Shown: positions 1 to 64,000 of the stretch, in pieces
Layout: each line of letters begins with the position of its first letter
Numbering within the stretch: position 1 is the stretch's first letter
Source of the DNA: Escherichia phage PSD2002
Sequence record: OK335775.1
Length of the DNA stretch: 64,000 nucleotides
Strand: one strand, 5' to 3'
Notes under the pieces: model-generated
What the model was told of the DNA's origin: nothing
Database searches by the model: none
Seen by the model: the letters and a program-made list of their open reading frames with translations, nothing else
Program-made: the position numbers and the translations under genes

Positions 1-1480
1 AACCTGCCGGAGACATCCAAGGCTGAGAAACATCATCAGTACGTGCACACAAACCAGCCATATCAGCGGCCAGAGGCACCCAACGGTTTACGTCATTATA
101 TTTGTCATACTGATATTTATAGTTACCGTCAATAGCAGCATAAGTGGTGCTAATGTTCATGTTGTTGGCATCGAAAGTACCTGCACCGGTACGCCAGTCG
201 ATAAGGTTATCTACTGCACGAGTCAATGGAACGTTAACCAACAGACCTTTAGGAGGAGAAATAAATGCCAAGCAATCCTGACGTTCATCAGCAATGCTCA
301 CAACATGTTTCTGGACGGTCGAAGCAACTTCGTCACCTTCACCGGCAACAGCACCTGCAATAAGAAGGTTGATGTGTAATGCTTCACGGTCGGCAAACAA
401 ATCCCAACCCTGCATCAAATCACCTGCAGTAACCTGGTCGTTAGCAGAAACACCGCCCATCAGATTAATGATACCACTGAAGCCTTTAGGCCAGTTCAGC
501 GAGGTAGCGAAGATATAGTTCGAAGTACCTTTAGCGAAATAGTCATCAAGATAAATGTTATTACCGTAAACGTCTTTTTCGCCTTCTTTGGTAGAAAGTA
601 CGACGGATTCTACGATTGCACCGTCACGGCGAACAATAATAGCATATTGGTCTTCTGTTTGAGGGCCGTAGTTGAATACCGCTTTAGCAACAGAAGCACG
701 CGTACCACCATTTGGATAAATATCCAACATTTTAGTAGAACCTGCATCATAAGCTGCTTTAGAAACAATTTCAACTTCCAGAGTACTACCAATTTCACCA
801 GGATAAAGAGCGACCACGCCTGGCATAGCGAATTGTTTAAGGGACGCCTGGAATTCCAGAGAAGTTATCGCTTCTTGACTATTCTCTGCTTCGGTCAACA
901 GAATACCTGAATCGGTTACAATTTTACCAACAGTAATGGTACCGGAAACACCGGAAGAGGCAGAAGTAACTTCAGCAGTCCATGCTGGTCCAAGGTCAGG
1001 ATATTGATTGATAGAACGGGCATAAGAAATAATCTTGGCCGTAGGAATAAACACCGATAGAATTTTACCGTCTGTATCAACCGAAGTTACACGCCCTTCA
1101 GATTCGACTACAGTTTGGTTATGTTTAATATTGATTTTATCGCCTACAGCATAGTTAGAACCTGCAGTAGTAATAGTGGTTTGGACGTTACCTGCTACCG
1201 GAGATGCGTTTTTAGCAAACTCACGACTAACAACACGAACTGTACGAAGGTCGTTACCGTACTGGAGGAAGTTCATACCAGACATAAAATAATCTGCTAC
1301 TTCGTTATTAGGGCCTCCAAACAAATCCACCAGTTCAACTTCGTTAGTAATTTGAGTTACCTGGAAAGCAGGGCCCCACTGGAATTTACCAACCAGCGCT
1401 GCACGACCCGTTGCGTTACGAACGACAGTACTCTGTACGGACGTTTCTTTGAGCTCAATGCCCGGTGATAATAAAGCCAT
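1..1480 (-). CDS. 18: tail sheath protein gp18, N-terminal part (3' end lies beyond window start)
   Basis: Minus-strand translation from ATG at 1478-1480 reads MALLSPGIELKETSVQSTVV...GKFQWGPAFQ, matching recalled T4 gp18 N-terminus; ORF runs off position 1. Confidence 0.9.
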   Translation of the reverse strand, partial: MALLSPGIELKETSVQSTVVRNATGRAALVGKFQWGPAFQVTQITNEVELVDLFGGPNNEVADYFMSGMNFLQYGNDLRTVRVVSREFAKNASPVAGNVQTTITTAGSNYAVGDKINIKHNQTVVESEGRVTSVDTDGKILSVFIPTAKIISYARSINQYPDLGPAWTAEVTSASSGVSGTITVGKIVTDSGILLTEAENSQEAITSLEFQASLKQFAMPGVVALYPGEIGSTLEVEIVSKAAYDAGSTKMLDIYPNGGTRASVAKAVFNYGPQTEDQYAIIVRRDGAIVESVVLSTKEGEKDVYGNNIYLDDYFAKGTSNYIFATSLNWPKGFSGIINLMGGVSANDQVTAGDLMQGWDLFADREALHINLLIAGAVAGEGDEVASTVQKHVVSIADERQDCLAFISPPKGLLVNVPLTRAVDNLIDWRTGAGTFDANNMNISTTYAAIDGNYKYQYDKYNDVNRWVPLAADMAGLCARTDDVSQPWMSPAG

Positions 1481-1509
1481 TTTGAATCCTCTTGGTTATG
1501 CTTTATTGT

Positions 1510-3819
<2,310 letters not shown>

Positions 3820-3823
<4 letters not shown>

Positions 3824-4686
3824 GGGTTTCTCCTTGGTGCTGGAGGCGCTGGCTCGACAGGCACTGGAATATCTTGTGAATATGTTTGAACGGAACTTCC
3901 ATCCCATTCTTTTTCTTCTACACCTCTAGGAACCACTTCGCTATCAACCGATTCAAAATTACCTTCGGGAGCGAGTTCCTTTGAGTTAGCAAAGAAATCA
4001 AGATAAATGGTTTTAATTTCGCCTTCCATTTCTTTAACCGGAGGATATAACCATCCGTTAACCTCAAACATCATAGACCATTCTAAGCGACGACGTGAAG
4101 TGGTATCGCCTTCTAATTGTTCGTCCATTGCAATAGACTGGAACACAATACGAATATCACGGTCAAATTTAATTTCGTTTGTATAGAGTTCAGTGATTGT
4201 TGTATTAAAGTGAGGTTGGAAATAAGGCATAATCTGTTCCACAATTTGGAACATATCATCTTGGGTTCTAGTGTAAATACCCAGTTCGAAAATCATTTTA
4301 ACCGGAGTAGGAGAATATTGGCTGACACGCTTACGTGGGTCGCCATTCTCAAATTGAATTTGTGTTCTGTTTTGAAGGGCTGTTTTATATTGTGAGTTGT
4401 AAAGCATATCAACCATTTGGAGGTTCATACGCGGAAGAACTGTTTCCACTTTAGCTTTTTGTTCGGCCCGTTCTTTAGCTGTCATATTAGGATTTGGAAT
4501 ATTCTGTACTGCCGTCCATTTACCTAAGTTAGCCATAAATCTTTCTTTAGAAGCATATGTAATAGGAACCTTAATAAATTTAAGTCCTGTATCTTCTCTT
4601 TGACGTGCTACTTGAACATGGGAAAATAAATCACCCATCAAAACAATATAGCGACGTAGCGAACTATTATACCAATGTCCAAACAT
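3820..4686 (-). CDS. 15: tail sheath stabiliser/completion protein gp15
   Basis: [22 protein letters not shown]... resembles recalled T4 gp15; synteny between 14 and 16. Confidence 0.85.
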
Positions 4687-4725
4687 CAAACCTCCTAAAA
4701 TGGCGCACCATGCGCCATGTATTAT

Positions 4726-5499
4726 TTAATCATCTAAAAAAGCATCATCAAATGCTGTAGGAGGAGCATCCTCTCCTCGTCCATTAATTACAACATAAGG
4801 ATGTACGAATTCCGCCGCTTCAGCATTAATCTCATTGACCTCTTCATATTGAATGTCTGAGATATCCGCCAATCCGTCGATATTCTTAACAGGCATTAAA
4901 TCAAGCTCACTAAACTCAGGAATATTAATACCTTCATTTCTCTGTAATTCGGGACGAAGTTCTTCACCATTGTAAATGAACTTGGTAGCAGTGATGCGAC
5001 GCTGGACGTTAGCTCCTACTTGATAGAATGGGTCATAAGGTTGTACCCAGTTAATTTCGAATAGGCTGTTGTCCATTGGGAAATAAATCAAATCGCCTGA
5101 AACAGGTTCAGTGCCATTGCATTGATGTTTAAAAAGGTTAGGGTTAATTGTGATTGTTACTTCATCATTAACCATCATACCTAACTTACTGAAATAAGTA
5201 TTGTCACCGGAATAACCTTCAAAGGAATCTAAATAACCTGCAAATTTCCAGGCTTTAGTAAATTTGTTCTGAAGGTCTTCGCCAAATAGCTGGTCTGGAT
5301 TAACGTATTCACGTGGTATATAATAAAGCTCAATACCACGCATTTGAATAGACTCAGCAACTAAAGCATCAGCCAATGTTTGGGTATTCTCATGCTTGTA
5401 GAAGTTGACAAAGGGATTGAGAATTTCGGCTTCGTTCGTATTAGCGTAACCTGTATTATTTTCTAGTTTGGCAAATAAACTCGAATCGAAAGTAGCCAT
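4726..5499 (-). CDS. 14: neck protein gp14
   Basis: 257-aa ORF, size and position as T4 gp14 (256 aa). Confidence 0.75.
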
Positions 5500-5501
5500 A
5501 A

Positions 5502-6437
5502 TTATCCAATTAAAATAGGTGTTGGTGGGTCGAGTAAATCTAATTCTTCGCGAAGGCGTTCTTTTTCTAAACGGGCTTCTTCAATCAATCGAATACCGTC
5601 TACAGTGGTTCCACCTGCAAGTTGCATGCCTTGGTGTTTGGCCAAAATATTACCATTGACTTCTTTAACCAATGCCGTGGCATAATCTTTGACCCAACGG
5701 TTATTATATGAACCATCTTGCAAACCAAGGTCTTCACCTGCTCTCATACCTGAAATACGACGAGCCGGGTTGTCCCAAATAGCTCCGGGGCTCCATTCAT
5801 TTTCGTCGCACCCACCAGAGGCATATCCATATCCTGCGGTATTTCCTACCATAGAATCGACCCCATTAAAAGAGCGAGTATAAACTTCAATTACAATAAA
5901 ATCGCCTTTAACAAAGTTACCCATTACCTTCAACTGCTCAGTGGCATCGTTATACCAATAATCAGGCAATGGAACCAAAAGGTCTTGCATCATAGAACGA
6001 TATTGCATTAATTGTGTAAAATAACCAAGGTCAGCACCGAAGGCATTAGGTCCAAAGCTATTACAAGAAGTTCCAAGACCACCATTAATACCGGCTAAAC
6101 CCAATACAAAATCAGTAAACCATGGATAAGTCGCTTGACCGTCCATAGATGTTAAAGAACCCACATTGGTTCTTAAAATTTGTGTCACCGCAAATATATT
6201 ACGACCTTTAAGGTCAAATACGCCGTTACGGAATTTTTCTTCGTCATCATGGCCTATATAAAAAGCCTGATAACCTTTGTTATAGCCGTTATAATGATAC
6301 TCACCGTAGAGCTCCAGGGCGCGCTGGATGCAATCGTATACTTGGTCTGTAGTTACTTCAATATTCGTAATCGGTGCACCCAGGCGGCGCAGGATTGCGT
6401 CCTTGAGTTGCTTAGGGTTATATGATTCACTTGCCAT
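5502..6437 (-). CDS. 13: neck protein gp13
   Basis: 311-aa ORF, size and position as T4 gp13. Confidence 0.75.
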
Positions 6438-6458
6438 GGTTTATTCCTCTAATAACCG

Positions 6459-6466
6459 TATTTATA
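6459..6466 (-). promoter_or_regulatory. late promoter (TATAAATA) upstream of gene 13
   Basis: Minus-strand TATAAATA about 22 nt upstream of gene 13 start, immediately after the wac terminator. Confidence 0.55.
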
Positions 6467-6490
6467 GCAAAAAAGGGCCGAAGCCCTTTT
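6467..6490 (-). terminator. rho-independent terminator downstream of wac
   Basis: Minus strand reads AAAAGGGC-UUCG-GCCC followed by UUUUUU; plus strand also shows hairpin plus U-tract. Confidence 0.75.
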
Positions 6491-6491
6491 A

Positions 6492-8561
6492 TTATGGTGC
6501 TGGGTTTAAAGTCACAAAATCTGACAATAGCACCCACGCATTATCAACAAGAACATATGGAAGTCCATCAGCAACTGGAGCCGCTGGTGGACGTTTACCA
6601 AGTTCAGTTTCTAGTGCAGTGATTTTAGCTTCAGCCGCAGTTAAACGGGTTCCTAAATCAGCAACTTTATCAGATTCAACTTTAACAGCAGCTAAACCTG
6701 TTTCAAGAGTACCAACTTCACCTTCAACTGTAGTGACTCGGACGGTCAAAGGAGCTATTTTAGCAGTGTCCAATTTAATATCAGCAATTTCACCTTCATT
6801 AGCAGCTACTCGTCCAGTTAAAGTAACGATATCGCCTTTGTTCTTAGTTATATCAGCTTTAATAGGAGTTAATTGTGATTCTATAGAACTCACATCTAAG
6901 GCCAAAGCAGTAACATCAGAATCAGTGGTATCGGTTTTAGATTCAAGTGCCGTTATTTTTCCATTAACGGTAACATCACTTTCTTCTAAAGCTGTGATAC
7001 GACTATCTTGCTCGGTGTCTTTAGATTTTAACAAAACGATATCGGCTTTAATTTCTCCTACTGAAGTGTTTAAAGCTCCGGTACGTGTATCAAGAGAAGA
7101 AATTGAAGCATCATTATCGTCGACTCTAGAAGTTAAGGCAGTTACTTTACCATTGGTAACAACTAAATCAGCCTTAATAGATTCTATTTCTGTAGAGTTA
7201 TTGAGAACTTCGGTCCATGTAGCATTACGACGAGCATAAAGCTTACCATCGGAAGGAGCATCATTTAACTTACCTAACATCTGGGTTTCTAAAGAAGTAA
7301 CCGCATTAATAAGACCACGTTCTTCTACAGTAGCACCGTTAGGGTTTGTCCCATCAACCTTATTGGTGAGTTTAAGTAAAGTACCCTTAATACCAGATTG
7401 GTTATTCCCAATTTCTACTTGAATATCCTGGATAGATGAAGTAGATTGGTTTGCTTGGATAATAACGTCATTTAAACGCTTATTAATGGTCCCAGCTGCC
7501 GGAGATACTTCACTACCTAAACGGCGGTTGATATCAGTAACTTGGAAACGTAAGCCATCACTTGAACTAACACCCACTATGGTTTTAAGGTCATTTACAT
7601 CAGTACGAAGACCGCTTAAACGTCCATTAATAGAAGTAGGAGTTGATTCAGAACCTATTTGGGTTTCAATTGATGTTACACGAGGTTTTAAATCAACGTT
7701 GACTGAATTTTCTAGGGTAAGAGTTTTGCTTTCTAAAGTAGTTACTCGGTCCTTTATAGGCATACCGGAGAAATCAATATTAGTCTTAATTTCGTCGATA
7801 GATGTATTGAAATTAATTGCAGCCGTTTCTAATACAGAAATTCGGGTATAAGCCTGTTGTTTACCTACCGTATCGGAATGGGGCCCGAGTTCAGCACGAA
7901 TTTCATTTAATTTAATACCTAGTTGCCCGACGTCAGAATCTTCATAATTCCTTTCAAGGGTATCAATGCGAAGACGATGGTCGACCAATTGAGTGGTATT
8001 ATCAATGATGCGACGTTTCATACCGGTGGCTTCGCTGGTTTCACCAGGAGGCAACGGATTACCATTTATATCCCGGTTTTCATAATGACCTATTTCGGTT
8101 TTAAGAAGAACAATATTTTCACGTACAGTTAAATATGGGCCATCTTGTAAAGGGTCATGGTAACCAACGTCTTCTTTTAGGTGGTCTAAATTTATGGTTA
8201 AATTGTTTAGCCCAGTAGTGGTTTCGCCTTCTACTCTCTTAAGCTCTACGATATCAACACGGTTTTTCTCAATTTGTTGGATGACGGAAATATCCGTAGC
8301 CATTTCTAAGGCATCATTGATATTATTAACGTTTTCTACCAGTTCGTTAACTTTATCTGCGGTTTTCAAATCATTCGCATCAAGAGCTTCAACGTTTTTC
8401 TGAACTCCTAAAGCAGCAGCGTTCAAATTACCTTCATTGCCGTATTTTGTTTTTGCTGCAGACATACAATCACCCTCGCGTATCCATTGGATACGCTTTT
8501 GAGGAGCATCAGGTACGCCGTCAACAAATGGTAACTCACTAAGTTCCAATTTGTTAATCAT
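6492..8561 (-). CDS. wac: fibritin (whisker) Wac, extended coiled-coil version
   Basis: 689-aa ORF between 12 and 13; N-terminus LPFVDG...IQWIREGD and C-terminal foldon-like ...YVLVDNAWVLLSDF; heptad-like repeats (KITALESK...). Confidence 0.8.
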   Translation of the reverse strand: MINKLELSELPFVDGVPDAPQKRIQWIREGDCMSAAKTKYGNEGNLNAAALGVQKNVEALDANDLKTADKVNELVENVNNINDALEMATDISVIQQIEKNRVDIVELKRVEGETTTGLNNLTINLDHLKEDVGYHDPLQDGPYLTVRENIVLLKTEIGHYENRDINGNPLPPGETSEATGMKRRIIDNTTQLVDHRLRIDTLERNYEDSDVGQLGIKLNEIRAELGPHSDTVGKQQAYTRISVLETAAINFNTSIDEIKTNIDFSGMPIKDRVTTLESKTLTLENSVNVDLKPRVTSIETQIGSESTPTSINGRLSGLRTDVNDLKTIVGVSSSDGLRFQVTDINRRLGSEVSPAAGTINKRLNDVIIQANQSTSSIQDIQVEIGNNQSGIKGTLLKLTNKVDGTNPNGATVEERGLINAVTSLETQMLGKLNDAPSDGKLYARRNATWTEVLNNSTEIESIKADLVVTNGKVTALTSRVDDNDASISSLDTRTGALNTSVGEIKADIVLLKSKDTEQDSRITALEESDVTVNGKITALESKTDTTDSDVTALALDVSSIESQLTPIKADITKNKGDIVTLTGRVAANEGEIADIKLDTAKIAPLTVRVTTVEGEVGTLETGLAAVKVESDKVADLGTRLTAAEAKITALETELGKRPPAAPVADGLPYVLVDNAWVLLSDFVTLNPAP

Positions 8562-8570
8562 TTTTTACCC

Positions 8571-10097
8571 TTATTCTACTTTAATAATAAAAAGAACGGA
8601 CATTGTCCATGGACGTGTTTCGTTGGCAATAAGACCTTCACTATTCAATGTGGTATGTCCATCACGGTTCCAAGGATCGGTGGTCTCAAAACCTTCGTTG
8701 GTATAATAACTACGGTTATCCCAGTCAAGGCCTTTACGAGTACCAACATATCCGGAGTTAGCGGTGTTACCAAAAGCGCCATAGTTATCATGTTCACCAA
8801 AACCACCAGCATGTTTATGATAACGTAATGCTTGGGCTTGAACGGAAGATTGCGGGAAAGAACCAACACCATTACCTAAACGGGCTTTACCTTTACCGTC
8901 TTCTCCTCGGTTACCGGCAATATGCGGGTTAACTTCGCCTTCAGAATATCCACCGACCATGTTAGCGCCACGAGGATATAATCCACGGAAATCTGGAATA
9001 GCACCCCACCATCCCCAACGCCCACCAACAGCATTTAAATATGCTCCACCAGTGTAAGTCCCACCTACACAAGCACGCCATTTACCAGGTATATTACCTT
9101 CATTGCCACCCCACATGCAAATAGTACCCACCGGAACGCTATCTGATAATTGGTCATGGGTAACAACATCAACACCATTACGACGTAATGCTCCATTAAC
9201 GTTTAAAGTACCCCATATTTCGCCGCCTGAAGTAGAAATAACGTTAGCATTATAAGCCAGCGCCGTATTACCATCGCCTTGGCCTACAGTAGTAGATAAA
9301 CGAACCAACCCAATACGTCCAGTATTACCTGTACGAGCTAACAAAGAAGCCGGTGTAACTGCGGCGGTATGGTCGGTACCATTAGATACCATATCCCAAC
9401 CTGCGAGTTTAATAATACCGCTTCGTTCTTCGGTGGAAGTTAATGTGGCTAATCCTGCCGGAGAAATAGCGATACCTACCGAAAGACTTCCATTACCAAC
9501 CTCTGCATTGGTCGCTAAACGAACTAAACCTTCATTTGTAGTCGTTGCTGTAGAATAAACCGGTAACGCGGCCGTCGCTGCACCAATTGCCTGAGATACT
9601 TTAAGTGGGGTCATTGCTGTGGTATCATCGGTACCAGCTAATGCGGCAGGTGTAGTTGAAATCTTGATAACGCCTGTGGCGTTCTCTGTTGATAAACGGT
9701 TCTCAAATGTATAATCCATTACCGCTTTCAAAGAAGTTGCTACGATTGCAGCCTGGGGCTCTGTGCCTGCTATAGCTTCAGCGTTAGTAGCATAACGGGT
9801 GATACCTACATAAGTTTCTGTTGCCTGAGTAGGAATATCTAAACGGGCTTTTAAAGTTGCCGGTGTCACTGCACTATAAGCATCCAGACCATCCATTACT
9901 TCTTGTGTTGTGGCAAGACGAATAATGCCTTGGGACGTTTCTGTAGCTGAAGGAACATTACCTGTGACGCCGATTAATGAAATAGTTGCCAATGCTTCTT
10001 GAACATTAGTAATATCAGGCGGGAAATTCGACCCAGTAGGGTCGAATGATTTGAATTCCGATTTATCACTAATGTGTTTTAGTGTGTTTGTTGACAT
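8571..10097 (-). CDS. 12: short tail fibre protein gp12
   Basis: 508-aa ORF; C-terminal ...YHKHAGGFGEHD...GTRKGLDWDNRSY...GNETRPW matches recalled T4 gp12. Confidence 0.9.
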   Translation of the reverse strand: MSTNTLKHISDKSEFKSFDPTGSNFPPDITNVQEALATISLIGVTGNVPSATETSQGIIRLATTQEVMDGLDAYSAVTPATLKARLDIPTQATETYVGITRYATNAEAIAGTEPQAAIVATSLKAVMDYTFENRLSTENATGVIKISTTPAALAGTDDTTAMTPLKVSQAIGAATAALPVYSTATTTNEGLVRLATNAEVGNGSLSVGIAISPAGLATLTSTEERSGIIKLAGWDMVSNGTDHTAAVTPASLLARTGNTGRIGLVRLSTTVGQGDGNTALAYNANVISTSGGEIWGTLNVNGALRRNGVDVVTHDQLSDSVPVGTICMWGGNEGNIPGKWRACVGGTYTGGAYLNAVGGRWGWWGAIPDFRGLYPRGANMVGGYSEGEVNPHIAGNRGEDGKGKARLGNGVGSFPQSSVQAQALRYHKHAGGFGEHDNYGAFGNTANSGYVGTRKGLDWDNRSYYTNEGFETTDPWNRDGHTTLNSEGLIANETRPWTMSVLFIIKVE

Positions 10098-10762
10098 TAA
10101 TATAATCTCTTATAGTAATATAAAGGAATCGTGCCGTTAACTGTACCACCTGCTAACGATTGGGTAGAGTTACCTAAGTATTCCCACTTACCGTATCCAG
10201 CCCTTGGCTGTTGGACTATAGTATGGGAAATTGTACAACCCGATTGTTTATATGGTGAAAAAATATGATTCTGATAGTCATTGTATTTAATATTCAAGGT
10301 AGATTGGTCTAAGGCATCAATAGCAGTTTCGGCCAAAATATAGCTATTAGCAATAGCGTCTAAAAACACATCATTTACTTTAGATGCAACCAATACAGAT
10401 GAATCGCCAACTAAGACCTCTACAGGAAGTCCGAACACTTTAATAATAACCGGGTCGCCAAGTTCACCGCCTGAAGAAATAGAACCGGTAAATGTAATTT
10501 TATCAGATTGCTGGATAAATCCAGGTGCTCTGTTTTCTGTGGTAATAATAACAGAGTTCACAGGAAGCTCTGTTCTAAATGCAATATCATCTATTGCACT
10601 TTGGACCGTAGGAAAATAAACACCCTTCTGGGTTTGGTTTGCAGAAGGACCACCAATAGGACGTTGGTCAGCGACAGCAGTAGGCTTGTCACTAGTGTAA
10701 GATAATTCCAAATAATCGGCTAAGCGGGATTTTAACCCGCTTTTCATTTCAGTTAAAGTCAT
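10097..10762 (-). CDS. 11: baseplate wedge protein gp11
   Basis: 221 aa; size and synteny with T4 gp11 (219 aa). Confidence 0.75.
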   Translation of the reverse strand: MTLTEMKSGLKSRLADYLELSYTSDKPTAVADQRPIGGPSANQTQKGVYFPTVQSAIDDIAFRTELPVNSVIITTENRAPGFIQQSDKITFTGSISSGGELGDPVIIKVFGLPVEVLVGDSSVLVASKVNDVFLDAIANSYILAETAIDALDQSTLNIKYNDYQNHIFSPYKQSGCTISHTIVQQPRAGYGKWEYLGNSTQSLAGGTVNGTIPLYYYKRLY

Positions 10763-12573
10763 TATGCAATCCTCATCCAGCGATGAACAGTTAAGTATGG
10801 TGGTAGAGTATTAACCGGGATAGGAGTGGTTCCTTGAGCCTTATTAATACTGGCTTTATCTTCACGATATTTTGTATAAGCCGGTCCTTGTGAATCAGGG
10901 TCAACTAAACATCCACCTACAAAAATAGGGCCATCGTTATCAGCAATAAGGACTTTATCATCGGTATTAAGTTCAGGGATATTCTCATATTTCAAATTAG
11001 CCACATGAGCGCCACCAGTACCGCCAGCAGTTGACTGTGGAATACCAGCAGAATTCAGATCGTTGTTATTTGCATTAAACAAAGAACTAGCGTCAGGAGA
11101 CCAACCTACCAAGAACACATCAGATAAACGCTTCCATGAACCAAAGCCCATATAAGTTTTAGGGTTATTAGGGTTCACTGTGTTCTCGTAGATAGTTCCT
11201 ACAGGGTAAATTAAATCAAAAAACGTTGCTGCTGTATCTATTGTAATATTGGACGCGGCGACCGGTTCAACGTTAGGTGCAAAAGGATTGTCTACATCAG
11301 TGATACGAACTTGACCTGTTATATCGATAGAAGGCCCTTTAGAAATATAGATGTTGTTGGTATAATCCAAAATCTCATCAATTTCCATGGTGGTACCGAT
11401 ATCATTATTGTACCAAATTACTGTAAGAATATCGCCGTGTTCAAAGTTACGTCCAAATTCAATAGATTCAATCTTGTCTTCAGGAGTCAAATTAAAAATA
11501 TAATCTGATTTAGATTGGGTCCATTGACCACCAGCATTAAAACACTCGGTAGCAGTACGACCATCAGCACCTTCACAATAAAACGAAGGAAGTCCTGCCG
11601 TACCAGCTTGATGAAGTAATGTGCTATTCAGCATAACTTGGCAAGCATTTGGGTTGATAGGACTATTAACAGAAATATTCAAATCTGCGGCCGATATAAC
11701 ATGCGAAGTATTCAAATCAGCCACGAAAGAAGAACCAGGAACAGAAACGTTTTTAGTCAATTCTGAACTTTGGATTGTTATATCACGGCGGTTATAAGAA
11801 CTGCGCCATTGAGCAAGCCCGTCATTATATGATTTGATAATAACAGTATCACCTGCTTCACAAGGATATTTTAAACGGATGTCTTTACCATTCAAGGCAA
11901 CCAATTCACCTGGTTGAGCACCCGGAGAACCGAATTCTGCAGTAGCCGCATCAAAAATATCATCAATACCGTAGAACAAATTGTTACCACGTTGCGAAAC
12001 GCTTAAACTTGCTACGTTATAAGAAAGCCCTGGGAAAATGTCTAGAAAGTCTGTTTGACCTTCAGTGGCAATAAACTGCTTAGTTGCTACAGTAGCGAGG
12101 TCGTTATTTGGAATACGGTTTACTTGCTTATTTTCAACATATTCCCAACGTCCTGGGGCACAATAAACTAATTCAAGGTCAGAGAAGTTGCGAGCAATTT
12201 CTACTTGAGTAGCTGAACCCTTAATGGTATCACCTGTGGCAGGGATTAGGGTTACAGGGTTAGCTTGCCATGAGGAATACACGTCACGTACACGGATAAC
12301 AAAGTTATATTCTTCAGGGGAGCCTTTAGGAAGCTGAACGTTAATACGCCCACCTTGAGTATTAAGGGTATAGCTATGACCCATTACAGCGTTCAACAAA
12401 GCACCATCTGCAGTAGAATGCTGTTTCCAAGCGCCCGCTGCATGCGGGTTGTTGCCATCACCTAATTGGTAATAAAGCTCATTGAAGTTGTTATTAATTT
12501 TAAGACCACCTGCACGCAGGTAATCACCGGACCCGTCATCAACAGCGGAACCTACTTTTAAGTCTTGTTTCAT
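10762..12573 (-). CDS. 10: baseplate wedge protein gp10
   Basis: 603 aa; size and synteny with T4 gp10 (602 aa). Confidence 0.75.
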   Translation of the reverse strand: MKQDLKVGSAVDDGSGDYLRAGGLKINNNFNELYYQLGDGNNPHAAGAWKQHSTADGALLNAVMGHSYTLNTQGGRINVQLPKGSPEEYNFVIRVRDVYSSWQANPVTLIPATGDTIKGSATQVEIARNFSDLELVYCAPGRWEYVENKQVNRIPNNDLATVATKQFIATEGQTDFLDIFPGLSYNVASLSVSQRGNNLFYGIDDIFDAATAEFGSPGAQPGELVALNGKDIRLKYPCEAGDTVIIKSYNDGLAQWRSSYNRRDITIQSSELTKNVSVPGSSFVADLNTSHVISAADLNISVNSPINPNACQVMLNSTLLHQAGTAGLPSFYCEGADGRTATECFNAGGQWTQSKSDYIFNLTPEDKIESIEFGRNFEHGDILTVIWYNNDIGTTMEIDEILDYTNNIYISKGPSIDITGQVRITDVDNPFAPNVEPVAASNITIDTAATFFDLIYPVGTIYENTVNPNNPKTYMGFGSWKRLSDVFLVGWSPDASSLFNANNNDLNSAGIPQSTAGGTGGAHVANLKYENIPELNTDDKVLIADNDGPIFVGGCLVDPDSQGPAYTKYREDKASINKAQGTTPIPVNTLPPYLTVHRWMRIA

Positions 12574-13433
12574 TATACTGGAACTCCAATAGTTTGGGTT
12601 TCTACGACCTTAATTGCAAGCCTCATAGGATTGACAGAAGAAGCGGTCGCGATAATATAGTTTGATGTATCGAATTTAAAATCTAGGGAATAAATTTCGT
12701 CATCATCTGAAGTTTGTCCACGTTTAATAACAGCGTATTCAGTGGAATAAATCTTTCTAGCTTGGTTGTCGATAAACACAAGGTATTCTGAAGCTTTGTA
12801 AATGGTTTCGTTGGCATTCACTGCCGTAACTAAAAGTTTGACCAATGAATACTGACCGGAATAAACCACCGGAATATCACGAGCGACAGAAGATATATTA
12901 TATGTCTTATTTAATGGAACTCGTTTATCACCAAACATACTTTCAATTGAATAATCCCATACTGCAACGCCGTTTGTATCCGATACACACCATAAAAGAA
13001 CTCGTGTATAAGGTGTTACGATACGCAAAGTCGAAGTTGAATGGCTTGCAAAAGTATCCAATATACGGATTTCAAGATAATTAGTGGAAGAAATACTCCC
13101 GTTAGAGTTGATAATCTCGATTCCTTCACCGACTGCACCTTTTACAGTGGTTAATACGATAGAACCGGTAGAAGCATCGATATCTACCAAAGAGCCTAAA
13201 TCAACTGAACTTGCTTGGTCCGTATCACCAAATTTTTGATAGTAGCCTGTAGCGTGTAATTTCTGACCTGTTAATTCGCCGGTTAAAGCAGTTTTACGTT
13301 GGTCACCGAAAGTATTATAAATGTTGTTTAAGTCAGTGTTCAGTTTAACACCGCCGTCATAAAGAATGTCGCCGGTGCTGGCATTACCAATTTCACCGAC
13401 GTCAATTAGTTCTTTACCAGTTTGCTTAATCAT
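12573..13433 (-). CDS. 9: baseplate wedge / long tail fibre socket protein gp9
   Basis: 286 aa; size and synteny with T4 gp9 (288 aa). Confidence 0.75.
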   Translation of the reverse strand: MIKQTGKELIDVGEIGNASTGDILYDGGVKLNTDLNNIYNTFGDQRKTALTGELTGQKLHATGYYQKFGDTDQASSVDLGSLVDIDASTGSIVLTTVKGAVGEGIEIINSNGSISSTNYLEIRILDTFASHSTSTLRIVTPYTRVLLWCVSDTNGVAVWDYSIESMFGDKRVPLNKTYNISSVARDIPVVYSGQYSLVKLLVTAVNANETIYKASEYLVFIDNQARKIYSTEYAVIKRGQTSDDDEIYSLDFKFDTSNYIIATASSVNPMRLAIKVVETQTIGVPV

Positions 13434-13478
13434 AGGTATGCCTCATTATTGATATACTGTATTTATTAAACCCCGAAA

Positions 13479-13492
13479 GGGCCTTGCGGCCC
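13479..13492 (-). terminator. terminator-like GC hairpin between genes 8 and 9
   Basis: GGGCC-nnnn-GGCCC hairpin immediately after gene 8 stop; U-tract interrupted (UUUCGGGGUUU). Confidence 0.35.
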
Positions 13493-13495
13493 TTA

Positions 13496-14500
13496 TTAGA
13501 ATTCGAAGATAATGTTAATTTCTTCTGTTTGGTCCATGGAACGAATAACCGGAGGACGGTTTTCCATATAAATCATTTCACCGGAATGGCGGGAGAGGTC
13601 TATAACATCATAGTACTCTTTTTCGGCTTTAATGATCGGATCGGATGGGTGAGCTTTAGCTTCTAATGGATTAGAGATTATCGAAAGCTGTCTAAATCCT
13701 TTGTTACCAGGAAGACTAAATTCAGGGAAGTAAACTGAATCTAAGAATGCTTTAAAACGAATGGTATTGCCTTTAATACGATAAATCAATCCATAATCGT
13801 CTTGCTGCCAAGTAAGGTTATTCTCGTATCCCCAACGTTCTGGGTCTTCAGCAATTTCTTCCGGCCATGGAACCACAATATATTCATTAGTGCAACGGTT
13901 GATACTTACATCAGGTGGAATCTCATACAAATATTCCCAGAGATATCCATCACCTGTATCAACCATACCTTCCGTATCGCCTTGTCCTGCAGGGGCTTTA
14001 ACCGATTGTACGTTTGAAGTCCATTTACCACCAAGTTTAATACACTCAGTTTTATTATCAAGGGACAAAATAGAACATGTACCCGATTCAGGAATATCTA
14101 CACAACGATAAACCATCCACCCAGCGCCGACATCAGTACGGTTTTGCGGCTGGCTGTTCGCCACTACAATTTCACCAATCTGGAAAGTAAATGGGTTAGG
14201 ATAAGAGGTATCGCCCCAGTCTTTGCGCGGGACAACACAATCCAACATGCTCTTATAAACCTTAACACAACCCATCATGTTTGTCCAGACGTCTTCTACG
14301 CCCTCAGAATCATCTACAGGATATGGTGGTGCAAAACCCGGGTCATTTTCGTTATCGGCCCATGGTCGGGCCCTTCCGAAAGATACATACATGGTGTTCT
14401 GGTCTTCACCATCACCTATTGTTCTGTAAAAGTTGTACATTTTTTCCGTTCTAAATTTTGAAGTAACAATAGAACGATAAACTACTGTAGAATTAATCAT
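13496..14500 (-). CDS. 8: baseplate wedge protein gp8
   Basis: 334 aa, identical length to T4 gp8; synteny. Confidence 0.75.
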   Translation of the reverse strand: MINSTVVYRSIVTSKFRTEKMYNFYRTIGDGEDQNTMYVSFGRARPWADNENDPGFAPPYPVDDSEGVEDVWTNMMGCVKVYKSMLDCVVPRKDWGDTSYPNPFTFQIGEIVVANSQPQNRTDVGAGWMVYRCVDIPESGTCSILSLDNKTECIKLGGKWTSNVQSVKAPAGQGDTEGMVDTGDGYLWEYLYEIPPDVSINRCTNEYIVVPWPEEIAEDPERWGYENNLTWQQDDYGLIYRIKGNTIRFKAFLDSVYFPEFSLPGNKGFRQLSIISNPLEAKAHPSDPIIKAEKEYYDVIDLSRHSGEMIYMENRPPVIRSMDQTEEINIIFEF

Positions 14501-17500
14501 TAATTTTTACCTGAGTTGGAACTTTAGGGTCTCTAGGATTTCCAATACCGTCTTTAAGACGCTTATCAACCAGTGCACGCCAATTGGCAAAGGTCACCAC
14601 ACTTTGGTCAAACAATGGACTATGCTTTTTAATACGTTCGTGTGGTAATTGACCTTGGAATACAGAGAAATCATTTTCTGCATCATAATCGGCAGGAATA
14701 TCAAACGGTTCTCCTGCTTTAGGTCCTACGTTGTACGTTGGAGCACCTGTACGAGGGTCTCGTTCTATATTACCATCAAAACCTATTACAGCAACTCTAT
14801 CATACCATTCAGATGGCAAACCTGAGTCCCATTTATAGTTCTTAAGGATATTAATAATAGTTTCTGTATGTTTTAGCGTTAAACCTACGTTAACAAACAT
14901 AGAAAGCAAAGTTATACCTACAAAGCCGAAACCTACTGGATGAACAAATCTCAAAACATCGTTGCGGTAACGAGAGGTAGGGAGATTAGACTTAATAGTC
15001 ATAACATAATAAGAACGGTTACGGTTGATATAGTCGATATTGTTACTCAAAAGCTCTTTACCACGTACACCCCGAACAATCATACCCTTGAACGAAGTAC
15101 GTTCAGATTTAATTTCCTGACCGACTATAAAACGACCTAAAAGGTTATGAATGGTTAAACGCCATTGCAGTTTACCTTGTTTATAGTTACGTTCAATATA
15201 AGTAACATTACTACGTCCTGTAGGAGTATAAATGGTTTGGCCGACAATATCTTCACTGATATTATCAGATTCTACGATGATATCATATTCGATAGAGTTC
15301 TTGGACTCGATATCAATTTCGACATCTTCGTTGTAAAGCAATTTAAACAGGAATTTATATGAAGCTTCGGTACCTTTAGTAGACCAAAAATCGCTTTGGC
15401 GCGCCTGGAAAAAACGAACAACTTCATCGCGTTTTTCCTTCGACAAATAGATATTACGCTTATAGATTTCTGACCACAAATATTCCCATGAATCTTCTTC
15501 ACGTGGGTATTGGTTACGAATAAGATTCAACAAATTATTATAGTGTGTACCAGAACCATCACTAATAAATTGGAGATAGTATTCACAGAATTTTTCAAAG
15601 TTAGAATCTTGAAGCAAATAACTATCTGGAATCATTTTAACCAGTAAAGGCTGGAGGTCTGGGTCCTGCTCACCAACTTCCTCTTTAGGTTTCCATGGGA
15701 TTTCATGTTCTTGGTTTTGCAATTCTGCCGTAAACATAATTTCTTTAGGCTTCCAAATAACACGGACTTCATCACGCACGCGATAGTCAAATTCAAAATA
15801 TCCAACCAATTCGCCTGTAGATTTGTGAATCATCATTCCGGAAGAATATTTCTTAAAGCCATTAAACTCTATATTAGGAGATGTGACTTTACAAAAACCT
15901 TTATTCCAAATCTCATGAACAATACGTTCAGGTGAAGAACCACTGTTCAGGTCGATAATTTTCTGGTATAAAGCATCATTATAAACAACCATCGCATGGT
16001 CGCCAGTAGTAATCCATGAACGGGTTCCATCACGACGAGACCAACTAAAGAATGGTTCGGCATAATAAGCCATACGCCCAGGTTTAAATTCTTTGAAATC
16101 GGATTTAGAGTTAGACCTAAAACTCATCATCAAATAATGTTTATCGTGAATCCATTGTTCATCTTTAACATATTTAACGGCGGAGGTGACAATTTCAGGG
16201 TATTCCAAAGGAAGCTCAGAATCAACCTCTACTTCATATCTAAAGTTGCTTGAACTGAAAAATAATTCCTCTCCGTCGGTAGACATGCTGGTATATCCAT
16301 GCTCTATACGACGACGTTCTTCTTCTGTGTTTCCAAATACACGAGTCCATGTATCAGTTGAAGTGTCTAACCAATAAACACCTTTGGATTCAGAATCAAC
16401 CACATTGGATTCGACCGTAGGGTCCATTTTTTCTTCTTTAACTTCACCTGTAATTAAAGCAAATGTATGGCCTTGGATAGAATCTAATTTATAACAAACA
16501 GCTTTAGGGTTCCCTGTGATAGTCGAATATCCGCTTTCAAATATCTTCTCTCCATAAGTCGGAGAACTAGGGTCGGTGTCTATAGGGGCTTCAGATGTTT
16601 TTGCTTTATAAACTCTGTCTCTACCGGCAACATAAATGAATTCATCAGATGCGCACATGGCCTCGGCAATAGTAGAAATAGGTAAAGGAAGCTTTGCATA
16701 TGAACCGAATATCTCAATTTCAAATGGAAGGTCGATATCGCTACCTATTTTAGCAAAAGTTACATCTTGGGAACTAAATCTAACGTCATCAGCAGACCAA
16801 CGAATATCACTTGATTTACGTCCGTAAAATATTTGGTCATAACCTAGAACATAAGTGGTCGTGTCGGTTTGGTAGTGTACCGTACGTGAAACAGGGTTAC
16901 CTACTCGGTCATTAAACAAACGGATATAATGCCAGTTCTGCCCTTTATCATTAGAAACCTTAGCGGTACTTTGGAATCTTTCTAAAAGGTAAAGTACGCC
17001 ACCGAGTTCCATTAAAATAGAACGTTTAGGGTCTTTACAAACCGCTTGGATGCTTCCTTGGATTTCATGGAAACGGTCAGCTTTTAAAACATAATTTGAT
17101 ATAGATGACAAATGCGAATATGCAGGGGTAAAGTTAAAATCTTCACTCATCAAAGAAGCCATAATGGCGTCAGTATTAAAGTTCACATAATTCTGATTAT
17201 TTTTTGTGAATTTTTCTTCAATAAATTTATTAGACAAAGTGAATTCGCGCATATGCTCAAATGTATATGCGTTGGTAGAGAAAGTTTCAAATTCTTCAGT
17301 GTAAACCCATTCGGACTGCTCAAACCCCTGGGCGGCCACCGCAACTCGCATTTTATAAAATGAATTAGGAGAAATGAATGCCTCTTCAAACCATTCGTTA
17401 TTAGGGGTGTAACCTAAATTTCTCCAAAATAATCTATCGTCGGGAATTTCTACACCCGCATCCTTCGTTTGGGCCAGTTCTACGAAATAATAGAAGTTGG

Positions 17501-17588
17501 CGCCTACGTCATCCCAAAGAATGCTCACATGGTTAGCCGAGAGTTTATCAATTCTCAGACTAGTAACATAAGGCGCTTGTACAGACAT
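14493..17588 (-). CDS. 7: baseplate wedge initiator gp7
   Basis: 1031 aa (T4 gp7 1032 aa); synteny. Confidence 0.8.
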   Translation of the reverse strand: MSVQAPYVTSLRIDKLSANHVSILWDDVGANFYYFVELAQTKDAGVEIPDDRLFWRNLGYTPNNEWFEEAFISPNSFYKMRVAVAAQGFEQSEWVYTEEFETFSTNAYTFEHMREFTLSNKFIEEKFTKNNQNYVNFNTDAIMASLMSEDFNFTPAYSHLSSISNYVLKADRFHEIQGSIQAVCKDPKRSILMELGGVLYLLERFQSTAKVSNDKGQNWHYIRLFNDRVGNPVSRTVHYQTDTTTYVLGYDQIFYGRKSSDIRWSADDVRFSSQDVTFAKIGSDIDLPFEIEIFGSYAKLPLPISTIAEAMCASDEFIYVAGRDRVYKAKTSEAPIDTDPSSPTYGEKIFESGYSTITGNPKAVCYKLDSIQGHTFALITGEVKEEKMDPTVESNVVDSESKGVYWLDTSTDTWTRVFGNTEEERRRIEHGYTSMSTDGEELFFSSSNFRYEVEVDSELPLEYPEIVTSAVKYVKDEQWIHDKHYLMMSFRSNSKSDFKEFKPGRMAYYAEPFFSWSRRDGTRSWITTGDHAMVVYNDALYQKIIDLNSGSSPERIVHEIWNKGFCKVTSPNIEFNGFKKYSSGMMIHKSTGELVGYFEFDYRVRDEVRVIWKPKEIMFTAELQNQEHEIPWKPKEEVGEQDPDLQPLLVKMIPDSYLLQDSNFEKFCEYYLQFISDGSGTHYNNLLNLIRNQYPREEDSWEYLWSEIYKRNIYLSKEKRDEVVRFFQARQSDFWSTKGTEASYKFLFKLLYNEDVEIDIESKNSIEYDIIVESDNISEDIVGQTIYTPTGRSNVTYIERNYKQGKLQWRLTIHNLLGRFIVGQEIKSERTSFKGMIVRGVRGKELLSNNIDYINRNRSYYVMTIKSNLPTSRYRNDVLRFVHPVGFGFVGITLLSMFVNVGLTLKHTETIINILKNYKWDSGLPSEWYDRVAVIGFDGNIERDPRTGAPTYNVGPKAGEPFDIPADYDAENDFSVFQGQLPHERIKKHSPLFDQSVVTFANWRALVDKRLKDGIGNPRDPKVPTQVKIND

Positions 17589-17615
17589 TAAATCTCCTTA
17601 AACCTCCGAAGAGGC

Positions 17616-19574
17616 TTATATTGTAATTGGTTCCAACTCTATAGTTGTGTACTGAGGACGAAGGTCATCTTCAAATACGATTAAAGAACCGTCTTTGGTA
17701 AAGATGTTGTCTTGGTCTGGCCCTGCATAAAGTTCAATAGACTGGACTTCAAAACGATCGGAAGTAAGGCCTATTGCGGCGATATCCCAGAAAATAAAGT
17801 CCGAGTAATAATCAATTTCGCCAATAACATAGTAGACCGATTGGTCTGCAGGCGCTGCCATTTTATCAAAGTCATCTCCGGTGTAAGGTTGGATGTATTG
17901 GTTTTCAATTACATCGCCAGGTCGGAAAGGACCTATAACCATTTTACCATCGCCTCGTTCGTCTTTATCTGTGGCAACAATACGTACGTTGTAAGATTTA
18001 ACAACATCAGATACGTTTGTTGGGACGAACTCAAATTCACTAGAAGTTACAGAACGGTTGGTGTATTGATTATAGTATTTAATACCCGCTTCAGGTGTTT
18101 TGAAGAAGTTTAATACCTCGCGAACCATTGTTACCGTAGCCGAAGAGCCAAGGATACTGTGGTCTGCATTATCAATATAAGTCAGCATTTTAGACTTGGC
18201 AAATCCGTGGTTGAATATTTCAACTTCGTTAATATAATAACGGTCTATTTGGGAAAGGATTTGGGCCGTTAACCATTGTTCGGATTCCTGTAATTTGTTC
18301 AGTGCATATGAAACCTTAATTTTATGCTTCAAGAACAAGTAGTCAGGAGAAATAACCGAAGGGGTAATAGGTGCCAAGTTAAATTCTGAAAGATAATTTT
18401 GGATATCTTCGCGTTGAACCGCAGTCAAATACAATCCTGATTTAGGTTTAATGGTAACAAAGGCATAACCTGGTTTATTTGGGTCTGTAAAGGTTTGTAC
18501 TGCTTGTACAATAGAACCAAATCGCTCCGAAACGAATGTATCATAATCTGTACCGGTTACAGCACGCATCTGGGCTTCACGTTTAACTACAGCAAGTTCA
18601 CGAATACGTTCAATATCTTCAGGGTCACCACCACCGTCAGCACCTACATAATCCGGGTTTTCATCGTAGTTTTCTGTAATTTTTTCAACCGTAATATATG
18701 CCAAAGAATCCGCATAACTAAAGTCCACTGCCCCGTTAGCAACTTCACCATCTGTACGAAGGTATTCTATAACAATGGTAGCATCTTTAACAGGTTTTAA
18801 ACCACCAATATAATTAGCTTCTAATACCCCACCTGCAACTGATTTTTCAGCAACACCTTCACCAAAGAAGAATTCAGTATTACCATCTACGGTTTCACGC
18901 ATATAGTAAATTGTTGATGTACTACCAGCATGAACCATGGATTTATTAGTCCAGTTAGTCCATTCTGCGCCATCGACATAAAGTTTAACTTCCTGTCTAT
19001 CAATATCCGGGTCACGAATAAGAATAGGAGTTTTAGGGTCATACTTAAGTTCAGTACGGATAATACGACCTTGTGCTAAAGATACGATAGGAAGATATTG
19101 GTTATTAACATCACGTACGGCAATAACGTTTTCCGTGGTAACAAAAGAATACGGGTCTGCTGAAGTATCACGGGCATAGGCCAAGAATTTAGTACCACGT
19201 GGGATACGAATATTCTTTTCATTCAGGGCTTGGGTACAGGTCAACATGATACTTGTTTTGGCTGCTGATTTAGAACTTGGCAAATAGCCGTTATCCTGTG
19301 CAGCCTGGACGACGGAGGAACGCAAGTTAGCAGTACCGATGAAAGATTCATATACCGCGGTATTAGCAAACTGCTGCATATACAGGGTGTTGTAAGCTAA
19401 CATGTCAATCAGGATATTCATTCGCGAACCAACGAAATCGTAATCCTTAAATTCGTCCTGGCTAGAAAGCCAATCGATAATATTCTTTTTAATCTCTTCA
19501 AACGTAGCTCCCACAAATACTTTTGGGATAGCGTTAACGGTTCTTGTTAATTGGTAATTCGTAGGAGTAGCCAT
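17616..19574 (-). CDS. 6: baseplate wedge protein gp6
   Basis: 652 aa (T4 gp6 660 aa); synteny. Confidence 0.75.
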   Translation of the reverse strand: MATPTNYQLTRTVNAIPKVFVGATFEEIKKNIIDWLSSQDEFKDYDFVGSRMNILIDMLAYNTLYMQQFANTAVYESFIGTANLRSSVVQAAQDNGYLPSSKSAAKTSIMLTCTQALNEKNIRIPRGTKFLAYARDTSADPYSFVTTENVIAVRDVNNQYLPIVSLAQGRIIRTELKYDPKTPILIRDPDIDRQEVKLYVDGAEWTNWTNKSMVHAGSTSTIYYMRETVDGNTEFFFGEGVAEKSVAGGVLEANYIGGLKPVKDATIVIEYLRTDGEVANGAVDFSYADSLAYITVEKITENYDENPDYVGADGGGDPEDIERIRELAVVKREAQMRAVTGTDYDTFVSERFGSIVQAVQTFTDPNKPGYAFVTIKPKSGLYLTAVQREDIQNYLSEFNLAPITPSVISPDYLFLKHKIKVSYALNKLQESEQWLTAQILSQIDRYYINEVEIFNHGFAKSKMLTYIDNADHSILGSSATVTMVREVLNFFKTPEAGIKYYNQYTNRSVTSSEFEFVPTNVSDVVKSYNVRIVATDKDERGDGKMVIGPFRPGDVIENQYIQPYTGDDFDKMAAPADQSVYYVIGEIDYYSDFIFWDIAAIGLTSDRFEVQSIELYAGPDQDNIFTKDGSLIVFEDDLRPQYTTIELEPITI

Positions 19575-19575
19575 T

Positions 19576-21663
19576 TTAATTCCTAGTAGGAGATTCTAAA
19601 CAAGGTATGCAAATGGAAAGGGATGGAAATGCAATCGTTAAACCGAATATTCCCAGCATCTTATTAATCCATTGTACCACCTTACTTAAGGATAATGTTG
19701 ATATTTGGTTATACATTGATTTGCACAAGTCTTTCATTGACCTGGAACCATCAGTAAATTCGTGATATAAAGATTTTGCTTTAGTTACTGAGTTCTCGTA
19801 TATAACCATGATATCATCTACAGTAGCTCCGAGCATACCGAGAAGTTCTTCCATTTGAGCCACAATAGGAAGTTTTTTGAATTCTTCTAAAGCCATATCT
19901 AATACATCAGAAACGGAGGTTTGACTTTCGGTAATAGAGTTCTTAATCTGATTATATTTATTCTTTAAAAGTTCGAGTGCAGCTTCAGCTTGTGCTAATG
20001 CGGCTTCCTTCTGAGCAGTTAGCTCGTCTGTAACTTTTTCGTACATTCCTGAAAGATATTGTTTAAATTCAATAGCTTGTTTTTGTACTTCTTGCTTTTT
20101 GAGCTTAATCTCATTCCACAGATTGAGTGCCTGGGTTTTAAGAGCCTCAATCATTGCATAAGCTTCGTCTATTTTCTGGTCTACCTTTTCCATAACCATT
20201 TGATAAACATCTGATGCTGTGAATCCTGGAAAGTTACCGCTCATTATCATGTCCAGTGGTTTAACTTGCTTCATCATTTCCTTGACCGCAGTAATAACGC
20301 TCCAAACTGGGTTCGGAACTATAGGAGGCATACTCCATATTTGAGCGAGGTCTACACACAGTTTTGATAATGCAACACCAGCCATAAGCAATTGAGACCA
20401 GGCCCAGTCATACAAGTCTGTAATTGCATCAATAAGGTCACGCGAATACATCTTGACGCGTTCAACCGAATAATCGTATGCAGACCCAATGGCAGAATAA
20501 ATCGATTGGATGGTTTCTTCTAAATTAAAGTTTTTCCATGCTTCTTTTAATTTCTGTACACCATCACCTGAAGTGCAGAGGTCTTCTAGGTCAATAGTCA
20601 TGCCCATAATAGTAATCGAGGGTAAAAAGCTTTTAAGTAAGTCCCACCCACCGCCAACAATATCCAAGACCTGTGATATGGCATCTTTAAATGCAAGAAA
20701 AGCCATTTGCTGAACATATTGACACATAGCAACAGCTGAGTTGCCTAGCTCTTCCATTGCGACCGATAGCTTACTATAACCAGAATCGAAGAATTTTTCC
20801 CAATCGGTTCCACCAGATGATGGCCATCCAGGGAGCATATCCCAATATAATTTGAATGAATTCCTAGATGTATTCCATGAAGCCATAATCGCATTGGTCA
20901 ATCCGTTGTAAGGGAATTCCGCTGTAAAAGGAACACAGCTTATTGCCCTGGCTCGCCCGGTTATTTCTGGCGGTAAAGACCCGATGGATACCGGTCCCGG
21001 AATCGGAGTTCCTGGGATACTCATATCAACATCTAGATTTAATACCAGTCCAACATAAGTACAAGGTTTTGTCTCATAGTACTTCAAATAAGCCCTGCGG
21101 GAGTCACCAAGGCCGTTAAAGTTGACATACATATGATAATCAGCCGTAACTGCAATCATCGTCCTGGGGTCCATTCTGGGGCCTTGTGATGTCCATACAC
21201 CGCCACAGTTTTCGATGCGATACATATCATATTCAATAGATGTTTTATACAATACAGATTTTGATAAATCAGCGCCGTACCAATCATTACCGGGCAAAAG
21301 AGTTGCACCAATCGATTCTACATAATTTTCTAAATCCAATTGCGTAATAAAGAATATTCCGAGTTTAGCACACCAGATACCTTGACTTGTTCCATCTTCC
21401 GGTGGGGGAGGTGCAGGAAAAGTTTCGGACTTATTACCAAATGGATTTTGTGTGTATAAATGTGTAGCTAGTGGAATAATCTCGGTATCCCATTCAACGC
21501 CATTCCCAGGTTGAATAAAAGCACCTGTTGGGTTATATAATTCCCATTTAACCCGGCGATATTCACCGGGTCCTACTGCGTCATCACAGGGACTTGTTAC
21601 AGTCCCTACCACTTCATCAACTTTATCGTAGTAATTCATATTAACCGACCTGTACGTTGCCAC
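19576..21663 (-). CDS. unrecognised 695-aa protein in the baseplate operon (Cys-containing N-terminal domain, long coiled coil, C-terminal hydrophobic segment)
   Basis: Long ORF; start overlaps gene 5 end by 23 nt and stop abuts gene 6; no match to any T4 core protein I can recall; occupies the slot of T4 5.1-5.4. Confidence 0.6.
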   Translation of the reverse strand: MATYRSVNMNYYDKVDEVVGTVTSPCDDAVGPGEYRRVKWELYNPTGAFIQPGNGVEWDTEIIPLATHLYTQNPFGNKSETFPAPPPPEDGTSQGIWCAKLGIFFITQLDLENYVESIGATLLPGNDWYGADLSKSVLYKTSIEYDMYRIENCGGVWTSQGPRMDPRTMIAVTADYHMYVNFNGLGDSRRAYLKYYETKPCTYVGLVLNLDVDMSIPGTPIPGPVSIGSLPPEITGRARAISCVPFTAEFPYNGLTNAIMASWNTSRNSFKLYWDMLPGWPSSGGTDWEKFFDSGYSKLSVAMEELGNSAVAMCQYVQQMAFLAFKDAISQVLDIVGGGWDLLKSFLPSITIMGMTIDLEDLCTSGDGVQKLKEAWKNFNLEETIQSIYSAIGSAYDYSVERVKMYSRDLIDAITDLYDWAWSQLLMAGVALSKLCVDLAQIWSMPPIVPNPVWSVITAVKEMMKQVKPLDMIMSGNFPGFTASDVYQMVMEKVDQKIDEAYAMIEALKTQALNLWNEIKLKKQEVQKQAIEFKQYLSGMYEKVTDELTAQKEAALAQAEAALELLKNKYNQIKNSITESQTSVSDVLDMALEEFKKLPIVAQMEELLGMLGATVDDIMVIYENSVTKAKSLYHEFTDGSRSMKDLCKSMYNQISTLSLSKVVQWINKMLGIFGLTIAFPSLSICIPCLESPTRN

Positions 21664-23428
21664 CAGATACTTTAGCTAATGAACCGCCATCCATATGCAC
21701 AGTATTTGATGCGTTTAAATTAATGTTCGTCGCTGCAAAATTTAAATCTTGTTCGACATTTACATCCATATTTTGAGCATTGATTGTGGCCTTTTGTTTA
21801 ACGCTTATATCTGCATTCTGGTTGACATTAACTGTTGTATCTTTTTCAACCGTAATATATGCTTCTTGTTCAACAGTTATATCAGCAGTACCCATAATAA
21901 CTATTTTAACATTTCCTTTAACAAGCAGAGTTCCATTACCTTCTACAGTTTTGGTTTCATTCCCTCGAATATGAATGCTTTCAGACCCATCAGTTTGACG
22001 GCGCACGTTTGCCATATTATAATAGGTTTCATCGCCACCAACGTTGACTTTATTATTACCACCAACATAAGTATTTGAATCGCCTTGGGTCATATAATAA
22101 CCATCGGCTACCGTCTTAGAAGTTTTACGTCCATCAGGAGCAACTTCTTCATAACTACCGGTAGGATGGATTAAACGGTATCGTTCTTGCCCTGGGGTAT
22201 TATCGAATTCTTGGATATGCCCGCCTTCAGTTTGCATGGTTTGGACATATGGATATTCGCCTTTATAACTAGAATCAGGTTCTTTAAAAAGAATCCTTGT
22301 GTCTTCTGGAGTCCACGGGTCGGCAGGGTCTGAATTTGTAGGGGCCACAAAGGTTTGAATCATTCTATACGAACGGCCATTAAATGACCTTTCTTTAGGG
22401 GCCATAATACCATATGATTCCATGTTACCTGTGAGGATAATCATTGACACCCTTGATGCGCGACCTTTAGTTTGGTTAAACCATACCGAATTACGGGCTT
22501 CTTCAAATGCCTTTTTATAATCGCCTATTAACATTGCACTAAGCATTCCACGGAATTTAGCAAGCCCACCTAATCCCATTTGGAAAGCCATGTTTTCAAG
22601 AGCCATTTGTCTCGAACGGTTTTCTTTATTATAAACAGGACCTACAACACTATGCAGGCCTATATCATTTTGGACTTTTTTAAGGTCGTCTTGGAATAAT
22701 TTAGAAACCTCGTCCATTGATATTGCACCAGGGTTACCTTTAACTTCTCGTCCTACCTGATTAGATAATATTTTGTTTATTTGATTCATATCTCTAATAG
22801 GTTGTGGCGTAATAAGGTGACCTATACCTATAGTAGGATAACCTTCGGTATCCCAATATACCTTCAGTCTAAGCCCTTCATCACGATGAAGCATGTTTTC
22901 TATTGTGAAATTAGGATTATCATCAGGCTTGACTTGGCTCAAATCCAAACCGTCTGGGTTAATACCTACATCGGTGTTTGCATCTTGTATTACGTTGGAA
23001 GTGGCATCATATCCAACTTCACCACCTCGGTTTAAAGCCGCGGCATCATTACCTAAATAAAGTGGGTATTGACCTGTCGGGTCGCTAAAACCTTCATTAG
23101 GATTAGCCTTTTGTCTTGAAGCGGAACCGTATGTACCAAGGACCAGTCCGTTTAATTTCCACTTATCAAGAAAATGCCCATAAACCTGTGTACCAGGAAC
23201 CATACCGGTCATGGCGGTTTGAATACCTGAAACAGAGGCTGAAGATGTAGGCATTAATACCGACATCCATGGTAAATCTTCTGTACGAAGGCCTTTTACT
23301 GGACCTTGCACTTTTTCGTATGGATGCATGCCCCATACGCGCACGCGTACTCGGCCTTGTTGGAGTGGGTCCATTCGGTCTTCAACTACGCCGACGAACC
23401 AACTGACATTATCAGACATGTTAATCAT
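21641..23428 (-). CDS. 5: baseplate hub / tail lysozyme gp5
   Basis: 595 aa; N-terminal NVSWFVGVVEDRMDPLQQGRVRVRVWGMHP and lysozyme segment YWDTEGYPTIGIGHLI match recalled T4 gp5. Confidence 0.9.
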   Translation of the reverse strand: MINMSDNVSWFVGVVEDRMDPLQQGRVRVRVWGMHPYEKVQGPVKGLRTEDLPWMSVLMPTSSASVSGIQTAMTGMVPGTQVYGHFLDKWKLNGLVLGTYGSASRQKANPNEGFSDPTGQYPLYLGNDAAALNRGGEVGYDATSNVIQDANTDVGINPDGLDLSQVKPDDNPNFTIENMLHRDEGLRLKVYWDTEGYPTIGIGHLITPQPIRDMNQINKILSNQVGREVKGNPGAISMDEVSKLFQDDLKKVQNDIGLHSVVGPVYNKENRSRQMALENMAFQMGLGGLAKFRGMLSAMLIGDYKKAFEEARNSVWFNQTKGRASRVSMIILTGNMESYGIMAPKERSFNGRSYRMIQTFVAPTNSDPADPWTPEDTRILFKEPDSSYKGEYPYVQTMQTEGGHIQEFDNTPGQERYRLIHPTGSYEEVAPDGRKTSKTVADGYYMTQGDSNTYVGGNNKVNVGGDETYYNMANVRRQTDGSESIHIRGNETKTVEGNGTLLVKGNVKIVIMGTADITVEQEAYITVEKDTTVNVNQNADISVKQKATINAQNMDVNVEQDLNFAATNINLNASNTVHMDGGSLAKVSGGNVQVG

Positions 23429-24030
23429 TAGAGGGCTTTCTCCATTTCTCTAATTAAAGCGGAAACAAAGGACTCGATGTCATTAGGGTCTATAATCTTT
23501 ATTTCGCGCTTATATTCATTTTTACGAATGGCGTCCTCGTAAATATCTACTGCAGCCAAAGGACCTTCATATTGAGGATAACGTTTTTCTGTATCACCTT
23601 TATCGTACCAAGTATAAGGATTTTCCGGAGTATTTACTAGATTCCAGAATTTCTCACCCTTTTCATTGACATGATAAAGGACTTGGTTTCCGCCTGCAGT
23701 AGCATAACGTTGAATAGCTGCTTGATACGCAGATTCTTGGCCTGTAATCCAGCCGTAATAAGGGTCATATACGTTATTACACATCAATAAAACCCAATAT
23801 AATTGCACGTTACCATAAAGTTGATGGGCTAATTCTTCTGGACGAGGGGCCCCACTGATATAATATGTTTTAAGTGTATAATTTTTAGCCACTTTATCAA
23901 AATATTCTTTATAGTTTCTAAATATATCAGTCATCGGTACGCTCAGTACATCGGCATCAGTTAATGAGCCGGAATCTGGCTTGACTGTTTTTGATTCGTA
24001 ATTTATAGGATCGAAAAATGAGAAGAGCAT
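23428..24030 (-). CDS. 53: baseplate wedge protein gp53
   Basis: 200 aa (T4 gp53 196 aa); immediately upstream of gene 5; SD GGAGG. Confidence 0.75.
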   Translation of the reverse strand: MLFSFFDPINYESKTVKPDSGSLTDADVLSVPMTDIFRNYKEYFDKVAKNYTLKTYYISGAPRPEELAHQLYGNVQLYWVLLMCNNVYDPYYGWITGQESAYQAAIQRYATAGGNQVLYHVNEKGEKFWNLVNTPENPYTWYDKGDTEKRYPQYEGPLAAVDIYEDAIRKNEYKREIKIIDPNDIESFVSALIREMEKAL

Positions 24031-24075
24031 AGTGCCTCCGAGTATAAATAATATTAATATTTATAAGGAGGCACT
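24031..24075. promoter_or_regulatory. palindromic divergent late-promoter region (TATAAATA on both strands) with mirrored GGAGGCACT-ATG ribosome sites for genes 53 and 4
   Basis: AGTGCCTCC GAGTATAAATAATATTAATATTTATAA GGAGGCACT: 9-bp perfect inverted flanks, plus-strand TATAAATA 24043-24050, minus-strand TATAAATA 24058-24065. Confidence 0.7.
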
Positions 24076-24525
24076 ATGGCCTACTCAGGGAAATTTAAAC
24101 CTACAAACTTACAAAAATATAAAGGTGATTGGAAGAAAATCCAATATCGTTCCTCTTGGGAAGCATGGCTTATGCGTTGGCTTGACAACCATCCTAATGT
24201 CGTCCAGTGGAACTCGGAAGAGGTTGTGATTCCATATTTTAGTAACGCTGATGGAAAGAAACGTCGGTATTTTATGGACTTCTGGGTGAAGTTCGACAAT
24301 GGTCAACAATTCTTTTTCGAAGTCAAACCTTTTAAAGAGACCCATCCTCCAGCGGCGCCTGCTAAAATGACTACAGCTGCTAAAAAGAGATATATCAACG
24401 AACATTATACATGGAGTGTAAATAAAGATAAATGGAAAGCTGCTAAAGCTACAGCAGATAAAATGGGAATTAATTTCAGATTGATTACCGAAAACTCACT
24501 GAAAAAATTAGGATGGAAAGGATGA
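24076..24525 (+). CDS. 4: head completion protein gp4
   Basis: 149 aa (T4 gp4 150 aa); synteny 53/4/2/3/1. Confidence 0.75.
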
Positions 24526-25349
24526 GTATATTTTCTTACATCAACGAGGCTACTGAAACTACAAAAGGTTCCAAGCCTACTCGTTCAGAACAACAATGGA
24601 TAACTTTAGGCGTTGAATATGCCAACGCTAAGGCTAAAGGTGTTTCGGCTAAGAAATTCGCTGAAGATAAAGGCATCAAGTATTCTAGCTTTACATCTGC
24701 GATGTCTCGATACTCGAGTCGAATTAAAACTGCTGTACAGGTTGAAAAACTTCAGAAGAAACCTGGCAATAAATTAACCAAAGCCGAACGTCAATTAATT
24801 TTGGTGAATAGTTTTAGAAAGAGTATTCGCGATAAGATTGCTAACGAAGGCGCTGCCGTAAACAATAAATCAGCTAAATGGTTTACAGAAACATTAAAGA
24901 AAGGAATTCGTGGACACCAGGTATCTAAACCGTCTCCTGGTAAGCTTTATGCTTATATCTATGATGCCAAACATAAGGATACCCTACCATACTGGGACAA
25001 ATATCCTTTAATAATTTATCTTGGGTTAGGTAAGCATAATTTAATGTACGGACTGAACTTACACTATATTCCACCTAAAGCACGTCAGCAATTTCTGGAA
25101 GAATTGCTGAAGCAATACGCGAGTACGCCTACCATTACGAACTCGACTAAATTAAAAATCGATTGGAGTAAGGTAAAAGGATTCGCTGGCGCCGACGTGA
25201 TGATTAAGGCTTATATCCCTGGAAATATTAAGGGACCTTTAGTAGAGATAAAACCGTCTGATTGGGCTAATGTCGTAATGATGCCGCTCCAACAGTTCAT
25301 GTCTAAAGGCAAGCGTTATTCAGCTCAGAAAGTATGGAAGAATTCATAA
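24522..25349 (+). CDS. 2: DNA end protector protein gp2
   Basis: 275 aa from the ATG with better-spaced SD (T4 gp2 274 aa); synteny. Confidence 0.75.
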
Positions 25350-25431
25350 TCTATTATCCCAGCCAGTTATTGAATGGAACAGACCTAGGACCATTATACA
25401 CTGTCTGGGACTTAAGCAATATAGGAACCCT

Positions 25432-26022
25432 ATGAACGGTTTATTTAACCAAACTAACACTACTAACTTTATCTTAGAGGTTAGTGACGCAGGAATGACG
25501 CAGGCATTCAAATTGAACGTACAAGATGTAACACTACCGGGTATCCATATTCCGGTCTCAGACGTCCCGGGATCGACCCAGGGCATACATCGTGCTAAGC
25601 TGCCAGGTTCTACGGTAGAATTCGATCCATTGATTGTGAACTTTCTTGTAGACCGTGAATTGAAATCATGGCTTGATGTTTATAAGTGGATGTTGTCATT
25701 AAACAACTATGTAACCCATGATTCAGAAGCCTGGCACCCTAAAGGACAACCGGAAGCTATCACCCTCCACATCCTTGATAACAACAAACAAAAAATCGTA
25801 ATGAGCATTCATTACTACGGTGGTTGGCCATCTGACCTCTCGGAAATCCAGTACTCTTATAAAGAGGATTCTGACCCGGCGATAATCGCCACAGCAACAT
25901 TCAACTTCAAATCGTTTGCTGTAGAAATAGATGGTACAATAGTTACAGGTCGTCCACAAATTGATTCGTATGCCGAACAACGAGTGGCTCGTATGTCTAT
26001 GCATCCATCTATGAGAAAATAA
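25432..26022 (+). CDS. 3: tail completion / tail tube terminator gp3
   Basis: 196 aa; synteny between genes 2 and 1; SD AGGAA. Confidence 0.7.
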   Translation: MNGLFNQTNTTNFILEVSDAGMTQAFKLNVQDVTLPGIHIPVSDVPGSTQGIHRAKLPGSTVEFDPLIVNFLVDRELKSWLDVYKWMLSLNNYVTHDSEAWHPKGQPEAITLHILDNNKQKIVMSIHYYGGWPSDLSEIQYSYKEDSDPAIIATATFNFKSFAVEIDGTIVTGRPQIDSYAEQRVARMSMHPSMRK

Positions 26023-26772
26023 TGAAACTAATATCAATTGTAGGAATCAAACGTAGCGGTAAGGATACCGTTGCTAACTATGTAATCGAAAATATGGATT
26101 CGGTAAAATTTCAGCTCGCAGGTCCTATTAAAAAGTATCTGGCTGAAGCCTATGAATACATCTCTGATGACCCTGTATTCGACCGTAGTTACATGCCTAA
26201 ACTAGATTTTAACTGTTTTGAAGGTATCGGTTACGACCGTGAAGAAATCCTTCCTTTAAAACCAGATGATGTGATTGATATCTTTGAACATGCTATTGTC
26301 AAACTGAATAATATCCTTCCTATTCCAGGAATTGATACCGTAACTACGTATCATTATGGTCCTACCATTCAATATCTGTCTGAAGAAACAAAAGACCAAC
26401 TGTTTGAAGTAATAAATAAAAATAACAATTGGTCAGTACGTCGTCTCATGCAGACCCTTGGGACTGATATTATTGTTAACCAATTTGATAAGATGTATTG
26501 GGTTAAGTTGTTCGCTTTAGACTATTTTGATAAAATATACTCTGATGCGAAATACTATGTCGTACCTGATGTTCGTCAAACACACGAAATTGATTCGCTC
26601 AGAGCGATGGGTGCTACGATTATTCATGTAGTTCGCGCTGAAACCGGTCAAGTACAAGACTCGCACATCACTGAAGCGGGTCTACCAATTTTACCCGGTG
26701 ACGTTGTTATTGAAAATAACGGCACTCTTTCTGAACTATACACCACTATTGATAAATTATTAGGAAATAAAA

Positions 26773-26780
<8 letters not shown>
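26022..26780 (+). CDS. 1: deoxynucleoside monophosphate kinase
   Basis: MKLISIVGIKRSGKDT...WSVRRLMQTLGTDIIVNQFDKMYWVKLFALDY...MGATIIHVVR matches recalled T4 gp1. Confidence 0.92.
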
Positions 26781-27473
<693 letters not shown>

Positions 27474-27480
27474 GAACAAA

Positions 27481-27810
27481 ATGAAAACATATAACGAATT
27501 TGTACAAACTGAAGCAATTAATGAAGTAGCCATCCCTAAACCGGCTAAAGCTGACGGTACTGAGTACTACCATATTGAAACATCTTTTGATGCAGCTTCA
27601 GATATGGCTAACGGGCTTGGTGATTTCATCCGTCAAGCTAAGTCCGACCTGGCTAAATTTACAAAGACCCTTGATAAAGAGCAAAAGAAACCTTTCTCGG
27701 ATCTGGCTAAAAAACTGGACGCGTTAAATGACAAGGTCTTTAAAGAAGTTTACCACGGTATGATTGGTCTTACCCGTGAATTCAATGCTGAAGTTAAAAA
27801 ACTTCCCTAA
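27481..27810 (+). CDS. ipI: internal protein with capsid-targeting leader (ipI locus)
   Basis: Begins MKTYNEFVQTE, the T4 internal-protein capsid targeting sequence (CTS); position after 57B as T4 ipI. Confidence 0.65.
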   Translation: MKTYNEFVQTEAINEVAIPKPAKADGTEYYHIETSFDAASDMANGLGDFIRQAKSDLAKFTKTLDKEQKKPFSDLAKKLDALNDKVFKEVYHGMIGLTREFNAEVKKLP

Positions 27811-27818
27811 GTACAGAT

Positions 27819-27841
27819 AAGGAGCCACAAAGCTCCTTTTT
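27819..27841 (+). terminator. rho-independent terminator after ipI
   Basis: AAGGAGC-cacaaa-GCTCCTT followed by TTTT. Confidence 0.7.
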
Positions 27842-27858
27842 GTATCTAAACAAAAGGT

Positions 27859-27905
27859 GTTTACTTTCCTGGATAGCCGTGATACTATAGCCCTATCAAA
27901 ACAAA
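27859..27905 (+). promoter_or_regulatory. early promoter cassette (PeSL-like): GTTTAC -35, TGATACTAT extended -10, CCTATCAA
   Basis: GTTTAC 27859-27864, 18-nt spacer, TACTAT 27883-27888; member of the reiterated cassette family. Confidence 0.6.
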
Positions 27906-27925
27906 CTAACCAAACGGAAATCAAA

Positions 27926-28150
27926 ATGAAAACTTATCAAGAATTTATTACCGAAGCTAAAAGACATGAAGATGAACTGCCAATTGTTACAAAAACCTTT
28001 GATGGCACACTGGCTGATTTTAAAAAAGTCCCTAGTGATAAGCTTGCTAAATTGACTGGCTCTATCAATGAAAAAGGTGGCAAGGTCACATTTTCTGCTC
28101 AAGGCACTGCCAATCTTAAAAAACTTTTGAAAGCCGCAGGCGTAGAATAA
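27926..28150 (+). CDS. CTS-bearing small protein (predicted capsid-packaged internal protein)
   Basis: Starts MKTYQEFITEAK; 74 aa; ipI hyperplastic locus. Confidence 0.6.
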   Translation: MKTYQEFITEAKRHEDELPIVTKTFDGTLADFKKVPSDKLAKLTGSINEKGGKVTFSAQGTANLKKLLKAAGVE

Positions 28151-28151
28151 A

Positions 28152-28424
28152 ATGAAATCATACCAAGAATTTATCGCTGAATCTATTCTTAATGAAGAAG
28201 TAAAAATTAACAAATCTGTTAAGACCATGATTGATAATATAAATCATCTCTATAACATCGATTTGACTAATCACGTAACTTTAGGCAATAAGCGAAACTT
28301 TTTTGTATTTGATACTTCAGAACTTGACCAGAATCAAATTAACAATATTGAACGTTTTGCTAATGAAAAAGGGCTGCGCCACGAGACAGCCGGTTATAAA
28401 AAGTATGCAATTTATTTAAAATAA
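28152..28424 (+). CDS. CTS-bearing small protein (predicted capsid-packaged internal protein)
   Basis: Starts MKSYQEFIAESI; 90 aa. Confidence 0.6.
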   Translation: MKSYQEFIAESILNEEVKINKSVKTMIDNINHLYNIDLTNHVTLGNKRNFFVFDTSELDQNQINNIERFANEKGLRHETAGYKKYAIYLK

Positions 28425-28426
28425 TT

Positions 28427-28475
28427 GTTTACAACGGGCTTTAGCCGTGATACTATAGCCCTATCAAAACAAATG
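28427..28475 (+). promoter_or_regulatory. early promoter cassette (PeSL-like)
   Basis: GTTTAC 28427-28432; TGATACTATAGCCCTATCAA; SD GGAGA before ATG 28493. Confidence 0.6.
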
Positions 28476-28492
28476 AGTGAATGGAGAATAAA

Positions 28493-28678
28493 ATGAAACG
28501 TTGTGAATTAATTAGAAATGTTACTGCACTGGCCGCTGTTACTGCTTTTGGCTTTAGTATGTTTGCAGGATTCATGCTCGATATGCTTTCAACTTCCGAG
28601 AATATAATCTCTTTAGTAGTGGCATTTTTAATTGGTTCAATTTCTTTTGTTATGGATAAAATCTCTAAAGGTGAGTAA
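28493..28678 (+). CDS. small hydrophobic (membrane) protein
   Basis: Start trimmed to ATG after SD GGAGA; hydrophobic stretches. Confidence 0.5.
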   Translation: MKRCELIRNVTALAAVTAFGFSMFAGFMLDMLSTSENIISLVVAFLIGSISFVMDKISKGE

Positions 28679-28679
28679 A

Positions 28680-29060
28680 ATGTATAAAGTGTATGCAGAT
28701 TATCAGGCAAATCCATCTGAAAAACCAGATTGTCAAATTGGGTGGGCACACGACACCCTGCTTAAGGCGGTAGATAAAGCCCAGGAATTAGGGTATAGTT
28801 ATGTGGATATTGTTCAACCCAATGGGACCGTTATTACACTTGAAGAATTCAAGAATATCAAAACAAACTTTTTGCTCTTTGCGGGTGATAACTATTACCC
28901 TCGTGGCGGTTATGCCGACTTAATCGCAAAGGCCGCTACTGAAGATGAACTGCGCGATATCATTAAAGAAAATGAGAATAACCCTCTTTACGGTTCTAAT
29001 CGTTTTGACTGGTGGCAGATTGTTAATGCCAATACCCATACTATTGTAGACGAGGGTTAA
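28680..29060 (+). CDS. hypothetical protein
   Basis: ORF from MYKVYADYQ (start trimmed to ATG after SD GGTGAG). Confidence 0.5.
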   Translation: MYKVYADYQANPSEKPDCQIGWAHDTLLKAVDKAQELGYSYVDIVQPNGTVITLEEFKNIKTNFLLFAGDNYYPRGGYADLIAKAATEDELRDIIKENENNPLYGSNRFDWWQIVNANTHTIVDEG

Positions 29061-29351
29061 ATGTTATACGTTAAGGTTACTAATCCAGAGAATGGATATA
29101 ATTCAGACCAGGTTGCAGCAGAGCTACTGATTCGCAACTTTGGCAAAGGTGCTGTGCTTGATGTCCAACAGGTTAATATTGGTCGTAGTTCAAGCGACGT
29201 TAAACTAAAAGTTAACGGTCGCCGTTATAATTCTGTTAACTTTACTTTCTACACCGCAACTGAAAACGGGTTGGTCGAATACGACATCTTTAAAAATCCT
29301 TTGAAGATTGCTTCTATTAAACTTGATTACATTAATATGTGGCCACAATGA
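29061..29351 (+). CDS. hypothetical protein
   Basis: 96-aa ORF, ATGA-style junction with preceding gene. Confidence 0.5.
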   Translation: MLYVKVTNPENGYNSDQVAAELLIRNFGKGAVLDVQQVNIGRSSSDVKLKVNGRRYNSVNFTFYTATENGLVEYDIFKNPLKIASIKLDYINMWPQ

Positions 29352-29525
29352 ACCAAATTTGACCAGACTATTCCTAAAAATAGTAATATGCTTTAAGAGT
29401 AATGTGTTATTATTACTCTATCATTAATACCCTCTATTACCAAAGGTTCTTCCCTCAAAGAACCTTTCATAATAGACAAGGTCTATTAATCAAACTTACT
29501 TTACTTAATTTTATTTGAGGTGTTT

Positions 29526-29792
29526 ATGTTAGTATTAAAATTAGCTTTTTATGACCCGGCAACCAAGACAACAACAACCAAACGTTGTTCTATTTCATAT
29601 GAATGTCAATTTGGTGAAGTTGAGACCGACGGCGGGCCCTTTATGGCAATTGCCGATAGCACATTCGCTAAACCAAAAATAATTCCACTAGTTAACGCTG
29701 CGGCTTATCTGGTTGCTCCTGAAGAAATGACTTATCACACAATTCAGCACATGGCTAAAGATGATAATGCTCCTGCTGGATTTGTAGTTTAA
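29526..29792 (+). CDS. hypothetical protein
   Basis: ORF with SD GAGGT 5 nt upstream of ATG 29526; immediately precedes tRNA genes. Confidence 0.45.
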   Translation: MLVLKLAFYDPATKTTTTKRCSISYECQFGEVETDGGPFMAIADSTFAKPKIIPLVNAAAYLVAPEEMTYHTIQHMAKDDNAPAGFVV

Positions 29793-29797
29793 ATTAA

Positions 29798-29874
29798 GGC
29801 CCTGTAGCTCAATGGTTAGCAGCAGTCCCCTCATAAGGGAAAGGTTACCAGTTCAAATCTGGTCCGGGTCACCA
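29798..29874 (+). tRNA. tRNA, anticodon CAU (Met, or Ile if lysidine-modified)
   Basis: Hand-folded cloverleaf: acceptor GGCCCTG/CCGGGTC, D-loop AATGGTTAG, anticodon loop CU-CAU-AA, T-arm ACCAG-TTCAAAT-CTGGT, encoded CCA. Confidence 0.7.
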
Positions 29875-29879
29875 ACTAT

Positions 29880-29954
29880 GTCCCGCTGGTGTAATGGATA
29901 GCATACGATCCTTCTAAGTTTGCGGTCCTGGTTCGATCCCAGGGCGGGATACCA
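29880..29954 (+). tRNA. tRNA-Arg (anticodon UCU)
   Basis: Hand-folded: acceptor GTCCCGC/GCGGGAT, anticodon loop CU-UCU-AA, T-arm CCTGG-TTCGATC-CCAGG, encoded CCA; T4 also encodes tRNA-Arg(UCU). Confidence 0.75.
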
Positions 29955-30335
29955 AATGAAGACTATTATATAGTCAAGCCGTCGTATGAAGACTGATTAC
30001 CAGCATTCACCGGCGCAACAAACAAGAAACCGGGTCGCTACCGGTAAGTCGTCGGACTGATGTTCCCTGAGTAAGGACTGGCATTAACAAATCTTTACGA
30101 TCTGTTAACGTTCCCTTACATCACAGCAGAAACGGCGCACCGAATTATCGATTCGAGGAAATATCTTTGCCGTAAGCCGAGTAGCGTTTTTGACGGAACG
30201 TTCGGATATGGTCGAGATATGGCCTTTTAAAAATATTGAGTGGCGTCAACTACTTAATAACCGGGTTCGAATCCCGGCGTTTCGTACAAACACTTGCCTA
30301 GCAGGTGGAACCCCGACAAGGTTACCCTAGGTTAA
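29955..30335 (+). ncRNA. candidate structured stable RNA(s) downstream of tRNAs (contains an orphan tRNA-like T-arm)
   Basis: About 380 nt with no ORF of 60 aa or more in a gene-dense genome; perfect T-arm CCGGG-TTCGAAT-CCCGG at 30261-30277; ends at a terminator; T4 has stable RNAs C/D in its tRNA region. Confidence 0.3.
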
Positions 30336-30364
30336 AGGCCCTTCCGAAAGGTTGGGCTTTTTTT
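30336..30364 (+). terminator. rho-independent terminator (copy 1 of a duplicated terminator)
   Basis: GGCCC-ttCC-GAAA-GGtt-GGGC followed by TTTTTTT. Confidence 0.7.
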
Positions 30365-30399
30365 GTATAAATATGTAGTAAACTAACTTAGGAAATAAT

Positions 30400-30864
30400 A
30401 TGAAAACTTACAATGAATTTTTGACTGAACAATCTAGTTCAGATGTAAAAGCCGCTGCTATTGCAGCAATTCAAGCAGGTAAATATTCTTACAAAGACGC
30501 CTCTGATGAAGAACGTTTCCGTTTTATTAAAGATTTTAAAGCCGAAGGTTTTACTAATGCTAATACTGTTAGCCGAGTTTTTAAAAGCCTAGCTGCATCA
30601 GGTGAATTGTTCCAGAAAGCTACAGGTAAAGCACCTGCGTCAAAAGCGGACCCTAAAGCCGCTCAAGAAAAAAATATCGCCAAAGGAATTATTTCTAAGT
30701 ATGAAGCAATTCTTAAAGAGCTTTTAGTAATCAAAACAGAAGGCCAGAAACTGGCACGAGCACATAGCTTCAAAGATAATCCACATGCTCACGACTTAGA
30801 GTATGTTGAAGATATTCAGAAAATCATCAAAGACCGTATCTGGTCTGCTAAACAAATCAAATAA
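30400..30864 (+). CDS. CTS-bearing protein (predicted capsid-packaged internal protein)
   Basis: Starts MKTYNEFLTEQ; 154 aa, Lys/Ala-rich. Confidence 0.6.
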   Translation: MKTYNEFLTEQSSSDVKAAAIAAIQAGKYSYKDASDEERFRFIKDFKAEGFTNANTVSRVFKSLAASGELFQKATGKAPASKADPKAAQEKNIAKGIISKYEAILKELLVIKTEGQKLARAHSFKDNPHAHDLEYVEDIQKIIKDRIWSAKQIK

Positions 30865-30867
30865 CGA

Positions 30868-30888
30868 AAGCCCCAGATGGGGCTTTTT
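30868..30888 (+). terminator. rho-independent terminator
   Basis: AGCCCC-agat-GGGGCT followed by TTTT. Confidence 0.7.
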
Positions 30889-30978
30889 GGTTAACTTAGA
30901 GAAATATATGAAACTTTTAAAATAAAGCTATGTTAGCCTTCCACATAAACCCATTCCGGTTCTACAAGAACTGATTCT

Positions 30979-31007
30979 AGGCCCTTCCGAAAGGTTGGGC
31001 CTTTTTT
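30979..31007 (+). terminator. rho-independent terminator (copy 2, near-identical to 30336-30364)
   Basis: AGGCCC-ttccgaaaggtt-GGGCCT followed by TTTTTT. Confidence 0.7.
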
Positions 31008-31029
31008 GTTTCTAAAAAGTTTAAAAAGT

Positions 31030-31078
31030 TGTTTACACCTCCTTTAAACATGATACTATAGACCTATCAAAACAACAG
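31030..31078 (+). promoter_or_regulatory. early promoter cassette (PeSL-like)
   Basis: GTTTAC 31030-31035, 17-nt spacer, TGATACTATAGACCTATCAA, SD GGAGAG. Confidence 0.6.
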
Positions 31079-31094
31079 AGTGAAGGAGAGTAAA

Positions 31095-31358
31095 ATGGAT
31101 AATTATGGTGAATTGTTTAATTTCTTTATGAAATGCGTTCCGGAAGAATTTGGTGCTACAGTTAACGATATTAAAGTTATCGGTCCTGAACACCCGGTGT
31201 ATGAAACCTATGCAGTAATGGGTAATGAAGATGGACAGTGGTATACAATTAAAGTTGTGATTAATATGTTCTCAGCTGAAGGTTACGCCAAATCGTCTAC
31301 CAAAGTTTACCATGGTAATGATTTTGATGCAGAAAATTATTTCAATAATATGAAATAA
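31095..31358 (+). CDS. hypothetical protein
   Basis: ORF from MDNYGELFNFF after SD; 87 aa. Confidence 0.5.
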   Translation: MDNYGELFNFFMKCVPEEFGATVNDIKVIGPEHPVYETYAVMGNEDGQWYTIKVVINMFSAEGYAKSSTKVYHGNDFDAENYFNNMK

Positions 31359-31416
31359 AACGTTTACATGGGCTCATGATTAAGATATTATGAGCCCATA
31401 ATTTGAGGAGAACATA

Positions 31417-31815
31417 ATGAATATCGAAGATAAAGAAATGCAAGAGTTGTATAATTCATTAACACCTGAACAACAAAAATATGCCAAAGAACTAGAGAAA
31501 GCTCTTACTTTCAACTTGGCAAAAACTGATTGGGCCGCGATGTATGAAGAAAAAACTAGATTAGAAATTGAAGCTGCTGAGAGAAATGAATGGGTTGTCG
31601 AAACCAAGATTTCTGATGGTGGTTGCTCTGTTGAGGTGTCAGCTGTAGTTAAAGGTACCCATGGCGAAAAATCATGGGGCTGGCATAATGAAGCAAACAA
31701 ATGTATTGTTCTCTCAACGTCAAAAACTTATGGGCAAAGGGCTCCTGTATCCAAAGCTATTATTAAGCAAGCTCAATGGGAAGCCAATGAAATTTGCCTC
31801 GCAAAAATGAAATAA
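31417..31815 (+). CDS. hypothetical protein
   Basis: 132-aa ORF with SD GAGGAG; preceded by 10-bp perfect inverted repeat ATGGGCTCAT...ATGAGCCCAT (31368-31399). Confidence 0.5.
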   Translation: MNIEDKEMQELYNSLTPEQQKYAKELEKALTFNLAKTDWAAMYEEKTRLEIEAAERNEWVVETKISDGGCSVEVSAVVKGTHGEKSWGWHNEANKCIVLSTSKTYGQRAPVSKAIIKQAQWEANEICLAKMK

Positions 31816-31819
31816 AAAT

Positions 31820-31860
31820 GTTTACAACCCTCAGAGGACAGGGTATAATGTCCTCATGGA
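31820..31860 (+). promoter_or_regulatory. early promoter (GTTTAC -35, GGTATAAT -10) with inverted repeat GAGGACA/TGTCCTC flanking the -10
   Basis: GTTTAC 31820-31825; TATAAT 31844-31849; 18-nt spacing. Confidence 0.55.
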
Positions 31861-31891
31861 TTATAAATCTTAATCAACTGAAGGAAATACT

Positions 31892-32485
31892 ATGAACACT
31901 TTAAAGAAAATCGTTGAATTCATCCGTTCTAAACTGGGTACCGCAATGACTCAGAACCTGTCAATCGAAGACCAATACACCAAAGCGGCTTCTACCCTGA
32001 TTGATAAAATCACTGAACTCCAGACTGCTCATGTTAAGTCTGTGAATGAAGAAAAACGTATTCGTGCTTTGGCTAATGAAAAAGACCAGCTCGCTGCTTC
32101 TAAAGAACGTGAAATTCGTAAACTGATTGCCGAAGGCTCTGATGTCCAGGTACATGCTAAACTCGGCCTCCTTTATCGTCGTACGGCTACTCAACTTCGT
32201 AAGAAAGCTGATGATTATGTTGAAATGCGTAATGAAATTAAACTGAAGGTTAAGGAACTTGATGACTCTCGTCAGGAACTGGCTGTTAAGCTCGAGTACA
32301 TCCGTGAAACTCGTAATATGGCTGCCCTTGGTATTGCTACTGCCGATGATGTTGTTGAAATCGCTGCACTGACTAAGATTGATATTGAAGACACCCTACT
32401 GCGTGTAGAAACGTTTAAAGGCCCACAAGTTGGAATGGATACGACTTCTGCCGATATCGAAGACTACATTAATTCACTTAAGTAA
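31892..32485 (+). CDS. coiled-coil protein, possibly PspA/IM30-like
   Basis: 197 aa, largely heptad/helical (…[15 protein letters not shown]…[24 protein letters not shown]…); resemblance to PspA is by eye only. Confidence 0.5.
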
Positions 32486-32492
32486 TGTTACC

Positions 32493-32515
32493 GGGAGACT
32501 TCGGTCTCCCTATTT
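32493..32515 (+). terminator. rho-independent terminator
   Basis: GGGAGAC-ttcg-GTCTCCC followed by TATTT. Confidence 0.65.
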
Positions 32516-32533
32516 GGAGGAGAGGAGAATATT

Positions 32534-33070
32534 ATGAGTTTATATGATAACCTTATATCAAATATTGATTGGTTTAAAAATAGTGGTCTTTCCCATGAAA
32601 CCAATTCAGTTCTTTATAGAATTCGCCAAGACCTAGGCTATTCAAACGATTTCTTAAGCAGAACATCTAGCCGTGGGCATACTACCAAATTACCCTTTAT
32701 CTTTGCTTTAGCTGAGGACCTTTCTTTTGCAGATGCTTTAGAAATTATTGACCTTGAATTAGGTATACAACGTGTGGAGTTCGCTGGGCTACGCTATTCA
32801 GTATACTCTTTAAATGAACCAAGCGATTATAAACAGCTTGTTGATGCCGACGATGATTACCATTTAGTATGCTATTTGATGTTAGAAAATGGTGACCACT
32901 TTGGTATGGTCGACCGCCGCCCGAGTTATTCGGATATTAAAAATTACGATAAAGATGAGCTTATTATTTTAGCCAATGAGTATACATCAGAGATTCGTAA
33001 ACAACAACGTAAACTTAATCGTTTTATTACTGAATGTCGCGAATACGCTAAAGAGGTTCAAAATGCATAA
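32534..33070 (+). CDS. hypothetical protein
   Basis: 178-aa ORF; C-terminal ...RFITECREYAKEV shares junction motif with two downstream genes. Confidence 0.5.
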   Translation: MSLYDNLISNIDWFKNSGLSHETNSVLYRIRQDLGYSNDFLSRTSSRGHTTKLPFIFALAEDLSFADALEIIDLELGIQRVEFAGLRYSVYSLNEPSDYKQLVDADDDYHLVCYLMLENGDHFGMVDRRPSYSDIKNYDKDELIILANEYTSEIRKQQRKLNRFITECREYAKEVQNA

Positions 33071-33416
33071 GCCTAGTAAAACCGACCCTGGTTACGCATT
33101 AGCAGATTATGATATAGCTATTTCCTTATTCCTCGGCATTGCTACTAGTATGACTGCAGGGATAATTGGATTTCTTGTCGGTGGGATTATTAATGGTATG
33201 CCTCGCCATCCGTTTGAAGATATGAGCCTTGCATGGATTTGGGTTCCGGCTTTAATAGGATTTTTTATCCCATGGGTCTTTGATATTGCCCAAACTAATA
33301 AAATAAACAAGCCACGTAAAAAGAGATATGCTTTAGCTATGGCTAATTATAATGAGTATGTAAAACAAACTAAACGTAATGACCTTGAAACCTTTATTAA
33401 GGAATGTAAATCATGA
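33063..33416 (+). CDS. small membrane protein (two predicted TM helices), C-terminus ...FIKECKS
   Basis: ORF from MHKPSKTDP; hydrophobic segments; paralogous C-terminal half to 37287-37874. Confidence 0.5.
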   Translation: MHKPSKTDPGYALADYDIAISLFLGIATSMTAGIIGFLVGGIINGMPRHPFEDMSLAWIWVPALIGFFIPWVFDIAQTNKINKPRKKRYALAMANYNEYVKQTKRNDLETFIKECKS

Positions 33417-33703
33417 ATAAAATTGAAATTGAAATCCCGGAACACAATGACGAGAAATCTGCAGAAAAGGCTATATATGCTCTTCTGAATAAAGCGAATA
33501 CCATCGAATATGAATGTGAAGCTATTGCCGATAAGTATGGTATCCAATTCGGTACCGGTGGTTATGGTTCAGGCCGTACATATTATCCTGTCGGTTATGA
33601 ATGCTCCCAGTGGTTTAAAGATGAAATTGAAAACAACGGCGGTGAAGTTGAAAACGGTGTCGTTACAGTTGGTGCTTGGGTCTCCTCTTCGGCAATGTGC
33701 TAA
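33413..33703 (+). CDS. small protein, WxSSxxC-tail family member 1
   Basis: 96 aa ending ...GAWVSSSAMC; ATGA overlap with upstream gene. Confidence 0.55.
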   Translation: MNKIEIEIPEHNDEKSAEKAIYALLNKANTIEYECEAIADKYGIQFGTGGYGSGRTYYPVGYECSQWFKDEIENNGGEVENGVVTVGAWVSSSAMC

Positions 33704-33712
33704 GGAAACGCT

Positions 33713-33994
33713 ATGATGAATGATTACCGTAAAAATAAAGAGCTGGCTGACGCAGTAAATGATATCCATAAAGCTATTCGTCGTGCCGAGGAAATTGCTA
33801 ACAAATATGAGACTCATTTTAATATATACCCTGCTCGCGGTATGGGCGGTGACTATTATTCTCCTGGCGCCCTGAAAGCCGACCTTGCCCACTGGGAAGA
33901 ATACGGTGAAGCTCAGTACGCTATTGTAAACCAACATGATTACACTACCAGCCTAGAAAATGGTGGTTGGGTGTCCTCTTCTTCTGAATGTTAA
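33713..33994 (+). CDS. small protein, WxSSxxC-tail family member 2
   Basis: 93 aa ending ...GGWVSSSSEC; SD AAGGAAA formed by previous gene's Cys-stop codons. Confidence 0.55.
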   Translation: MMNDYRKNKELADAVNDIHKAIRRAEEIANKYETHFNIYPARGMGGDYYSPGALKADLAHWEEYGEAQYAIVNQHDYTTSLENGGWVSSSSEC

Positions 33995-34003
33995 GGAAAT
34001 AAA

Positions 34004-34216
34004 ATGACTATTGATGAAATTGAAAACCAAATCCGTGAATTAGTACGTAAAGGCCAGTCTGTGGCTGACGAAACGGGTGAAGAGTTCCGTGTTTCTGGTC
34101 GTGGAGAATACATTTCTCCAAAGAACCCGGAATATGATGATTACGAATGGGTCCGTGATGACTACGGTATTCCGGAAGGTGAAGGTTTCTGGTTTACATC
34201 CTCTATGTCTTGCTAA
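34004..34216 (+). CDS. small protein, WxSSxxC-tail family member 3
   Basis: 70 aa ending ...GFWFTSSMSC. Confidence 0.55.
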   Translation: MTIDEIENQIRELVRKGQSVADETGEEFRVSGRGEYISPKNPEYDDYEWVRDDYGIPEGEGFWFTSSMSC

Positions 34217-34227
34217 GGTGATAAAAA

Positions 34228-34452
34228 ATGTCTGATATTAATGAATTAGAAAAAGCTGCACTTGAACTGGCTGCACTGTATAAGAAAGTAAAAGATATGG
34301 CTTCTGCTCAAAGTTTTGGTGTTGAGCTCGACGATTATGACGGTGAAGTTCGTCTCGAAGATTGGCTGAATAGCTCGTGTTATGGCGAAGAAGCTGGTCG
34401 CACCTTCGTTGCTCAGGCCGATGGTAAAATCTGGTATCCGAGCTCATGCTAA
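34228..34452 (+). CDS. small protein, WxSSxxC-tail family member 4
   Basis: 74 aa ending ...KIWYPSSC. Confidence 0.55.
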   Translation: MSDINELEKAALELAALYKKVKDMASAQSFGVELDDYDGEVRLEDWLNSSCYGEEAGRTFVAQADGKIWYPSSC

Positions 34453-34673
34453 AATTAAAGAAAAGATACATTCGTAAAATAAATGGTCTTCGCGATTATG
34501 CCAAAGGTTGGCCGTTAAGTATTATTATGGCTGATAGACACCCGCGTTATAATACTGAGATGACTTATTACAAAAAGTACGATTCATATTGTCGGTCTAA
34601 AGCAGGTCGTTTAGATGGTTCTTATGAAGACTATTTCGGTAAAAAACCTACTCGTATTTCGTTAGGAAAATAA
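34446..34673 (+). CDS. hypothetical basic protein
   Basis: 75-aa ORF overlapping end of previous gene. Confidence 0.4.
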   Translation: MLKLKKRYIRKINGLRDYAKGWPLSIIMADRHPRYNTEMTYYKKYDSYCRSKAGRLDGSYEDYFGKKPTRISLGK

Positions 34674-34703
34674 TTTAACCACATGGATGTGGTAGGAGGA
34701 CTT

Positions 34704-35033
34704 ATGCATAAAGATTCAGTATTCAAATATCTTTTGAAAACAAATAAAGAATTCTATATGAATGGACAGGCCTTCTTGTTCGTTCGTGGTAAACGTGAGA
34801 TGTTTTACAAATGCGACCTCTCAATGCACCATCATATGTATCACACCCGCGGTGAGCCTATACTGGGGTTCTCTGGTGACGAGACTAGACACATAGCTAT
34901 GTACTACGACCATTTTAAGCTCAATGATTGTGGTGACAACGCTTTGGTCTGGAATCCATCTTGGTGTCGTTGGGATACGGTAGACAACGATAAATTATTT
35001 TTAGAATATTGCAGAAGCGATGTACAACTCTAA
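34704..35033 (+). CDS. hypothetical protein (His/Cys-rich)
   Basis: Start trimmed to ATG after SD GGAGGA; 109 aa. Confidence 0.45.
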   Translation: MHKDSVFKYLLKTNKEFYMNGQAFLFVRGKREMFYKCDLSMHHHMYHTRGEPILGFSGDETRHIAMYYDHFKLNDCGDNALVWNPSWCRWDTVDNDKLFLEYCRSDVQL

Positions 35034-35076
35034 AAATACGTGTTACTATTACCCTACACAAACATGAGGAGAACAT

Positions 35077-35316
35077 ATGTGGTATTACGCTCCGATGTCC
35101 GATAAGTCTAATGAACCGGTACGCATTACTCGCGCCAAGTTTAAAAAGATTTATGGCTTCTCTTATAAGAAGTCTGATTACGGTGTTCGTTTTGAAGATG
35201 CCCACTGTATCAATGACCCTTATGCTGAAGAAATCTCTAATGAGATAATTCCTATCATTAAGAATAATTCTGATGATATGTGGGAATTGCATAACGATTA
35301 CGTCGCTGAAATTTAA
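35077..35316 (+). CDS. hypothetical protein
   Basis: 79-aa ORF with SD GAGGAG. Confidence 0.45.
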   Translation: MWYYAPMSDKSNEPVRITRAKFKKIYGFSYKKSDYGVRFEDAHCINDPYAEEISNEIIPIIKNNSDDMWELHNDYVAEI

Positions 35317-35335
35317 GTTTACTGAGGAAAATATT

Positions 35336-36295
35336 ATGATGTTAGTTATTGGTTCTCGTGCACTGCACCACGCTGGTTTGATTGAAAGTAAGCATATCGA
35401 AAATTCTGATTGGGATTTCATTGCCGACCAAGGCTCATGGAATCACTTTAAAGCACGTATGTTCGGCGCCCATGTACACGTTGACAATCCTGATGTCCAG
35501 GCTTTTAAATGCATGTACAACGGTAAAGAAACCTATTTTGAAGCATATATCGTTCGTGCTCTGACTAACGTACGAGAAATTACCGGCGAGCTTCAAGACG
35601 AAGATTTCACTTCAAGCTATCGTCTCCTGAAATATGCTGAAAATCATATTAAAAAGGACCGTCTTACTGGTTTCTATTGGGCCACCCTTGATATCTGTCT
35701 GGCTATCAAAACCTCTCATCGTTTCCTTAAGAATAATCCGTTCTTCTTGAAAACTATGTCACACATCAAATACCTTCGTAATAAAGGTATCACCCTTAAC
35801 GAAGAACTCCAGGAAATTATGCTGCAACGTCAAAAAGAAACGTTGAGCTATTCTCACCCTAAATTGGACGTAAACAAATCATCGTTCTTTAATGATACCA
35901 TTTATACGCTGGACCATGACTCTATTCATGAAGCAGTGGCATTGGCAGGGCGCCCTGCATATACCTTTTATATGAAGGAAGGTTCTGAAGTCATGACCTC
36001 TCGTGAGAAGTTCGAGGCTTTGCCTGAAGCTATTAAACTGGCTGGTGTATATGAAGAAACTTGTGTCCTGGCACTAGAACGTTCACAGGTTCCTAATGAC
36101 TTCAATATTTCACCATCATTAAGTTTTTATATGGCTCTTGAGAAAGTGTGTACCTCAATCACTTCAGGTTGGTTCCGCGAGTACGCCTGGGAAAACTACC
36201 AAGCTGTAGTGAATATGTATAAGACTTTAGGTGAAAACGACTACATTGAACGGTTTAAGCGTAACCAACATTTAATTCGTCCTTTCGAAAAATAA
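35336..36295 (+). CDS. hypothetical protein with nucleotidyltransferase-like N-terminal motif and C-terminal R-x5-H
   Basis: 319 aa from MMLVIGSRALHH...NSDWDFIA (GS...DxD pattern); ...ERFKRNQH near C-terminus; assignment by motif only. Confidence 0.5.
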   Translation: MMLVIGSRALHHAGLIESKHIENSDWDFIADQGSWNHFKARMFGAHVHVDNPDVQAFKCMYNGKETYFEAYIVRALTNVREITGELQDEDFTSSYRLLKYAENHIKKDRLTGFYWATLDICLAIKTSHRFLKNNPFFLKTMSHIKYLRNKGITLNEELQEIMLQRQKETLSYSHPKLDVNKSSFFNDTIYTLDHDSIHEAVALAGRPAYTFYMKEGSEVMTSREKFEALPEAIKLAGVYEETCVLALERSQVPNDFNISPSLSFYMALEKVCTSITSGWFREYAWENYQAVVNMYKTLGENDYIERFKRNQHLIRPFEK

Positions 36296-36307
36296 TTGCA
36301 CAAAACA

Positions 36308-36352
36308 GTGTACAAGGTCTATAGGTGTGATACTATAGACCTATCAAAACAA
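36308..36352 (+). promoter_or_regulatory. early promoter cassette (PeSL-like) with 9-bp inverted repeat GGTCTATAG/CTATAGACC
   Basis: GTGTAC -35 variant 36308-36313; TGATACTATAGACCTATCAA; SD GGAGA. Confidence 0.55.
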
Positions 36353-36373
36353 CAGAGTGAAATGGAGAATAAA

Positions 36374-36586
36374 ATGAAACTTTCTAACCAAGCAATCAAC
36401 ATGTTAAACGAAGTTCGTGCAGCTGGTGCTAAATGCCTGATGGTTAACACTCGTGACGGTGACCTTCGTCAAGCATTTGGTGAATTGAAATCTGCTGACC
36501 TGGTTAAATGTTCAGTTGGTATTGGTAACGCACTTCGTGTATCCTTATCCCCTAAAGGTAAAATGTACTTTTTCAACAAAAAGTAA
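36374..36586 (+). CDS. hypothetical small protein
   Basis: ORF from MKLSNQAINML after SD; 70 aa. Confidence 0.5.
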   Translation: MKLSNQAINMLNEVRAAGAKCLMVNTRDGDLRQAFGELKSADLVKCSVGIGNALRVSLSPKGKMYFFNKK

Positions 36587-36600
36587 GTGAGGAAAATATT

Positions 36601-37287
36601 ATGAATAGTTCTAAAGTGTTTAATAGTCAAGCTCGTGCAGTAGGCGGTTTTGCTCATGCAATTAAAAACGACCAGATTAAAAACGAGCCTATGTTCTTTA
36701 ACTGCGATTTGAATTTTGCTTTTGATAATGGCGGCCCAATTACTCGTAGCTTTATCCAAAATCTTCCTGACGATTGGAAAGACTCGGATGTAGTATTTGA
36801 TTCCCGTGTACACATGTTAATGCCTGGCTGGTACCCTGCAATTCCAGGCTTCCACCATGATGATGTACCACGCCCGGATATTCCGGTGGGTCAACACTTT
36901 ATTACCGCAGGGCAACCTGATTATGATAATCCTCGATACCATTCTGAACATATTCTTGGTCTTGTTAACGCTGATGTGTGTCCTACTCATTTTGCAACCG
37001 GAACTGCACAGTTCAGTCAGATTCCTGAAGGCGAACTTATCTATCGCCAGTGGCATAAAGAAGTTCTGGAAAAAATTGAGTCCAATGAATTAACCAAGTG
37101 GAATGCTCCTGACCGCACGTTGCTCCAGTTTGATTGGCAGACATGGCATACAGGTTCTCGTGCAGTAAGTAATGGGTGGCGCTGGTTTGGTCGTGTGTCT
37201 CGTAATACAGACCGTGTTAAAAAGATTACAAATGAAATCCGCGTTAATGCTCAAGTATATCTGGAATTCCCTATGGAGGGCTGGTAA
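36601..37287 (+). CDS. hypothetical protein, possibly 2OG-Fe(II) oxygenase-like (HxD...H)
   Basis: 228 aa; motif GFHHDD followed by downstream His and Arg residues; assignment tentative. Confidence 0.45.
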   Translation: MNSSKVFNSQARAVGGFAHAIKNDQIKNEPMFFNCDLNFAFDNGGPITRSFIQNLPDDWKDSDVVFDSRVHMLMPGWYPAIPGFHHDDVPRPDIPVGQHFITAGQPDYDNPRYHSEHILGLVNADVCPTHFATGTAQFSQIPEGELIYRQWHKEVLEKIESNELTKWNAPDRTLLQFDWQTWHTGSRAVSNGWRWFGRVSRNTDRVKKITNEIRVNAQVYLEFPMEGW

Positions 37288-37874
37288 TGGCCCTTTATGA
37301 ACCTGGTTGTATGGGTATTGATACAAACTTCATCCGTCGGTCGGAAAATGCTGGAATTATTATCCCAAGTGGTGAGAATATGATTATTAAAAAGTCCTGG
37401 CGAAATATCGATGACGGTGATGAAGGAATTTCAGCCAGTACAATAGATTGGTCAGGTTGTACTGCCGAAATGAAACAGCTTTTAATTGAGGAATATAAAA
37501 TGGGCTATATCGTAAACGGCTGGCAAGCGGAACCACATAAAGAACAGACTCCAGACCCATTGATTTGTTATAGCAAAAAATACGGCTTCCGTGCCTGGAG
37601 TGATGAATACGACAAATTGGTGAGTTCTAGATTCTATGTTTGGATGGGTATATTATTTTTCCCACTCCTAGGGTTTTTCCTGACAACAGATAATGACCTG
37701 CCTATTTGTGTATTCGCTTCAGCGATGTCTGCTGCTATCTTAGGTCTTATCGCATCATTTTTATGGACCTCTGTTATCGAAGTACCTTTTCGTATTTCTA
37801 AAGTTAAAAAGGTATATGACGATATCACTAAGAAAAATACATTAAACTCTTTTATTAAGGAATGCCGTAAATGA
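37287..37874 (+). CDS. membrane protein (C-terminal TM helices), C-terminus ...FIKECRK
   Basis: 195 aa; hydrophobic segments VWMGILFFPLLGFFL and AILGLIASFLW. Confidence 0.5.
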   Translation: MALYEPGCMGIDTNFIRRSENAGIIIPSGENMIIKKSWRNIDDGDEGISASTIDWSGCTAEMKQLLIEEYKMGYIVNGWQAEPHKEQTPDPLICYSKKYGFRAWSDEYDKLVSSRFYVWMGILFFPLLGFFLTTDNDLPICVFASAMSAAILGLIASFLWTSVIEVPFRISKVKKVYDDITKKNTLNSFIKECRK

Positions 37875-38107
37875 GCATTGCAATTTATATTAAATCTGAG
37901 TCATGTGATTCTTATCTGTATTCCTATGATACCGGAACATCAGAAGAGAAAATTAAAGAAGACTTAGAAAGCGATATGGATATGTTCTGTCCTATTGGTG
38001 ACTATATGCTTCAAGTGTCTGATAGTGAAAGTCCATCATCAGAAAATAGACTTCAAATTATTATGCAAGATATTTTTAAACAATCATGGGAACGAGACGA
38101 TGAGTAA
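37871..38107 (+). CDS. hypothetical acidic protein
   Basis: 78-aa ORF, ATGA overlap. Confidence 0.45.
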   Translation: MSIAIYIKSESCDSYLYSYDTGTSEEKIKEDLESDMDMFCPIGDYMLQVSDSESPSSENRLQIIMQDIFKQSWERDDE

Positions 38108-38549
38108 GAAAGTGAAAGAACTATCTGCCGGTATTTTATTCATGACCGTTGATAAAGAACTGGTCATGGGCCGTGTAACAGGCTCTCGTAATCCAGAGAA
38201 TATGCGTCATAAATGGGACATTCCTAAGGGTCATGTCGAACCAGGCGAAGAGCCTATTCAAGCGGCAATGCGCGAAACCGAAGAAGAGATTGGATTCACA
38301 GCATACGATCCTGCGTTCCTGAAAGACCTAGGTGAGTTCAAATATTCAAGCAATAAGAATCTACATCTGTTCTTATATACAGTGCCTGTGGAACACGAGC
38401 AGTTCAAGGATTGCAAATGTACGGCTTACCATACGTTCCCTGATGGTCGTACTATTCCTGAATTCGATGCTTTTGCCTTGATTAAACGGCCACAATGGGA
38501 ATATGTCATGGGCCCGTCGATGTTTAAGGTTTTGGATTCACTCTTTTGA
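38100..38549 (+). CDS. nudE: NUDIX hydrolase (NudE-like)
   Basis: Nudix box GHVEPGEEPIQAAMRETEEEIGF; position immediately upstream of e as T4 nudE (e.1). Confidence 0.8.
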   Translation: MSKKVKELSAGILFMTVDKELVMGRVTGSRNPENMRHKWDIPKGHVEPGEEPIQAAMRETEEEIGFTAYDPAFLKDLGEFKYSSNKNLHLFLYTVPVEHEQFKDCKCTAYHTFPDGRTIPEFDAFALIKRPQWEYVMGPSMFKVLDSLF

Positions 38550-38577
38550 TATAAATACCTCCTATACTCAGGAGGTA
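38550..38577 (+). promoter_or_regulatory. late promoter (TATAAATA) overlapping a hairpin that sequesters the gene e ribosome-binding site
   Basis: TATAAATA 38550-38557; stem TACCTCC/GGAGGTA (38556-38562 / 38571-38577) contains the SD; same arrangement as described for T4 gene e. Confidence 0.7.
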
Positions 38578-38579
38578 TT

Positions 38580-39074
38580 ATGGATATTTTTGATATGTTA
38601 CGTCAAGACGAAGGTCTTGATTTAAATCTTTATAAAGACACTGAAGGTTATTGGACTATTGGCATTGGCCAATTGATTACTAAGAACCCTTCTAAAGATG
38701 TTGCTCGTGCTGAACTTGATAAGCTTATGGGTCGAGTTTGTAATGGTCGTATTACTATGGCTGAAGCTGAACAACTCTTTAACCGATCGGTTGAAAATGC
38801 TCGTAGAGCTATTCTGCGTAATCCTAAATTGAAACCTGTTTATGATGTACTGGACGAAGTTCGTCGTTGTGCTTTAATTAACATGGTCTTCCAAATGGGT
38901 GAAGCAGGCGTAGCAGGGTTCACCAACTCTTTACGTATGCTCCAACAGAAACGTTGGAACGATGCGGCAGTTAACCTGGCTCAATCCCGTTGGTATAAAC
39001 AAACTCCTAATCGTGCTAAGCGCGTGATTTCAACATTTAAAACAGGTACTTGGAAAGCATATGAAAACTTATAA
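38580..39074 (+). CDS. e: endolysin (T4 lysozyme)
   Basis: 164 aa; [25 protein letters not shown]...[31 protein letters not shown] matches recalled T4 lysozyme. Confidence 0.95.
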
Positions 39075-39459
39075 TGAATTTATCGCAGAGAATGTAATTC
39101 CTGCATCTAAAGAACTTTTGGCGATGTTTGAATCTGAAGAGTTCACTGAAGAACTGAATGAGAACTTGACCCAGGCCACTCCTCAGGTTATTCGCGTTCG
39201 TAATGCCCTTCAGACAGGCATGCAGGCTCGTGTATCTAAGACTATGAAGCTAGCATTCACCACTTCTAAAAATGAAGACTACGGTGATGGTATTGCAATG
39301 AACACTGGACAGTATTATGTTGAGTGGAATGGCGAAACCGGTACTGCTAAGATTCGCCAAACCAGAGCAGCGGGTGGTAAAATGTTGGACATTAAACTGA
39401 ACGTTAAAGAGAAAGACGTCGCGGCTTTGTTCAAGAATTGGATGAAGACCCATAAATAA
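39061..39459 (+). CDS. internal protein with capsid-targeting leader (ipII/ipIII locus)
   Basis: Starts [11 protein letters not shown]; position between e and denV as T4 ipIII/ipII. Confidence 0.65.
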
Positions 39460-39495
39460 GTTTACATCTCCTAGAATTGTGATAGTATATCTACA
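39460..39495 (+). promoter_or_regulatory. early promoter (GTTTAC -35, TGTGATAGTAT -10)
   Basis: GTTTAC 39460-39465, 17-nt spacer, TAGTAT. Confidence 0.5.
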
Positions 39496-39541
39496 GTTAC
39501 TTGAACAGACCAATTAAAATATTTACCTTTAAGGAACCCGT

Positions 39542-40138
39542 ATGAAAACGTATAAAGAATTTATCGCCGAAGCTTCTGTAGGAAAGGTCCAAGGCATTAA
39601 TAAAGATGAGTGGACTTACAAAGGAAACGGCGTTGACAACCCAGGAAACGGTTTTGACGCTAAAACAGCTCCTATTGAACGGTACTTGGCTACAAAAGCT
39701 TCCGACTTTAAAGCTTTCGCCTGGGAAGGACTTCGCTGGCGTAACGACCTAAATATTGAAGCTGATGGACTTAAATTTGCCCATATCCAAGATGTTGTTG
39801 CTAGTAACTTGGACGCAGCTTTTGTTAAAGCTGACGGTGACCTTCGTCGCTGGAATTTAAAACTGTTCTCTAAACAGAAAGGCCCGGTGTTTGTACCTAA
39901 AGCAGGTAAATGGACTATTGATAATAAATTGGCTAAAGCAGTTAACTTCGCCGGTCTTGAATTTGCCAAGCATAAATCCGCATGGAAAGGTCTTGATGCA
40001 ATGACTTTCCGTAAAGAATTTGCTGATGTTATGGTTAAAGGCGGCTTTAAGGCAGAGATAGATACCTCTAAAGGTACGTTTAAAGACGCTAATATTCAGT
40101 ACGCTTACGCCGTTGCTAATGCAGCCCGTGGTAATTAA
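39542..40138 (+). CDS. internal protein with capsid-targeting leader (ipII/ipIII locus)
   Basis: Starts MKTYKEFIAEAS; 198 aa. Confidence 0.65.
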   Translation: MKTYKEFIAEASVGKVQGINKDEWTYKGNGVDNPGNGFDAKTAPIERYLATKASDFKAFAWEGLRWRNDLNIEADGLKFAHIQDVVASNLDAAFVKADGDLRRWNLKLFSKQKGPVFVPKAGKWTIDNKLAKAVNFAGLEFAKHKSAWKGLDAMTFRKEFADVMVKGGFKAEIDTSKGTFKDANIQYAYAVANAARGN

Positions 40139-40162
40139 TAAAGCCTATACTTGATAAAAGTT

Positions 40163-40213
40163 GTTTACATCTCCTGTAGTCATGATACTATAGACCTATC
40201 AACTACAGGAGAT
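40163..40213 (+). promoter_or_regulatory. early promoter cassette (PeSL-like) with 12-bp inverted repeat ATCTCCTGTAGT/ACTACAGGAGAT enclosing the -10
   Basis: GTTTAC 40163-40168; TGATACTATAGACCTATCA; right arm of repeat supplies the SD GGAG for denV. Confidence 0.65.
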
Positions 40214-40218
40214 TAAAA

Positions 40219-40635
40219 ATGACTCGTATCAACCTTACCTTAGTATCTGAATTGGCTGACCAACACTTAATGGCTGAATATCGTGAATTACCACGTGTTT
40301 TCGGTGCAGTTCGTAAGCATGTTGCTAATGGTAAACGTGTCCGTGATTTCAAAATCAGTCCTACTTTTATCCTTGGTACAGGTCATGTTACATTCTTTTA
40401 CGATAAGCTTGAATTTTTACGTAAGCGACAAATTGAGCTTATAGCCGAATGTTTAAAACGTGGTTTTAATATCAAGGATACTACGGTCCAGGACATTAGT
40501 GATATTCCTCAGGAATTCCGTGGCGACTATACTCCACACGAAGCTTCTATTGCTATATCTCAGGCCCGTTTGGACGAAAAAATTGCACAACGCCCTACCT
40601 GGTACAAACATTATGGTAAGGCGATTTATGCATAA
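40219..40635 (+). CDS. denV: endonuclease V (pyrimidine-dimer DNA glycosylase)
   Basis: 138 aa; [50 protein letters not shown]... essentially identical to recalled T4 DenV. Confidence 0.95.
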
Positions 40636-40776
40636 GGGAGCAACCTGGACCTCATAATTCAGTGAGGGACTCCCGCCAACCTGTAATAAGGTCGAGCCCA
40701 AGTGCGGTAATGGGTAAATGCAGAAAGGGACGAATTATGTGCCAAGGAATGGCCCACAACTTAAAAAGAGACAATT

Positions 40777-41322
40777 ATGAAAACGTTTTTAACCGGTAGT
40801 TATCTATCCCTGATGAATGCTTTTGCAAACCATTCTGATGCTAGAGTAGAACACATTTGTAATAGTGGGTTTTATGTACCCGATTCACAAACCCTGTTTA
40901 AAGAATGCTGCACCTTAAAACTTGATGGTGGGCGCCAATCCGGTAAAACTAAAGCAGTATCCATTTTTGCGTCTGATTGGTTAGCTGATGGCGGCTCTAT
41001 TGTTATTTTGTCTAATTGCGCCGCGTATGCTAATGTTTCGGCTACTGCAATCCGAAAGGAATATTTTAATAACCATACAGAAAGTATTAAGTATCGTTTG
41101 TACACTGATTCTGTTCGTAGTTTTATTGGTAATACTGCATGCAAATTCCGTGGATTATCGCTTTCACGTGTTCTGTATATAATTGATGAGCCTGTTAAAA
41201 CACCCGATATGGATAAGATTTATGATGCCCATATAAAGGCGGTGCAACATTGCTGTCATGCATCATGTGTCGAAACCAATCAAACTGCACGTCCTCTGTT
41301 CTTTGTGATAGGAATGCAATGA
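40777..41322 (+). CDS. small P-loop NTPase
   Basis: Walker A GGRQSGKT and Walker B-like VLYIIDEP; 181 aa. Confidence 0.55.
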   Translation: MKTFLTGSYLSLMNAFANHSDARVEHICNSGFYVPDSQTLFKECCTLKLDGGRQSGKTKAVSIFASDWLADGGSIVILSNCAAYANVSATAIRKEYFNNHTESIKYRLYTDSVRSFIGNTACKFRGLSLSRVLYIIDEPVKTPDMDKIYDAHIKAVQHCCHASCVETNQTARPLFFVIGMQ

Positions 41323-41615
41323 TGACTGATGAAGAACTTTTTGAGTTCTGTTATTTCTCACGTAAGGTCCGAAGAGAGGACCTTACTGCAAATTTCGAGT
41401 ATGCTTATTTCTATCCATTAGAATATGTATTCATGACAGGCCCCTTTAAGGGCTCTCGTTTTAGATGTCATGCACCAAGCATCCGATTAATGAAACAGGT
41501 TCCTTACTTTACTCTGGAATTTATTTCTGGGCCGTGTAAGGGTATTATCACTCGCAGTCTCTTAACTTATGACCAAGAGATTCATATGATTTCTGACTGG
41601 AAAAAATATGTCTAA
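41319..41615 (+). CDS. hypothetical protein
   Basis: ORF from MMTDEELFEF; ATGA-type coupling. Confidence 0.45.
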   Translation: MMTDEELFEFCYFSRKVRREDLTANFEYAYFYPLEYVFMTGPFKGSRFRCHAPSIRLMKQVPYFTLEFISGPCKGIITRSLLTYDQEIHMISDWKKYV

Positions 41616-41826
41616 ATTGACAATTGAAGGCTCTGATGAAGCTCTGAAAAGATTTGTTGAATGGTTTAATGGACCAGGTGAACAAGACTTTCTGGAAGTC
41701 TGGGATGGCGGTCGGTGGAACGGTAAAGAAATGATTTACCCGACTACCTATATCTCCGTGCAAGGTTGGACTGAAGGCCTTCGTTTGGTAGAATATGATA
41801 TCGCAACTGGCGAGGAAGTGAAATGA
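41608..41826 (+). CDS. hypothetical protein
   Basis: 72-aa ORF. Confidence 0.45.
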   Translation: MSKLTIEGSDEALKRFVEWFNGPGEQDFLEVWDGGRWNGKEMIYPTTYISVQGWTEGLRLVEYDIATGEEVK

Positions 41827-42101
41827 TTGAAGATATAAAGGGTTATAAACCACATACCGACGATAAAATCGGTAAAGTGAATGCTATTAAAGATGCCGAA
41901 ATTCGGTTAGGGCTGATGTTTAAAGCTCTGGAAGAAGAACATGTTACTCATTATATGAACTTAGATACCGAAGAGGTTTCTGAACAAGAACTAGACCAGG
42001 CTCATGAACGCATCACCCAGATTCGTAATGCAATTGACCGTCTGAAAGAAGCAAGCATGTGGGCGTGTCGCTCTGTGTTCCAACCGGAAGAAAAGTACTA
42101 A
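41823..42101 (+). CDS. hypothetical helical protein (occupies the vs.3-vs.8 slot)
   Basis: 92-aa ORF between denV and regB. Confidence 0.45.
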   Translation: MIEDIKGYKPHTDDKIGKVNAIKDAEIRLGLMFKALEEEHVTHYMNLDTEEVSEQELDQAHERITQIRNAIDRLKEASMWACRSVFQPEEKY

Positions 42102-42107
42102 AGAGCA

Positions 42108-42160
42108 GTTTACATCTCCTGTAGACGTGGTACTATAGACCTATCAACTACAGGAGATTA
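42108..42160 (+). promoter_or_regulatory. early promoter cassette (PeSL-like), near-identical to the denV cassette
   Basis: GTTTAC-ATCTCCTGTAG-acgtgg-TACTATAGACCTATCAA-CTACAGGAGAT; GTTTAC 42108-42113. Confidence 0.65.
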
Positions 42161-42164
42161 CAAA

Positions 42165-42623
42165 ATGTCAGAAATTAATTCAGAAGTATTCATCCGCCGC
42201 AACAAATTACGTCGTCAGTTCGAAACCGAATTCCGCGAACTGAACACGTCCATCAAAAAAGCCGCCGTTAAGAGCGGAGTCCCGGCCTTCTTTATTAAGT
42301 ACTCTAATCACTTGTTGGACCGTGCTATCCAACGTGAAATCGACGAAAAATACGTTTTTGCTTTATTCAAGCAACTCCATAACCATGTTAAAGAAATCCA
42401 TGAATTTTTAATCCAGGAACCTCTGCCTGATGTAGAATCCGAAATTGTCCCTGGTAAAGTGTATCGTCCATTGCGTCTCGAAATTACCGATAAAACCTTA
42501 TGGCTAGGTATGACCGTAGACCGTAAACATCCTGATAAAGGATATTCCCTTAAATGTCGTATGGCATTTGTTAACTCTAAACGTTTAGAAGGTAAAACCA
42601 GCACGAAAGTAATTTACTTGTGA
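42165..42623 (+). CDS. regB: RegB sequence-specific endoribonuclease
   Basis: EVFIRRNKLRRQFETEFRE...HLLDRAIQREIDEKYVF...LRLEITDKTLWLG matches recalled T4 RegB. Confidence 0.9.
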   Translation: MSEINSEVFIRRNKLRRQFETEFRELNTSIKKAAVKSGVPAFFIKYSNHLLDRAIQREIDEKYVFALFKQLHNHVKEIHEFLIQEPLPDVESEIVPGKVYRPLRLEITDKTLWLGMTVDRKHPDKGYSLKCRMAFVNSKRLEGKTSTKVIYL

Positions 42624-42630
42624 GGACAGT

Positions 42631-43377
42631 ATGGAAACTATAAAATATCCATATGACTACTATAAAATAATAAATGACGCCTTATCTAGGGATACACCTA
42701 ATGATGCCTATACAGAAAAGCACCATATAATACCGAGTTGCGTTGGTGGTCCTGACACTCAAGACAATTTAGTTGAGCTTTATGCTGACGAACATTATTT
42801 GGCCCATATGTATCTAGCCAAAGCTAATCCAAACCACTATGGGTTGAATTTTGCTTGGCTAAATATGAGCTCTACTTCAAATTCAAAACAAAGGTCTTAT
42901 TTTGTAGATTCTGAAAATTATAAGTTGGCTAAAGAATCATTTTCAAAATTGCAATCTATTAATAAAATTTTATTTTTCTCTAAAAAGGAAAATAGGGCTG
43001 CTCATTCAATGGCTTTAATAAAGTATTTTGAAAAGGAAGGCTCTAAAGAACGGCTCAAAGAAATTTTAAATTCGCCAAAAGTAAAAGCTAAAATGTCTGA
43101 AAAACGGGTTAAGTATTTTGAAAATCCTGAAAATAGACAAAAATTTAAAGCCATACAAAATTCTAAAGAAACTATAGAAAGGAAAAAAGCCTCTTTGCGG
43201 AAATCCCCTATATGGCATGAACCGATGTATTCACAATTATATAAATTATGGGTAGATAATAATAAACTCAAGTGTGGAAGATTTAGTAAAATCGCAATTA
43301 AGAACGGCTTCCCTAATGTAGATTACCGAGGACTTATTGATTATGATTTTTCTAAAAAAAACTTAAATATTCTTTAA
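42631..43377 (+). CDS. free-standing HNH-family homing endonuclease (mob-like)
   Basis: HNH motif EKHHIIPSCVGGPDTQDNLVELYADEHYLAH; Lys-rich repeat region in C-terminus; AT-rich codon usage; inserted between regB and vs.1. Confidence 0.7.
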   Translation: METIKYPYDYYKIINDALSRDTPNDAYTEKHHIIPSCVGGPDTQDNLVELYADEHYLAHMYLAKANPNHYGLNFAWLNMSSTSNSKQRSYFVDSENYKLAKESFSKLQSINKILFFSKKENRAAHSMALIKYFEKEGSKERLKEILNSPKVKAKMSEKRVKYFENPENRQKFKAIQNSKETIERKKASLRKSPIWHEPMYSQLYKLWVDNNKLKCGRFSKIAIKNGFPNVDYRGLIDYDFSKKNLNIL

Positions 43378-43379
43378 TA

Positions 43380-43901
43380 GTGGCTATTATGTGTGGTTCG
43401 TTTTCTGTAAGTGCAGCAGAACCCGTATTTACAGAAACCCAGCTTGATAATTTACATTATGCGTATGCTTTCGGTGAACAATACCAAAAGTCGGGAAAGT
43501 TCAAAGAAAACCCTAATCAAAAAGGATTAGGATATATTATGGCCGGATTACTATGGCAGGAATCATCCGCCGGAATTAATCAGGGTTTAAATAAAGATAA
43601 GCACCATGCTTATGGCATGTTCCAAAATTACTTGCCTACTTTAAGAAGTCGTGTTCAACAGGTAGGTTGGAAGATGTCTGATAAAGAAATAATTCGTATG
43701 GTCCAAAAACGACAGAACAGTGCCTCTTGGGCCTACATTGAACTGTCTTATTGGATTGATGTTCACAAAGGTGACCTGAGAAAAGCGATTGCTTCTTATA
43801 ATGCGGGCTGGAACGTCAAAGTAGGCAGTAAATATGCTTCTGAAGTTCTAGAAAAGGCCAATTATCTAAAATCTAAAAAGATGTTTGAGGCGGTATATTA
43901 A
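43380..43901 (+). CDS. vs.1-like protein (lytic transglycosylase-like)
   Basis: 173 aa, GTG start per ORF track; position after regB as T4 vs.1. Confidence 0.5.
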   Translation: MAIMCGSFSVSAAEPVFTETQLDNLHYAYAFGEQYQKSGKFKENPNQKGLGYIMAGLLWQESSAGINQGLNKDKHHAYGMFQNYLPTLRSRVQQVGWKMSDKEIIRMVQKRQNSASWAYIELSYWIDVHKGDLRKAIASYNAGWNVKVGSKYASEVLEKANYLKSKKMFEAVY

Positions 43902-44258
43902 ATGATTAAGCAGATGACTATAGCGCTTATGTTGATTGCTCCGGGAGTATTAGCGTCACAAGTTTATGATAGTAATAATTCAATTGTCGAGTATGCTACC
44001 CGTACAGCAAAAGATTATTGTCATCCGAGTAATACTGAATGCATTATCGAATTCAGTTCAAAAATCACGGCTGCTTTTAAAGATGGGCAGAACGACGTAG
44101 AGCATCGACGAATGAAAGAGAAAACTCTTTCTAAAAGATACGAGCAACGTCTAAACGTTACTGAATGTATTCCATCTGATAAAAAGTACAAAGAAATGTG
44201 CGCGTCTATGGTAGACAGACTCGTTGACTCGTACAACCGAGGATTAAACTCTAAATGA
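43902..44258 (+). CDS. hypothetical protein with N-terminal signal/anchor segment (possibly vs by position)
   Basis: 118 aa; hydrophobic N-terminus MTIALMLIAPGVLAS. Confidence 0.4.
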   Translation: MIKQMTIALMLIAPGVLASQVYDSNNSIVEYATRTAKDYCHPSNTECIIEFSSKITAAFKDGQNDVEHRRMKEKTLSKRYEQRLNVTECIPSDKKYKEMCASMVDRLVDSYNRGLNSK

Positions 44259-44722
44259 TTATTGATTATATTAAGGGCGATATTGTCGCCCTGTTTCTTC
44301 AAGGTAATAATGTTGCACACGGGTGCAACTGTTTCCATACAATGGGTTCAGGTGTAGCCGGACAATTGGCTAAGGCTTATCCACCTATTCTCGCTATCGA
44401 TAAAACAACTTGTTTAGGTGATTTGGCAAAACTTGGCACGTTTACTCAAGCTACAGGTAATAATGGCCAAATTTGCTATAATTTATATACCCAATACGAA
44501 CCGGGCCCTAATCTTGATTACGGTGCTTTAGTAAACTGTATGATAGAATTAAACCGTACCGCAAAGGGTCTTTTGTTTAAACCAAGAATTTATATCCCTC
44601 GTATCGGTTGTGGTATTGCTGGTGGTGATTGGGACAAGGTTTATCAATTGATTAATTTGTTTACTCCTGATATTAATTTAGTGGTGGTAGATTATGAAAG
44701 CCCATTACCCGCATCCGTTTGA
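44255..44722 (+). CDS. macro-domain protein (ADP-ribose binding/processing)
   Basis: Motifs NNVAHGCNCFHTMGSGVAGQL and PRIGCGIAGGDW resemble macro-domain signatures. Confidence 0.6.
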   Translation: MIIDYIKGDIVALFLQGNNVAHGCNCFHTMGSGVAGQLAKAYPPILAIDKTTCLGDLAKLGTFTQATGNNGQICYNLYTQYEPGPNLDYGALVNCMIELNRTAKGLLFKPRIYIPRIGCGIAGGDWDKVYQLINLFTPDINLVVVDYESPLPASV

Positions 44723-44906
44723 CCCTAAAAATAAAGCGGAAATTATTCGACACTGGTCCGAAACCCGAGTAACTAAATGCCCTATAAAAAGTCAACACAA
44801 CACCGATAAATGGTATATCGGTGAATATGTTGAATATACTTTTATAGATAAAAATAAACGTAAGCAGCATGTAGAAGAATATTGCTTAAAGGTACAATGG
44901 TTATGA
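44694..44906 (+). CDS. hypothetical protein
   Basis: 70-aa ORF. Confidence 0.4.
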   Translation: MKAHYPHPFDPKNKAEIIRHWSETRVTKCPIKSQHNTDKWYIGEYVEYTFIDKNKRKQHVEEYCLKVQWL

Positions 44907-45088
44907 GCCTGAGTAAAGAACAGAAAGATAAATTGTTTGAGCTTATCCATGAACTTCTAGATGAGCATGCAGAAGCAAATTCTTTTTATGATGAATATGG
45001 CCCTATAGATGCCGAACACCAGGAAGAATTTGCTAATCGATTTGATGAGAAAGAAAATGAATTAATTGCTTATGTAAATAGTCTTTAA
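44903..45088 (+). CDS. hypothetical acidic protein
   Basis: ORF from MSLSKEQKDKLF, ATGA coupling. Confidence 0.4.
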   Translation: MSLSKEQKDKLFELIHELLDEHAEANSFYDEYGPIDAEHQEEFANRFDEKENELIAYVNSL

Positions 45089-45097
45089 GAAGGTAAT

Positions 45098-45670
45098 ATG
45101 GCTCAACTTTATTTTCACTATGCGGCGATGAATTCTGGGAAGACCGCTTCATTGCTAACAGCGGCTCATAACTACAAAGAACGCGGTATGGGCGTACTCC
45201 TTTTAAAGCCTGCGATAGACAATAGAGAATCAAGCCATAGCATTTCGTCTCGTATAGGGATTAGTCAAGAGGCTAATGCCGTGACTCCGGATATGGACCT
45301 ATACGAGTTCTATCGTTGGGCTGAATCTCAAAAAGATATCCACTGTGTATTTGTGGATGAAGCACAGTTCTTAGAACCTGCACAGATAAAACAACTGGCA
45401 AAGATAGTAGACAATTATAATGTTCCGGTTATGTGCTATGGGCTAAGAACTGATTTTCAGGGTAAACTGTTTCCTGGCTCTGCTGAATTACTCGCTACGG
45501 CAGATAAACTCGTTGAGTACAAAGGTGTGTGCCATTGTGGCCGTAAAGCTACTATGACTGCTAGGGTCCAGGATGGTATCGCAATTAAGGACGGCGCCCA
45601 AGTTTCTATAGGTGGCAACGATTCTTACGTGTCATTGTGCAGGAAGCACTGGATAGAAATAACGAGTTGA
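45098..45670 (+). CDS. tk: thymidine kinase
   Basis: FHYAAMNSGKTASLL...VFVDEAQFL...CHCGRKATMTAR; 190 aa. Confidence 0.9.
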   Translation: MAQLYFHYAAMNSGKTASLLTAAHNYKERGMGVLLLKPAIDNRESSHSISSRIGISQEANAVTPDMDLYEFYRWAESQKDIHCVFVDEAQFLEPAQIKQLAKIVDNYNVPVMCYGLRTDFQGKLFPGSAELLATADKLVEYKGVCHCGRKATMTARVQDGIAIKDGAQVSIGGNDSYVSLCRKHWIEITS

Positions 45671-45677
45671 GGGTATT

Positions 45678-45956
45678 ATGGACCTAAATTCAAAGATTTT
45701 AATTCTAGCGTTCGCTGTGGCTATTTCTTATATTGTTCTTTCGCCTATCATGGATGATGTGGCTTACAAAAGAGAGATAGAGGTTGTAGCAGCGACGTAT
45801 AATGCTAATAATAAAGAATGTCCTAATAAAAATGGGATGGATTTAATTAAAGCGCATTATATGCTTTCCATTAACTCGCCTATACAGAGGAATTGGGTTG
45901 AATATAATTTTAACGACGTGTTCTATTCTTATTGTCGTAAGCTTAAAAAGCTATAA
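45678..45956 (+). CDS. hypothetical secreted/membrane-anchored protein (tk.-1 position)
   Basis: 92 aa with N-terminal hydrophobic segment. Confidence 0.45.
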   Translation: MDLNSKILILAFAVAISYIVLSPIMDDVAYKREIEVVAATYNANNKECPNKNGMDLIKAHYMLSINSPIQRNWVEYNFNDVFYSYCRKLKKL

Positions 45957-46048
45957 ATAATAATACTAACCGTAGAGCTTTAGCTTTTGGTAATCGCTAT
46001 CGGTTAAGGCCGAAAGGCAAATAGTATAAAACAACAAAGGACTTTTGT

Positions 46049-46342
46049 ATGGATATTTTCCGTACAGCGGCTTGTATCCTTATGGCGGGATGTTTAAGCC
46101 CTACAGTTTCACTAGCAAATAATACTCACGATAAATTGATGGATGCATTTGCTAGTAGTGCGATGCCTGTTTATGCGCAAATGAGTAGACCTAGCATAAA
46201 GGCCTCCGAAGACTATTGGGCCTATGTTACGGCTTCCTGGAAGATTTCAAGTTGTCAGACTGTAGAAACATGCTCAATTGAAGGTCGTGCCATCGGAGAG
46301 CGTTATGTAAAACTAATGAAGGTGGAAGATGAAGTTCAATGA
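46049..46342 (+). CDS. rI: lysis-inhibition regulator RI-like protein
   Basis: 97 aa with N-terminal signal-anchor, Cys-x5-Cys...ERY C-terminal region; two genes from tk as T4 rI (tk.-2). Confidence 0.6.
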   Translation: MDIFRTAACILMAGCLSPTVSLANNTHDKLMDAFASSAMPVYAQMSRPSIKASEDYWAYVTASWKISSCQTVETCSIEGRAIGERYVKLMKVEDEVQ

Positions 46343-46712
46343 TTTCGTACCCGGTCGAGGGTCTGAAGTGGATTCTTATATTGGTTGGCTACTGGTTTCT
46401 TTAGCCTATTTTAAGTCAGCCCATTTAGAAACCAAAAGCTATGCAAGACACAAAGCATATGACTTCTATTATGTAGAAGTTCAAGGACCGCTGGACCAAT
46501 TTAGTGAGCAATATCTTGGATTCAGTGGCAAAGAATATAAAGCATCATTACCGTCTGCTTCAGACTTGCCTAAGGACCCGGTAGATTTTCTTGATGAGCT
46601 TCTTAAAGCATCTGATAAAATCTATGATACCCTTCCTAAGGCCATCCAGTCGACTTTGGACGATATCACTGGTGTCTTTTACCAGACTAAGTATTTGTTG
46701 ACGTTAGAATAA
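46329..46712 (+). CDS. hypothetical protein
   Basis: 127-aa ORF. Confidence 0.45.
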   Translation: MKFNDFVPGRGSEVDSYIGWLLVSLAYFKSAHLETKSYARHKAYDFYYVEVQGPLDQFSEQYLGFSGKEYKASLPSASDLPKDPVDFLDELLKASDKIYDTLPKAIQSTLDDITGVFYQTKYLLTLE

Positions 46713-46716
46713 TCAA

Positions 46717-46744
46717 AGGTCTCACTTCGGTGGGACCTTTTTTC
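46717..46744 (+). terminator. rho-independent terminator
   Basis: AGGTCTCAC-ttcg-GTGGGACCT followed by TTTTT. Confidence 0.75.
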
Positions 46745-46752
46745 GTTTAGGT

Positions 46753-46805
46753 GTTTACATCCTCTAGGAACATGATACTATAGACCTATCAACTAATGAG
46801 GAGAA
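46753..46805 (+). promoter_or_regulatory. early promoter cassette (PeSL-like)
   Basis: GTTTAC 46753-46758; TGATACTATAGACCTATCAA; SD GAGGAG. Confidence 0.6.
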
Positions 46806-46809
46806 CAAA

Positions 46810-47046
46810 ATGAAACTTACAAGTACTACGGTTTCATTAGAATATGAAATCAACGGTCGTATCCTTGAGATTAAGATATTCGACGACCGAAGTATCTTTG
46901 CCGATTATCGAGGATACAGAATTCGTCTAGAAAAGGACGAGCTCAAGGAACCCTGGCTCCTTAAAGACACATTAAAGGGTTGTGGATGTAAACTGAATAC
47001 AGCCCAGGCCCAAGAATTAATTTCTACTATCAACAAATACTGGTGA
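46810..47046 (+). CDS. hypothetical protein
   Basis: 78-aa ORF. Confidence 0.45.
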   Translation: MKLTSTTVSLEYEINGRILEIKIFDDRSIFADYRGYRIRLEKDELKEPWLLKDTLKGCGCKLNTAQAQELISTINKYW

Positions 47047-47050
47047 TATT

Positions 47051-47233
47051 ATGTTAACTACTGAACAGATTGAACAAATCCTTAAACTAGCTACTGCTAT
47101 TGAACGTGATTCTTATGATAGTGCAGTAGAACATTGCGAAGGCTATTCATATTCCGGAATAGAGCAGTGTAAACGAGATTTGGCTAATTCTAAAGCGGCC
47201 TTGGTTGAGTATCTGAATGGGTTGAAAGCCTAA
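47051..47233 (+). CDS. hypothetical protein
   Basis: 60-aa ORF. Confidence 0.4.
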   Translation: MLTTEQIEQILKLATAIERDSYDSAVEHCEGYSYSGIEQCKRDLANSKAALVEYLNGLKA

Positions 47234-47354
47234 TGGCTGTCGGCATAGGAGCATGAAGATGATTTATTACTTAGAACCCTGGGCTTGGTCAACAATGATT
47301 ATAGGCCCTATTTTAATCGGTTTATTCTTTTCATGGTTAGCGAGGAAATTGTAA

Positions 47355-47552
47355 ATGTTATACGATCCAAATGGTTGTTCTGAAGATGGTGTGATTGCCC
47401 TTTTAGCAGATGTTGAAGAATCTGACGATGACGTCTTTGTTAAAGATTGGGAAGAAAAAGGTGGAATTACGCTCCAACAAGAAAATGATATGATTTGTCT
47501 GAATGCAGACCAAGTCGAAGAGCTTTATAGTATTTTAAAACATAACCGTTGA
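47355..47552 (+). CDS. hypothetical acidic protein
   Basis: 65-aa ORF. Confidence 0.4.
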   Translation: MLYDPNGCSEDGVIALLADVEESDDDVFVKDWEEKGGITLQQENDMICLNADQVEELYSILKHNR

Positions 47553-47562
47553 GGAATAGAAA

Positions 47563-48123
47563 ATGATTATTGAAACAACTGAATTGTTTGGCGAACTGTC
47601 CGCTGAAGTAGTTAATAACGCAATTGAGCTTTCACAAGAAGACGATAAAATCGTACTGACTATCGCTGATATTAAACCGCTTTATGATTTAATGGTTTTA
47701 GATAGACACGATTATCTTAACGGTCGACATAGCGCTCCTATCGATATCAATGATGGTGTGTTTGCCTATATCTATAAAAATGAAACTGGGTTTAATCTGG
47801 AAAATGGTATTGAATGTCTGAGCATCAGCGATTCTGATAAATTCTTTGATTGTATTTTCAAACTGTTCCAGGAAGAATGCAAGCCAGAAGTTGAATGGAA
47901 AGTCCCAGGTCAAGATGCACTGATTCGTTCTAGTGAAACGTTTGAAGGCGATGAAGAGGAATTAGATTATAATACTGAACTGACTGTGCTTCAACATCAG
48001 GGTCGTGATTTGCTATCCTTGACCCAAAGACACGATGGTGAAAGTGAAGTGGTATTTACTAAGGATGAGCTCAAAGCTTTAGTCTCTTATCTGAACTCTG
48101 TTATCCCAACTATGAACTCTTAA
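47563..48123 (+). CDS. hypothetical acidic protein
   Basis: 186-aa ORF. Confidence 0.5.
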   Translation: MIIETTELFGELSAEVVNNAIELSQEDDKIVLTIADIKPLYDLMVLDRHDYLNGRHSAPIDINDGVFAYIYKNETGFNLENGIECLSISDSDKFFDCIFKLFQEECKPEVEWKVPGQDALIRSSETFEGDEEELDYNTELTVLQHQGRDLLSLTQRHDGESEVVFTKDELKALVSYLNSVIPTMNS

Positions 48124-48133
48124 GGAAAATATT

Positions 48134-48586
48134 ATGATTATCAATGCAAACTCTTGGCACGTTAAATTACACGACCGTTTTTATGACCGTCATTCTCGAC
48201 CACACTCTTTGTGTGCTTACTTCTGGAAAATGGTTTGGGCTTGTTTTGCTTGTGCTGTTGTTGCAGGTAGTACGCTTTTTGGATTAACTGTTGCAGGTGT
48301 TGGTGTATTAGAGCATTTCTTTGTATTAAGTACCCCTGTTCTGTTGAGTCTAGGGTTTGTTTTAGGATTGGTTGCAATAGCTCTTATTATTGCGCTATCC
48401 ATTGGTTTGGCATTCGGTGTGATGAATTTACACTCATGGTATGATTTACGTAAAGAAGAAAAGGAATGGCAACTAATTAAAGCTAAACGTGAAGGAAAGG
48501 AAATTAAAGAAAACATTGTTATCCAATATATCAAAGCTCGTAAATCTAAGGTCTGTCCGGTAATCCATTTTGAGGCGAAGAAATGA
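48134..48586 (+). CDS. membrane protein (multiple TM helices)
   Basis: 150-aa ORF with long hydrophobic core. Confidence 0.5.
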   Translation: MIINANSWHVKLHDRFYDRHSRPHSLCAYFWKMVWACFACAVVAGSTLFGLTVAGVGVLEHFFVLSTPVLLSLGFVLGLVAIALIIALSIGLAFGVMNLHSWYDLRKEEKEWQLIKAKREGKEIKENIVIQYIKARKSKVCPVIHFEAKK

Positions 48587-49593
48587 GAACAGTTGTTAAG
48601 GGCTACTTCGGTAGCCACCTTTATGGAACAAGTACTCCGGAATCTGATGTCGATTTTAAAGAAATCTTTGTTCCGCATCCGCGTGATATTCTGTTAGGTA
48701 CGGCTATGAACCATACCAACCTGAACACGAATAACACTGCTTCCAAAAACACTAAAGATGATGTTGACCATGAGCTTTATAGCCTGAAATATTTCTTTAA
48801 ACTGGCTGCTGATGGCGAAACCGTTGCTCTGGATATGCTCCACACTCCACCTGAACTGGTGGTTAAATCTGATTTACCTGATGTATGGAAATTTATCCAA
48901 GACAATCGTTCTCGGTTCTATACGACTAACATGAAAGCCTATTTAGGGTATGTCCGTAAGCAAGCTTCTAAATATGGTGTTAAAGGTTCTCGTCTGGCTG
49001 CTCTGCGTGGTGTACTGGCTATTGTTAACCAGATTCCTGAACAGTGGGTCGACTATCAAGAAGGAATCCCTGATAGACTTCGTCGTACTAAGGTAGAAGA
49101 TATCAAACATCGACTCCCTGAAAACGAATTCTGTGAATGGGTATTCCATAACCATGAGAAAACAGGCCCTCAAACGTTCTATACTGTTCTTGGACGTAAG
49201 TACCAAACTACTTTATCTTTAATCGAGCTCAAGCAATCTCTGAATAAGCTCGATGCGGAATATGGTGAACGGGCCCGTAAAGCTGAAGCTAACGAAGGTA
49301 TTGACTGGAAAGCTCTGAGCCATGCTTATCGCGCAGGGTATCAATTGTTGGAAATCTACCAAACAGGCGACCTGGTGTTCCCATTGCGCGAAGCCTCTAT
49401 CATTAAGCTGATTAAAGCCGGTGAATTACCATTTAAAGAAGTTCAAGAACTTCTTGAAGATACTGTTGATTTGGTTGAAGTCCTAGCCATCCAGGCATCT
49501 AAGAACGGTATGCCTGAGAAGGTAGACATGAAGTTCTGGGACAAGTTCGTTGAAGAGGTATACCTCGACAACCACAACTCGTATTATAAATGA
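48583..49593 (+). CDS. nucleotidyltransferase-fold protein (Pol-beta superfamily-like)
   Basis: N-terminal GS-x9-SDVDF motif (YFGSHLYGTSTPESDVDFKEIFVP); 336 aa. Confidence 0.55.
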   Translation: MRTVVKGYFGSHLYGTSTPESDVDFKEIFVPHPRDILLGTAMNHTNLNTNNTASKNTKDDVDHELYSLKYFFKLAADGETVALDMLHTPPELVVKSDLPDVWKFIQDNRSRFYTTNMKAYLGYVRKQASKYGVKGSRLAALRGVLAIVNQIPEQWVDYQEGIPDRLRRTKVEDIKHRLPENEFCEWVFHNHEKTGPQTFYTVLGRKYQTTLSLIELKQSLNKLDAEYGERARKAEANEGIDWKALSHAYRAGYQLLEIYQTGDLVFPLREASIIKLIKAGELPFKEVQELLEDTVDLVEVLAIQASKNGMPEKVDMKFWDKFVEEVYLDNHNSYYK

Positions 49594-49595
49594 TA

Positions 49596-49617
49596 AAAGG
49601 CCTTCGGGCCTTTTTTT
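49596..49617 (+). terminator. rho-independent terminator
   Basis: AAAGGCC-ttcg-GGCC followed by TTTTTTT. Confidence 0.75.
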
Positions 49618-49636
49618 GGGTTTAGTGCAAAAAAGA

Positions 49637-49680
49637 GTTTACACTCTCGTAGAGCATGTTATTATGGACCTATCAAATCT
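49637..49680 (+). promoter_or_regulatory. early promoter cassette (variant: GTTTAC, TGTTATTATGGACCTATCAA)
   Basis: GTTTAC 49637-49642; 17-nt spacer; TATTAT. Confidence 0.55.
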
Positions 49681-49702
49681 ACTGAGTGAAATGGAGAATA
49701 TA

Positions 49703-50683
49703 ATGTTAACTATCAAAATCAACAAAGGTATCTATCGCGGTAATGTAATCTCTGGTACGTTCATGAGTTCAGGTAAAACCTGGTTCCCTAATAAAATTCA
49801 TGAATCCGAAGCTCACCTAGGTGATGGCAAGGTATTCGTACAGATTGATGGTGTTGAACGTGGTGTATGGGTGTTCAAATGTGATATCGAAACCGAAGGT
49901 GCTGGAGCTCCTGCAATGGTTACTGAATCCGCTGAAGAAATGAAACATCGCATTAACAAACGTTTTAAAGTAATGAACATGATGACTAATGGAATCATCG
50001 ATGGTAAAATTCGTTCCCTTATCATCTCTGGTGCCGCAGGTATTGGTAAAACGTATTCTTTGGATAAAGCATTACAGAATGCCCACGAAAATGAAACTAT
50101 CGAATATAAATCAATCAACGGAAAGATTAGTGGAATCGGCCTTTACGAGCAGCTTTGGAATAACCGCGGCCCTAATAGTGTTCTTCTTATTGATGATGTT
50201 GATGTATTCTCTGATATGGATATCCTGAACCTGTTAAAAGCAGCATTGGATACTGGTGAAAAACGTAAGGTGTGCTGGAGCACTTCAAGTTCTTATCTTG
50301 ATGATAAAAATATCGATAAAGAATTTGAGTATGAAGGCACCATCGTGTTCATCACCAACGTTGATATCGACCGTGAATTAGAGCGTGGAACTAAACTTGC
50401 TCCACACCTCCAGGCTTTAGTATCTCGTTCAGTTTACTTAGACCTCGGAGTTCACTCTAACGAAGAGATTATGGTCCGTGTTGAAGACGTTATCCTGTCC
50501 ACTGATATGATGCAAAATCGAGGTCTGACTGATGCTGAGACTTATCAAGCACTGTCCTGGATGAAGGCTAATGTATCTCGTCTTCGTAACGTATCATTAC
50601 GTACAGCTCTTTATCTGGCTGACTTCATTGCCACCGATAAAAATGACTGGAGCGAAATCGCTGAAGTTACACTTCTGAAATAA
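49703..50683 (+). CDS. AAA+ ATPase
   Basis: Walker A ISGAAGIGKT, Walker B VLLIDDVDV, sensor-like VFITN; start placed at ATG after promoter and SD. Confidence 0.6.
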   Translation: MLTIKINKGIYRGNVISGTFMSSGKTWFPNKIHESEAHLGDGKVFVQIDGVERGVWVFKCDIETEGAGAPAMVTESAEEMKHRINKRFKVMNMMTNGIIDGKIRSLIISGAAGIGKTYSLDKALQNAHENETIEYKSINGKISGIGLYEQLWNNRGPNSVLLIDDVDVFSDMDILNLLKAALDTGEKRKVCWSTSSSYLDDKNIDKEFEYEGTIVFITNVDIDRELERGTKLAPHLQALVSRSVYLDLGVHSNEEIMVRVEDVILSTDMMQNRGLTDAETYQALSWMKANVSRLRNVSLRTALYLADFIATDKNDWSEIAEVTLLK

Positions 50684-50693
50684 AGGTGAAATT

Positions 50694-51035
50694 ATGTTTG
50701 AACAATTTATTTACAATCTTTATAAAGCAGGTCAGACTTTTTCCAAAGCTATGAAACAGTCTGTTGAAGACTATATTAATGAGTGTAGTACTAAGTTTTC
50801 TGAGAAATTCTATAAAAATCCGTGTAGTGGAGGAGACTTCAGGAGACTGCGCTTGGCCGTTAACACCCAGGCCTTAATAAATCTAGACCGCAAGCAGGTA
50901 AAGTTGGCAGGCGACTTCCGAGGTGAACTCTGCGCCATCAGGAATGAATATCGCATTCGTATTGAACATCAACGGAAAGAGAACACCCAATCAGCGTGGT
51001 TTAGTGGTCAAGCCGGTGAAAAAAGTTTCTATTAG
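50694..51035 (+). CDS. hypothetical protein
   Basis: 113-aa ORF. Confidence 0.45.
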   Translation: MFEQFIYNLYKAGQTFSKAMKQSVEDYINECSTKFSEKFYKNPCSGGDFRRLRLAVNTQALINLDRKQVKLAGDFRGELCAIRNEYRIRIEHQRKENTQSAWFSGQAGEKSFY

Positions 51036-51037
51036 TT

Positions 51038-51090
51038 GTTTACATCTCCAGTAGAAATGATACTATAGACCTATCAACTACTGGAGGTTA
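51038..51090 (+). promoter_or_regulatory. early promoter cassette (PeSL-like) with inverted repeat TCTCCAGTAG/CTACTGGAGG
   Basis: GTTTAC 51038-51043; TGATACTATAGACCTATCAA. Confidence 0.6.
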
Positions 51091-51092
51091 AC

Positions 51093-51617
51093 ATGAACGC
51101 TAAAGATATTTTTTCACTCATCAATTATAACAATGGTAATTTCAAATCCGAAAAACAAAGCAAGTTCTTTAACGACGTTGCTTGTGGTAATGAGATTACT
51201 GTATCTGGAGGAGAGATTTACAAAAGCCGTTGGAACTGGATTGTTGTCATCGATTCAGTCGGTATTGTAGAGCTCTATAAAAACACTAACAAAAAACGTA
51301 CTCTTCACTGGAGTCGTGAAACCAATCAAGCTTATCAAGCTGAACGTAACAAACGTTTAATGCCTACCGAATCTGACCTGGCAAACGTTAAATCTGATAT
51401 CGCTTATTTCGATAATCTGATTGCTGAACAACAAGCTGTTATTGATAAGTTTGACGAAATCAAAGCTTGTAAAGAGATTCCTGAATTCATGCGGGAATCA
51501 GTAAACGAACAGTACGCCCTCACTTCAGGTCGTATCGAGCAGTACAAATCACAACGAGCTGAACGCCAAGCTCTGCTTCAGAAATTTGAAGAGCGTTTAA
51601 AGACGGTTCTCGCATAA
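51093..51617 (+). CDS. hypothetical protein with C-terminal coiled coil
   Basis: 174-aa ORF. Confidence 0.5.
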   Translation: MNAKDIFSLINYNNGNFKSEKQSKFFNDVACGNEITVSGGEIYKSRWNWIVVIDSVGIVELYKNTNKKRTLHWSRETNQAYQAERNKRLMPTESDLANVKSDIAYFDNLIAEQQAVIDKFDEIKACKEIPEFMRESVNEQYALTSGRIEQYKSQRAERQALLQKFEERLKTVLA

Positions 51618-51643
51618 ACGCTTTATACCAAGGATGGTATAAT
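51618..51643 (+). promoter_or_regulatory. candidate MotA-dependent middle promoter (MotA-box-like CGCTTTA, 12 nt, TATAAT)
   Basis: GCTTTA 51620-51625; TATAAT 51638-51643; spacing typical of T4 middle promoters. Confidence 0.35.
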
Positions 51644-51680
51644 GGTTCTAGGTTCTTAATTACTTACTGAGGAAATTATT

Positions 51681-52520
51681 ATGTCACAGGCAATTAATCA
51701 AATTCGTTCTGAAGTTAAAAAAGTTGTTAAATTCGGACGTATTCCGAGTTCTAAAGAAGTGGTTGAAAAGGTTTTGGCCATGATGTGGGAAAAGTTTGAA
51801 GTTTGTATTTCTGTAGATGAATTCACTAAAATCTTTGACAAGACTAGGATGTTTACGTTAGAAGACCGAGTCATGAAATCTCTTCACAGGGCAGGTATGT
51901 TGACTCGTGCTAACGCCAGAATTATTCTTAGAAATTATAACAAAGGCTATGACCTCTATGGTCGTTTAATCCCGGCGATGTCATTTGATGAAGTTGTTAA
52001 AGACCTTCGTACTAACCAACGACGTTTACTAGCACTGGGTGCTCGTCTAGCTTTAGGTAAAGATAAGCAAATGCCATTTAAGACTAATGGTTCAGGCGAT
52101 TGGATTATCTTTAATATTGTCAACCAACCAGGTAACGAAAACGAGTATCTTACTTCAACTTTTAGTGGTTGTCAATATGACAACTGGAAATTCCATCTTC
52201 GATTGGCTTTGTCCGAACTCGAACGTAGCGGTATTCTTACCTTCGATAATGTTAATACCAGTACAGGCTGGCGTATTAAACTTGTTAAGCCGGGTAATGA
52301 AGTTAAGAGTCATTCAGAAGCTCCTAAACCGGAACCTGTACCAGTGCGCAGCAATGAGAAACATCAAGCCCAGATTGAGTATTTTAGCAATTTGCTTACT
52401 TGCTTGAATGTTACAATTCAGCAACAAGATGATGAGATTTTCCGACTCTCTGGTCTGAATGCTAAAGCCAAGGCTGAACGCCAGAAATATATCGATATCC
52501 TAAATCTTCTTAAGGATTAA
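51681..52520 (+). CDS. hypothetical protein with C-terminal coiled coil
   Basis: 279-aa ORF starting MSQAI; shared 5' cassette with 58948 ORF. Confidence 0.5.
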   Translation: MSQAINQIRSEVKKVVKFGRIPSSKEVVEKVLAMMWEKFEVCISVDEFTKIFDKTRMFTLEDRVMKSLHRAGMLTRANARIILRNYNKGYDLYGRLIPAMSFDEVVKDLRTNQRRLLALGARLALGKDKQMPFKTNGSGDWIIFNIVNQPGNENEYLTSTFSGCQYDNWKFHLRLALSELERSGILTFDNVNTSTGWRIKLVKPGNEVKSHSEAPKPEPVPVRSNEKHQAQIEYFSNLLTCLNVTIQQQDDEIFRLSGLNAKAKAERQKYIDILNLLKD

Positions 52521-52521
52521 T

Positions 52522-52737
52522 ATGGCTACTTTAATTATTGGTTCTATTTTTGGATACCTTGTGATAGGATTCATTACTACTGTATTAATCCACAAATTTG
52601 ACAGCTGTTTTGAAAAAGGTGATGAGTATGATGCAGTGTTCACTACTCTCGCCTGGCCTATATTCTGGGTTACAGGTATTGTTCTGGCTATAGTGTGGCC
52701 TATGGCTAAATTCTATAAAAAATTATTTGGACTTTAA
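52522..52737 (+). CDS. small membrane protein
   Basis: 71 aa, two hydrophobic helices. Confidence 0.45.
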   Translation: MATLIIGSIFGYLVIGFITTVLIHKFDSCFEKGDEYDAVFTTLAWPIFWVTGIVLAIVWPMAKFYKKLFGL

Positions 52738-52738
52738 T

Positions 52739-53608
52739 ATGAACATTAAAACACGTAAAGAATATTCCCGATATGATTTTGGTGTAACCAAGCGTATCGC
52801 TATCGATCGGCTGGCAGACTTTGGCCATATTTGTAATGGTAATTATACTTATGGTGTAGGTCGTAAAGGGACTTATATTAGTTCTTTAAATGATTATTGC
52901 CGAAGCCCAGCCCACCTGTTTGGTGCAACACTACGAGCTAATATCAAAGACCTCTTGGCTACTGCAGGACGTATTTCTACGGTTCCTGTCAATATCAAGA
53001 ATATTAATTTTACGGCTCGTAACCTAGTCATTAATATTCTGCCTGACGGTATTCAAGTTCGTTTCCGTCCTACCTCAAAAGGTAATAAGGCCCTTCGTGA
53101 AGCATTCGAAACCTTATTCAGAGAGGCAATGACCCGTATTAAGGCAGTAGAATCATATAAAGTTACAACCGATGAATATGCTGATTGTTTTGAGCGGGCT
53201 GATGCAGTGTATTTTAATGTTAAACTAACTCGTGAATATCTTTTGTCTTATGCCCCTTATCAATCCCAACAAAAGGACCCACAAATGGAACGTCGTATCT
53301 CTGCAGTATCATGTGACAGTGTAGGCCAGTATGCGGCCTATGACAAATTCAAAACCACTGCGGTGCCTAGTCCATTCAATTCCGAACCTTATCATTGGAA
53401 AATTAAACCTGATAATTCTTTGGTTGTTACTAACCCTACGATGAAACCTATCGAGAAGTATCATGAGGACCACCTCCAGGAATCAATCCACCGTTTAAAC
53501 GGCCAGATCGAAGATGAGAAAAAGAGTATTCAAGACGTATTGATTCGCATCAAGAACATGGAAATCCAGCGTGACAAGCTTAGCGCGGCAGTATTAGCTC
53601 TAAAATAA
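52739..53608 (+). CDS. hypothetical protein with C-terminal coiled coil
   Basis: ORF from MNIKTRKEY; about 289 aa. Confidence 0.5.
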   Translation: MNIKTRKEYSRYDFGVTKRIAIDRLADFGHICNGNYTYGVGRKGTYISSLNDYCRSPAHLFGATLRANIKDLLATAGRISTVPVNIKNINFTARNLVINILPDGIQVRFRPTSKGNKALREAFETLFREAMTRIKAVESYKVTTDEYADCFERADAVYFNVKLTREYLLSYAPYQSQQKDPQMERRISAVSCDSVGQYAAYDKFKTTAVPSPFNSEPYHWKIKPDNSLVVTNPTMKPIEKYHEDHLQESIHRLNGQIEDEKKSIQDVLIRIKNMEIQRDKLSAAVLALK

Positions 53609-53609
53609 T

Positions 53610-53639
53610 GTTTACATCCAAGGACGGATGGAGTATAAT
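53610..53639 (+). promoter_or_regulatory. early promoter (GTTTAC -35, GAGTATAAT -10)
   Basis: GTTTAC 53610-53615; TATAAT 53634-53639. Confidence 0.5.
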
Positions 53640-53666
53640 CTTTTTAAATCTACTGAGGAGAATATC

Positions 53667-54677
53667 ATGACTCGTACTGAATACATCAATGCCTTTACTA
53701 CGTATATCACTACCAACACCCCTCCGTTAACCCCATACGAGGTAATAGTTTCTAATATCAATAAATGGGTCGACCAAATTGATGATGCATTATCGCGCTG
53801 TTTCAAAGCTGAAATCGAAAAGATTGCAGGCCGTTTGTGCATTCATGATATCATTAAAACATTTAAAGGTTCTCGACTGCTTTCGCGCCTGGTCAATAAG
53901 GACATCCTTTCTGAGTTCGGTAAAGAGAAATATCCAGGTTCCAACCGTGTTGTTAGCTACAAATGGTTTGGTGATACCATAAAAGGTTATATCAAAATTA
54001 AAGGTATGGACCCTAATAGTTTATTTCCGCAACGTTGGGTTAGCGAATTCAAGGCTAACTCTGCATTAATTCTCAAAGCGGCCTCTAAAACTATAGTTTC
54101 CGGTGATTGTCGTACTATTCACCCGATGGCTAATTGCATGATTAAAACAAATAGTTATAAAGGAAAAGCTATTATTTCTGTTATTTGGTCACCTAATAGG
54201 AAACCTAAAGATGATGTGGAAGTTGTAAAGTATCAAGATATTGCTTACGATACCTTGAATACTATCGAACAAGCTTTAGCTCTGATGGATACCGTAGAGA
54301 AATATGAGACCCAAGAAGTTAAACACCACTTAGGCTGGAAAGGATATGAAGTCTTAGTAACAGTCCGTGAAATCAAATGTACCGTTCCAAAAACTGATGC
54401 TGAAATTTACCAAGAAAAATGTGAGGAAATTGTGAACACTGATAAAGAGCCTGCTACATTAGAAGACTTGATTAACGACTTGAACAGCCCTATCATGGCC
54501 CCTACACCAATTACTAAATCCAAGTTACCGGAAGTCGTTGCCTTGGAAAAAGCGTATAAAGATGCCCTTGCTATTAACAAAAAACTGACTGGCCAATATA
54601 CCGCCGCCAAGAAACTTTGGGAAGAGTCTACCAATCGTTTAGACCGTCTTGAACAGGCTCTGGGGCTGCTGAAATGA
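53667..54677 (+). CDS. hypothetical protein with C-terminal coiled coil
   Basis: ORF from MTRTEYINAF after SD GAGGAG; about 336 aa. Confidence 0.5.
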   Translation: MTRTEYINAFTTYITTNTPPLTPYEVIVSNINKWVDQIDDALSRCFKAEIEKIAGRLCIHDIIKTFKGSRLLSRLVNKDILSEFGKEKYPGSNRVVSYKWFGDTIKGYIKIKGMDPNSLFPQRWVSEFKANSALILKAASKTIVSGDCRTIHPMANCMIKTNSYKGKAIISVIWSPNRKPKDDVEVVKYQDIAYDTLNTIEQALALMDTVEKYETQEVKHHLGWKGYEVLVTVREIKCTVPKTDAEIYQEKCEEIVNTDKEPATLEDLINDLNSPIMAPTPITKSKLPEVVALEKAYKDALAINKKLTGQYTAAKKLWEESTNRLDRLEQALGLLK

Positions 54678-54985
54678 AACAACGTTTAGCTGAAGATATT
54701 GCTTCAGCATCTAATACTGGTTTATTGAAATTTATTAAAGCCGAGGATGTTGAAGCTGAATTGGTTGGTAAAATTCATGGTTGTGATGATTATGGTGATG
54801 CCGTTAATTGGGATGCTGTAATGGCTATGGTCGCACGACGAGAACAAGCTTCTAAGAATGTTCCTAACTGTCCTAAGTGCGGCACAGAACAGGTTCAATT
54901 GGTCCATTGGCAGACTAGTAATCTTCGTTACAAATGCCGCCATTGTAAACACCGATTTGAGCGAGACGAAAATGGCAAAGCGTAA
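54674..54985 (+). CDS. zinc-ribbon protein
   Basis: CPKCG...CRHCKH four-Cys motif; 103 aa. Confidence 0.5.
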
Positions 54986-55208
54986 AGAATATGTAGAGGC
55001 TGCCGATAAGGCGGTCCACGAACTTACCCTAGCTTATTATAAAGAGCATGGTAAATTCCCAGACAGTTATTCAGTTTTAAAATCTGCTTTAACTCGCTCG
55101 TATAATAATATACTATCTGATGTGTATAATTTAAAATATGAGCACATGGAAAAATATGGAACAGAACTCGACCGTTCTGAAGCATTCAAACAAATATTAG
55201 GAATTTAA
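54972..55208 (+). CDS. hypothetical protein
   Basis: ORF from [12 protein letters not shown]. Confidence 0.45.
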
Positions 55209-55209
55209 A

Positions 55210-55473
55210 ATGTTTAAAGTTTATGGTTATGATTCAAATATTCACCGTTGTGTTTTCTGCGATAATGCCAAACGTCTGCTTGATGTTAAGAAACAATCTT
55301 ACGAATTCATTAACGTGATGCCGGAAAAAGGCGTATTTGATGATGAGAAGATTGCTGAACTCTTGACTGCTCTTGGACGTGAATCTCAGGTAGGTTTGAC
55401 TATGCCTCAGGTATTTGCTCCTGATGGAAGTCATATTGGTGGCTTTGACCAACTGCGAGCATACTTCAAATGA
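55210..55473 (+). CDS. nrdC: glutaredoxin/thioredoxin NrdC
   Basis: MFKVYGYDSNIHRCVFCDNAKRLL...LTMPQVFAPDGSHIGGFDQLRAYFK matches recalled T4 NrdC. Confidence 0.92.
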   Translation: MFKVYGYDSNIHRCVFCDNAKRLLDVKKQSYEFINVMPEKGVFDDEKIAELLTALGRESQVGLTMPQVFAPDGSHIGGFDQLRAYFK

Positions 55474-55631
55474 TTGAATTATTGTTGGTTGTTTTGTATC
55501 TTATCATCGGTATTGGTTATGCTAAGACCCTAGCTAAATTAGATGATTCAGGTGACTTTTGTTGGTGGTTGACGTCTATGATTTGTTGGCCTTTATTTCT
55601 GGTTGGTGCTTCATTCTGGAACTTCAAATGA
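55470..55631 (+). CDS. small membrane protein
   Basis: 53 aa hydrophobic; start/stop junction CTTCAAATGATTGAATTA duplicated at both ends. Confidence 0.4.
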   Translation: MIELLLVVLYLIIGIGYAKTLAKLDDSGDFCWWLTSMICWPLFLVGASFWNFK

Positions 55632-55936
55632 TTGAATTAAACGAACAAACCATTTTTCTAGGTGATGGTACCGAAGATGACCTGGAATATAAACTATACG
55701 AATATATGGTTTGGTTAGCCAAAGCAGAAGGTATTGACTTTGTTGTAGCCCATCCATATGGCGAGAACACCGTTGTAATCGGTGGTACTGCTTATGAAGT
55801 CCAATGGCAATACGTTGGGCTTGAATCTGAAGAATTTGAAGAAGATGAACACGGCGATTGGCATCCAGTCGGCCCTTGGTACTGGGAACACGGTGAACCT
55901 GATTTTGAAGTAAGTAGTTGGTGGTGTGACCGTTAA
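55628..55936 (+). CDS. hypothetical acidic protein
   Basis: ORF from MIELNEQTIF. Confidence 0.45.
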   Translation: MIELNEQTIFLGDGTEDDLEYKLYEYMVWLAKAEGIDFVVAHPYGENTVVIGGTAYEVQWQYVGLESEEFEEDEHGDWHPVGPWYWEHGEPDFEVSSWWCDR

Positions 55937-55982
55937 GCCATGGTATACCGCTCGATGGGAAACTGTCGAGCCAGAGGAACCT

Positions 55983-56012
55983 GTTTACAACGATTCCGAA
56001 ATAGAGTATAAT
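55983..56012 (+). promoter_or_regulatory. early promoter (GTTTAC -35, GAGTATAAT -10)
   Basis: GTTTAC 55983-55988; TATAAT 56007-56012. Confidence 0.5.
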
Positions 56013-56058
56013 GAACCTTCAAACAATGATTTAATTGATATGGAGTTTGGGTTTTACT

Positions 56059-56235
56059 ATGAAAACTGAATTGATTTATACCGAAAAGTTAAACGGTGGT
56101 AAGGTCTGGAAACTTCTTATTAAAGGAAGTCCTACTGATCAGTTTATGGCCACTTGTGTAGGGTTATACACCCATCCTACTAAAAAGATGATTCGTCAAT
56201 TTAAACGTTTGCATCGTTCATTCTATGGGGTCTGA
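56059..56235 (+). CDS. hypothetical small protein
   Basis: ORF from MKTELIYTEK. Confidence 0.4.
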   Translation: MKTELIYTEKLNGGKVWKLLIKGSPTDQFMATCVGLYTHPTKKMIRQFKRLHRSFYGV

Positions 56236-56364
56236 TATGGAGGCTCTTATTACGGTATTTTGGGTAGGAGTTGTTTTATTCGGATTGTTGTTAGTGCTAA
56301 GTTACACTGCTAAACTATTAGGATATTAATAAATACCCTTATCTAATAATGGTAAGGGTTTATT

Positions 56365-56838
56365 ATGTTGTTGACCGGCAAATTATACAAAGAAGAAAAA
56401 CAAAAACTTTATGATGCACAATGTGGTAAGTGTTTGATTTGTAAACGTGAATTAAACCCTGATGTTCAAAGTAACCACCTTGACCACGACCATGAATTGA
56501 ACGGGCCAAAAGCCGGTAAGGTTCGTGGTTTACTATGTAACCTGTGCAATGCTGCAGAAGGACAAATGAAGCATAAGTTCAACCGTTCTGGTCTTAAAGG
56601 TCAAAACGTTGACTACCTCGAATGGTTAGAGAATTTGCTGGTCTATCTGAAAGCTGATTATACTGAAAACAATATTCATCCTAATTTCGTTCCTGATAAA
56701 ACCAAAGAGTTCAGCAGGTTAGGTAAGGAAGAAATGATTGCTGAAATGCTTTCACATGGAATGACTTATAATGAATCTGACACTAAGAAACAAATGGTCG
56801 ATTCATTTAAAAAACAACTGAGGAAATCGCTTAAATGA
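56365..56838 (+). CDS. 49: endonuclease VII (Holliday junction resolvase)
   Basis: 157 aa; MLLTGKLYKEEKQKLYDAQCGKCLICKRELNPDVQSNHLDHDHELNGPKAGKVRGLLCNLCNAAEGQ matches recalled T4 gp49. Confidence 0.95.
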   Translation: MLLTGKLYKEEKQKLYDAQCGKCLICKRELNPDVQSNHLDHDHELNGPKAGKVRGLLCNLCNAAEGQMKHKFNRSGLKGQNVDYLEWLENLLVYLKADYTENNIHPNFVPDKTKEFSRLGKEEMIAEMLSHGMTYNESDTKKQMVDSFKKQLRKSLK

Positions 56839-56944
56839 TTAATTTTTATGCCTTAACCGAATCCATGAATGATATTATCCGGCGCATGGGTGTTGAGTAT
56901 CCTGCTCAATGGTTATTTGTTGTAACTAATACGTGGACTATCGT

Positions 56945-57160
56945 ATGAACAAATTTCGTAATGCTGTTTCCGATATCCTGGCCAATATTACATTTGCCTT
57001 GTTTATCGTGTGCCTTTTAATCCTGGTCATCCCGTTTGGATTACTGTTTGTTATTATCGGTGCCCTGAGTACTGAAAAAGGTCTTGAAGGGTCTGAGTTC
57101 GAAAAACGAATCCAGTCTGTTCATGGTGTTATTTCTAAAATGATGAAGGTGAAAGAATGA
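56945..57160 (+). CDS. small membrane protein
   Basis: ORF from MNKFRNAVSDILANITFALFIVCLLILVIPFGLLFVIIGAL. Confidence 0.45.
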   Translation: MNKFRNAVSDILANITFALFIVCLLILVIPFGLLFVIIGALSTEKGLEGSEFEKRIQSVHGVISKMMKVKE

Positions 57161-57453
57161 AACGTTTTGAAGAATATGTAGCTTTGAATTGGACCGCTTG
57201 GGACAAGTTTGGTGATGATTGGTACTTCCATGACTGTGACCTGAACCCGGAATTCTTTAAAGGTAAGGAAGACGACCTCAAGGACATCTATGCTCTGTCA
57301 GAGATTCATGGTATTAAACCTACTGTCTATTTCTCTTTTGATGATACTGGGTTCCTTGTACAGGTTTACGTTCCATACGGAACTAATGAAGACGAAGTTC
57401 TAAAAACCTGGGACTACCAAGGAGTTATTTCCTGTGGACCAAAAGTTAACTAA
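57157..57453 (+). CDS. hypothetical protein
   Basis: 98-aa ORF. Confidence 0.45.
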   Translation: MKRFEEYVALNWTAWDKFGDDWYFHDCDLNPEFFKGKEDDLKDIYALSEIHGIKPTVYFSFDDTGFLVQVYVPYGTNEDEVLKTWDYQGVISCGPKVN

Positions 57454-57751
57454 AATTGAGATTTACGGTATCCCTGAGACAGTCATGCGCTGTCCAGGGT
57501 GCATTGCTGTTCTATCGCTCCTAAATTCCCTTTCTATCCCACATACTTTCTATCCTGTGATTAACCAGACGCCGTCAGGCGCAGTATATGACAAGCCTCT
57601 TATAGTATCATTGGCCAAACGTGCAGGCTTCAAGAGCTTAGCGATACGCTATCCTGTCATATTTGTCGATAATAAGAAAATAGAAAATATTCCTGCCTTC
57701 AAATCGCTTTTGATTGAACTTGGTTATGACCGAGATTTAATTGAAGATTAG
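57434..57751 (+). CDS. glutaredoxin/NrdH-like redoxin (CPGC motif)
   Basis: KIEIYGIPETVMRCPGC; GTG start per ORF track. Confidence 0.45.
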   Translation: MDQKLTKIEIYGIPETVMRCPGCIAVLSLLNSLSIPHTFYPVINQTPSGAVYDKPLIVSLAKRAGFKSLAIRYPVIFVDNKKIENIPAFKSLLIELGYDRDLIED

Positions 57752-57752
57752 T

Positions 57753-57805
57753 GTTTACTTCCTCTCCTCACGTGTTATAGTCTATCCTATCAACACATGA
57801 GGAGA
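57753..57805 (+). promoter_or_regulatory. early promoter cassette (variant) with inverted repeat TCCTCACGTG/CACATGAGGA
   Basis: GTTTAC 57753-57758; TGTTATAGTCTATCCTATCAA; SD GAGGAG. Confidence 0.55.
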
Positions 57806-57810
57806 ACATT

Positions 57811-57993
57811 ATGACTATCCAAGATAAAGAAATTAAAGTCGACCAGTATTATTCAGTAAATGGCTACCCTGTTCAAGTAACAAAGGTAACAAATCTCGAT
57901 GTATGGTATCAACCTTTGACTCACCCTGATGCTCCATTGATGGTGTGCGACCGTTCTTTATTTTGTTCAGTAGCAAAGGAAATTAAATCATGA
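57811..57993 (+). CDS. hypothetical protein
   Basis: 60-aa ORF. Confidence 0.4.
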   Translation: MTIQDKEIKVDQYYSVNGYPVQVTKVTNLDVWYQPLTHPDAPLMVCDRSLFCSVAKEIKS

Positions 57994-58244
57994 GTCTGAA
58001 ATTACATTCAATGAAAAATATCATTACCCTTAATCTGGATGATGAGCGCCTGATTTTTCTCACTGTCACTGATAAGAATATTGAAATCGCCAACGGCCCG
58101 AAAACTTATTGCTGTCCTGTTAAGAATTGGAAACGTGTAACATTTCTTACTCTGGCTGAACGCCTGAAAGATATTAAGTTAGATTTGGATGTCAAAGATG
58201 TCCAATACATTAAAAATCTTATTGGATACAAACTGCTGAGGTAA
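57990..58244 (+). CDS. hypothetical protein
   Basis: 84-aa ORF. Confidence 0.4.
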   Translation: MSLKLHSMKNIITLNLDDERLIFLTVTDKNIEIANGPKTYCCPVKNWKRVTFLTLAERLKDIKLDLDVKDVQYIKNLIGYKLLR

Positions 58245-58246
58245 CT

Positions 58247-58540
58247 ATGGGTAAAACTATCCGTCGTAAAGAATTGTCTGTAAAAGATTTTTATTATTCC
58301 GGACGCCGTAAAGCACCTGACGGCGTAAGTCAGGATTTGGTTGAAGAAAATATCTTCCGTTCTGACAAGTGGAAACGTATGCGCGGTGTTGATTCTGAAG
58401 TTAAGAACGAAATGAACCGCCAGCTTCGTAAAGAAGTGAGAAAGCTGAAAAAAGATGTTTACAATGACGATGAACCTGATTACAATACTTCTCATCAAGT
58501 TGCAAAACGTAAATCAAACGAGTGCTATCGTTACAGCTGA
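58247..58540 (+). CDS. hypothetical basic protein
   Basis: 97-aa ORF, Lys/Arg-rich. Confidence 0.45.
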   Translation: MGKTIRRKELSVKDFYYSGRRKAPDGVSQDLVEENIFRSDKWKRMRGVDSEVKNEMNRQLRKEVRKLKKDVYNDDEPDYNTSHQVAKRKSNECYRYS

Positions 58541-58547
58541 GGAAAAT

Positions 58548-58679
58548 ATGAATATTAAACGAATGCTTTTTAAGCAAGGGTTATATACTTTAAATGTTAC
58601 TCCAAAAGGCGATACAACCAAGTGGTCAGTAAATGACTGGGTTAAATTCATTGATGAAAACGGTAACTGGAAAATTTAA
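58548..58679 (+). CDS. hypothetical small protein
   Basis: ORF from MNIKRMLFKQ after SD GAGGAA. Confidence 0.4.
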   Translation: MNIKRMLFKQGLYTLNVTPKGDTTKWSVNDWVKFIDENGNWKI

Positions 58680-58880
58680 ATGAACCCTGAATCTAAATTA
58701 TCACAGCGAATCGCCGAATCTCGTCGTCAGTTCTTTGAAAATATGATAGCCCAAGGTATTGATGACGAAGTTTTTCTGAACTGGTTTTGGAATCACAAAT
58801 ATTCAAGTTGCTCAGGTGCTTTGTTAATTTCCGCAGCAATGATGTACGAAGGTTGGAAAGGCGCCAAAGCACAAAAATAG
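58680..58880 (+). CDS. hypothetical protein
   Basis: 66-aa ORF. Confidence 0.4.
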   Translation: MNPESKLSQRIAESRRQFFENMIAQGIDDEVFLNWFWNHKYSSCSGALLISAAMMYEGWKGAKAQK

Positions 58881-58909
58881 TTTACAAACTCTTGGGACCA
58901 GAGTATAAT
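58880..58909 (+). promoter_or_regulatory. early promoter (GTTTAC -35, GAGTATAAT -10) with flanking GGACC/GGTCC inverted repeat
   Basis: GTTTAC 58880-58885; TATAAT 58904-58909. Confidence 0.5.
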
Positions 58910-58947
58910 GGTCCTACGGATTATAAATTTTAACTGAGGAAATTATT

Positions 58948-59277
58948 ATGTCACAAGCTATTAAAAACGTACTGAACTCTTTCGCTTTCGATAAAGTAAA
59001 TGAACTGATGAATACAGGTTTTGTGACTCCTGAAATTCTCGACCAATGGGTTGCTGAACTGTTACCAATCATGCACTCTAAAGACCAGAAAATTGGTAAG
59101 AATGGTATTCGTGAAATCCTGGTTCAATATATCCTTGATGAATTCGATGTCGCTGCCTTTGGTGTCGAATCCAAAGCTTGGCACCCAGGTGAAATCACGG
59201 ATAAAACTATCCGTCGTATGAAAAACCAACGTAAGAAAAAATTCGTTGACCTGAAAATTGTTAAGGCAGCGAAATGA
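58948..59277 (+). CDS. hypothetical protein
   Basis: 109-aa ORF starting MSQAI; 5' cassette shared with 51681 ORF. Confidence 0.45.
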   Translation: MSQAIKNVLNSFAFDKVNELMNTGFVTPEILDQWVAELLPIMHSKDQKIGKNGIREILVQYILDEFDVAAFGVESKAWHPGEITDKTIRRMKNQRKKKFVDLKIVKAAK

Positions 59278-59540
59278 TTAAAATAAAACTCTCTAATTAC
59301 GATAAAAACTTGGAAATGATTGCTATGAAAGAAGAACTCTTGAATGATGTCCGCTTTACAGGTTATGCAGTTCAATTTAATGGTGATGGGACTCTCCAGA
59401 TTGAGGGTGACCACTTTATCATCGAATACGAATTTAAACAGTATTGGCTGTATGCAAAAGATGAGGTTGGCGGTGTTGATTACGTCGACGAGTTCGATAA
59501 CCTAGATGATGCCTTGGAAGGAGCTCGATTCCTACAATGA
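59274..59540 (+). CDS. hypothetical protein
   Basis: 88-aa ORF. Confidence 0.4.
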   Translation: MIKIKLSNYDKNLEMIAMKEELLNDVRFTGYAVQFNGDGTLQIEGDHFIIEYEFKQYWLYAKDEVGGVDYVDEFDNLDDALEGARFLQ

Positions 59541-59800
59541 AACCCATATCCACCACCCTCGCCTACGAAGGTCTCGGATTTTTCTTAATAGATAACTGTA
59601 TGGATGTTGAGTTTGTTTGTGGTGAGACTTCTTTAGTATGGAAGTCTCATATTTCCAAATACAACCATCGTGAATATCCAAGTCTTTTTAAAGAATTTTG
59701 TGGATATATGTCTGAACACGGGTGTACTGATACAATTTCTTATTCCGAGTTCACACAAATCCTTGAAACAGTATTTCAGGCTTATTGCTTACTCCGTTGA
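59537..59800 (+). CDS. hypothetical protein
   Basis: 87-aa ORF. Confidence 0.4.
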   Translation: MKPISTTLAYEGLGFFLIDNCMDVEFVCGETSLVWKSHISKYNHREYPSLFKEFCGYMSEHGCTDTISYSEFTQILETVFQAYCLLR

Positions 59801-59866
59801 TGCTTTAAAAGGGTCTTCAAATACTATGATATAATAGACCTATGATTTGAGTTATCTGAGGTAACA

Positions 59867-60424
59867 ATGACCGAAATTAAACTGACTAAAAATAACTATG
59901 TAAATAATAAGGAGCTTCTGAAAGCTATTACCCAATGGAAAACAGAGCTCAGAGAAAATACCGATCCTAATAAAATAGTTCGCCAGAACGACGTTATTGG
60001 CTTGGCTATTATGCTCATTGCTGAAGGACTAAGTAAACGTTTCAACTTCTCAGGGTATACCCAATCCTGGAAGCAAGAAATGATTGCTGATGGAATCGAA
60101 GCTTCTATTAAAGGTCTTCACAACTTCGACGAAACAAAATACGACAACCCACATGCATATATCACTATGGCTTGTTTTAATGCCTTCGTTCAGCGTATCA
60201 AAAAAGAACGTAAAGAAATGGCAAAGAAATATAGCTACTTCGTCCATAATGTCTATGACAGTAATGATGACGACATGGTAGGTATTGCAGATGAAACCTT
60301 TATCCAAGATATCTACGACAAAATGACTCAGTATGAAACCTCTTTAACTAAAGCACCAGGGTCTGATAAGAGTGCCGAACCTAAAGTCGGTGAACTGGAT
60401 TTTTTATATGGAACATCAGATTAA
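59867..60424 (+). CDS. 55: late-transcription sigma factor gp55
   Basis: [19 protein letters not shown]...[54 protein letters not shown] matches recalled T4 gp55. Confidence 0.95.
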
Positions 60425-60638
60425 TATCACTCCACTTTTAGATGGAATGGAAGACTTCGAAGCACTCCCTTATTTTATTAAATTGATATTACGGGATGTT
60501 AAAGGTCTTCCTATTGATATTGACCCACTTAACGTCAGGAATATTGAATTCACTTCTCCTGACAATAACGTAGATTACCGTTATCATGTTGAGAACGCTA
60601 ATTTCTACTTCACTATTGAATTGACTCCAAAGGATTAA
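60408..60638 (+). CDS. hypothetical protein
   Basis: ORF from [10 protein letters not shown]. Confidence 0.4.
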
Positions 60639-60639
60639 T

Positions 60640-60951
60640 ATGCAAAGCCATGACATTTCTCAATTGACTGATGAGCAAATTGAAGAAGCCCAGCAACGTT
60701 TAGAAGAGCACAATATTAAAGAAGCTAATTCTCAAGCGGCTAAGATTCTTAAGAAGAATGCTCGTGAAATCCGTCGTTTAAATCTCCATGCCCAAGGCGC
60801 TGTACTTGAAAACAACTTTGAAGCATATAAGTACGCTTTAATTAAATTACGTGGTATTTACCGTCAACCTGTTACTGATGAACTTGTTCAATTGATGTGG
60901 GAATCTACCCGCAAACAAATTTGGGAAATCGTCAATGGCTCTAGTAAATAA
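60640..60951 (+). CDS. hypothetical protein
   Basis: 103-aa ORF. Confidence 0.45.
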   Translation: MQSHDISQLTDEQIEEAQQRLEEHNIKEANSQAAKILKKNAREIRRLNLHAQGAVLENNFEAYKYALIKLRGIYRQPVTDELVQLMWESTRKQIWEIVNGSSK

Positions 60952-61135
60952 ACCCTTTAAACGGCTTCTTATTGGAGCCGCCTTTAGACTTCGCTCATAC
61001 GGTAATATCTGTATTAAGCAGTCCGAAACCGAATACAAAATGGTCGGCCAGTATTCCGATGGAATTTTTCGGATTGAGCCCGTAGCCAAGGTTTGGGTAG
61101 ATTCTCATCAACTTAAGAAATGGTGGCAGAGATGA
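60935..61135 (+). CDS. hypothetical protein
   Basis: 66-aa ORF. Confidence 0.35.
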   Translation: MALVNKPFKRLLIGAAFRLRSYGNICIKQSETEYKMVGQYSDGIFRIEPVAKVWVDSHQLKKWWQR

Positions 61136-61356
61136 TAACATGGACTGCAGGCTAATGAATGACGAATACGAAAAAGTTTAAGAGGTTGTATGAATGACGA
61201 ATTCGATGGATTTTGATAAGATTAAATCTGACAAAAATGAGATGATACTTCAATTTGAAGCCGCTCGTATTAAAGCAGAAAATGAAGGTACTATTACCTA
61301 TAAGCCTATCAAGTTCAGGTCTAATCACGAACCTCTGTACGGTGTATTAGTTGGTA

Positions 61357-61378
61357 AAGGAGCTTAGGCTCCTTTTTT
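61357..61378 (+). terminator. rho-independent terminator
   Basis: AAGGAGC-ttag-GCTCCTT followed by TTTTT. Confidence 0.7.
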
Positions 61379-61421
61379 GCTTTATATTTGGATGATAAAA
61401 TGAACCAACTGAGGAGAACAT

Positions 61422-61565
61422 ATGGAACTACTTTTAGGATATGTCGTGTTATTCATGGCATTCTACACATTCACACGAGCTTGTTGGATAGGATTCTTTT
61501 CCACTCCTGACGGGTTCATTTCAATAATTTTATTTTGCATTGCAATAACGGCGCTTGGCTTATGA
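61422..61565 (+). CDS. possible small membrane protein
   Basis: 47-aa hydrophobic ORF with SD GAGGAG, ATGA overlap with gene 47. Confidence 0.3.
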   Translation: MELLLGYVVLFMAFYTFTRACWIGFFSTPDGFISIILFCIAITALGL

Positions 61566-62584
61566 AAATATTAAACACAGGTGACTGGCACCTTGGAGTG
61601 AAGGCCGATGATGTGTGGGTACAAAATATCCAACGTCAAGGTATCCAAGACGCTATTAATTATTCTAAAGCAAATGGCATTACTGTGTGGATTCAATACG
61701 GTGATATCTTTGACGTTCGTAAAGCAATTACCCATAAGTGTATGGAATTCGCTCGCGAAATCTCCGATTTGCTTAAAGCCAACGGCATTACCATGTATAC
61801 GGTCGTTGGTAACCATGATATGCACTACAAAAACACATTGACTCCGAACGCTGCTTCTGAAGTTCTGGGTAAATATGACCATATCAAGGTTATTGAGAAA
61901 CCTACTACTGTTAATTTTGATGGCACTGAAATTGATTTGATTCCATGGATGTGTGAAGAAAACACGACCGATATCATGGACCATATCAAAAATACCACAG
62001 CAGATTTCTGTATTGGCCACTGGGAATTAAATGGTTTCTATTTCTATAAAGGAATGAAATCACATGGTTTAGAACCTGATTTCCTTAAGAAGTATAAGCA
62101 AGTATGGTCTGGTCACTTCCACACCATTTCTGATGCAGCAAACGTTAAGTATATTGGTACGCCATGGACCCTGACTGCTGGTGATGAGAACGACCCTCGC
62201 GGCTTCTGGATTTTCGATACAGAAACTCATAAGATGGATTTTGTCATCAATGAAACCTGTTGGCACCGTAAGATTCATTATCCAAATGCGACTATCGATT
62301 ACAAAGATTTTACAAATATCGCAGTTCGTGTTATAGTCGATAAAATCGATGATGGCCTTACTAAGTTCGAATCTGAACTTGAAAAGGTTGTCCACTCTTT
62401 ACGTATTGTGTCTAAGGTAGATAACAGCGTTGATATCGATGATTCTGAAGAGGAAGATGAAGTTAAGTCCCTCTTGGATATGATGTATGATTATATCGAT
62501 GCCCTTCCTGATGGCCACACTGAAGACGATGTTAAAGCCCTTAAGACTATGGCTGCACAACTTTATAATGAGGTTACACGATGA
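61562..62584 (+). CDS. 47: recombination endonuclease subunit gp47 (Mre11-like)
   Basis: MKILNTGDWHLGVK...WIQYGDIFDVRKAITHK...VVGNHDMHYKN matches recalled T4 gp47; start trimmed to MKIL. Confidence 0.95.
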   Translation: MKILNTGDWHLGVKADDVWVQNIQRQGIQDAINYSKANGITVWIQYGDIFDVRKAITHKCMEFAREISDLLKANGITMYTVVGNHDMHYKNTLTPNAASEVLGKYDHIKVIEKPTTVNFDGTEIDLIPWMCEENTTDIMDHIKNTTADFCIGHWELNGFYFYKGMKSHGLEPDFLKKYKQVWSGHFHTISDAANVKYIGTPWTLTAGDENDPRGFWIFDTETHKMDFVINETCWHRKIHYPNATIDYKDFTNIAVRVIVDKIDDGLTKFESELEKVVHSLRIVSKVDNSVDIDDSEEEDEVKSLLDMMYDYIDALPDGHTEDDVKALKTMAAQLYNEVTR

Positions 62585-62844
62585 CTTTAGATGAATTCAA
62601 AAAATCAGGCCTTGAACTAGAACACGACTGTATCGTTATTGATGACGATAACCAAACGAATATCATTAAGTTCTGGTTTGAAGCCGTGAGCACTCGCGAT
62701 ACCAACGAGCTTATTAAAGTTTATGTTGCTACCGATTGGGCTGTGGAATTTAGCTTTAATGTAATGGTAGATGATACTCCAGAAACATTAATCCATATGG
62801 CTGAATCATGCATCAAGGATGCTTATAATGATGAAAATGTATAA
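62581..62844 (+). CDS. hypothetical protein (46.1/46.2 position)
   Basis: 87-aa ORF between 47 and 46. Confidence 0.45.
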   Translation: MTLDEFKKSGLELEHDCIVIDDDNQTNIIKFWFEAVSTRDTNELIKVYVATDWAVEFSFNVMVDDTPETLIHMAESCIKDAYNDENV

Positions 62845-63043
62845 ACATGATTTTCATATTGGCGATGGCCGGTTCGGTAATGTAGAATGGGACGTGGATG
62901 GTTCTTGGTATACCGGAACTATGTATGCCACTTCTGAATATTCTGAAGGTGTTTCATGGGCCATGGAACTTGACGACGTGTTTGCTTCTTCCGAAGAAAT
63001 GCTAGAATATGTTGAACAAACAATTCGTGAGAACAATACATGA
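62819..63043 (+). CDS. hypothetical protein (46.1/46.2 position)
   Basis: 74-aa ORF between 47 and 46. Confidence 0.45.
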   Translation: MLIMMKMYKHDFHIGDGRFGNVEWDVDGSWYTGTMYATSEYSEGVSWAMELDDVFASSEEMLEYVEQTIRENNT

Positions 63044-64000
63044 AAACGTTTAAGTTAAAGAAAGTAACGTATAAAAATATTATGTCTGTAGGCCAGCAAC
63101 CTATTACAATCCAACTTGATAAGGTCCAAAAGACCTTAGTCACCGGTAAAAATGGCGCTGGGAAATCTACGTTCCTTGAAGCGGTAACATTTGCTCTGTT
63201 TGGTAAGCCTTTTCGTGATGTTAAGAAAGGGCAATTAATTAACTCAAGTAACAAGAAAGACCTTTTGGTCGAACTGTGGATGGAATATGATGGCAAAGAA
63301 TACTATATCAAACGCGGGCAAAAACCCAACGTTTTTGAAATCTCTTGTGGCGGTGAACGTCTTGATGAATCTGCCAGCAGTAAAGACTTCCAAGCAGAAT
63401 TTGAACAGCTTATCGGAATGTCATATGCCAGTTTCAAACAGATTGTCGTACTTGGTACAGCAGGGTATACCCCTTTCATGGGTTTGTCGACCCCTGCGCG
63501 CCGAAAGCTTGTGGAAGACCTGTTAGAGGTTTCTGTATTAGCGGATATGGACAAGTTGAACAAATCTTTGATTCGTGAGACTAATAGCCAAATCCAGGTA
63601 ATCGACGTTAAACAGGATTCTATTACCCAGCAAATTAAAATTTATAATGACAACGAAGAACGTCAGCGTAAATTATCCGGCGAGAACGCAGCACGTCTAC
63701 AGTTAATGTACGATGAGCTAGTTAAAGAAGCCAGGACTGCGAAGGGCAATATAGAAAAACTGACTGATGAATTACTCAATGTCATCGTCGATGATGACCC
63801 TAGCAACTCTATGAGTGACCTGAGCAATAAAGGATTTGCAATCAAGAATGATATGGCAACCTTTACTAAGGTCGTGAAATTATACGAAACCGGTGGTAGT
63901 TGTCCTACATGTATGCAAGGATTGGAAGAACATGGAAACATCCTTACTAAAATTAAGGATAAGAACTTTGAGCTTCAAAAATCTTTGGATAAGATTAATG
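63040..64000 (+). CDS. 46: recombination endonuclease ATPase subunit gp46 (Rad50-like), N-terminal part
   Basis: MKTFKLKKVTYKNIMSVGQQPITIQLDKVQKTLVTGKNGAGKST... matches recalled T4 gp46; continues past window end. Confidence 0.93.
   Translation, partial: MKTFKLKKVTYKNIMSVGQQPITIQLDKVQKTLVTGKNGAGKSTFLEAVTFALFGKPFRDVKKGQLINSSNKKDLLVELWMEYDGKEYYIKRGQKPNVFEISCGGERLDESASSKDFQAEFEQLIGMSYASFKQIVVLGTAGYTPFMGLSTPARRKLVEDLLEVSVLADMDKLNKSLIRETNSQIQVIDVKQDSITQQIKIYNDNEERQRKLSGENAARLQLMYDELVKEARTAKGNIEKLTDELLNVIVDDDPSNSMSDLSNKGFAIKNDMATFTKVVKLYETGGSCPTCMQGLEEHGNILTKIKDKNFELQKSLDKIN

Follow-up and report, generated by a model that had tools for sequence, protein, structure and literature searches.

The interval analysed here lies in a Dhakavirus-type T4-like phage, within a window of 64 kb (the whole stretch of DNA under study), and we give a probability of about 0.6 to the reading in which it is occupied by two phage accessory enzymes, unrelated to each other and each mobile on its own: a nucleotidyltransferase (NTase) forming a cassette with small proteins of the family phrog_899, and a stand-alone oxygenase, with neither a toxin–antitoxin-like fusion nor a two-enzyme module. 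The three ORFs described previously are all present on the + strand, encoding proteins of 319 aa (35336–36295), 70 aa (36374–36586) and 228 aa (36601–37287). They and their motifs sit where the earlier note placed them, and its interpretation, taken as a whole, is partly supported. We are highly confident in the joint assignment of the first and last products as an NTase and an Fe(II)/2-oxoglutarate (2OG) dioxygenase.

The nucleotidyltransferase and its relatives

Judged from its sequence, the 319-aa product is predicted to be a catalytically intact NTase of the Pol-beta superfamily, two-lobed and with a MenT/AbiEii-like architecture; it belongs to phrog_2141 and matches the Pfam families DUF7277 and DUF7275. 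A GAGGA Shine-Dalgarno sequence lies 7 nt 5' of the ORF start, and the protein begins MMLVIGSRALHH...NSDWDFIA. The N-lobe (residues 1–105; 35336–35650, +) has the alpha/beta NTase core fold of the superfamily, with the order b1-GS-a-b2(DxD)-a-b-b-b(E69) in the structural model, and carries G6-S7 (35351–35356, +) and D25-x-D27 (35408–35416, +) as I-G6-S7-x17-D25-W-D27, in agreement with the metal-binding motif hG[GS]...DhD/E of Pol-beta enzymes. The third carboxylate of that group is represented by E69, which is placed by the model within strand 64–73. The GS...DxD pattern noticed earlier is far above chance, as G6, S7, D25, D27 and E69 are invariant in an alignment of 59 homologues, down to 44% identity, and a start of the form hhhGS-x12-22-DxD is kept in 77/80 ORFs of the NTase family. 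The G-S...D-x-D...E set would bind metal, and the predicted reaction is Mg2+-dependent transfer of NMP from an NTP to a hydroxyl acceptor.

The C-lobe (residues 120–305, DUF7275; 35693–36250, +) is all-helical and conserved above the N-lobe. Its invariant residues are K125, H128, K139, R165, E168, H174, D193-H194-D195, H198, E240-E241, E248-R249, K270 and R281, and homologues about 30% identical, from actinophages and marine sources, retain its motifs KxSH, YxHDSIH, EE..ER and KTxTS. The cluster of invariant Lys, His, Asp, Glu and Arg is presumably where the acceptor and the nucleotide base bind. Candidates for homologues consisting of the C-lobe only were rejected, most being full-length instead, with divergent N-lobes that carry GS...DxD.

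Nucleotidyltransferases of the MenT/AbiEii type are bacterial toxins or abortive-infection effectors directed against phages. The NTase has the bi-lobed fold of MenT1, MenT3 and MenT4 but differs from that group, including the MenT1/MenA1 pair, in several respects. Identity is only 8%, and a Pfam search at E ≤ 1 returned only DUF7275 and DUF7277 and no DUF1814/AbiEii profile; the C-lobe, at about 200 residues, has its own invariant His/Asp/Glu cluster; and the family occurs in virulent phages rather than in cellular toxin–antitoxin or Abi loci (only 5 MAG contigs among 185,579 genomes). In MenT/AbiEii proteins, motif III is KLxAaxxR and motif IV is +DxxD, some 15–22 residues past the motif III Lys (PMC3985639). 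The corresponding stretch of the NTase, K125-[M/L]-S-H128-R129-[Y/F]-x-[K/R]132 (K125 at 100%), has the Lys, the hydrophobic residue at +1 and the basic residue at +7 but lacks the A-aromatic pair, and no +DxxD pentad follows K125, the nearest invariant acidic residues being E168 and D193/D195. PADLOC and NCBIfam profile scans gave zero matches, sequence and profile searches of PDB sequences with both enzymes and the small protein family gave no significant match, and nothing was found in the literature under the DUF and PHROG names. The NTase family is structurally related to MenT/AbiEii yet distinct, and is carried by phages themselves: it is present in 733 phage records, including T4-likes, Otagovirus, coliphages of ~150 kb, jumbo phages of 360 kb, and actinophages.

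The small proteins with a common tail

Upstream of the NTase gene is an array of four small acidic phrog_899 proteins, all on the + strand and recognised by the family HMM. They comprise 96 aa (33413–33703; E 1.5e-23; ending ...GAWVSSSAMC), 93 aa (33713–33994; E 7.3e-20; ending ...GGWVSSSSEC), 70 aa (34004–34216; E 6.2e-14; ending ...FWFTSSMSC) and 74 aa (34228–34452; E 1.4e-9; with DWLNSSC inside the protein and IWYPSSC at its end), and the window contains exactly these four copies, all within 33413–34452. Proteins of the family begin with an amphipathic helix and finish in the tail W-x-x-S-S-x(0-2)-Cys-COOH; 176 of 202 members end in W-x-x-[SAT]-[SNT]-x0-2-C, and no column other than W, S and C is invariant. 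The family is too divergent for loci to be retrieved by pattern, and the following counts come from 80 NTase-centred viral loci and carry a retrieval bias: phrog_899 proteins lie near the NTase in 73/80, in one to six copies each, and a same-strand copy lies 5' of the NTase in 72. The gap to the NTase start has a median of ~430 nt and is ≤150 nt in 23 loci. The association extends to 15 of the 17 NTase sequence clusters, and includes Otagovirus phiPsa347, the 161-kb coliphage WPEC1, the 360-kb Klebsiella phage fENko-Kae01 and an Acinetobacter phage.

It is probable that the NTase and the small proteins are coupled in a cassette restricted to phages, with the NTase as its enzyme and the array as its other component, and the phrog_899 proteins are proposed to be dedicated partners of the NTase. 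In most members from phages of Gram-negative hosts, the NTase is tied in this way to small proteins with a tail tag that had gone unnoticed as a family, giving a concrete two-component system that can be tested for a part in host takeover or counter-defence, and possibly for a new protein modification.

In the LPXTG/sortase, PEP-CTERM/exosortase and CaaX systems, divergent proteins with one short C-terminal tag are paired with one co-occurring, dedicated enzyme gene. Because of the likeness to such pairs, the most likely role of the small proteins, put forward tentatively, would be that of tag-bearing NTase substrates, the Ser-rich tail being nucleotidylylated; the enzyme here, however, is a nucleotidyltransferase and neither a protease nor a transpeptidase, and any processing is hypothetical. 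A more specific version, which we hold to be rather doubtful, has the phrog_899 proteins as covalent substrates, the DUF7275 lobe reading the W-x-x-S-S-x(0-2)-Cys tag and a tail Ser (or a Tyr of the YG.G.Y.P segment) becoming nucleotidylylated. If true, hundreds of large phages would encode a system that nucleotidylylates proteins according to their tag. In the boldest form, the activated Ser would undergo elimination and the terminal Cys would then attack, producing a lanthionine- or AviCys-like ring, so that small phage effectors would mature in a RiPP-like way.

The small proteins could instead be regulators, comparable to MenA1, of an RNA-directed (tRNA 3'-end) activity. The NTase would then act as MenT does, extending the 3' acceptor ends of tRNAs, or the 3' ends of other RNAs, with nucleotides and so shutting off host translation or countering tRNA-directed defences of the host, with the small acidic proteins as inhibitors or timers and not substrates. 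The missing Pfam AbiEii/DUF1814 match and the missing +DxxD motif IV speak against it, as does the nearly equal score of the small-molecule modifiers ANT(2'') and LnuA. The upstream proteins also set this locus apart from MenT/AbiEii, since one to six divergent paralogues with only a terminal W..SS..C tag in common would be an atypical antitoxin. Proximity to tRNA genes is a weak functional clue (within 6 kb in just 6/43 diverse loci), and a general tRNA poison would damage the phage too. Altogether we consider this explanation somewhat unlikely.

An activity like that of ANT(2'')-Ia or LnuA, in which the enzyme nucleotidylylates a metabolite of the host, a compound resembling an antibiotic or a molecule of immune signalling and the small proteins merely hitch-hike, has a low probability. 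It would leave unexplained the maintenance of the cassette in unrelated phage lineages and the small genes that often abut the NTase start. ANT(2'')-Ia and LnuA are proteins of ~160–180 aa with small C-domains and antibiotic substrates, and no sequence relationship to the NTase, whose C-lobe of about 200 residues differs from theirs and whose locus has no resistance context.

The dioxygenase and its independence from the nucleotidyltransferase

The ORF at 36601–37287 (+; phrog_1843, a Pfam-less family) is a predicted stand-alone Fe(II)/2OG dioxygenase. The earlier note had proposed a 2OG-Fe(II) triad from GFHHDD and downstream His and Arg residues, and this holds: in the motif G83-F-H85-H86-D87-D88, H85 is invariant, and D87 and the distal H183 (37147–37149, +) are conserved in at least 90% of 70 sequences of 31–53% identity, all three being invariant in close homologues. 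As H86 is variable, the facial triad is assigned to H85-x-D87 (36853–36861, +) and H183. The invariant R194 (37180–37182, +), the putative 2OG-binding Arg, lies 11 residues past H183 and opens strand 192–201 of the model, thus providing the basic residue expected there. The protein has the double-stranded beta-helix fold of the superfamily and, in the modelled strand order I–VIII, strands II, VII and VIII carry HxD, H183 and R194, respectively. H85, D87 and H183 would bind iron and R194 the C5 carboxylate of 2OG, for the oxidation of some substrate.

The same double-stranded beta-helix, H-x-D...H and Arg 11 residues past the distal His are found in the PhyH-like class (PhyH, EctD, EasH, proline hydroxylases), and an alignment to the BesD HMM, non-significant at E ~1, pairs H183 and R194 with the distal His and Arg of BesD. 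Curated 2OG-oxygenase profiles (2OG-FeII_Oxy, PhyH, TauD, etc.) gave no Pfam match to the oxygenase or 70 diverse members, and the oxygenase has no PDB sequence match. T4-like cyanophages carry genes with 2OG-Fe(II)/PhyH domains, uncharacterised oxygenases of the same superfamily (PMC3037559). A report on 5-hydroxycytosine DNA (PMC13326640) deals with ThyA-like enzymes and a sugar NTase and was set aside as irrelevant.

That the two enzymes form one accessory module, as the earlier note had it, is contradicted by their distribution. In 23/80 NTase loci the oxygenase follows the NTase at a distance of ≤3 kb, and in 57/80 there is none within 6 kb. Among 80 oxygenase loci, the 16 with phrog_899 are exactly the 16 with an NTase, and the remaining 64 have neither NTase nor small proteins (phrog_899 in 0/64). 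A lone oxygenase, >72% identical, is carried by a contig of siphovirus type and by contigs of Klebsiella phage-plasmids, and in Aeromonas phage SW69-9 the two genes are far apart. For the same pair of phages the oxygenases are ~80% identical and the NTases 44%, strongly unequal rates of evolution. We are confident that the two are independent of each other. It is correspondingly improbable that NTase, oxygenase and small proteins serve one pathway in the T4-like lineages with all three, for example with the same tails both hydroxylated and nucleotidylylated, even though the 23 loci with an adjacent oxygenase include two 230-kb Aeromonas phages with NTases only 44–45% identical, and the ribosome-binding contexts of the two genes here are identical.

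The oxygenase is among the most conserved accessory proteins of these genomes. A universal, anionic substrate is suggested by this extreme degree of conservation, by the large number of invariant Arg residues and by the way the gene has spread on its own among phages that are not related. As a gene that travels by itself among unrelated phages and phage-plasmids, it is a candidate for an auxiliary metabolic enzyme with a universal substrate. Its neighbours in the 64 oxygenase-only loci are not consistent, NadV-like genes occurring in 12, NadM-Nudix-like genes in 7 and DNA ligase in 9.

The C-terminal end of the nucleotidyltransferase and the flanking ORFs

MNT-HEPN modules and KNTase-type fusions of an NTase to a HEPN-like domain resemble the present protein in that a minimal NTase stands at the N-terminus and a helical domain comes after it, and the 319-aa ORF had been taken for such a fusion, its terminal R-x5-H resembling a HEPN RNase motif. 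The R-x5-H is indeed present (R306...H312; 36251–36271, +), but seven residues short of the C-terminus and not at the very end, and it is no conserved catalytic motif: in the 59-homologue alignment of a family with >50 invariant residues, R306 reaches 88% and H312 64% (D 25%, E 7%), a chance-like pattern with D/E in about one third of members, where HEPN proteins have a conserved Rx4-6H dyad. Because these residues are imperfectly conserved, and profile searches and fold comparison found neither a HEPN four-helix bundle nor a HEPN-clan match, the NTase is taken to be without a HEPN domain; a separate HEPN partner is also lacking here. A toxin–antitoxin fusion of the MNT/HEPN type with R-x5-H as RNase active site, refuted by both conservation and fold, is extremely improbable, and the one match in its direction, to the RNase L KEN region, is non-significant (E 0.74) and lies in another part of the protein.

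The promoter cassette proposed earlier for the region between the genes finds no support. The 78-nt spacer from the NTase to the 70-aa ORF (36296–36373, + strand) was searched for a sigma-70-like site and a T4 late box, and neither was found; it holds a stable RNA hairpin (36315–36342, +) with a 10-bp stem and an 8-nt loop (dG -19.5 kcal/mol, z -3.54). No T-run follows the hairpin, and it is called neither a terminator nor a promoter.

Two flanking ORFs, both on the + strand, were considered as NTase partners and rejected as lineage-specific. The 79-aa ORF immediately 5' of the NTase (phrog_3723; 35077–35316) is found in only 12/80 NTase loci and probably lies outside the cassette. The 70-aa ORF (phrog_6001, E 3.1e-42), found in only 6/80, is Dhakavirus-specific filler separating the NTase and the oxygenase. 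Both enzyme families are now labelled as hypothetical or, wrongly, as structural proteins.

Nucleotidyltransferase family and its relation to MenT

The 319-aa protein encoded at 35336–36295 (+) is well supported, by its sequence and predicted fold, as a nucleotidyltransferase (NTase) with intact catalytic residues. It matches the Pfam models DUF7277 (residues 2–101, E = 8.7e-27) and DUF7275 (residues 120–305, E = 1.8e-77) as well as phrog_2141, and has no match in NCBIfam, PADLOC or PDB sequences. The ATG at 35336 is favoured over a longer, 340-aa ORF by a GAGGA box and by the 960-nt CDS of phages Bp7 and JS98. Homologues number 2034 in the protein database, and 733 phage records encode one. 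Across 59 homologues, down to 44% identity, G6, S7, D25, D27, E69 and about 50 residues of the C-terminal domain are invariant, and the pattern hhhGS-x12-22-DxD opens 77 of 80 ORFs from the sampled viral loci, even where the N-domain is otherwise unalignable. The AlphaFold2 model (pLDDT 92.3, pTM 0.86) shows an alpha/beta N-lobe and, after it, a C-lobe made entirely of helices. Its top Foldseek match is MenT1 (E = 2.2e-3, probability 1.00, target-based TM 0.50), with an alignment of 187 columns to a chain of 195 residues.

The MenT/AbiEii family is defined by four motifs, including hG[G/S]x15DhD, motif III (KLxAaxxR) and motif IV (+DxxD) (PMC3985639), and the catalytic residues of MenT1 are T39, D41, K137 and D152 (PMC10435456). 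The phage protein has the same long spacing between G[GS] and DxD (x17; 12–22 across its family), and its K125-[M/L]-S-H-R-[Y/F]-x-[K/R]132 is a partial fit to motif III, but it lacks motif IV at the expected spacing and, unlike MenT/AbiEii, has no DUF1814 HMM match. On these grounds it is classed as MenT-like in predicted architecture and not as a member of DUF1814.

The C-lobe, about 200 residues long, is unique and is the most conserved part of the protein, with K125, H128, K139, R165, E168, H174, D193-H194-D195, H198, E240-E241, E248-R249, K270 and R281 all invariant. Its KxSH, YxHDSIH, EE..ER and KTxTS motifs are kept in homologues of about 250 aa from Streptomyces phage Circinus, Gordonia phage Smoothie, Mycobacterium phage WXIN and Pseudoalteromonas phage HM1. 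A pattern scan of 185,579 species-representative genomes found the family in five MAG contigs only; within the reach of that scan it is phage-restricted. Public labels vary: in GenBank, a homologue in Klebsiella phage vB_KpnM-VAC36 is mislabelled 'prohead assembly scaffold protein', and the record of Pseudomonas phage REC already has 'nucleotidyltransferase'.

Small tail-tagged proteins beside the transferase

When the neighbours of the NTase were clustered across 59 diverse viral loci, the most frequent was a family of proteins of about 60–100 aa (phrog_899), present in 51 loci, upstream on the same strand and often multicopy. By an HMM built from the small proteins found beside the NTase, at least one copy is present in 73 of 80 NTase loci and an upstream same-strand copy in 72, these and the other co-occurrence counts coming from a retrieval of loci that was skewed to conserved C-lobe peptides and T4-like phages. 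Copy number per locus is 0 (7 loci), 1 (12), 2 (30), 3 (10), 4 (19) or 6 (2), and the last copy ends a median of about 430 nt before the NTase start, with 150 nt or less between them in 23 loci. The family accompanies 15 of the 17 NTase sequence clusters, and the cassette was found in phages as different as Pseudomonas Otagovirus phiPsa347 (99.7 kb), coliphage WPEC1 (161 kb), Klebsiella jumbo phage fENko-Kae01 (360 kb) and an Acinetobacter phage.

As a control, no copy of the small family occurs in the 64 loci that are centred on the 228-aa oxygenase and lack the NTase, which together span about 0.7 Mb of DNA from diverse phages; of the 80 oxygenase loci overall, 16 have the small family, and precisely these 16 have the NTase. 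Conversely, a profile search for the small proteins gave matches on NTase-bearing contigs, and two further contigs have a DUF7277+DUF7275 gene downstream, at distances of 40 nt and 3 kb. The genomic coupling is tight and spans lineages. Small proteins were not found with the actinophage and marine NTase homologues, so the coupling belongs to the Gram-negative-phage clade.

The 64-kb window carries exactly four copies, paralogues that all stand in one tandem array: 33413–33703 (+), ending WVSSSAMC; 33713–33994 (+), WVSSSSEC; 34004–34216 (+), WFTSSMSC; and 34228–34452 (+), which bears two tags, DWLNSSC inside the protein, ahead of YGEE, and IWYPSSC at its end. Aeromonas-type and other loci (e.g., L038, L049, L072) show the same two-tag arrangement, which suggests that it arose by duplication within the gene or by fusion of two units. 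Members have an N-terminal amphipathic helix (…LADE.G..F), in about half of cases a Gly/Tyr-rich YG.G.tYyP segment, an acidic linker (median net charge about –9) and an ending of the form G-G-W-x-S-S-S-x-x-C or W-x-x-S-S-C. The terminus W-x-x-[SAT]-[SNT]-x0-2-C occurs in 176 of 202 family matches, and the only invariant columns are the W, one S and the terminal C. The four window proteins lack a Pfam model and any real PDB relative, and no literature on phrog_899 was found; the label 'tail completion protein' on the phage IME540 member is a mislabel.

The NTase would move an NMP from an NTP onto a hydroxyl acceptor, and the small proteins would be its dedicated partners. Enzyme-plus-tagged-substrate systems have several divergent paralogues with only a short terminal tag, and one enzyme gene. 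Since the small proteins are likewise divergent paralogues with only such a tag in common, beside one enzyme gene, the reading we favour, with a probability of roughly 0.35, is that the NTase nucleotidylylates their tails. The main rival, to which we give only a slightly lower probability, is that the NTase acts, MenT-like, on the 3' ends of tRNA or RNA and that the small proteins play the part of the MenA1 antitoxin; in its favour, the gene of the 68-aa MenA1 also sits immediately before that of MenT1, which is structurally the nearest relative of the NTase. Two single cases are compatible with an RNA-end function, anecdotally: the Circinus homologue (L088) lies 2.2 kb downstream of a polynucleotide kinase gene (gp173/gp181), and that of Smoothie (L089, gp16) precedes a tRNA array by 1.2 kb. 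Minor alternatives are that the acceptor is a small molecule, like those of ANT(2'') and LnuA, and that the small genes merely hitch-hike. Taken alone, each enzyme of the block is a new family-level member of a known superfamily. A phage-borne MenT-like transferase coupled to tail-tagged small proteins merits experimental follow-up.

The dioxygenase and its separate distribution

The 228-aa protein (36601–37287, +; phrog_1843) has no match in Pfam, NCBIfam, PADLOC or PDB sequences, and an exhaustive search gave 623 representative clusters. H85 and R194 never vary among 70 members at 31–53% identity, and D87, H183 and R198 are each kept in at least 90% of them. Since H86 varies, the triad is placed at H85-x-D87...H183, with R194 eleven residues past the distal His. 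In the model HxD maps to strand II, H183 to strand VII and R194 to the beginning of strand VIII, as is canonical for the superfamily, and the protein is predicted to be an Fe(II)/2OG dioxygenase. None of the 70 diverse members matches a Pfam 2OG family; they form a distinct, uncurated branch, closest to the PhyH-like class. T4-like cyanophages carry uncharacterised 2OG-Fe(II) and PhyH-domain genes (PMC3037559), so the kind is already known, though this family is unannotated. A homologue in Escherichia phage vB_EcoM_005 is mislabelled 'tail sheath monomer'.

Of the 80 NTase loci, 23, all from enterobacterial T4-likes and two 230-kb Aeromonas phages, have the oxygenase no more than 3 kb downstream of the transferase, and the other 57 lack it; in turn, 64 of 80 oxygenase loci lack the NTase. 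At more than 72% identity it stands alone in a siphovirus-type contig of about 60 kb and in phage-plasmid-like Klebsiella contigs (gp32, RecA and Rep3 genes); such conserved, mobile copies are seen in L003–L007 and L040–L041. About 130 kb separates the two genes in Aeromonas phage SW69-9. The oxygenase is about 80% identical in the 230-kb Aeromonas phages, whose NTase is only 44–45% identical (80% against 44% in the same phage pair), so it evolves far more slowly. The two enzymes do not form a module. Slow evolution, many invariant arginines (R69, R91, R194, R198, R214) and horizontal spread as a lone gene suggest that its substrate is universal and probably anionic. The 64 oxygenase-only loci (a subset of L093–L172) have no consistent neighbour; the most frequent, genes for a NadV-like protein (488 aa; 12 of 64), an ATP-dependent DNA ligase (9) and a NadM-Nudix-like protein (342 aa; 7), give a weak hint of nucleotide- or NAD-related chemistry. 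In the window, the Nudix hydrolase gene nudE is two genes downstream.

The earlier note had proposed an accessory module of an NTase-HEPN-like fusion and, beyond a promoter cassette and a 70-aa ORF, an oxygenase-like protein. As observation it was partly confirmed: the ORFs of 319, 70 and 228 aa, the GS...DxD pattern, GFHHDD with downstream His and Arg, and R306-x5-H312, seven residues short of the C-terminus, are all there. Its interpretation was partly supported, the transferase standing on its intact core and fold match and the dioxygenase on fold and triad, with the module contradicted by the separate distributions. The HEPN reading fails.

Genomic setting of the block

The supposed promoter lay in the 78-nt spacer before the 70-aa ORF (36374–36586, +), where no sigma-70-like site was found on the + strand. 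The spacer, the only sizeable intergenic gap of the block, holds an RNA hairpin at 36315–36342 (+) with a perfect 10-bp stem and 8-nt loop (GGUCUAUAGG...CUAUAGACC region; dG –19.5 kcal/mol, z –3.5) and no T-run after it; it could be an RNA processing or stability element and not a promoter or terminator.

The phage is a T4-like one of the Dhakavirus type; Shigella phage PSD9 and Escherichia phages WG01 and Bp7 match its interval 34600–38600 at 97% identity. All the genes discussed here are labelled 'hypothetical protein' in the curated entries for Bp7 and JS98, where they precede the T4-like e.2 membrane protein, nudE and e lysozyme genes. From about 32.5 to 38.5 kb the genes are co-oriented and close-packed (gaps of –8 to +78 nt), with Shine-Dalgarno-like sequences. 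The only T4-type late boxes (TATAAATA, + strand) are those at 30366 and, before the lysozyme gene, at 38550; they bracket the small-ORF/NTase/oxygenase block, and none lies inside it. Since tRNA-Met(CAT) and tRNA-Arg(TCT) lie at 29798–29954 (+), 5.4 kb before the NTase, the gene arrangement, tRNA–small ORFs–nudE–e, parallels that of T4; T4's corresponding interval encodes nothing related to the NTase or the oxygenase, and in that sense both are accessory.

The e.2-like gene (37287–37874, +) has its ATG beginning on the last base of the oxygenase stop codon. Since about 31 N-terminal residues fall outside the phrog_2203 profile, the annotated start may be too far upstream; the JS98 CDS is shorter (495 nt). 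The NTase (35321–35338) and oxygenase (36586–36603) share, on the + strand, an identical 16-nt translation-initiation context, TGAGGAAAATATTATG.

Follow-up and report, generated by a model that had tools for sequence, protein, structure and literature searches.

The closest described relatives of the elements analysed here are the promoter-early stem-loop (PeSL) cassettes, which are found in early regions of high plasticity and combine a promoter, a stem-loop, a Shine-Dalgarno sequence (SD) and an ATG (Arbiol et al. 2010, PMC2839356; Comeau et al. 2014, PMC4122927), and for which the T4/PST promoter consensus was given in the same papers as TTTACW-N17-TAYWAT. T4 early promoters have extra conserved positions beyond the elements contacted by RNA polymerase (PMC2988021), and in T-even phages the internal-protein (IP) loci are flanked by conserved motifs that contain promoters (Repoila et al. 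1994, as cited in PMC2839356 and PMC4122927). A second relevant system is the late-promoter hairpin switch with the SD in a helix, described for e, soc, 49, I-TevI and segB of T4 and for mobE of Aeh1, with a 100-fold effect in the case of e; all known cases of this hairpin switch are late genes (PMC2988022).

We analysed a 64,000-nucleotide stretch of Escherichia phage PSD2002 (OK335775.1), hereafter the window, which belongs to a Dhakavirus, a JS98/WG01-like relative of T4. A 20-nt core, TGATACTATAGACCTATCAA, is present in nine copies with at most three mismatches, all of them on the + strand (core starts at 27880, 28448, 31051, 36328, 40183, 42128, 46773, 49657 and 51058, the copy at 49657 having three mismatches). 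The number expected by chance is 0, and there was no match in 100 dinucleotide-preserving shuffles. A tenth site, at 57753, is a looser variant with an unchanged layout. Each core copy is part of a unit in which 14-15 nt separate the −35 box GTTTAC from TGATACTAT, so that the −35/−10 spacer measures 17-18 nt, and in which an SD and an ATG stand downstream, at the 3' end of the cassette. The copies read (G)TTTAC[A/T]-N17/18-TACTAT or TATTAT with TG upstream, and thus have sigma70-like −35 and −10 boxes about 17 nt apart, as in the T-even subtype TTTACW-N17-TAYWAT. An earlier sequence-only reading of this DNA had proposed reiterated promoter and SD cassettes at ten or more sites, and our motif search of the window recovered them as the nine core matches plus the variant at 57753. 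Its −35 starts also agree with ours, except that the third site lies at 31031 rather than 31030 and that 36308 has GTGTAC instead of GTTTAC; its wording of a 17-18 nt spacer followed by TGATAC was mis-phrased, as the spacing given above shows. With hexamers, spacing and TGn at all sites, its assignment of the sites as early sigma70-type promoters ahead of an SD and an ATG is upheld. The core is absent from six more early promoters in the window (31362, 31820, 39460, 53610, 55983 and 58880). At most sites, AT makes up 65-90% of the 20 nt preceding the −35 box, compared to 60.7% for the window, this enrichment being weak at 46753, 49637, 55983 and 58880. All cassette copies lie within the early region (27.8-58.9 kb) on the + strand. 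Judged by their sequence, the repeats are sigma70 early promoters of the T-even type; they are strong early promoters and belong to a known kind of element, that of the T4 early promoters and PeSL-like cassettes.

The cassettes of denV (gene identified by Pfam Pyr_excise) and regB (Pfam REGB_T4, 6e-69) are identical at 49 of 52 positions, which confirms that these are near-identical 52-bp copies. Their longest exact run is 30 bp, and the likeness ends at the cassette edges, the flanks being unrelated. At denV, the −35 hexamer GTTTAC (40163..40168, + strand, as are all features below) belongs to an early promoter that is also found at T4 denV. It is followed by an anti-SD 5' arm, ATCTCCTGTAGT (40169..40180), which is located within the −35/−10 spacer and 5' of the predicted start. 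The core TGATACTATAGACCTATCAA (40183..40202) comprises the extended −10 (TGn plus TACTAT, 40186-40191), the discriminator and the predicted +1 at about 40198; this start, like the others, was placed by sigma70 geometry. The 3' arm ACTACAGGAGAT (40202..40213) contains the SD, GGAG (40208-40211), ahead of the ATG at 40219, and it pairs with ATCTCCTGTAGT in a stem of −20.7 kcal/mol (z −5.2). The regB early promoter has the same arrangement, with the −35 hexamer GTTTAC at 42108..42113, the anti-SD 5' arm ATCTCCTGTAG in the promoter spacer (42114..42124), a core with one mismatch, TGGTACTATAGACCTATCAA (42128..42147), that includes the −10 TACTAT (42131-42136) and the predicted +1 at about 42143, and the 3' arm CTACAGGAGAT (42148..42158) with the SD GGAG (42153-42156) and the ATG at 42165. 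Here ATCTCCTGTAG pairs with CTACAGGAGAT (−18.3 kcal/mol, z −3.3). The arms are therefore as the sequence-only reading had described them, the spacer being the reverse complement of the SD region at both genes.

Two further observations concern the neighbourhood of these cassettes. The stop codon of the acb2 (vs.4-like) ORF (42099-42101) lies 13 nt upstream of the regB 5' arm, and ribosomes terminating there might partially open the regB stem. Just 3' of denV is a conserved structured noncoding element (40636-40776), which had no Rfam match and no similarity to rnaC or rnaD of T4, and which in single-sequence folding did no better than shuffles; in T4 the element carries an annotation as codons 1 to 44 of vs.8. 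It deserves separate attention.

The predicted SD occlusion differed between the cassettes. A strong SD-occluding stem is present at only four copies in the window, 40163, 42108, 51038 and 57753 (z −3.3 to −5.7), namely those of denV, regB, nrdC.8 and a 60-aa ORF, where the spacer is complementary to the SD region with energies of −18 to −22 kcal/mol. In the nrdC.8 cassette (51038..51092) this stem is formed by ATCTCCAGTAG and CTACTGGAGGT (−19.3 kcal/mol, z −4.3), and in the variant cassette upstream of the 60-aa ORF (57753..57810), which has TATAGT as its −10, by CTCTCCTCA and TGAGGAGA(A) (−21.6 kcal/mol, z −5.7). Pairing is only weak at 31031, 46753, 49637 and 27859. The e.8 cassette (31031..31094) has a long-range SD-occluding stem, ACCTCCTT with AAGGAG(A)G (z −1.3), and the other three are composites of a terminator and a cassette. 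In the first of these (46715..46809), an intrinsic terminator with T-run (46715-46740) precedes the −35 at 46753, and the anti-SD pairing is only 5 bp (z −1.0). In the second, upstream of nrdC.10 (49595..49702), an intrinsic terminator with T-run (49595-49614) precedes the −35 of a variant cassette at 49637, the SD of which is unoccluded (z −0.2). The third (27819..27925), upstream of an internal-protein gene (MKTYQEFITE...), has an intrinsic terminator at 27819-27838 and its −35 at 27859. At the trna.4 cassette (28427..28492) and at the cassette with the GTGTAC −35 (36308..36373) the spacer pairs with the core itself and not with the SD. This promoter-internal stem involves core positions just after the −10 at trna.4 and consists of GGTCTATAG and CTATAGACC at 36308 (−15.4 kcal/mol, z −3.3; SD free). 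Since the SD is left free at these two sites, SD occlusion is not the sole reason for stems here. Altogether, a stable stem in or next to the promoter (z −3.3 to −5.7) was found at 40163, 42108, 51038, 57753, 36308 and 31362, and stems were weak or non-significant at 31031, 46753, 49637 and 28427. The sequence-only reading had invoked SD occlusion for several of its cassettes; this holds for about four of the ten copies it listed, the remainder having a different stem or almost none.

The pairing of SD and spacer could in principle be a functionless by-product of two independent consensus sequences, as weak pairing is expected between any purine-rich SD and a spacer rich in pyrimidines. Indeed, the SD was still nominally paired in about 70% of the minimum free energy (MFE) structures when the segment before the start was mononucleotide-shuffled, and cross-paired arms averaged −5.3 kcal/mol. 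Because of this baseline of about 70% for the measure of SD nucleotides paired with pre-start nucleotides, energies were used instead. Shuffled sequences fold 8-14 kcal/mol less favourably than native ones, and no permutation reached the native values. Moreover, the pairing runs 5-10 bp past the SD and shows compensatory changes (CTGTAG/CTACAG, CATTAG/CTAATG, CAGTAG/CTACTG and CTCATG/CATGAG). Anti-SD motifs (CTCC, CCTC or TCCT) were present in 9 of 16 spacers compared to 5.6% expected (P = 5e-8). Among 49 unselected short-leader cassettes, 66% of the cells were paired versus 56% in shuffles (0/500), the covariation score was 0.315 versus 0.178 in shuffles (0/500) and 0.10-0.18 in slid controls, and two-sided changes were seen in 9 of 11 pairs. 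When spacers and leaders were swapped among the 49 cassette clusters, the native mean energy was reached in 0 of 20000 trials. These clusters were built on the arms only; clustering at 80% similarity gave 8 clusters, because of the shared core. The covariation counts effectively refute the by-product explanation, and we consider it extremely improbable.

The orthologues provide a view of how the arms change between phages. For regB, five of six lineages, T4 included, have SD-occluding stems with unrelated arm sequences, and one lineage (L119-L121) has a promoter-internal stem only. For denV, the 34 upstream variants from T4-like phages contain about 17 different arm pairs. Their MFE values range from −16 to −23 kcal/mol versus −6 to −10 kcal/mol with the pre-start segment shuffled, and the predicted start always lies 3' of the 5' arm, which occupies the spacer in some variants and the −10/discriminator region in others. 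Covariation and this turnover of arm sequences among orthologues clearly argue that the pairing is kept by selection across phages, in agreement with the functional pairing of SD and arm that the sequence-only reading had supposed. Templated correction of quasi-palindromes could help to keep the arms complementary without selection. For the promoter-internal stem, covariation was not significant on the alignment examined (A1), as the invariant core forms its 3' side, and the support comes from core variants only (GACC/GGTC, GCCC/GGGC and TTACCC/GGGTA).

Stem-loops of this kind were proposed in phi1 and RB49 to be terminators or attenuators that insulate gene cassettes from upstream transcription. 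One phi1 stem-loop reduces lacZ expression as much as rrnB T1 does (Arbiol et al. 2010, PMC2839356), but termination and translational occlusion are indistinguishable in that assay. In the window, canonical hairpins with a T-run precede the three cassettes 27859, 46753 and 49637, and composites of terminator and promoter recur in many relatives. The stems of denV, regB, nrdC.8 and 57753, however, have loops of 21-29 nt and are followed by A-rich sequence (GGAGATTAAAAATG) with no U-run, and the position of their 3' arm follows that of the SD in every case, also where the leader is long (31031), which a terminator would not require. Terminator scans found no hairpin with T-run at the stems of 40163, 42108, 51038 and 57753, and a terminator identity of these stems was rejected. 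By these sequence features, the four focal stems are not intrinsic terminators, and insulation through termination appears quite improbable as their role. The idea that an occluding stem is a stand-in for an upstream terminator was likewise unsupported (Fisher p = 0.23; Mann-Whitney p = 0.71), the top nine stems being without good terminators as a trend only.

The reading that we favour is that an early promoter with an anti-SD arm in its spacer limits translation to the RNA of that promoter, to which we assign a probability of about 0.65. The unit would join a sigma70 early promoter (GTTTAC, 17-18 nt, TGnTACTAT) to a short SD leader, and a subset (denV, regB, nrdC.8 and the ORF at 57.8 kb) would encode the anti-SD arm in the promoter's own spacer. 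At denV, regB, nrdC.8 and the 60-aa ORF the 5' arm is located upstream of the predicted start, and the stem should therefore be formable in read-through RNA only. RNA from an upstream promoter would contain both arms and form a stem of 11-12 bp that buries the SD, so that translation of the downstream gene from this RNA would be blocked; RNA started at the cassette would begin about 18 nt 3' of the 5' arm, lack the stem and be translated. Predicted folding gave about 0 to −1.4 kcal/mol for cassette-initiated RNA versus −18 to −21 kcal/mol for read-through RNA, which supports as a prediction the earlier suggestion that read-through RNA alone can sequester the SD. The proteins of these cassettes would thus be produced only during the activity of their own immediate-early promoter. 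We infer both the existence of the read-through RNA and the translational block. The production of the nuclease RegB has been described as tightly regulated, and a tightly limited synthesis of RegB fits expression from its own promoter only.

RegB itself offers another explanation, in which the stem mainly shields an intergenic GGAG from cleavage by RegB, or from other processing, and thereby stabilises polycistronic early and middle mRNA. The enzyme cuts early mRNAs at GGAG in their SDs and is impeded by secondary structure of the RNA, 16 RegB-resistant T4 RNAs have their GGAG within stable structures, and the RegB/S1 consensus is GGAGRAYARAA, which the occluded GGAG with its A-rich tract resembles. 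However, the RegB resistance of the T4 denV GGAG is due to its 3' context and not to structure, and the stem is nonetheless kept at this gene. In addition, cleavage of the regB mRNA within its own SD is known, and stems are also kept where the SD is not GGAG (GAGG, AGGA). We therefore regard shielding as the main function of the stem as unlikely, while noting that it is compatible with the translational switch.

Finally, the inverted repeats might act as DNA, either as hairpin or cruciform targets, as homology patches for gene shuffling through PeSL mini-circles, or in tuning promoter melting. The strong stems are almost purely Watson-Crick, so that DNA hairpins are equally possible on this ground; G-U outnumbers A-C 14 to 7 in the helices (about 4 to 3 in the strong stems), which favours + strand RNA over a DNA-level structure too weakly to be decisive. 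Mini-circles between PeSLs have been demonstrated in phi1/RB49. Compared to FB, WG01 and MX01, several indels or replacements start or stop at a cassette (42100-42103, 40153-40215, 28433-28446 and 27851-27872), one IMG/VR genome has a chimeric nrdC.8 cassette in which the spacer ATCTCCATTAG is joined to the arm CTACTGGAGG, and the regB cassette is denV-like in the Dhakavirus lineage only. However, only about 30% of the indel and replacement boundaries against these three phages touch a cassette, most being located elsewhere, with relatives sharing these events. Cruciform extrusion is unlikely with loops as long as 21-29 nt, exact identity between denV and regB extends over at most 30 bp, and a role as DNA leaves unexplained why the 3' arm is always the SD and why the 5' arm is always just 5' of the start, in two geometries. 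A purely DNA-level function of the repeats is thus improbable in our judgement. The sequence-only reading had called the denV and regB copies good recombination substrates, a suggestion with weak support at best; the predicted denV-regB deletion junction was absent from 50,697 phage records. Its description of the cassettes as mobile is supported only indirectly, by the breakpoints at cassettes between close relatives and by the one chimera, most breakpoints being elsewhere. Under the translational-switch reading, near-identical cassettes would also serve as short homology patches for exchange between loci, a secondary and less well supported role.

Whether anti-SD promoter arms constitute a general and ancient switch, by which some T-even early genes (regB, denV, nrdC.8 and others) are translated from their own promoter only, is, in our opinion, about an even bet. 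If they do, early genes would have a counterpart, in mirror image, to the late-promoter hairpin switch. Synthesis would be limited to the 2-3 min of immediate-early firing, the cistrons being silent on delayed-early and middle read-through RNA, and the switch might also gate RegB cleavage at the GGAG sites of cassette genes. We found no description of SD-occluding stems at early promoters in the literature searched, and the older T4 literature may hold one; if the early version has no earlier T4 description, it would add an undescribed variation to a mechanism already known. Were the mechanism correct, the protein output of the densely packed early regions would be independent of gene order and read-through: genes led by a cassette would be translated from their own promoter only, which would help to explain the sharp shut-off of some early proteins, RegB among them, and genes could be inserted, lost or swapped without upsetting the expression of their neighbours. 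For phage engineering, such cassettes would be ready-made self-insulating expression units. The practical gain is modest, and consists of a refinement of the PeSL picture in which the promoter stems are selected features that target the SD, at the level of RNA or at least of structure, and not terminators.

Like PeSLs, the cassettes are reiterated intergenic units of about 50-100 bp in which an AT-rich tract is followed by an early promoter of sigma70 type, a stem-loop, an SD and a start codon, and they seem to cluster in front of small accessory genes in the plastic early part of the genome. The T4/PST consensus fits the window sites exactly, and some copies are found at indel boundaries between close relatives. 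The published stems, however, were described as terminators or attenuators with no mention of SD sequestration (PMC2839356, PMC4122927), and consist of G/C runs near the promoter in phi1/RB49 or lie upstream of the promoter in PST and T4. The focal stems of the window span the −10 and the start site, finish on the SD, lack a U-run and received no call in the terminator scans, and true upstream terminators are present at only three copies in the window. The match to PeSLs that the sequence-only reading had claimed is therefore one of architecture, and does not extend to the published function and position of the stems. As with the motifs flanking the IP loci of T-even phages, cassettes 27859 and 39460 precede IP-type genes (with an MKTYQEFITE leader and ipIII-like, respectively). 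Among relatives, WG01 carries an IP gene between two cassettes as an insertion at the 28427 site, and the denV cassette of MX01 is the site of an ipII insertion.

Among T4 early promoters at orthologous genes, that of denV shares its 17-nt core and its arms (GTTTACATCTCCTGTAGGTATGATACTATAGACCTATCAACTACAGGAGAAC) with the window; since T4 has both, the denV cassette is ancient. The T4 regB and nrdC.8 genes have SD-occluding stems of the same geometry, the arms of T4 nrdC.8 being different. Unlike in T4, the Dhakavirus regB promoter is replaced by a near-copy of the denV cassette, and the 20-nt core is more uniform across loci, T4 having TACTATACAACTATCAA at several sites. Potential stem-loops ahead of ipIII, ipII, denV and orf61.9 (= regB) were reportedly already noted by Valerie et al. 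in 1986. The legend to Fig. 5 of PMC1702504, which deals with reverse-transcriptase stops obtained by primer extension from a T4 denV primer, names the promoters of motB and mobD.5 and not that of denV.

As in the late-promoter switches, the SD is buried in a helix on upstream transcripts, here according to predicted folding and covariation of the SD/AUG region, and the promoter is located in or just after the region of the 5' strand, so that its transcripts, with the start placed by geometry, would lack this strand and be translated. The late-promoter switches use a late (gp55) promoter, TATAAATA, which delays expression. The cassettes carry no such promoter; theirs is of the early sigma70 type, so that the predicted effect is the confinement of expression to the first minutes of infection. 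Unlike in the late-promoter switches, the device is reiterated here within a repeated cassette. With promoters that are early and not late, the cassettes would thus work like the hairpin-switch family without being a member of it.

Nine copies of the 20-nt core TGATACTATAGACCTATCAA (at most three mismatches) lie in the window, all on the + strand and between 27.8 and 51.1 kb, against a chance expectation of 0 in dinucleotide-preserving shuffles. Every copy is preceded by GTTTAC, except for GTGTAC at 36308 (sites are named by the start of their -35 box), and followed within 17-27 nt by an SD (ribosome site) and an ATG. A tenth site, 57753, ahead of a 60-aa ORF, has the identical layout with a diverged core, and six further early-type promoters in the window are without the core. 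The motif search thus recovered the reiterated early-promoter cassettes that the sequence-only reading had described at these positions, of which only one needs correction (31030 should read 31031); the 17-18 nt spacer, which had been mis-phrased, is the one separating the -35 box from the -10 box. The proposed near-identity of the 52-bp copies at denV (40163) and regB (42108) also held, with 49 of 52 positions identical, a longest exact common run of 30 bp, and unrelated flanks. The window is 93-97% identical to the Dhakavirus phages vB_EcoM_FB, WG01, QL01 and MX01, which are JS98-like T4 relatives. It keeps the T4 early-region order (ipIII, denV, vs.8 ... regB, vs.1, vs, tk, ... nrdC.x, 49, 55), and every cassette is oriented in the direction of early transcription. 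We conclude that the repeats are a real, non-random feature and that the cassettes are T-even early promoters, i.e. PeSL-like (promoter-early stem-loop), in a Dhakavirus.

Ahead of denV (ORF 40219-40635, +; Pfam Pyr_excise), the -35 box GTTTAC (40163-40168, +) is followed by the 5' arm ATCTCCTGTAGT (40169-40180, +), the TGn and -10 box TGATACTAT (40183-40191, +), the 3' arm ACTACAGGAGAT (40202-40213, +), which contains the SD GGAG at 40208-40211, and the ATG at 40219 (+). The regB cassette (42108-42167, +), which leads into the RegB ORF (42165-42623, +; 6e-69), follows the identical plan. Predicted sigma70 starts (~40198 for denV, ~42143 for regB) lie ~7 nt past the -10 box, with the 5' arm ~18 nt upstream of them. 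For RNA that includes the promoter, the folding energy is -20.7 kcal/mol at denV (z -5.2) and -18.3 kcal/mol at regB (z -3.3), and RNA from the predicted +1 is practically unstructured (0 to -1.4 kcal/mol). The same holds for 51038 (nrdC.8), with -19.3 kcal/mol (z -4.3), and for 57753, with -21.6 kcal/mol (z -5.7). Anti-SD pairing is weak at 31031, 46753, 49637 and 27859, while at 36308 and 28427 the SD is free and the spacer pairs with the stretch just past the -10 box; the promoters without the core at 31362, 31820 and 58880 do likewise, again with a free SD. Because the other sites pair weakly or leave the SD free, the proposed SD occlusion applies to a subset (denV, regB, 51038 and 57753) and not to all ten sites. 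Possible stem-loops ahead of T4 ipIII, ipII, denV and orf61.9 (= regB) were reportedly pointed out by Valerie et al. in 1986.

For the denV and regB copies, translational insulation is the best-supported mechanism, with a probability that we put at about 65%: in read-through RNA the stem would bury the SD, and in cassette-initiated RNA the SD would stay unburied. Three other readings either have less support or complement this one. If the stems acted as terminators, they would do so with loops of 21-29 nt and A-rich sequence after them, and the focal stems were not called by a terminator scan of the window. Canonical terminators do lie upstream of 27859, 46753 and 49637, forming terminator-promoter composites that are repeated in relatives and match the T-even PeSL drawing; a trend for cassettes to have one or the other, a terminator upstream or a stem that occludes the SD, was not significant. 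As to shielding from RegB, whose synthesis is described as tightly controlled, the protein is inhibited by RNA structure, but the T4 denV GGAG resists RegB owing to its 3' context. For a DNA-level function, the counts of G-U against A-C (14 against 7) do not settle between RNA and DNA; a role at the RNA level is argued from two constants, in that it is always the SD that forms the 3' arm and the 5' arm is invariably found upstream of the start.

Selection on the pairing is consistent with translational insulation. A scan of IMG/VR with the core gave 108 loci with 113 distinct cassettes, whose arms group into recurring complementary types (ATCTCCTGTAG / CTACAGGAGAT, ATCTCCATTAG / CTAATGGAGAT, ATCTCCAGTAG / CTACTGGAGGT, TTCTCCTCATG / CATGAGGAGAA, TTCTCCTCTGGTT / AACCAGAGGAGAA and TTTCCTTG / CAAGGAGA). 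Among 49 unselected short-leader cassettes, 66.2% of cells in the 11-pair outer stem were paired, compared to 55.8% upon shuffling (0/500). The covariation score of this stem was 0.315, compared to 0.178 when shuffled (0/500) and 0.10-0.18 with slid partner columns, and double changes were found in 9 of the 11 pairs. Re-pairing of spacers and leaders over 49 arm-based clusters never matched the native mean (0/20000), and anti-SD tetramers are present in 9 of 16 window spacers (5.6% expected). More telling than these shuffle and permutation tests are the comparisons of orthologues. The T4 denV promoter has core and arms identical to those of the window, and the T4 arms at regB (TTTTCCTCTTGACTG / CAGTTAAGAGGAGAA, -21.6 kcal/mol) and nrdC.8 (GTTCCTCTGTGGT / ACTACGGAGGAAC, -19.4 kcal/mol) are unrelated in sequence with the geometry kept. 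The SD is occluded in five of six regB lineages, by differing sequences. Likewise, 34 distinct denV upstream regions from T4-like phages contain ~17 different arm pairs and have minimum free energies of -16 to -23 kcal/mol, compared to -6 to -10 kcal/mol with the pre-start segment shuffled. These regions show two geometries, the 5' arm being either in the spacer or built from the -10 box's last part together with the discriminator; both place it just upstream of the predicted start. The second geometry, with occluded SD, is seen at denV in many T4-like phages (TAGTGTTCTC / GAGAACACTA, GATGTCTTCC / GGAGGACATC), at loci L112 (MX01, reverse-complement 16540-16600), L134, L141, L142, L149, L156, L158, L166 and L168. 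At denV genes from jumbo phages that have TTGAC-type promoters, an occluding stem is absent.

A role of the cassettes in mobility or recombination is plausible but unproven. In its favour, ipII and a different denV promoter replace window positions 40153-40215 in MX01; vB_EcoM_FB has an additional 210-nt ORF at 42100-42103, abutting the regB cassette upstream; the 28427 site is occupied in WG01 by a unit made up of an IP gene between two cassettes; and the nrdC.8 cassette of one genome is chimeric. Since the denV-like regB cassette is confined to Dhakavirus, its sequence suggests ectopic conversion. Against it, most breakpoints lie away from cassettes (e.g. 40636, 42617-43439, 47244 and 56071), and the predicted denV-regB deletion junction was not found in any phage record. 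A 248-aa ORF directly 3' of regB (42631-43377, +), without a Pfam match, is common to the window and vB_EcoM_FB, whereas WG01 and MX01 have ~97 nt in its place; the boundaries of this indel (42617-43439) are away from any cassette.

The block bounded by the near-identical denV and regB cassettes also includes, directly upstream of the latter, an ORF (41823-42101, +) with an Acb2/Tad1 hairpin domain (Pfam PF24729, 4e-15) and therefore a vs.4/Acb2-type anti-CBASS sponge. The vs.8-like protein (40777-41322, +) has a weak sub-threshold match (E = 0.004, 17.3 bits, cutoff 22) to Terminase_6N, the N-terminal ATPase domain of the T4-type large terminase. Between the denV stop and this ORF lies a GC-rich noncoding stretch of 141 nt (40636-40776, +) whose conservation extends over 984 phage records. 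T4 is one of these, and its annotation has the stretch as codons 1-44 of vs.8, a frame not kept among relatives. Around its invariant core ACCTGTAATAAGGTCGAGCCCAAGTGCGGTAA (40679-40710), two helices covary: P1 (AAAGG/CCTTT, GGGAG/CTCCC, GGGAA/TTCCC, AAAGC/GCTTT) and P2 (including CCCA/TGGG, CCCT/AGGG, CTGGT/GCCAG, ACTCA/TGAGT and ACGC/GCGT; permutation test 0/20000). An extended core is also present in unrelated phage contigs of 46, 84 and 139 kb, sometimes with tRNA genes nearby, and two tandem diverged copies follow denV in the IMG/VR T4-like contigs L141 and L150, the second with the core CCTGTAATAAGGCCAGTCCGCGACGGTAAGGGG. The element neither matches Rfam nor resembles T4 rnaC or rnaD; it is a candidate for a structured RNA or a cis-regulatory element not described before, and may be the more novel object within the denV-regB interval. 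Homologues of these T4 stable RNAs are located at 30025-30286 (+), namely rnaD (30025-30141, +; 87% identity to T4) and rnaC (30148-30286, +; 98.6%), with two adjoining tRNA genes, the locus also including 29798-29951 (+); at the gathering threshold, Rfam reported tRNAs alone in this stretch.

PeSLs were defined in phi1/RB49 and later extended to PST/T4 and nt-1/KVP40, with the stem regarded as a terminator or attenuator and a possible recombination target; neither SD nor translation is mentioned in these papers (PMC2839356, PMC4122927). The T-even PeSL promoter consensus, TTTACW-N17-TAYWAT, fits the window sites. The T4 genes e, soc, 49 and I-TevI are well-established cases of a translational switch with the promoter inside a hairpin, and the second-geometry 5' arm at denV ends at the predicted start exactly as in the gene e switch. 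Those switches use late promoters, whereas the window cassettes use early ones, and according to one review all known cases are late genes (PMC2988022). SD occlusion at early promoters may already have been discussed in the older T4 literature; the single advance on the published picture lies in how strong the evidence from evolution is that the stems target the SD.

Follow-up and report, generated by a model that had tools for sequence, protein, structure and literature searches.

What kind of gene lies between regB and vs.1 in Escherichia phage PSD2002, and how did it come to be there? The window analyzed here is a stretch of 64,000 nucleotides of this phage (OK335775.1), which belongs to Dhakavirus (the JS98/Bp7 group of T-even phages), and its plus strand holds at positions 42631-43377 an ATG-initiated ORF of 248 amino acids whose translation contains an HNH-like motif, EKHHIIPSCVGGPDTQDNLVELYADEHYLAH. 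A first-pass annotation had read this ORF as a free-standing HNH homing endonuclease of mob/seg type, inserted between regB and vs.1 as a mobile, selfish element, and the coordinates, the start and the neighbors are all as given there. Upstream lies regB (42165-42623, plus strand), the gene for the site-specific endoribonuclease, which matches Pfam REGB_T4 at 6e-69 and phrog_1323. Downstream lies vs.1 (43380-43901, plus strand; phrog_600, 9e-63), followed by vs and then by the macro-domain gene tk.4. Vs.1 is a putative SLT-like lytic transglycosylase with a weak Pfam SLT match (E 0.012), and its product is labelled "lytic transglycosylase" in Klebsiella phage records. The ORF is free-standing, being on the same strand as regB and vs.1, which are directly adjacent in the genomes where it is missing. 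It is also AT-rich relative to its flanks, as had been proposed: its GC content is 0.307 (GC3 of 0.249) compared with 0.401 in regB, 0.385 in vs.1 and a mean of 0.393 in the window, and it represents the lowest value for any 747-nt stretch when the entire 64 kb is sampled in steps of 10 nt. The GenBank records of phages IME540 and NC-G already label the gene "homing endonuclease", and no open-access paper on an endonuclease at regB/vs.1 was found in the literature.

By the criteria of sequence and context, the product is an HNH nuclease of the T4 Mob family, within the MobD lineage. PHROG 655 ("homing endonuclease") matches residues 9-236 at 4e-36, and in a tblastn comparison with 50,697 phage records the best relative with a characterized name is T4 MobD, with 34% identity over residues 7-236 (93% of the protein, E 6e-27), the proteins annotated as MobE being about 31% identical. 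The catalytic core, residues 27-59 (YTEKHHIIPSCVGGPDTQDNLVELYADEHYLAH; 42709-42807, plus strand), presents the HNH pattern in the form HH..(13)..N..(8)..H...H. In HNH or His-Me finger nucleases, the residues concerned are a His acting as general base, an Asn and a His acting as metal ligand. In the family alignment of 40 sequences, H31/H32, N46, H55 and H59 are either invariant or conserved in at least 90% of the sequences, and they can be aligned position by position with the HNH domains of McrA (PDB code: 6ghc) and of a group II intron maturase (PDB code: 6me0). The AlphaFold2 model (mean pLDDT of 83.5) places strands at 28-32 and 47-51 and then a helix at 52-65, which is the ββα arrangement, with pLDDT above 90 in this part and a long helical region after it. 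Fold searches with the whole model gave no significant structural neighbor. At the default threshold, the window protein has no match in Pfam; when matches up to E 10 are considered, the only one is PF01844 (HNH), which scores 16.3 bits (E 0.011) against a gathering threshold of 21.4 bits. On the same scale, the counterpart from Jiaodavirus reaches 24.2 bits, above the cut-off, and T4 MobD only 18.1 bits, below it, so a sub-threshold score is typical of bona fide Mob proteins. For the window protein, this score and the outcome of the fold searches are still points against the homing endonuclease reading. The PHROG match, the homology to MobD and the conserved HNH residues thus uphold the proposed HNH homing endonuclease, whereas only one half of the "mob/seg-type" label is retained: MobD is the closest named relative, and a Seg-type identity was rejected since GIY-YIG is absent among the Pfam and PHROG matches of the protein.

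Three parts are shared in the alignment with MobD: the HNH core, a middle region rich in basic residues, and a module at the C-terminus. The description of the C-terminal half as Lys-rich and repetitive is confirmed in part: residues 111-195 (42961-43215, plus strand) form a helical region with 28% of Lys plus Arg and an internal repeat of about 30 residues (AAHSMALIKYFEKEGSKER / AKMSEKRVKYFENPENRQK), presumed to be a DNA-binding linker resembling NUMOD3. A search of Pfam up to E 10 found NUMOD3 (PF07460) neither in the window protein nor in the Jiaodavirus counterpart or T4 MobD. Many more distant homologs do carry NUMOD3, NUMOD1 or PF22083 (the NUMOD-like domain of I-HmuI), and the Lys/Arg-rich repeats may act like NUMOD3 although they are not members of that Pfam family. 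The C-terminal module, approximately residues 192-240 (SPIWHEPMYSQLYKLWVDNNKLKCGRFSKIAIKNGFPNVDYRGLIDYD; 43204-43350, plus strand), is presumed to be a sequence-specific DNA-binding domain; it is common to the Jiaodavirus version and T4 MobD, and its pLDDT in the model is low to moderate (52-67). An exhaustive HMMER search recovered 11,041 homologous representatives at E≤1e-3, by way of the N-terminal ~110 residues, whereas only five reach E≤1e-30, which points to a C-terminal half specific to the lineage of the window protein. The same succession of an N-terminal HNH domain and an extended helical DNA-binding region is known from the HNH nicking enzymes I-HmuI and I-HmuII of Bacillus phages. 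However, these enzymes are intron-encoded, which the window gene is not, and sequence and fold searches of the PDB gave no match between the window protein and I-HmuI.

With T4 MobD (mobD, NP_049710) the homology is full length, with 39% identity for the Jiaodavirus counterpart (residues 1-235). The shared features comprise an N-terminal core of the form YTEKHHIIPSC.GG.D..DNLV.L.A.EH..AH, the Lys-rich middle and a C-terminal module of the form YxLYKLWI..N.PK.G.F...I...G.P..NY..LI. T4 mobD is likewise free-standing and co-oriented with its neighbors, and its 3′ end overlaps the start of nrdC.11 by 17 nt. Nonetheless, its site is a different one, between mobD.1 and nrdC.11 and about 5 kb downstream of regB, the regB/vs.1 junction of T4 being empty; moreover, the Dhakavirus version starts with 26 residues unrelated to MobD, and about two thirds of the residues differ. 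In the 2010 review of these enzymes, the activity of MobD is listed as "ND" and its target as "unknown" (PMC2988022), so MobD offers no functional template for the window protein.

The first-pass annotation had proposed a comparison with relatives lacking the insert, and such relatives turned out to be the majority, contrary to the uniform occupation of the site that it had named as a refutation. Four public Dhakavirus genomes (04086, vB_EcoM_IME540, vB_EcoM_FB and NC-G) carry the gene at regB/vs.1, as do two metagenome contigs, and 47 Dhakavirus records have an intact empty junction (at least 95% identity over the full length). In Jiaodavirus, the carriers are three Klebsiella phages (Lion_ER11, KLB8 and Merci) of about 141 records, with the same site and architecture and a protein about 50-52% identical to that of the window; the other 138 are empty. 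A scan of IMG/VR for further carriers gave no close relative, the best match being 36% identical. One could propose from the occupation of one site in two genera, by versions only ~50% identical and roughly as divergent as the flanking genes, that the gene is ancestral at regB/vs.1 and has been lost repeatedly, the polymorphism being a matter of deletion. This is very improbable, and it was rejected on account of the vs.1 leader of the empty alleles. The leader is of a different kind from that of the carriers (MKKVLATLLL... type; MKKVLATLLLTVSMSAYSVEPTFSNE in Bp7) and is homologous in all six genera compared (Dhakavirus, Jiaodavirus, Tequatrovirus, Mosugukvirus, Kanagawavirus and Gaprivervirus), which argues that the empty state is the ancestral one; a deletion could not regenerate it. 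The low number of carriers (4/51 and 3/141 records), the anomalously low GC content and a left junction of non-Dhakavirus type in the Dhakavirus carriers also oppose the deletion scenario.

A comparison of occupied and empty alleles shows that the element is an allele replacement and not a simple insertion. According to the SNP table (five carriers versus seven empties) and the alignments, a cassette-specific allele of 829 bp (42614-43442) stands in place of ~95 bp of the empty regB/vs.1 junction, and no fixed difference between carriers and empties lies outside it; the break points given by BLAST are 42619 and 43440. A long co-conversion tract fixed in the carriers was not found, the fixed differences ending at 42614 and 43442. 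On the left side, regB of the window is homologous to the empty alleles as far as position 42613. Base-level alignment with the empties delimits a recoded end of regB plus a 7-nt spacer (42612-42630, plus strand), where the carriers read ATT TAC TTG TGA and the empties ATC TAT CTT TAA, that is, the last three sense codons and the stop, all of them synonymous changes. The TGA of regB overlaps the Shine-Dalgarno sequence GAGGA of the endonuclease gene. This junction, with a 7-nt spacer and the TGA within the Shine-Dalgarno sequence, is of the Jiaodavirus/T4 type, whereas the empty Dhakavirus alleles have a 12-nt spacer, which suggests that the cassette came into Dhakavirus from another genus; a foreign origin is indicated as well by the lowest GC content in the window (0.307).

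In Jiaodavirus, no difference separates the occupied from the empty alleles across the regB stop, the Shine-Dalgarno sequence and the following "ATGAA". In this genus, the former ribosome-binding site and start codon of vs.1 have passed to the endonuclease ORF. At the right end, in both genera, homology restarts directly 5′ of the codons for QLDNLHYAY, with 7 nt between regB and the endonuclease gene and 23 nt shared by the latter and vs.1 in each of them. The 5′ end of vs.1 is therefore a replaced one (43343-43442, plus strand): in the carriers with a run of seven A, an ATG at 43343, 23 nt inside the 3′ end of the endonuclease gene, opens MIFLKKLKYSLIAAIMCGSFSVSAAEPVFTET, a signal peptide. 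The same overlap of endonuclease gene and vs.1 appears in the GenBank annotations of IME540, FB, NC-G, Lion_ER11 and KLB8. With this arrangement, vs.1 stays expressible, but its start is tied to the endonuclease gene.

The window itself departs from this arrangement by one nucleotide. It has a homopolymer of eight A (43354-43361, plus strand) where all six other carriers have seven, and the extra A converts the endonuclease tail from KKT-stop to KKNLNIL-stop. The length of 248 residues proposed for the protein is thus correct in the window, but it is 244 residues in all six other carriers. The additional tail is disordered in the AlphaFold2 model. The vs.1 frame opened by the ATG at 43343 is closed by a stop after seven codons, and what can be read as vs.1 in the window starts with a GTG at 43380, with neither a Shine-Dalgarno sequence nor the n-region of a signal peptide. 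The form with eight A and 248 residues has no exact match in public assemblies, and the run would represent either a homopolymer sequencing error or a genuine vs.1 lesion. Similar homopolymer frameshifts are present in the endonuclease gene of Merci and in the vs.1 record of KPV15.

Regarding expression, the endonuclease gene looks like a promoter-less cassette that is read through from regB. A consensus scan detects a sigma-70-like promoter match upstream of regB (TTTACA-16-TACTAT with TG; 42109-42136, plus strand), likely the source of a transcript that carries the endonuclease gene too, and the same kind of scan finds no convincing sigma-70 site directly upstream of the endonuclease gene. 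The T4 late promoter (TATAAATA) is absent from the vicinity of the cassette and occurs closest to it at 38550 and 45952. Also, a hairpin sequestering the ribosome-binding site was not found at the start of the endonuclease gene or of vs.1 (z-scores of -0.56 and +1.22). Promoter-less cassettes are described for mobA, mobC, mobD and mobE of T4, and overlaps with neighboring genes and embedded expression signals for the downstream gene are also described for free-standing endonucleases of T4 (PMC2988022). The closest parallel in lifestyle is T4 MobE, of the same family, whose gene between nrdA and nrdB has no promoter of its own and is coupled to the upstream stop across a tight gap in a polycistronic unit; MobE is described as a nicking enzyme with high-frequency inheritance in mixed infections (PMC2988022). 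However, MobE has another locus and another target (nrdB) and leaves the coding 5′ end of the neighboring gene in place; moreover, its gene contains a terminator and has a separate promoter downstream, signals that were not found at the window cassette. The Seg endonucleases of T4, such as SegG, are likewise free-standing elements of "intronless homing" in the intergenic regions of T-even phages, and their genes, too, contain signals for expression of the gene downstream (PMC2988022), although their catalytic fold is GIY-YIG, unlike that of the window protein.

Is the gene then an active element or a relic? Between the three allele groups of the endonuclease gene (window and 04086; IME540 and NC-G; FB), pN/pS is 0.04-0.08 with 9.5-28 synonymous differences, so that the gene is under strong purifying selection and not decaying. 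An inactive or retired endonuclease might still be kept by its entanglement with vs.1, whose ATG and leader are embedded in or directly after its 3′ end, because a deletion would remove the start and the signal peptide of vs.1. Edgell, Gibb and Belfort consider that downstream promoters embedded in the seg/mob genes of T4 favor retention of the endonuclease (PMC2988022); moreover, the frameshifted copy of Merci demonstrates that decay does occur, and the "ND" given for MobD is in line with a lost activity. However, the constraint extends over the whole ORF and not over the 3′ end alone, the HNH catalytic residues are all intact, and mere entanglement leaves unexplained both the scarcity of carrier genomes and the presence of identical cassettes within diverged flanks in two genera. 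A retired enzyme is for these reasons unlikely.

The identical cassettes are a sign of movement. Between the window and 04086 there are no substitutions in the 829 bp of the cassette, the identical tract extending from 42552 to 43509, whereas the flanks are 1.6-3.8% divergent. Likewise, IME540 and NC-G have no differences in the cassette, the nearest ones being at 42557 and 43510, with flanks 2-6% divergent, and the three Jiaodavirus carriers have 0-2 differences in 802 bp compared with 1.1-2.1% in the adjoining genes. The converse is observed between IME540 and FB, where the left flanks are 0.6-1.6% apart and the cassette is 4.3% divergent. Also, SNPs of the JS98 type lie in opposite flanks in different carriers, in regB for NC-G and in vs.1/vs for FB. 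The discontinuities are centered on the cassette, with boundaries within ~60-70 bp of it. Since identical cassettes sit in diverged flanks, this pattern indicates that the cassette has spread horizontally and recently and, together with the strong purifying selection, argues for a functional and recently mobile element. With the sporadic distribution of the carriers, it also bears out the mobile, selfish character proposed as likely for the insertion.

A break at or near the junction that started a gene conversion would leave such cassette-centered discontinuities, and the pattern is compatible with homing. However, recombination is frequent in T-even phages, and general recombination could also produce a mosaic of cassette and flanks without any endonuclease action. 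A related proposal is that the nuclease is active but serves mainly in competition between phages, by marker exclusion or by cutting competitor or host DNA, and that the gene has spread by ordinary homologous recombination alone. The high mosaicism of T-even genomes, with flank SNPs shuffled among carriers and empties, fits this proposal; a benefit to the phage would be in keeping with strong purifying selection, and marker exclusion by SegG figures in the reference list of the 2010 review (PMC2988022). Nevertheless, four independent pairwise comparisons gave zero-divergence tracts centered on the cassette with such close boundaries, as predicted for a gene conversion initiated by a break at the site. 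We consider competition as the main role improbable, although competition and homing are not mutually exclusive.

The reading that we favor, and hold with good confidence, is that the ORF encodes a free-standing HNH homing endonuclease of the MobD lineage, carried by an 829-bp cassette that invaded the regB/vs.1 junction in a minority of Dhakavirus. From the comparisons above, we infer the nuclease activity, the target site, the immunity by recoding and the co-transcription. In this scenario, the endonuclease gene, with no promoter of its own, would be co-transcribed with regB and translated from the GAGGA Shine-Dalgarno sequence overlapping the regB stop. In a mixed infection with an empty relative, the enzyme would nick or cleave the regB/vs.1 junction of that relative, single-strand nicking being reported for MobA and MobE (2010 review, PMC2988022), and recombination-dependent repair would copy the cassette from the carrier into the broken genome. 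The carrier would be immune because its last regB codons and its whole vs.1 leader are recoded. Finally, the location of the vs.1 start and signal peptide inside or just after the 3′ end of the endonuclease gene would keep vs.1 expressed and at the same time tie its expression to retention of the element.

Where the enzyme would act can be narrowed to a short sequence. The longest invariant run in the empty junctions of seven phages from the six genera is a 13-mer, ACTTTCAGTAATG. It spans the T-F-S-N codons of vs.1, their four third positions being invariant as well, and is located a little inward of the right-hand boundary of the replaced segment. A comparison of the seven empty sites with the window and Lion_ER11 reveals that this stretch is rewritten in both carrier lineages, as GTATTTACAGAAACC in the window (43425-43439, plus strand), encoding VFTET, and as TTATTTACTTCAAGT in Lion_ER11. 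Because it is conserved in the empties and destroyed specifically in the carriers, ACTTTCAGTAATG is predicted to be a candidate recognition or cleavage site, disrupted in carriers. Free-standing endonucleases usually cleave hundreds of base pairs from their own gene (2010 review, PMC2988022), and a target located in the replaced leader would be an exception. A more specific proposal, which we advance only tentatively, is that of a "gene-start swap" module, in which the endonuclease recognizes ACTTTCAGTAATG, cuts a few tens of base pairs from the insertion point and spreads between genera by means of this conserved site, while the recoded vs.1 leader and start both immunize the carrier and make loss of the element costly.

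The gene thus belongs to a known kind of selfish element in T4-like phages, and the general understanding of these elements is unchanged by it. Its points of interest are that the start and leader of a neighboring gene have been swapped, that one site is used in two genera, that a signature of recent spread is preserved and that the target prediction can be tested. The candidate site is short and well defined, and E. coli phages of both states have already been isolated (carriers IME540, NC-G and FB; empties Bp7, JS98 and WG01), which makes this junction well suited to experiments that would give the MobD lineage a target and an activity. Moreover, exact empty and occupied alleles in two genera illustrate, in a clean natural case, how a homing endonuclease of the free-standing kind becomes established in a phage genome, where the rewriting of the neighbor's start plausibly gives the element both self-immunity and retention.

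In an A8 run (43354-43361), the window has one A more than any of the six other carriers of the cassette, and this extra A breaks the frame of vs.1 (43343-43901), which encodes a putative SLT-like lytic transglycosylase, seven codons past its ATG. As a result, the only start remaining in the window is a GTG without a Shine-Dalgarno sequence, and the signal peptide of Vs.1 is truncated. Either the extra A arose as an error of sequencing, or vs.1 truly carries a lesion here. Homopolymer-A frameshifts also interrupt two Jiaodavirus records. In Merci, the endonuclease gene is broken at about position 1833 of the compared sequence (L008) and is annotated as a 206-aa fragment, and in KPV15 the start of vs.1 is broken at about 3305-3312 (L011), with five A against six elsewhere in Jiaodavirus. 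The A-runs of the regB/vs.1 junction are recurrent sites of error or mutation.

A comparison of the empty regB/vs.1 junctions (L002, L094, L011, L007, L099, L100, and L101) reveals a 13-mer, ACTTTCAGTAATG, corresponding to the vs.1 codons for TFSN, in which every position, synonymous ones included, is invariant across six T-even genera. The adjoining codons for QLDNLHYAY, which are conserved to the same degree, differ at third positions. This difference at synonymous sites suggests that the 13-mer is under constraint at the DNA or RNA level.

A second presence/absence polymorphism, at a distance of about 500 bp from the cassette, is observed in the interval between vs.4 and regB (42102-42164 in the window; counterpart 1802-2011 in the IME540 sequence). 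Here, a segment of about 209 bp encoding a 69-aa hypothetical protein is present in IME540, FB, NC-G, LQ5, IME341, and the ERZ13616879 contig, and missing from the window, 04086, WG01, and LHE83. The vs.4 homologue itself (41823-42101), three genes upstream of the endonuclease, matches Pfam Acb2_Tad1_hairpin (4e-15), a family of cyclic-nucleotide sponges that counter CBASS and Thoeris defence. The tk.4 homologue (44255-44722), which is kept in every relative examined, encodes a protein with a macro domain (Pfam Macro, 3.6e-08) and matches a PHROG family labelled "phosphatase".

Finally, in IME540 the genes tk.2 and tk are separated by one annotated as "putative site-specific intron-like DNA endonuclease" (5005-5707 of its sequence; equivalent site at about 45089-45097 in the window), whereas in the window and FB, tk directly follows tk.2. 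The cluster that holds the regB/vs.1 endonuclease thus contains a further endonuclease gene inserted sporadically.

What the first reader, a model, noticed from the sequence alone, without database searches (positions are those of the whole stretch)
44255..44722. Macro-domain protein in the tk-proximal accessory block
The 155-aa ORF carries NNVAHGCNCFHTMGSGVAGQL and PRIGCGIAGGDW, resembling the two glycine-rich signatures of macro domains (ADP-ribose binding or hydrolysis). Phage macro domains can reverse ADP-ribosylation-based host immunity or processing, so this is a candidate counter-defence enzyme.
Basis: partly seen in the sequence, partly recalled or inferred. Interest (0 to 1): 0.45.

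Follow-up and report, generated by a model that had tools for sequence, protein, structure and literature searches.

The report
Phage T4 Tk.4-type macrodomain (AdfM)

Summary

A November 2025 preprint names T4 tk.4 AdfM; deleting it makes T4 sensitive to DarTG2.

Added here:
- The catalytic lysine of DarG and TARG1 is a glutamine (Q80) in this family, in 253 of 254 relatives. This matches Streptomyces SCO6735, which removes ADP-ribose from thymidine in DNA and needs that glutamine.
- PhiKZ "AdfM" is a different, lysine-type lineage.
- The same phage family also contains Adpp, an ADP-ribose-1''-phosphate phosphatase that sits inside NAD+-rebuilding operons (39% identity). That activity is a live alternative or second function.

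Best reading: an orphan DNA de-ADP-ribosylase against DarT2 (about 0.7). Ordinary and already known; low-to-moderate interest.

The parts
44255..44722 (+). tk.4/adfM ortholog: 155-aa single-domain macro protein
   Evidence: ORF. Pfam Macro E 3.6e-8. PHROG 335 E 1.8e-67. 54% identity to T4 Tk.4 over the full length. Annotated tk.4 in Bp7, IME08 and JS10 at 94-97% DNA identity. Model pLDDT 94.
44315..44359 (+). A21-H22-G23-C24-N25-C26 ... M30-G31-S32-G33-V34-A35: first ADP-ribose-binding loop. It carries the conserved His and Asn, which correspond to SCO6735 H24 and N27.
   Evidence: HMMER alignment to SCO6735 5e3b, with residue numbering checked. H22 is present in 245/254 relatives, N25 in 252/254 and G33 in 253/254. 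SCO6735 N27S is almost inactive (PMC9411070).
44480..44494 (+). N76-L77-Y78-T79-Q80 motif. Q80 occupies the position of the catalytic Lys of TARG1 (K84) and DarG (K80), and of Gln85 of SCO6735.
   Evidence: Profile alignment to TARG1 and BT1257. L-INS-i alignment with all references. Q is present in 253/254 relatives and Y78 in 254/254. SCO6735 Q85A and Q85E are inactive (PMC9411070).
44597..44632 (+). P115-R-I-G118-C-G120-I-A122-G-G-D-W126: second (phosphate-binding) glycine-rich loop. A122 sits where TARG1 has the catalytic D125.
   Evidence: Alignments. G118 and G120 correspond to SCO6735 G126 and G128 (numbering); the G128E mutant shows a substantial loss of activity. G118 is present in 252/254 and G120 in 250/254 relatives.
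44255..44258 (+). ATGA start/stop overlap with the upstream gene vs (43902..44258): the genes are tightly packed and probably co-transcribed and translationally coupled.
   Evidence: Sequence. The vs identity rests on PHROG 1256, E 3.8e-34. No strong promoter match lies directly upstream.
44274..44292 (+). GC-rich hairpin (GGGCGAU-AUU-GUCGCCC) inside codons 7-13, followed by a U-rich stretch. Terminator- or attenuator-like; function unknown.
   Evidence: Terminator-like hit. 20 nt are identical in T4 and Bp7. The stem is kept with a different loop in Krischvirus pEJ01 and is absent in more distant genera. Folding energy is -13 to -14 kcal/mol, z about -3. It is unique in the window. Codons 7-12 are identical in every comparison, against about 0.5-0.6 elsewhere.

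Best explanation
The ORF encodes the Dhakavirus ortholog of T4 Tk.4 (AdfM), a stand-alone 'orphan antitoxin-like' macrodomain that protects the phage from DarTG2-type defence.

Proposed mechanism. When DarT2 is unleashed during infection, it ADP-ribosylates thymidines in single-stranded phage DNA and blocks replication. The macrodomain binds the ADP-ribose in the cleft formed by the two glycine-rich loops (residues 30-35 and 118-124). N25 and Q80 position the distal ribose. The enzyme hydrolyses the C1''-N3(thymine) bond, releasing ADP-ribose and intact DNA. Because the catalytic Lys of DarG and TARG1 is replaced by an invariant Gln, the chemistry is expected to follow the Gln85-dependent, water-mediated mechanism proposed for SCO6735 rather than the DarG or TARG1 mechanism. 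The protein has no DarT-binding C-terminal domain, so it should act catalytically in trans.

Shown here: the macro fold, the active-site motif pattern, and orthology and synteny with T4 tk.4.
Shown in the literature: the T4 tk.4 knockout becomes DarTG2-sensitive; the Gln-type SCO6735 removes dT-ADPr and rescues DarT toxicity.
Inferred: that this allele has the same substrate and role.
For: Macro domain.
Orthology: 54% identity over 155/155 aa. The gene order regB-vs.1-vs-tk.4-tk.3-tk.2-tk is the same as in T4 and Bp7. In an NJ tree the window protein falls inside the Straboviridae Tk.4 clade.
Function of the ortholog: tk.4 was the only significant T4 hit on DarTG2, and the knockout was sensitised. 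T4 lacking adfA and adfN stays DarTG2-resistant, which predicted such a factor (PMC11825919).
Gln-type active site: Q80 in 253/254 and N25 in 252/254 relatives. SCO6735 with the same Gln cleaves dT-ADPr faster than DarG or TARG1, needs Q85 and N27, and protects against DarT in vivo (PMC9411070).
Against: No Tk.4-type protein has been shown biochemically to de-ADP-ribosylate DNA in the papers I could read; the T4 evidence is genetic.
The window allele belongs to a sister sub-clade (with ECP2301), not to the T4/ST0 sub-clade. Its second loop differs: GCGIAGGDW here, GAGIGKGNW in T4.
The two DNA-positioning lysines of SCO6735 (K34, K89) are S32 and G84 here, and the long 'mobile loop' of the SCO6735/BT1257 subclass is missing.
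A 39%-identical family member, Adpp, is a proven ADPR-1''-phosphate phosphatase.
Confidence: 0.7

Rival explanations
1. It is primarily an ADP-ribose-1''-phosphate phosphatase (Adpp/Poa1p-like). It would convert ADPR-1P, the product of RES-domain NADases such as the aRES defence system, back to ADPR and so support NAD+ recovery. This may be a second activity of the same active site rather than an exclusive alternative.
Against: Adpp works as part of a three-gene Adps-Adpp-Namat operon, and no Prs-like or NAPRT-like gene was found among the neighbours scanned in the window. No roughly 170-kb T-even record appeared among 60 rows sampled evenly from 1475 Adps-positive phage records. The Adpp branch lies outside the Straboviridae Tk.4 clade. 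It also differs at G23 (Q), S32 (R) and by a 7-aa insertion after the Gln. The only phenotype reported for T4 tk.4 is on DarTG2.
Confidence: 0.15
2. It reverses ADP-ribosylation of proteins or RNA. Possible targets are marks written by host ADP-ribosyltransferase defences, marks written by the phage's own Alt/ModA/ModB enzymes, or phosphate-end or base ADP-ribosylation of RNA.
For: TARG1 and SCO6735, both close relatives, hydrolyse glutamate-linked protein ADP-ribose (PARP1 E988Q). TARG1 also acts on phosphate-end RNA/DNA ADP-ribosylation (PMC11833690). T4-like phages carry their own ADP-ribosyltransferases (text on Alt and ModA).
Against: In the assays of PMC11833690, SCO6735, the Gln-type relative, was reported inactive on 5'-phosphate and 2'-OH RNA/DNA ADP-ribosylation in the results section, although that paper's discussion is inconsistent on the point. 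Alt/Mod enzymes modify arginine, a linkage macrodomains are not known to cleave (my own knowledge, not tested here). No genetic phenotype of this kind is reported for tk.4.
Confidence: 0.1
3. It is a non-catalytic ADP-ribose binder, acting as a reader or sponge for ADPR-derived immune signals or as a stoichiometric DarT inhibitor.
For: The catalytic Lys/Asp of TARG1 are absent. Catalytically dead SCO6735 Q85A still inhibits DarT by interaction.
Against: Every residue shown to matter for SCO6735 catalysis that can be mapped (H, N, Q and the two Gly) is nearly invariant across 254 relatives. That pattern is typical of an enzyme. Both the closest characterised Gln-type protein (SCO6735) and the phage relative Adpp are active hydrolases.
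Confidence: 0.05

Closest known systems
Phage T4 Tk.4 = AdfM (anti-DarT factor Macrodomain; bioRxiv 10.1101/2025.11.20.689424)
   Same: Same length (155 aa), 54% identity and the same genomic slot between vs and tk.3. Same HGCNC / NLYTQ / PRIGxG motifs.
   Different: The window protein lies in a sister sub-clade: it is 76% identical to the Tequatrovirus ECP2301 allele, which is only 58% identical to T4's. The second loop is GCGIAGGDW (the family consensus) against T4's GAGIGKGNW. The C-terminus is 4 aa longer and overlaps tk.3 by 29 nt instead of 4. This allele is untested.
Streptomyces coelicolor SCO6735 / Bacteroides BT1257 (Gln-type subclass of ALC1-like macrodomains; PMC9411070)
   Different: Only 25-29% identity. 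The window protein lacks the 5-6-residue longer 'mobile loop' that defines the subclass, and lacks K34 and K89 (S32 and G84 here). It is a phage protein, not a bacterial one.
Adpp of Vibrio phage Gary (NARP1-AP ADPR-1''-phosphate phosphatase; bioRxiv 10.64898/2026.01.28.702374)
   Same: Same phage macro family: tblastn with either query finds about 2730 phage records. 39% identity, Gln at the same position, and the same GCGxAGGDW loop.
   Different: Adpp is embedded between Adps and Namat, whereas the window gene sits between vs and tk.3 with no NARP1 genes found among the ORFs scanned. Adpp has Q for G23, R for S32 and a 7-aa insertion after the Gln.
DarG antitoxin of DarTG2 (T. aquaticus, M. 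tuberculosis; PDB 5M31/5M3E/5M3I)
   Different: DarG uses Lys80; this protein has Gln. DarG has a C-terminal DarT-binding domain and is encoded next to darT. The NCBIfam DarG equivalog scores 24 bits against a cut-off of 250. Identity is 22-25%.
PhiKZ gp104, also named AdfM (Cell Rep 2026, PMC13309987)
   Same: A phage-encoded stand-alone macrodomain that removes DarT2 ADP-ribose from DNA and protects against DarTG2.
   Different: A different lineage. It is DarG-like with the FPTK lysine motif (E 9e-25 to Mtb DarG) and only 21% identical to the window protein. It is imported into the phage nucleus.
Human TARG1/OARD1 and yeast Poa1p
   Same: Among the top structural matches (TM 0.75-0.83 and 0.75). 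Loop lengths match TARG1, with no gaps around the catalytic position.
   Different: The TARG1 Lys84/Asp125 dyad is Gln80/Ala122 here. Poa1p is a eukaryotic enzyme of tRNA-splicing by-product metabolism.

Membership tests
Macro domain superfamily (Pfam PF01661) | HMM score above the curated gathering threshold | tested here: met
   33.8 bits against a cut-off of 22, E 3.6e-8, covering profile positions 2-117 of 118.
Macro domain superfamily (Pfam PF01661) | Three-layer alpha/beta/alpha macro fold | tested here: met
Macro domain superfamily (Pfam PF01661) | Binds ADP-ribose | not testable with these tools
   Both glycine-rich loops are conserved, but binding was not measured.
T4 Tk.4 / AdfM orthologous group | Full-length similarity to T4 Tk.4 | tested here: met
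   54% identity, 155 of 155 aa, E 3e-63. Falls within the Straboviridae clade in the NJ tree.
T4 Tk.4 / AdfM orthologous group | Conserved position between vs and tk.3-tk.2-tk | tested here: met
   Window neighbours are RegB, Vs.1 (PHROG 600), Vs (PHROG 1256), DUF7202 (tk.3), DUF7438 (tk.2) and TK. The order is the same in T4 and Bp7.
T4 Tk.4 / AdfM orthologous group | Required for phage growth on DarTG2 hosts | not testable with these tools
   Shown only for T4.
DarG antitoxin (NCBIfam NF048014, equivalog) | Score at or above the curated cut-off | tested here: not met
   24.3 bits against 250. The PADLOC DarG model matches only positions 3-142 of 329.
DarG antitoxin (NCBIfam NF048014, equivalog) | C-terminal DarT-binding domain and an adjacent darT gene | tested here: not met
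   The protein is a single 155-aa domain. Neighbours are vs and tk.3, and no toxin gene is present.
DarG antitoxin (NCBIfam NF048014, equivalog) | Catalytic Lys (K80 in T. aquaticus) | tested here: not met
   Gln80 aligns with the FPTK lysine.
SCO6735/BT1257 subclass of ALC1-like macrodomains | Gln at the catalytic-Lys position, with the supporting Asn and His | tested here: met
   Q80, N25 and H22; near-invariant across relatives.
SCO6735/BT1257 subclass of ALC1-like macrodomains | Mobile loop about 5 residues longer than in DarG and TARG1 | tested here: not met
   There is a 6-residue gap in the query relative to BT1257 right after the Gln, and the alignment to TARG1 there has no gaps.
SCO6735/BT1257 subclass of ALC1-like macrodomains | DNA-positioning lysines K34 and K89 | tested here: not met
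   They correspond to S32 and G84.
TARG1-type glycohydrolase | Lys84/Asp125 catalytic dyad | tested here: not met
   Q80 and A122 occupy the aligned positions.
Adpp (NARP1-AP ADPR-1P phosphatase) | Encoded inside or next to an Adps-Namat (NARP1) operon | tested here: not met
   No Prs-like or NAPRT-like gene was found among the ORFs scanned around the gene or downstream in the window. Contrast the BBMuffin locus L011.
Adpp (NARP1-AP ADPR-1P phosphatase) | Sequence relationship to the Vibrio phage Gary enzyme | tested here: inconclusive
   39% identity to the 94%-identical BBMuffin homolog. They are clearly homologous but lie on a separate branch.
Adpp (NARP1-AP ADPR-1P phosphatase) | Dephosphorylates ADPR-1''-phosphate | not testable with these tools
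   Needs an enzyme assay.
MacroD/YmdB-type O-acetyl-ADP-ribose deacetylase (the name some sources give to relatives) | Closest structural and sequence neighbours are MacroD-type | tested here: not met

The most novel reading that the evidence does not exclude
The Gln-type phage macro family (Tk.4/AdfM plus Adpp) may be a single broad-specificity 'C1''-substituent hydrolase'. On this reading the T-even Tk.4 enzyme, including this allele, would both strip DarT2 ADP-ribose from thymidine in DNA and dephosphorylate the ADPR-1''-phosphate made by RES-domain NADases. One small enzyme would then blunt two mechanistically unrelated immune systems. The two tk.4 allele types seen among T-even phages (GCGIAGGDW against GAGIGKGNW) could reflect tuning between these substrates.
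Probability: 0.2. Interest if true: 0.55.

Novelty: already known. Interest (0 to 1): 0.3.

Why it matters
Taken at face value this is one more copy of a described anti-DarTG2 gene, present at 95% protein identity or more in 35 sequenced phage records and, more distantly, in about 2700 phage records. Its value is as context.

- T-even phages stack counter-measures against DNA ADP-ribosylation: AdfA and AdfN against DarTG1, and AdfM against DarTG2.
- The comparison here shows that two unrelated macro lineages carry the name AdfM.
- The T-even lineage uses a Gln-type active site like SCO6735, not the Lys of DarG.
- The same lineage includes the NAD+-salvage phosphatase Adpp.

That points to a simple test, by enzyme assay and plaque assay, of whether the substrate is DNA-ADPr, ADPR-1P or both.

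Tried and rejected
1. A profile-profile (hhalign) comparison of the family with PhiKZ gp104 gave 96% probability. It shifted the catalytic motif by two residues against a compensating gap, so I did not use it for residue mapping. L-INS-i and HMMER were used instead.

2. Default MAFFT misplaced the BT1257 and SCO6735 'NMIGQ' motif. This was corrected with L-INS-i.

3. The model coordinates are not exposed to scripts, so I could not measure active-site distances or electrostatics.

4. A scan for promoters directly upstream found nothing convincing; the gene looks co-transcribed with vs.

5. An Rfam search around the gene found no family for the hairpin. The only hit was a sub-threshold snoRNA match, which I regard as chance.

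6. A scan of viral contigs for AAGGGCGA-N(3-7)-TCGCCCT returned more than 120 unrelated contigs. Many hits were palindromic on both strands, which means the pattern is a generic terminator-like hairpin. The scan said nothing about conservation in tk.4 and was abandoned.

7. MacroD/YmdB, 'RNase III regulator' and plain 'phosphatase' labels attached to relatives were considered and set aside as annotation carry-over.

8. Structure alone (Foldseek TM 0.71-0.83 for TARG1, Poa1p, BT1257 and DarG alike) cannot separate the candidate activities.

Full report
OBSERVATION

The window has an ATG...TGA ORF at 44255..44722 on the + strand that encodes 155 aa. The start codon overlaps the stop of the upstream gene (ATGA). 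The 3' end overlaps the next ORF by 29 nt. The thymidine kinase gene follows at 45098..45670 (Pfam TK).

WHAT THE PROTEIN IS

Pfam Macro (PF01661) matches over almost the whole profile, with E 3.6e-8 and 33.8 bits against a gathering score of 22. PHROG 335, labelled 'phosphatase', matches at E 1.8e-67.

A 68-sequence family profile matches these solved structures:
- BT1257 at E 3e-20
- TARG1 at 1e-17
- SCO6735 at 1e-16
- Poa1p at 1e-14
- the DarG macrodomains at 2e-11 and 1e-9
- coronavirus Mac1 only at 3e-4

Foldseek gives TM 0.71-0.83 for the same group. The protein is therefore a macrodomain of the ALC1/TARG1/DarG/Poa1p class.

WHERE IT SITS

The region is 94-98% identical to Dhakavirus-type T4-like coliphages (PSD9, WG01, Bp7, IME08, JS10). 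In several of these records the gene is annotated tk.4.

The neighbours in the window are RegB, an HNH homing endonuclease, Vs.1, Vs, Tk.4, Tk.3 (DUF7202), Tk.2 (DUF7438), Tk, then an antiholin-family gene. Apart from the endonuclease, this is the order found in T4 and Bp7.

T4 Tk.4 is also 155 aa and is 54% identical over its full length. In an NJ tree of named references the window protein falls inside a clade of Straboviridae Tk.4 proteins. It is the positional ortholog of T4 tk.4.

WHAT IS KNOWN ABOUT THE ORTHOLOG

A November 2025 preprint (HIDEN-SEQ, 10.1101/2025.11.20.689424) infected a DarTG2 host with a T4 transposon library. [quoted passage not shown] It showed that a clean tk.4 knockout sensitises T4 to DarTG2. 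It noted the structural similarity to M. tuberculosis DarG and named the gene adfM, 'anti-DarT factor Macrodomain'.

This fills a gap flagged earlier: T4 lacking adfA and adfN stays resistant to DarTG2 (PMC11825919).

The preprint infers enzymatic removal of ADP-ribose but does not demonstrate it.

ACTIVE SITE

Alignment to TARG1 and to all references puts Gln80 of the motif N76-L-Y-T-Q80 where TARG1 has the catalytic Lys84 and DarG has Lys80. Ala122 sits where TARG1 has Asp125.

The Gln is not an oddity of this phage. Among 254 relatives collected from two large protein searches, Q80 is present in 253, N25 in 252, Y78 in 254, H22 in 245, G118 in 252 and G120 in 250.

The same Lys-to-Gln replacement defines Streptomyces SCO6735 (Gln85) and Bacteroides BT1257. 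SCO6735 removes thymidine-linked ADP-ribose from DNA faster than DarG or TARG1 and rescues DarT toxicity. It loses all activity in Q85A and Q85E and nearly all in N27S. Its authors propose a water-mediated mechanism in which Gln85 positions the distal ribose (PMC9411070).

Residue mapping through the HMMER alignments gives:

| Window | SCO6735 |
|---|---|
| H22 | H24 |
| G23 | V25 |
| N25 | N27 |
| Q80 | Q85 |
| G118 | G126 |
| G120 | G128 |

There are differences. SCO6735's DNA-positioning K34 and K89 are S32 and G84 here. The 5-6-residue longer 'mobile loop' that characterises the SCO6735/BT1257 subclass is absent, so loop lengths match TARG1.

The Tk.4 family is therefore a distinct Gln-type branch. 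It is not a member of the SCO6735 subclass, not a DarG (NCBIfam DarG 24 bits against a cut-off of 250; no C-terminal domain), and not a TARG1.

TWO LINEAGES NAMED AdfM

A 2026 Cell Reports paper independently named PhiKZ gp104 'AdfM' and showed that it removes DarT2 ADP-ribose from DNA (PMC13309987). That protein is a lysine-type, DarG-like macrodomain with an FPTK motif (E 9e-25 to Mtb DarG). It is only 21% identical to the window protein and lies on the DarG side of the tree. Phages have thus recruited two different macro lineages against DarT2.

A SECOND ESTABLISHED FUNCTION IN THE SAME FAMILY

One of the tblastn hits, Vibrio phage BBMuffin, has the homolog sandwiched between a Prs-like gene and a NAPRT-like gene. 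This is the NARP1-AP operon described in January 2026 (10.64898/2026.01.28.702374).

In that system, RES-domain 'aRES' defence cleaves NAD+ to nicotinamide and ADPR-1''-phosphate, which NARP1 cannot use. A macro-domain phosphatase, Adpp, converts ADPR-1P to ADPR. The purified Vibrio phage Gary enzyme does this in vitro and is needed in vivo.

The Gary protein is 94% identical to BBMuffin gp178. BBMuffin gp178 is 39% identical to the window protein and also has Gln at the Q80 position. tblastn with either protein finds essentially the same ~2730 phage records.

The old 'A1pp phosphatase' annotation is therefore not baseless, and ADPR-1P phosphatase activity is a live rival or second activity.

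Against it as the main role here:
- No Adps or Namat gene was found among the ORFs scanned near the gene or downstream in the window.
- No ~170-kb T-even record appeared among 60 evenly sampled rows of the 1475 phage records with an Adps homolog.
- The Adpp branch is outside the Straboviridae clade and differs at G23, S32 and by a 7-aa insertion.
- The only reported tk.4 phenotype is on DarTG2.

Both reactions cleave whatever is attached to C1'' of the distal ribose, so one active site could do both.

MOST LIKELY MECHANISM (confidence about 0.7)

This is an orphan, antitoxin-like DNA ADP-ribosyl glycohydrolase. It is probably co-transcribed with vs. It would bind ADP-ribose attached by DarT2 to thymidine in single-stranded phage DNA and hydrolyse the C1''-N3 bond with N25 and Q80 positioning the ribose. 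That restores a template the phage can replicate.

The fold, the motifs and the orthology are shown here. The phenotype and the chemistry are taken from T4 and SCO6735. The activity of this particular allele is inferred.

NOVELTY AND SCORE

The gene is already in GenBank as tk.4, 'phosphatase' or 'macro domain protein' in dozens of near-identical phages, and the function of its T4 ortholog is published. I rate it 'already known' with interest 0.3.

The residual open question is whether Tk.4-type enzymes act on DNA-ADPr only or also on ADPR-1P. I give the bifunctional reading a probability of about 0.2. The allele split within T-even phages bears on the same question: ECP2301, a Tequatrovirus, is 76% identical to the window allele but only 58% identical to T4's.

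SIDE OBSERVATIONS

1. A GC-rich hairpin at 44274-44292, inside codons 7-13, is followed by a U-rich stretch.
   - Its 20 nt are identical in T4 and Bp7.
   - The stem is kept in Mosigvirus, and in Krischvirus with a different loop. It is lost in Karamvirus and beyond.
   - It folds at -13 to -14 kcal/mol with z about -3 and is unique in the window.
   - All six hairpin codons are identical between the window and T4, ST0 and ECP2301. Elsewhere, 51-62% of codons at conserved residues are identical.
   - It may be an intragenic attenuator or terminator after vs, but this is unproven.

2. The HNH homing endonuclease at 42631..43377, between regB and vs.1, is present in only 4 of 51 related records.

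Noticed in passing
window 44274-44292 (with the U-rich tail to about 44302): A GC-rich hairpin, GGGCGAU-AUU-GUCGCCC, lies inside codons 7-13 of tk.4 and is followed by GUUUCUU. It is identical at the DNA level in T4, Bp7, ECP2301 and ST0 although the proteins are only 54-76% identical. The stem is kept with a different loop in Krischvirus pEJ01 and is absent in Karamvirus and more distant genera. It looks like an intragenic terminator or attenuator after vs; its function is unknown.
   Followed up: partly
window 42631-43377 (+): A 248-aa HNH homing endonuclease (PHROG 655, E 4e-36) is inserted between regB and vs.1. Only 4 of 51 related Dhakavirus-type records (phage 04086, IME540, NC-G, FB) carry it; Bp7 and T4 have regB directly followed by vs.1.
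   Followed up: partly
L011 (Vibrio phage BBMuffin) 2632-5638: A homolog of the window protein (39% identity) sits between a Prs-like Adps gene and a NAPRT-like Namat gene. This is a NARP1-AP operon whose macro protein (Adpp, 94% identical in phage Gary) is a proven ADPR-1''-phosphate phosphatase.
   Followed up: yes
L003 (Escherichia phage ECP2301, Tequatrovirus) 401-880 compared with L001 (T4) 5923-6390: T-even phages carry two tk.4 allele types. The ECP2301 allele is 76% identical to the Dhakavirus window allele but only 58% identical to T4's. The types differ in the second glycine loop (GCGIAGGDW against GAGIGKGNW or GAGIGGGNW). This suggests allele exchange across genera or diversifying selection.
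   Followed up: partly
literature (PMC13309987 and bioRxiv 10.1101/2025.11.20.689424): The name AdfM has been given independently to two different macrodomain lineages: PhiKZ gp104 (Lys-type, DarG-like) and T4 Tk.4 (Gln-type). The window protein is only 21% identical to the PhiKZ one.
   Followed up: yes
window 44694-44722: tk.4 overlaps the next gene (tk.3, DUF7202) by 29 nt here and in Bp7, against 4 nt in T4. The Dhakavirus Tk.4 has a short C-terminal extension (…ESPLPASV) that is disordered in the model, with pLDDT about 49 for the last residues.
   Followed up: no
window 29798-29954 (+): Two adjacent tRNA genes, tRNA-Met (CAT) and tRNA-Arg (TCT).
   Followed up: no
window 49550-50683 (+) and 61535-62584 (+): A 377-aa ORF has weak AAA/STAND-NTPase-like Pfam matches below their cut-offs. 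A 349-aa ORF is a calcineurin-like metallophosphoesterase. Both lie in the accessory region downstream of tk and were not examined further.
   Followed up: no
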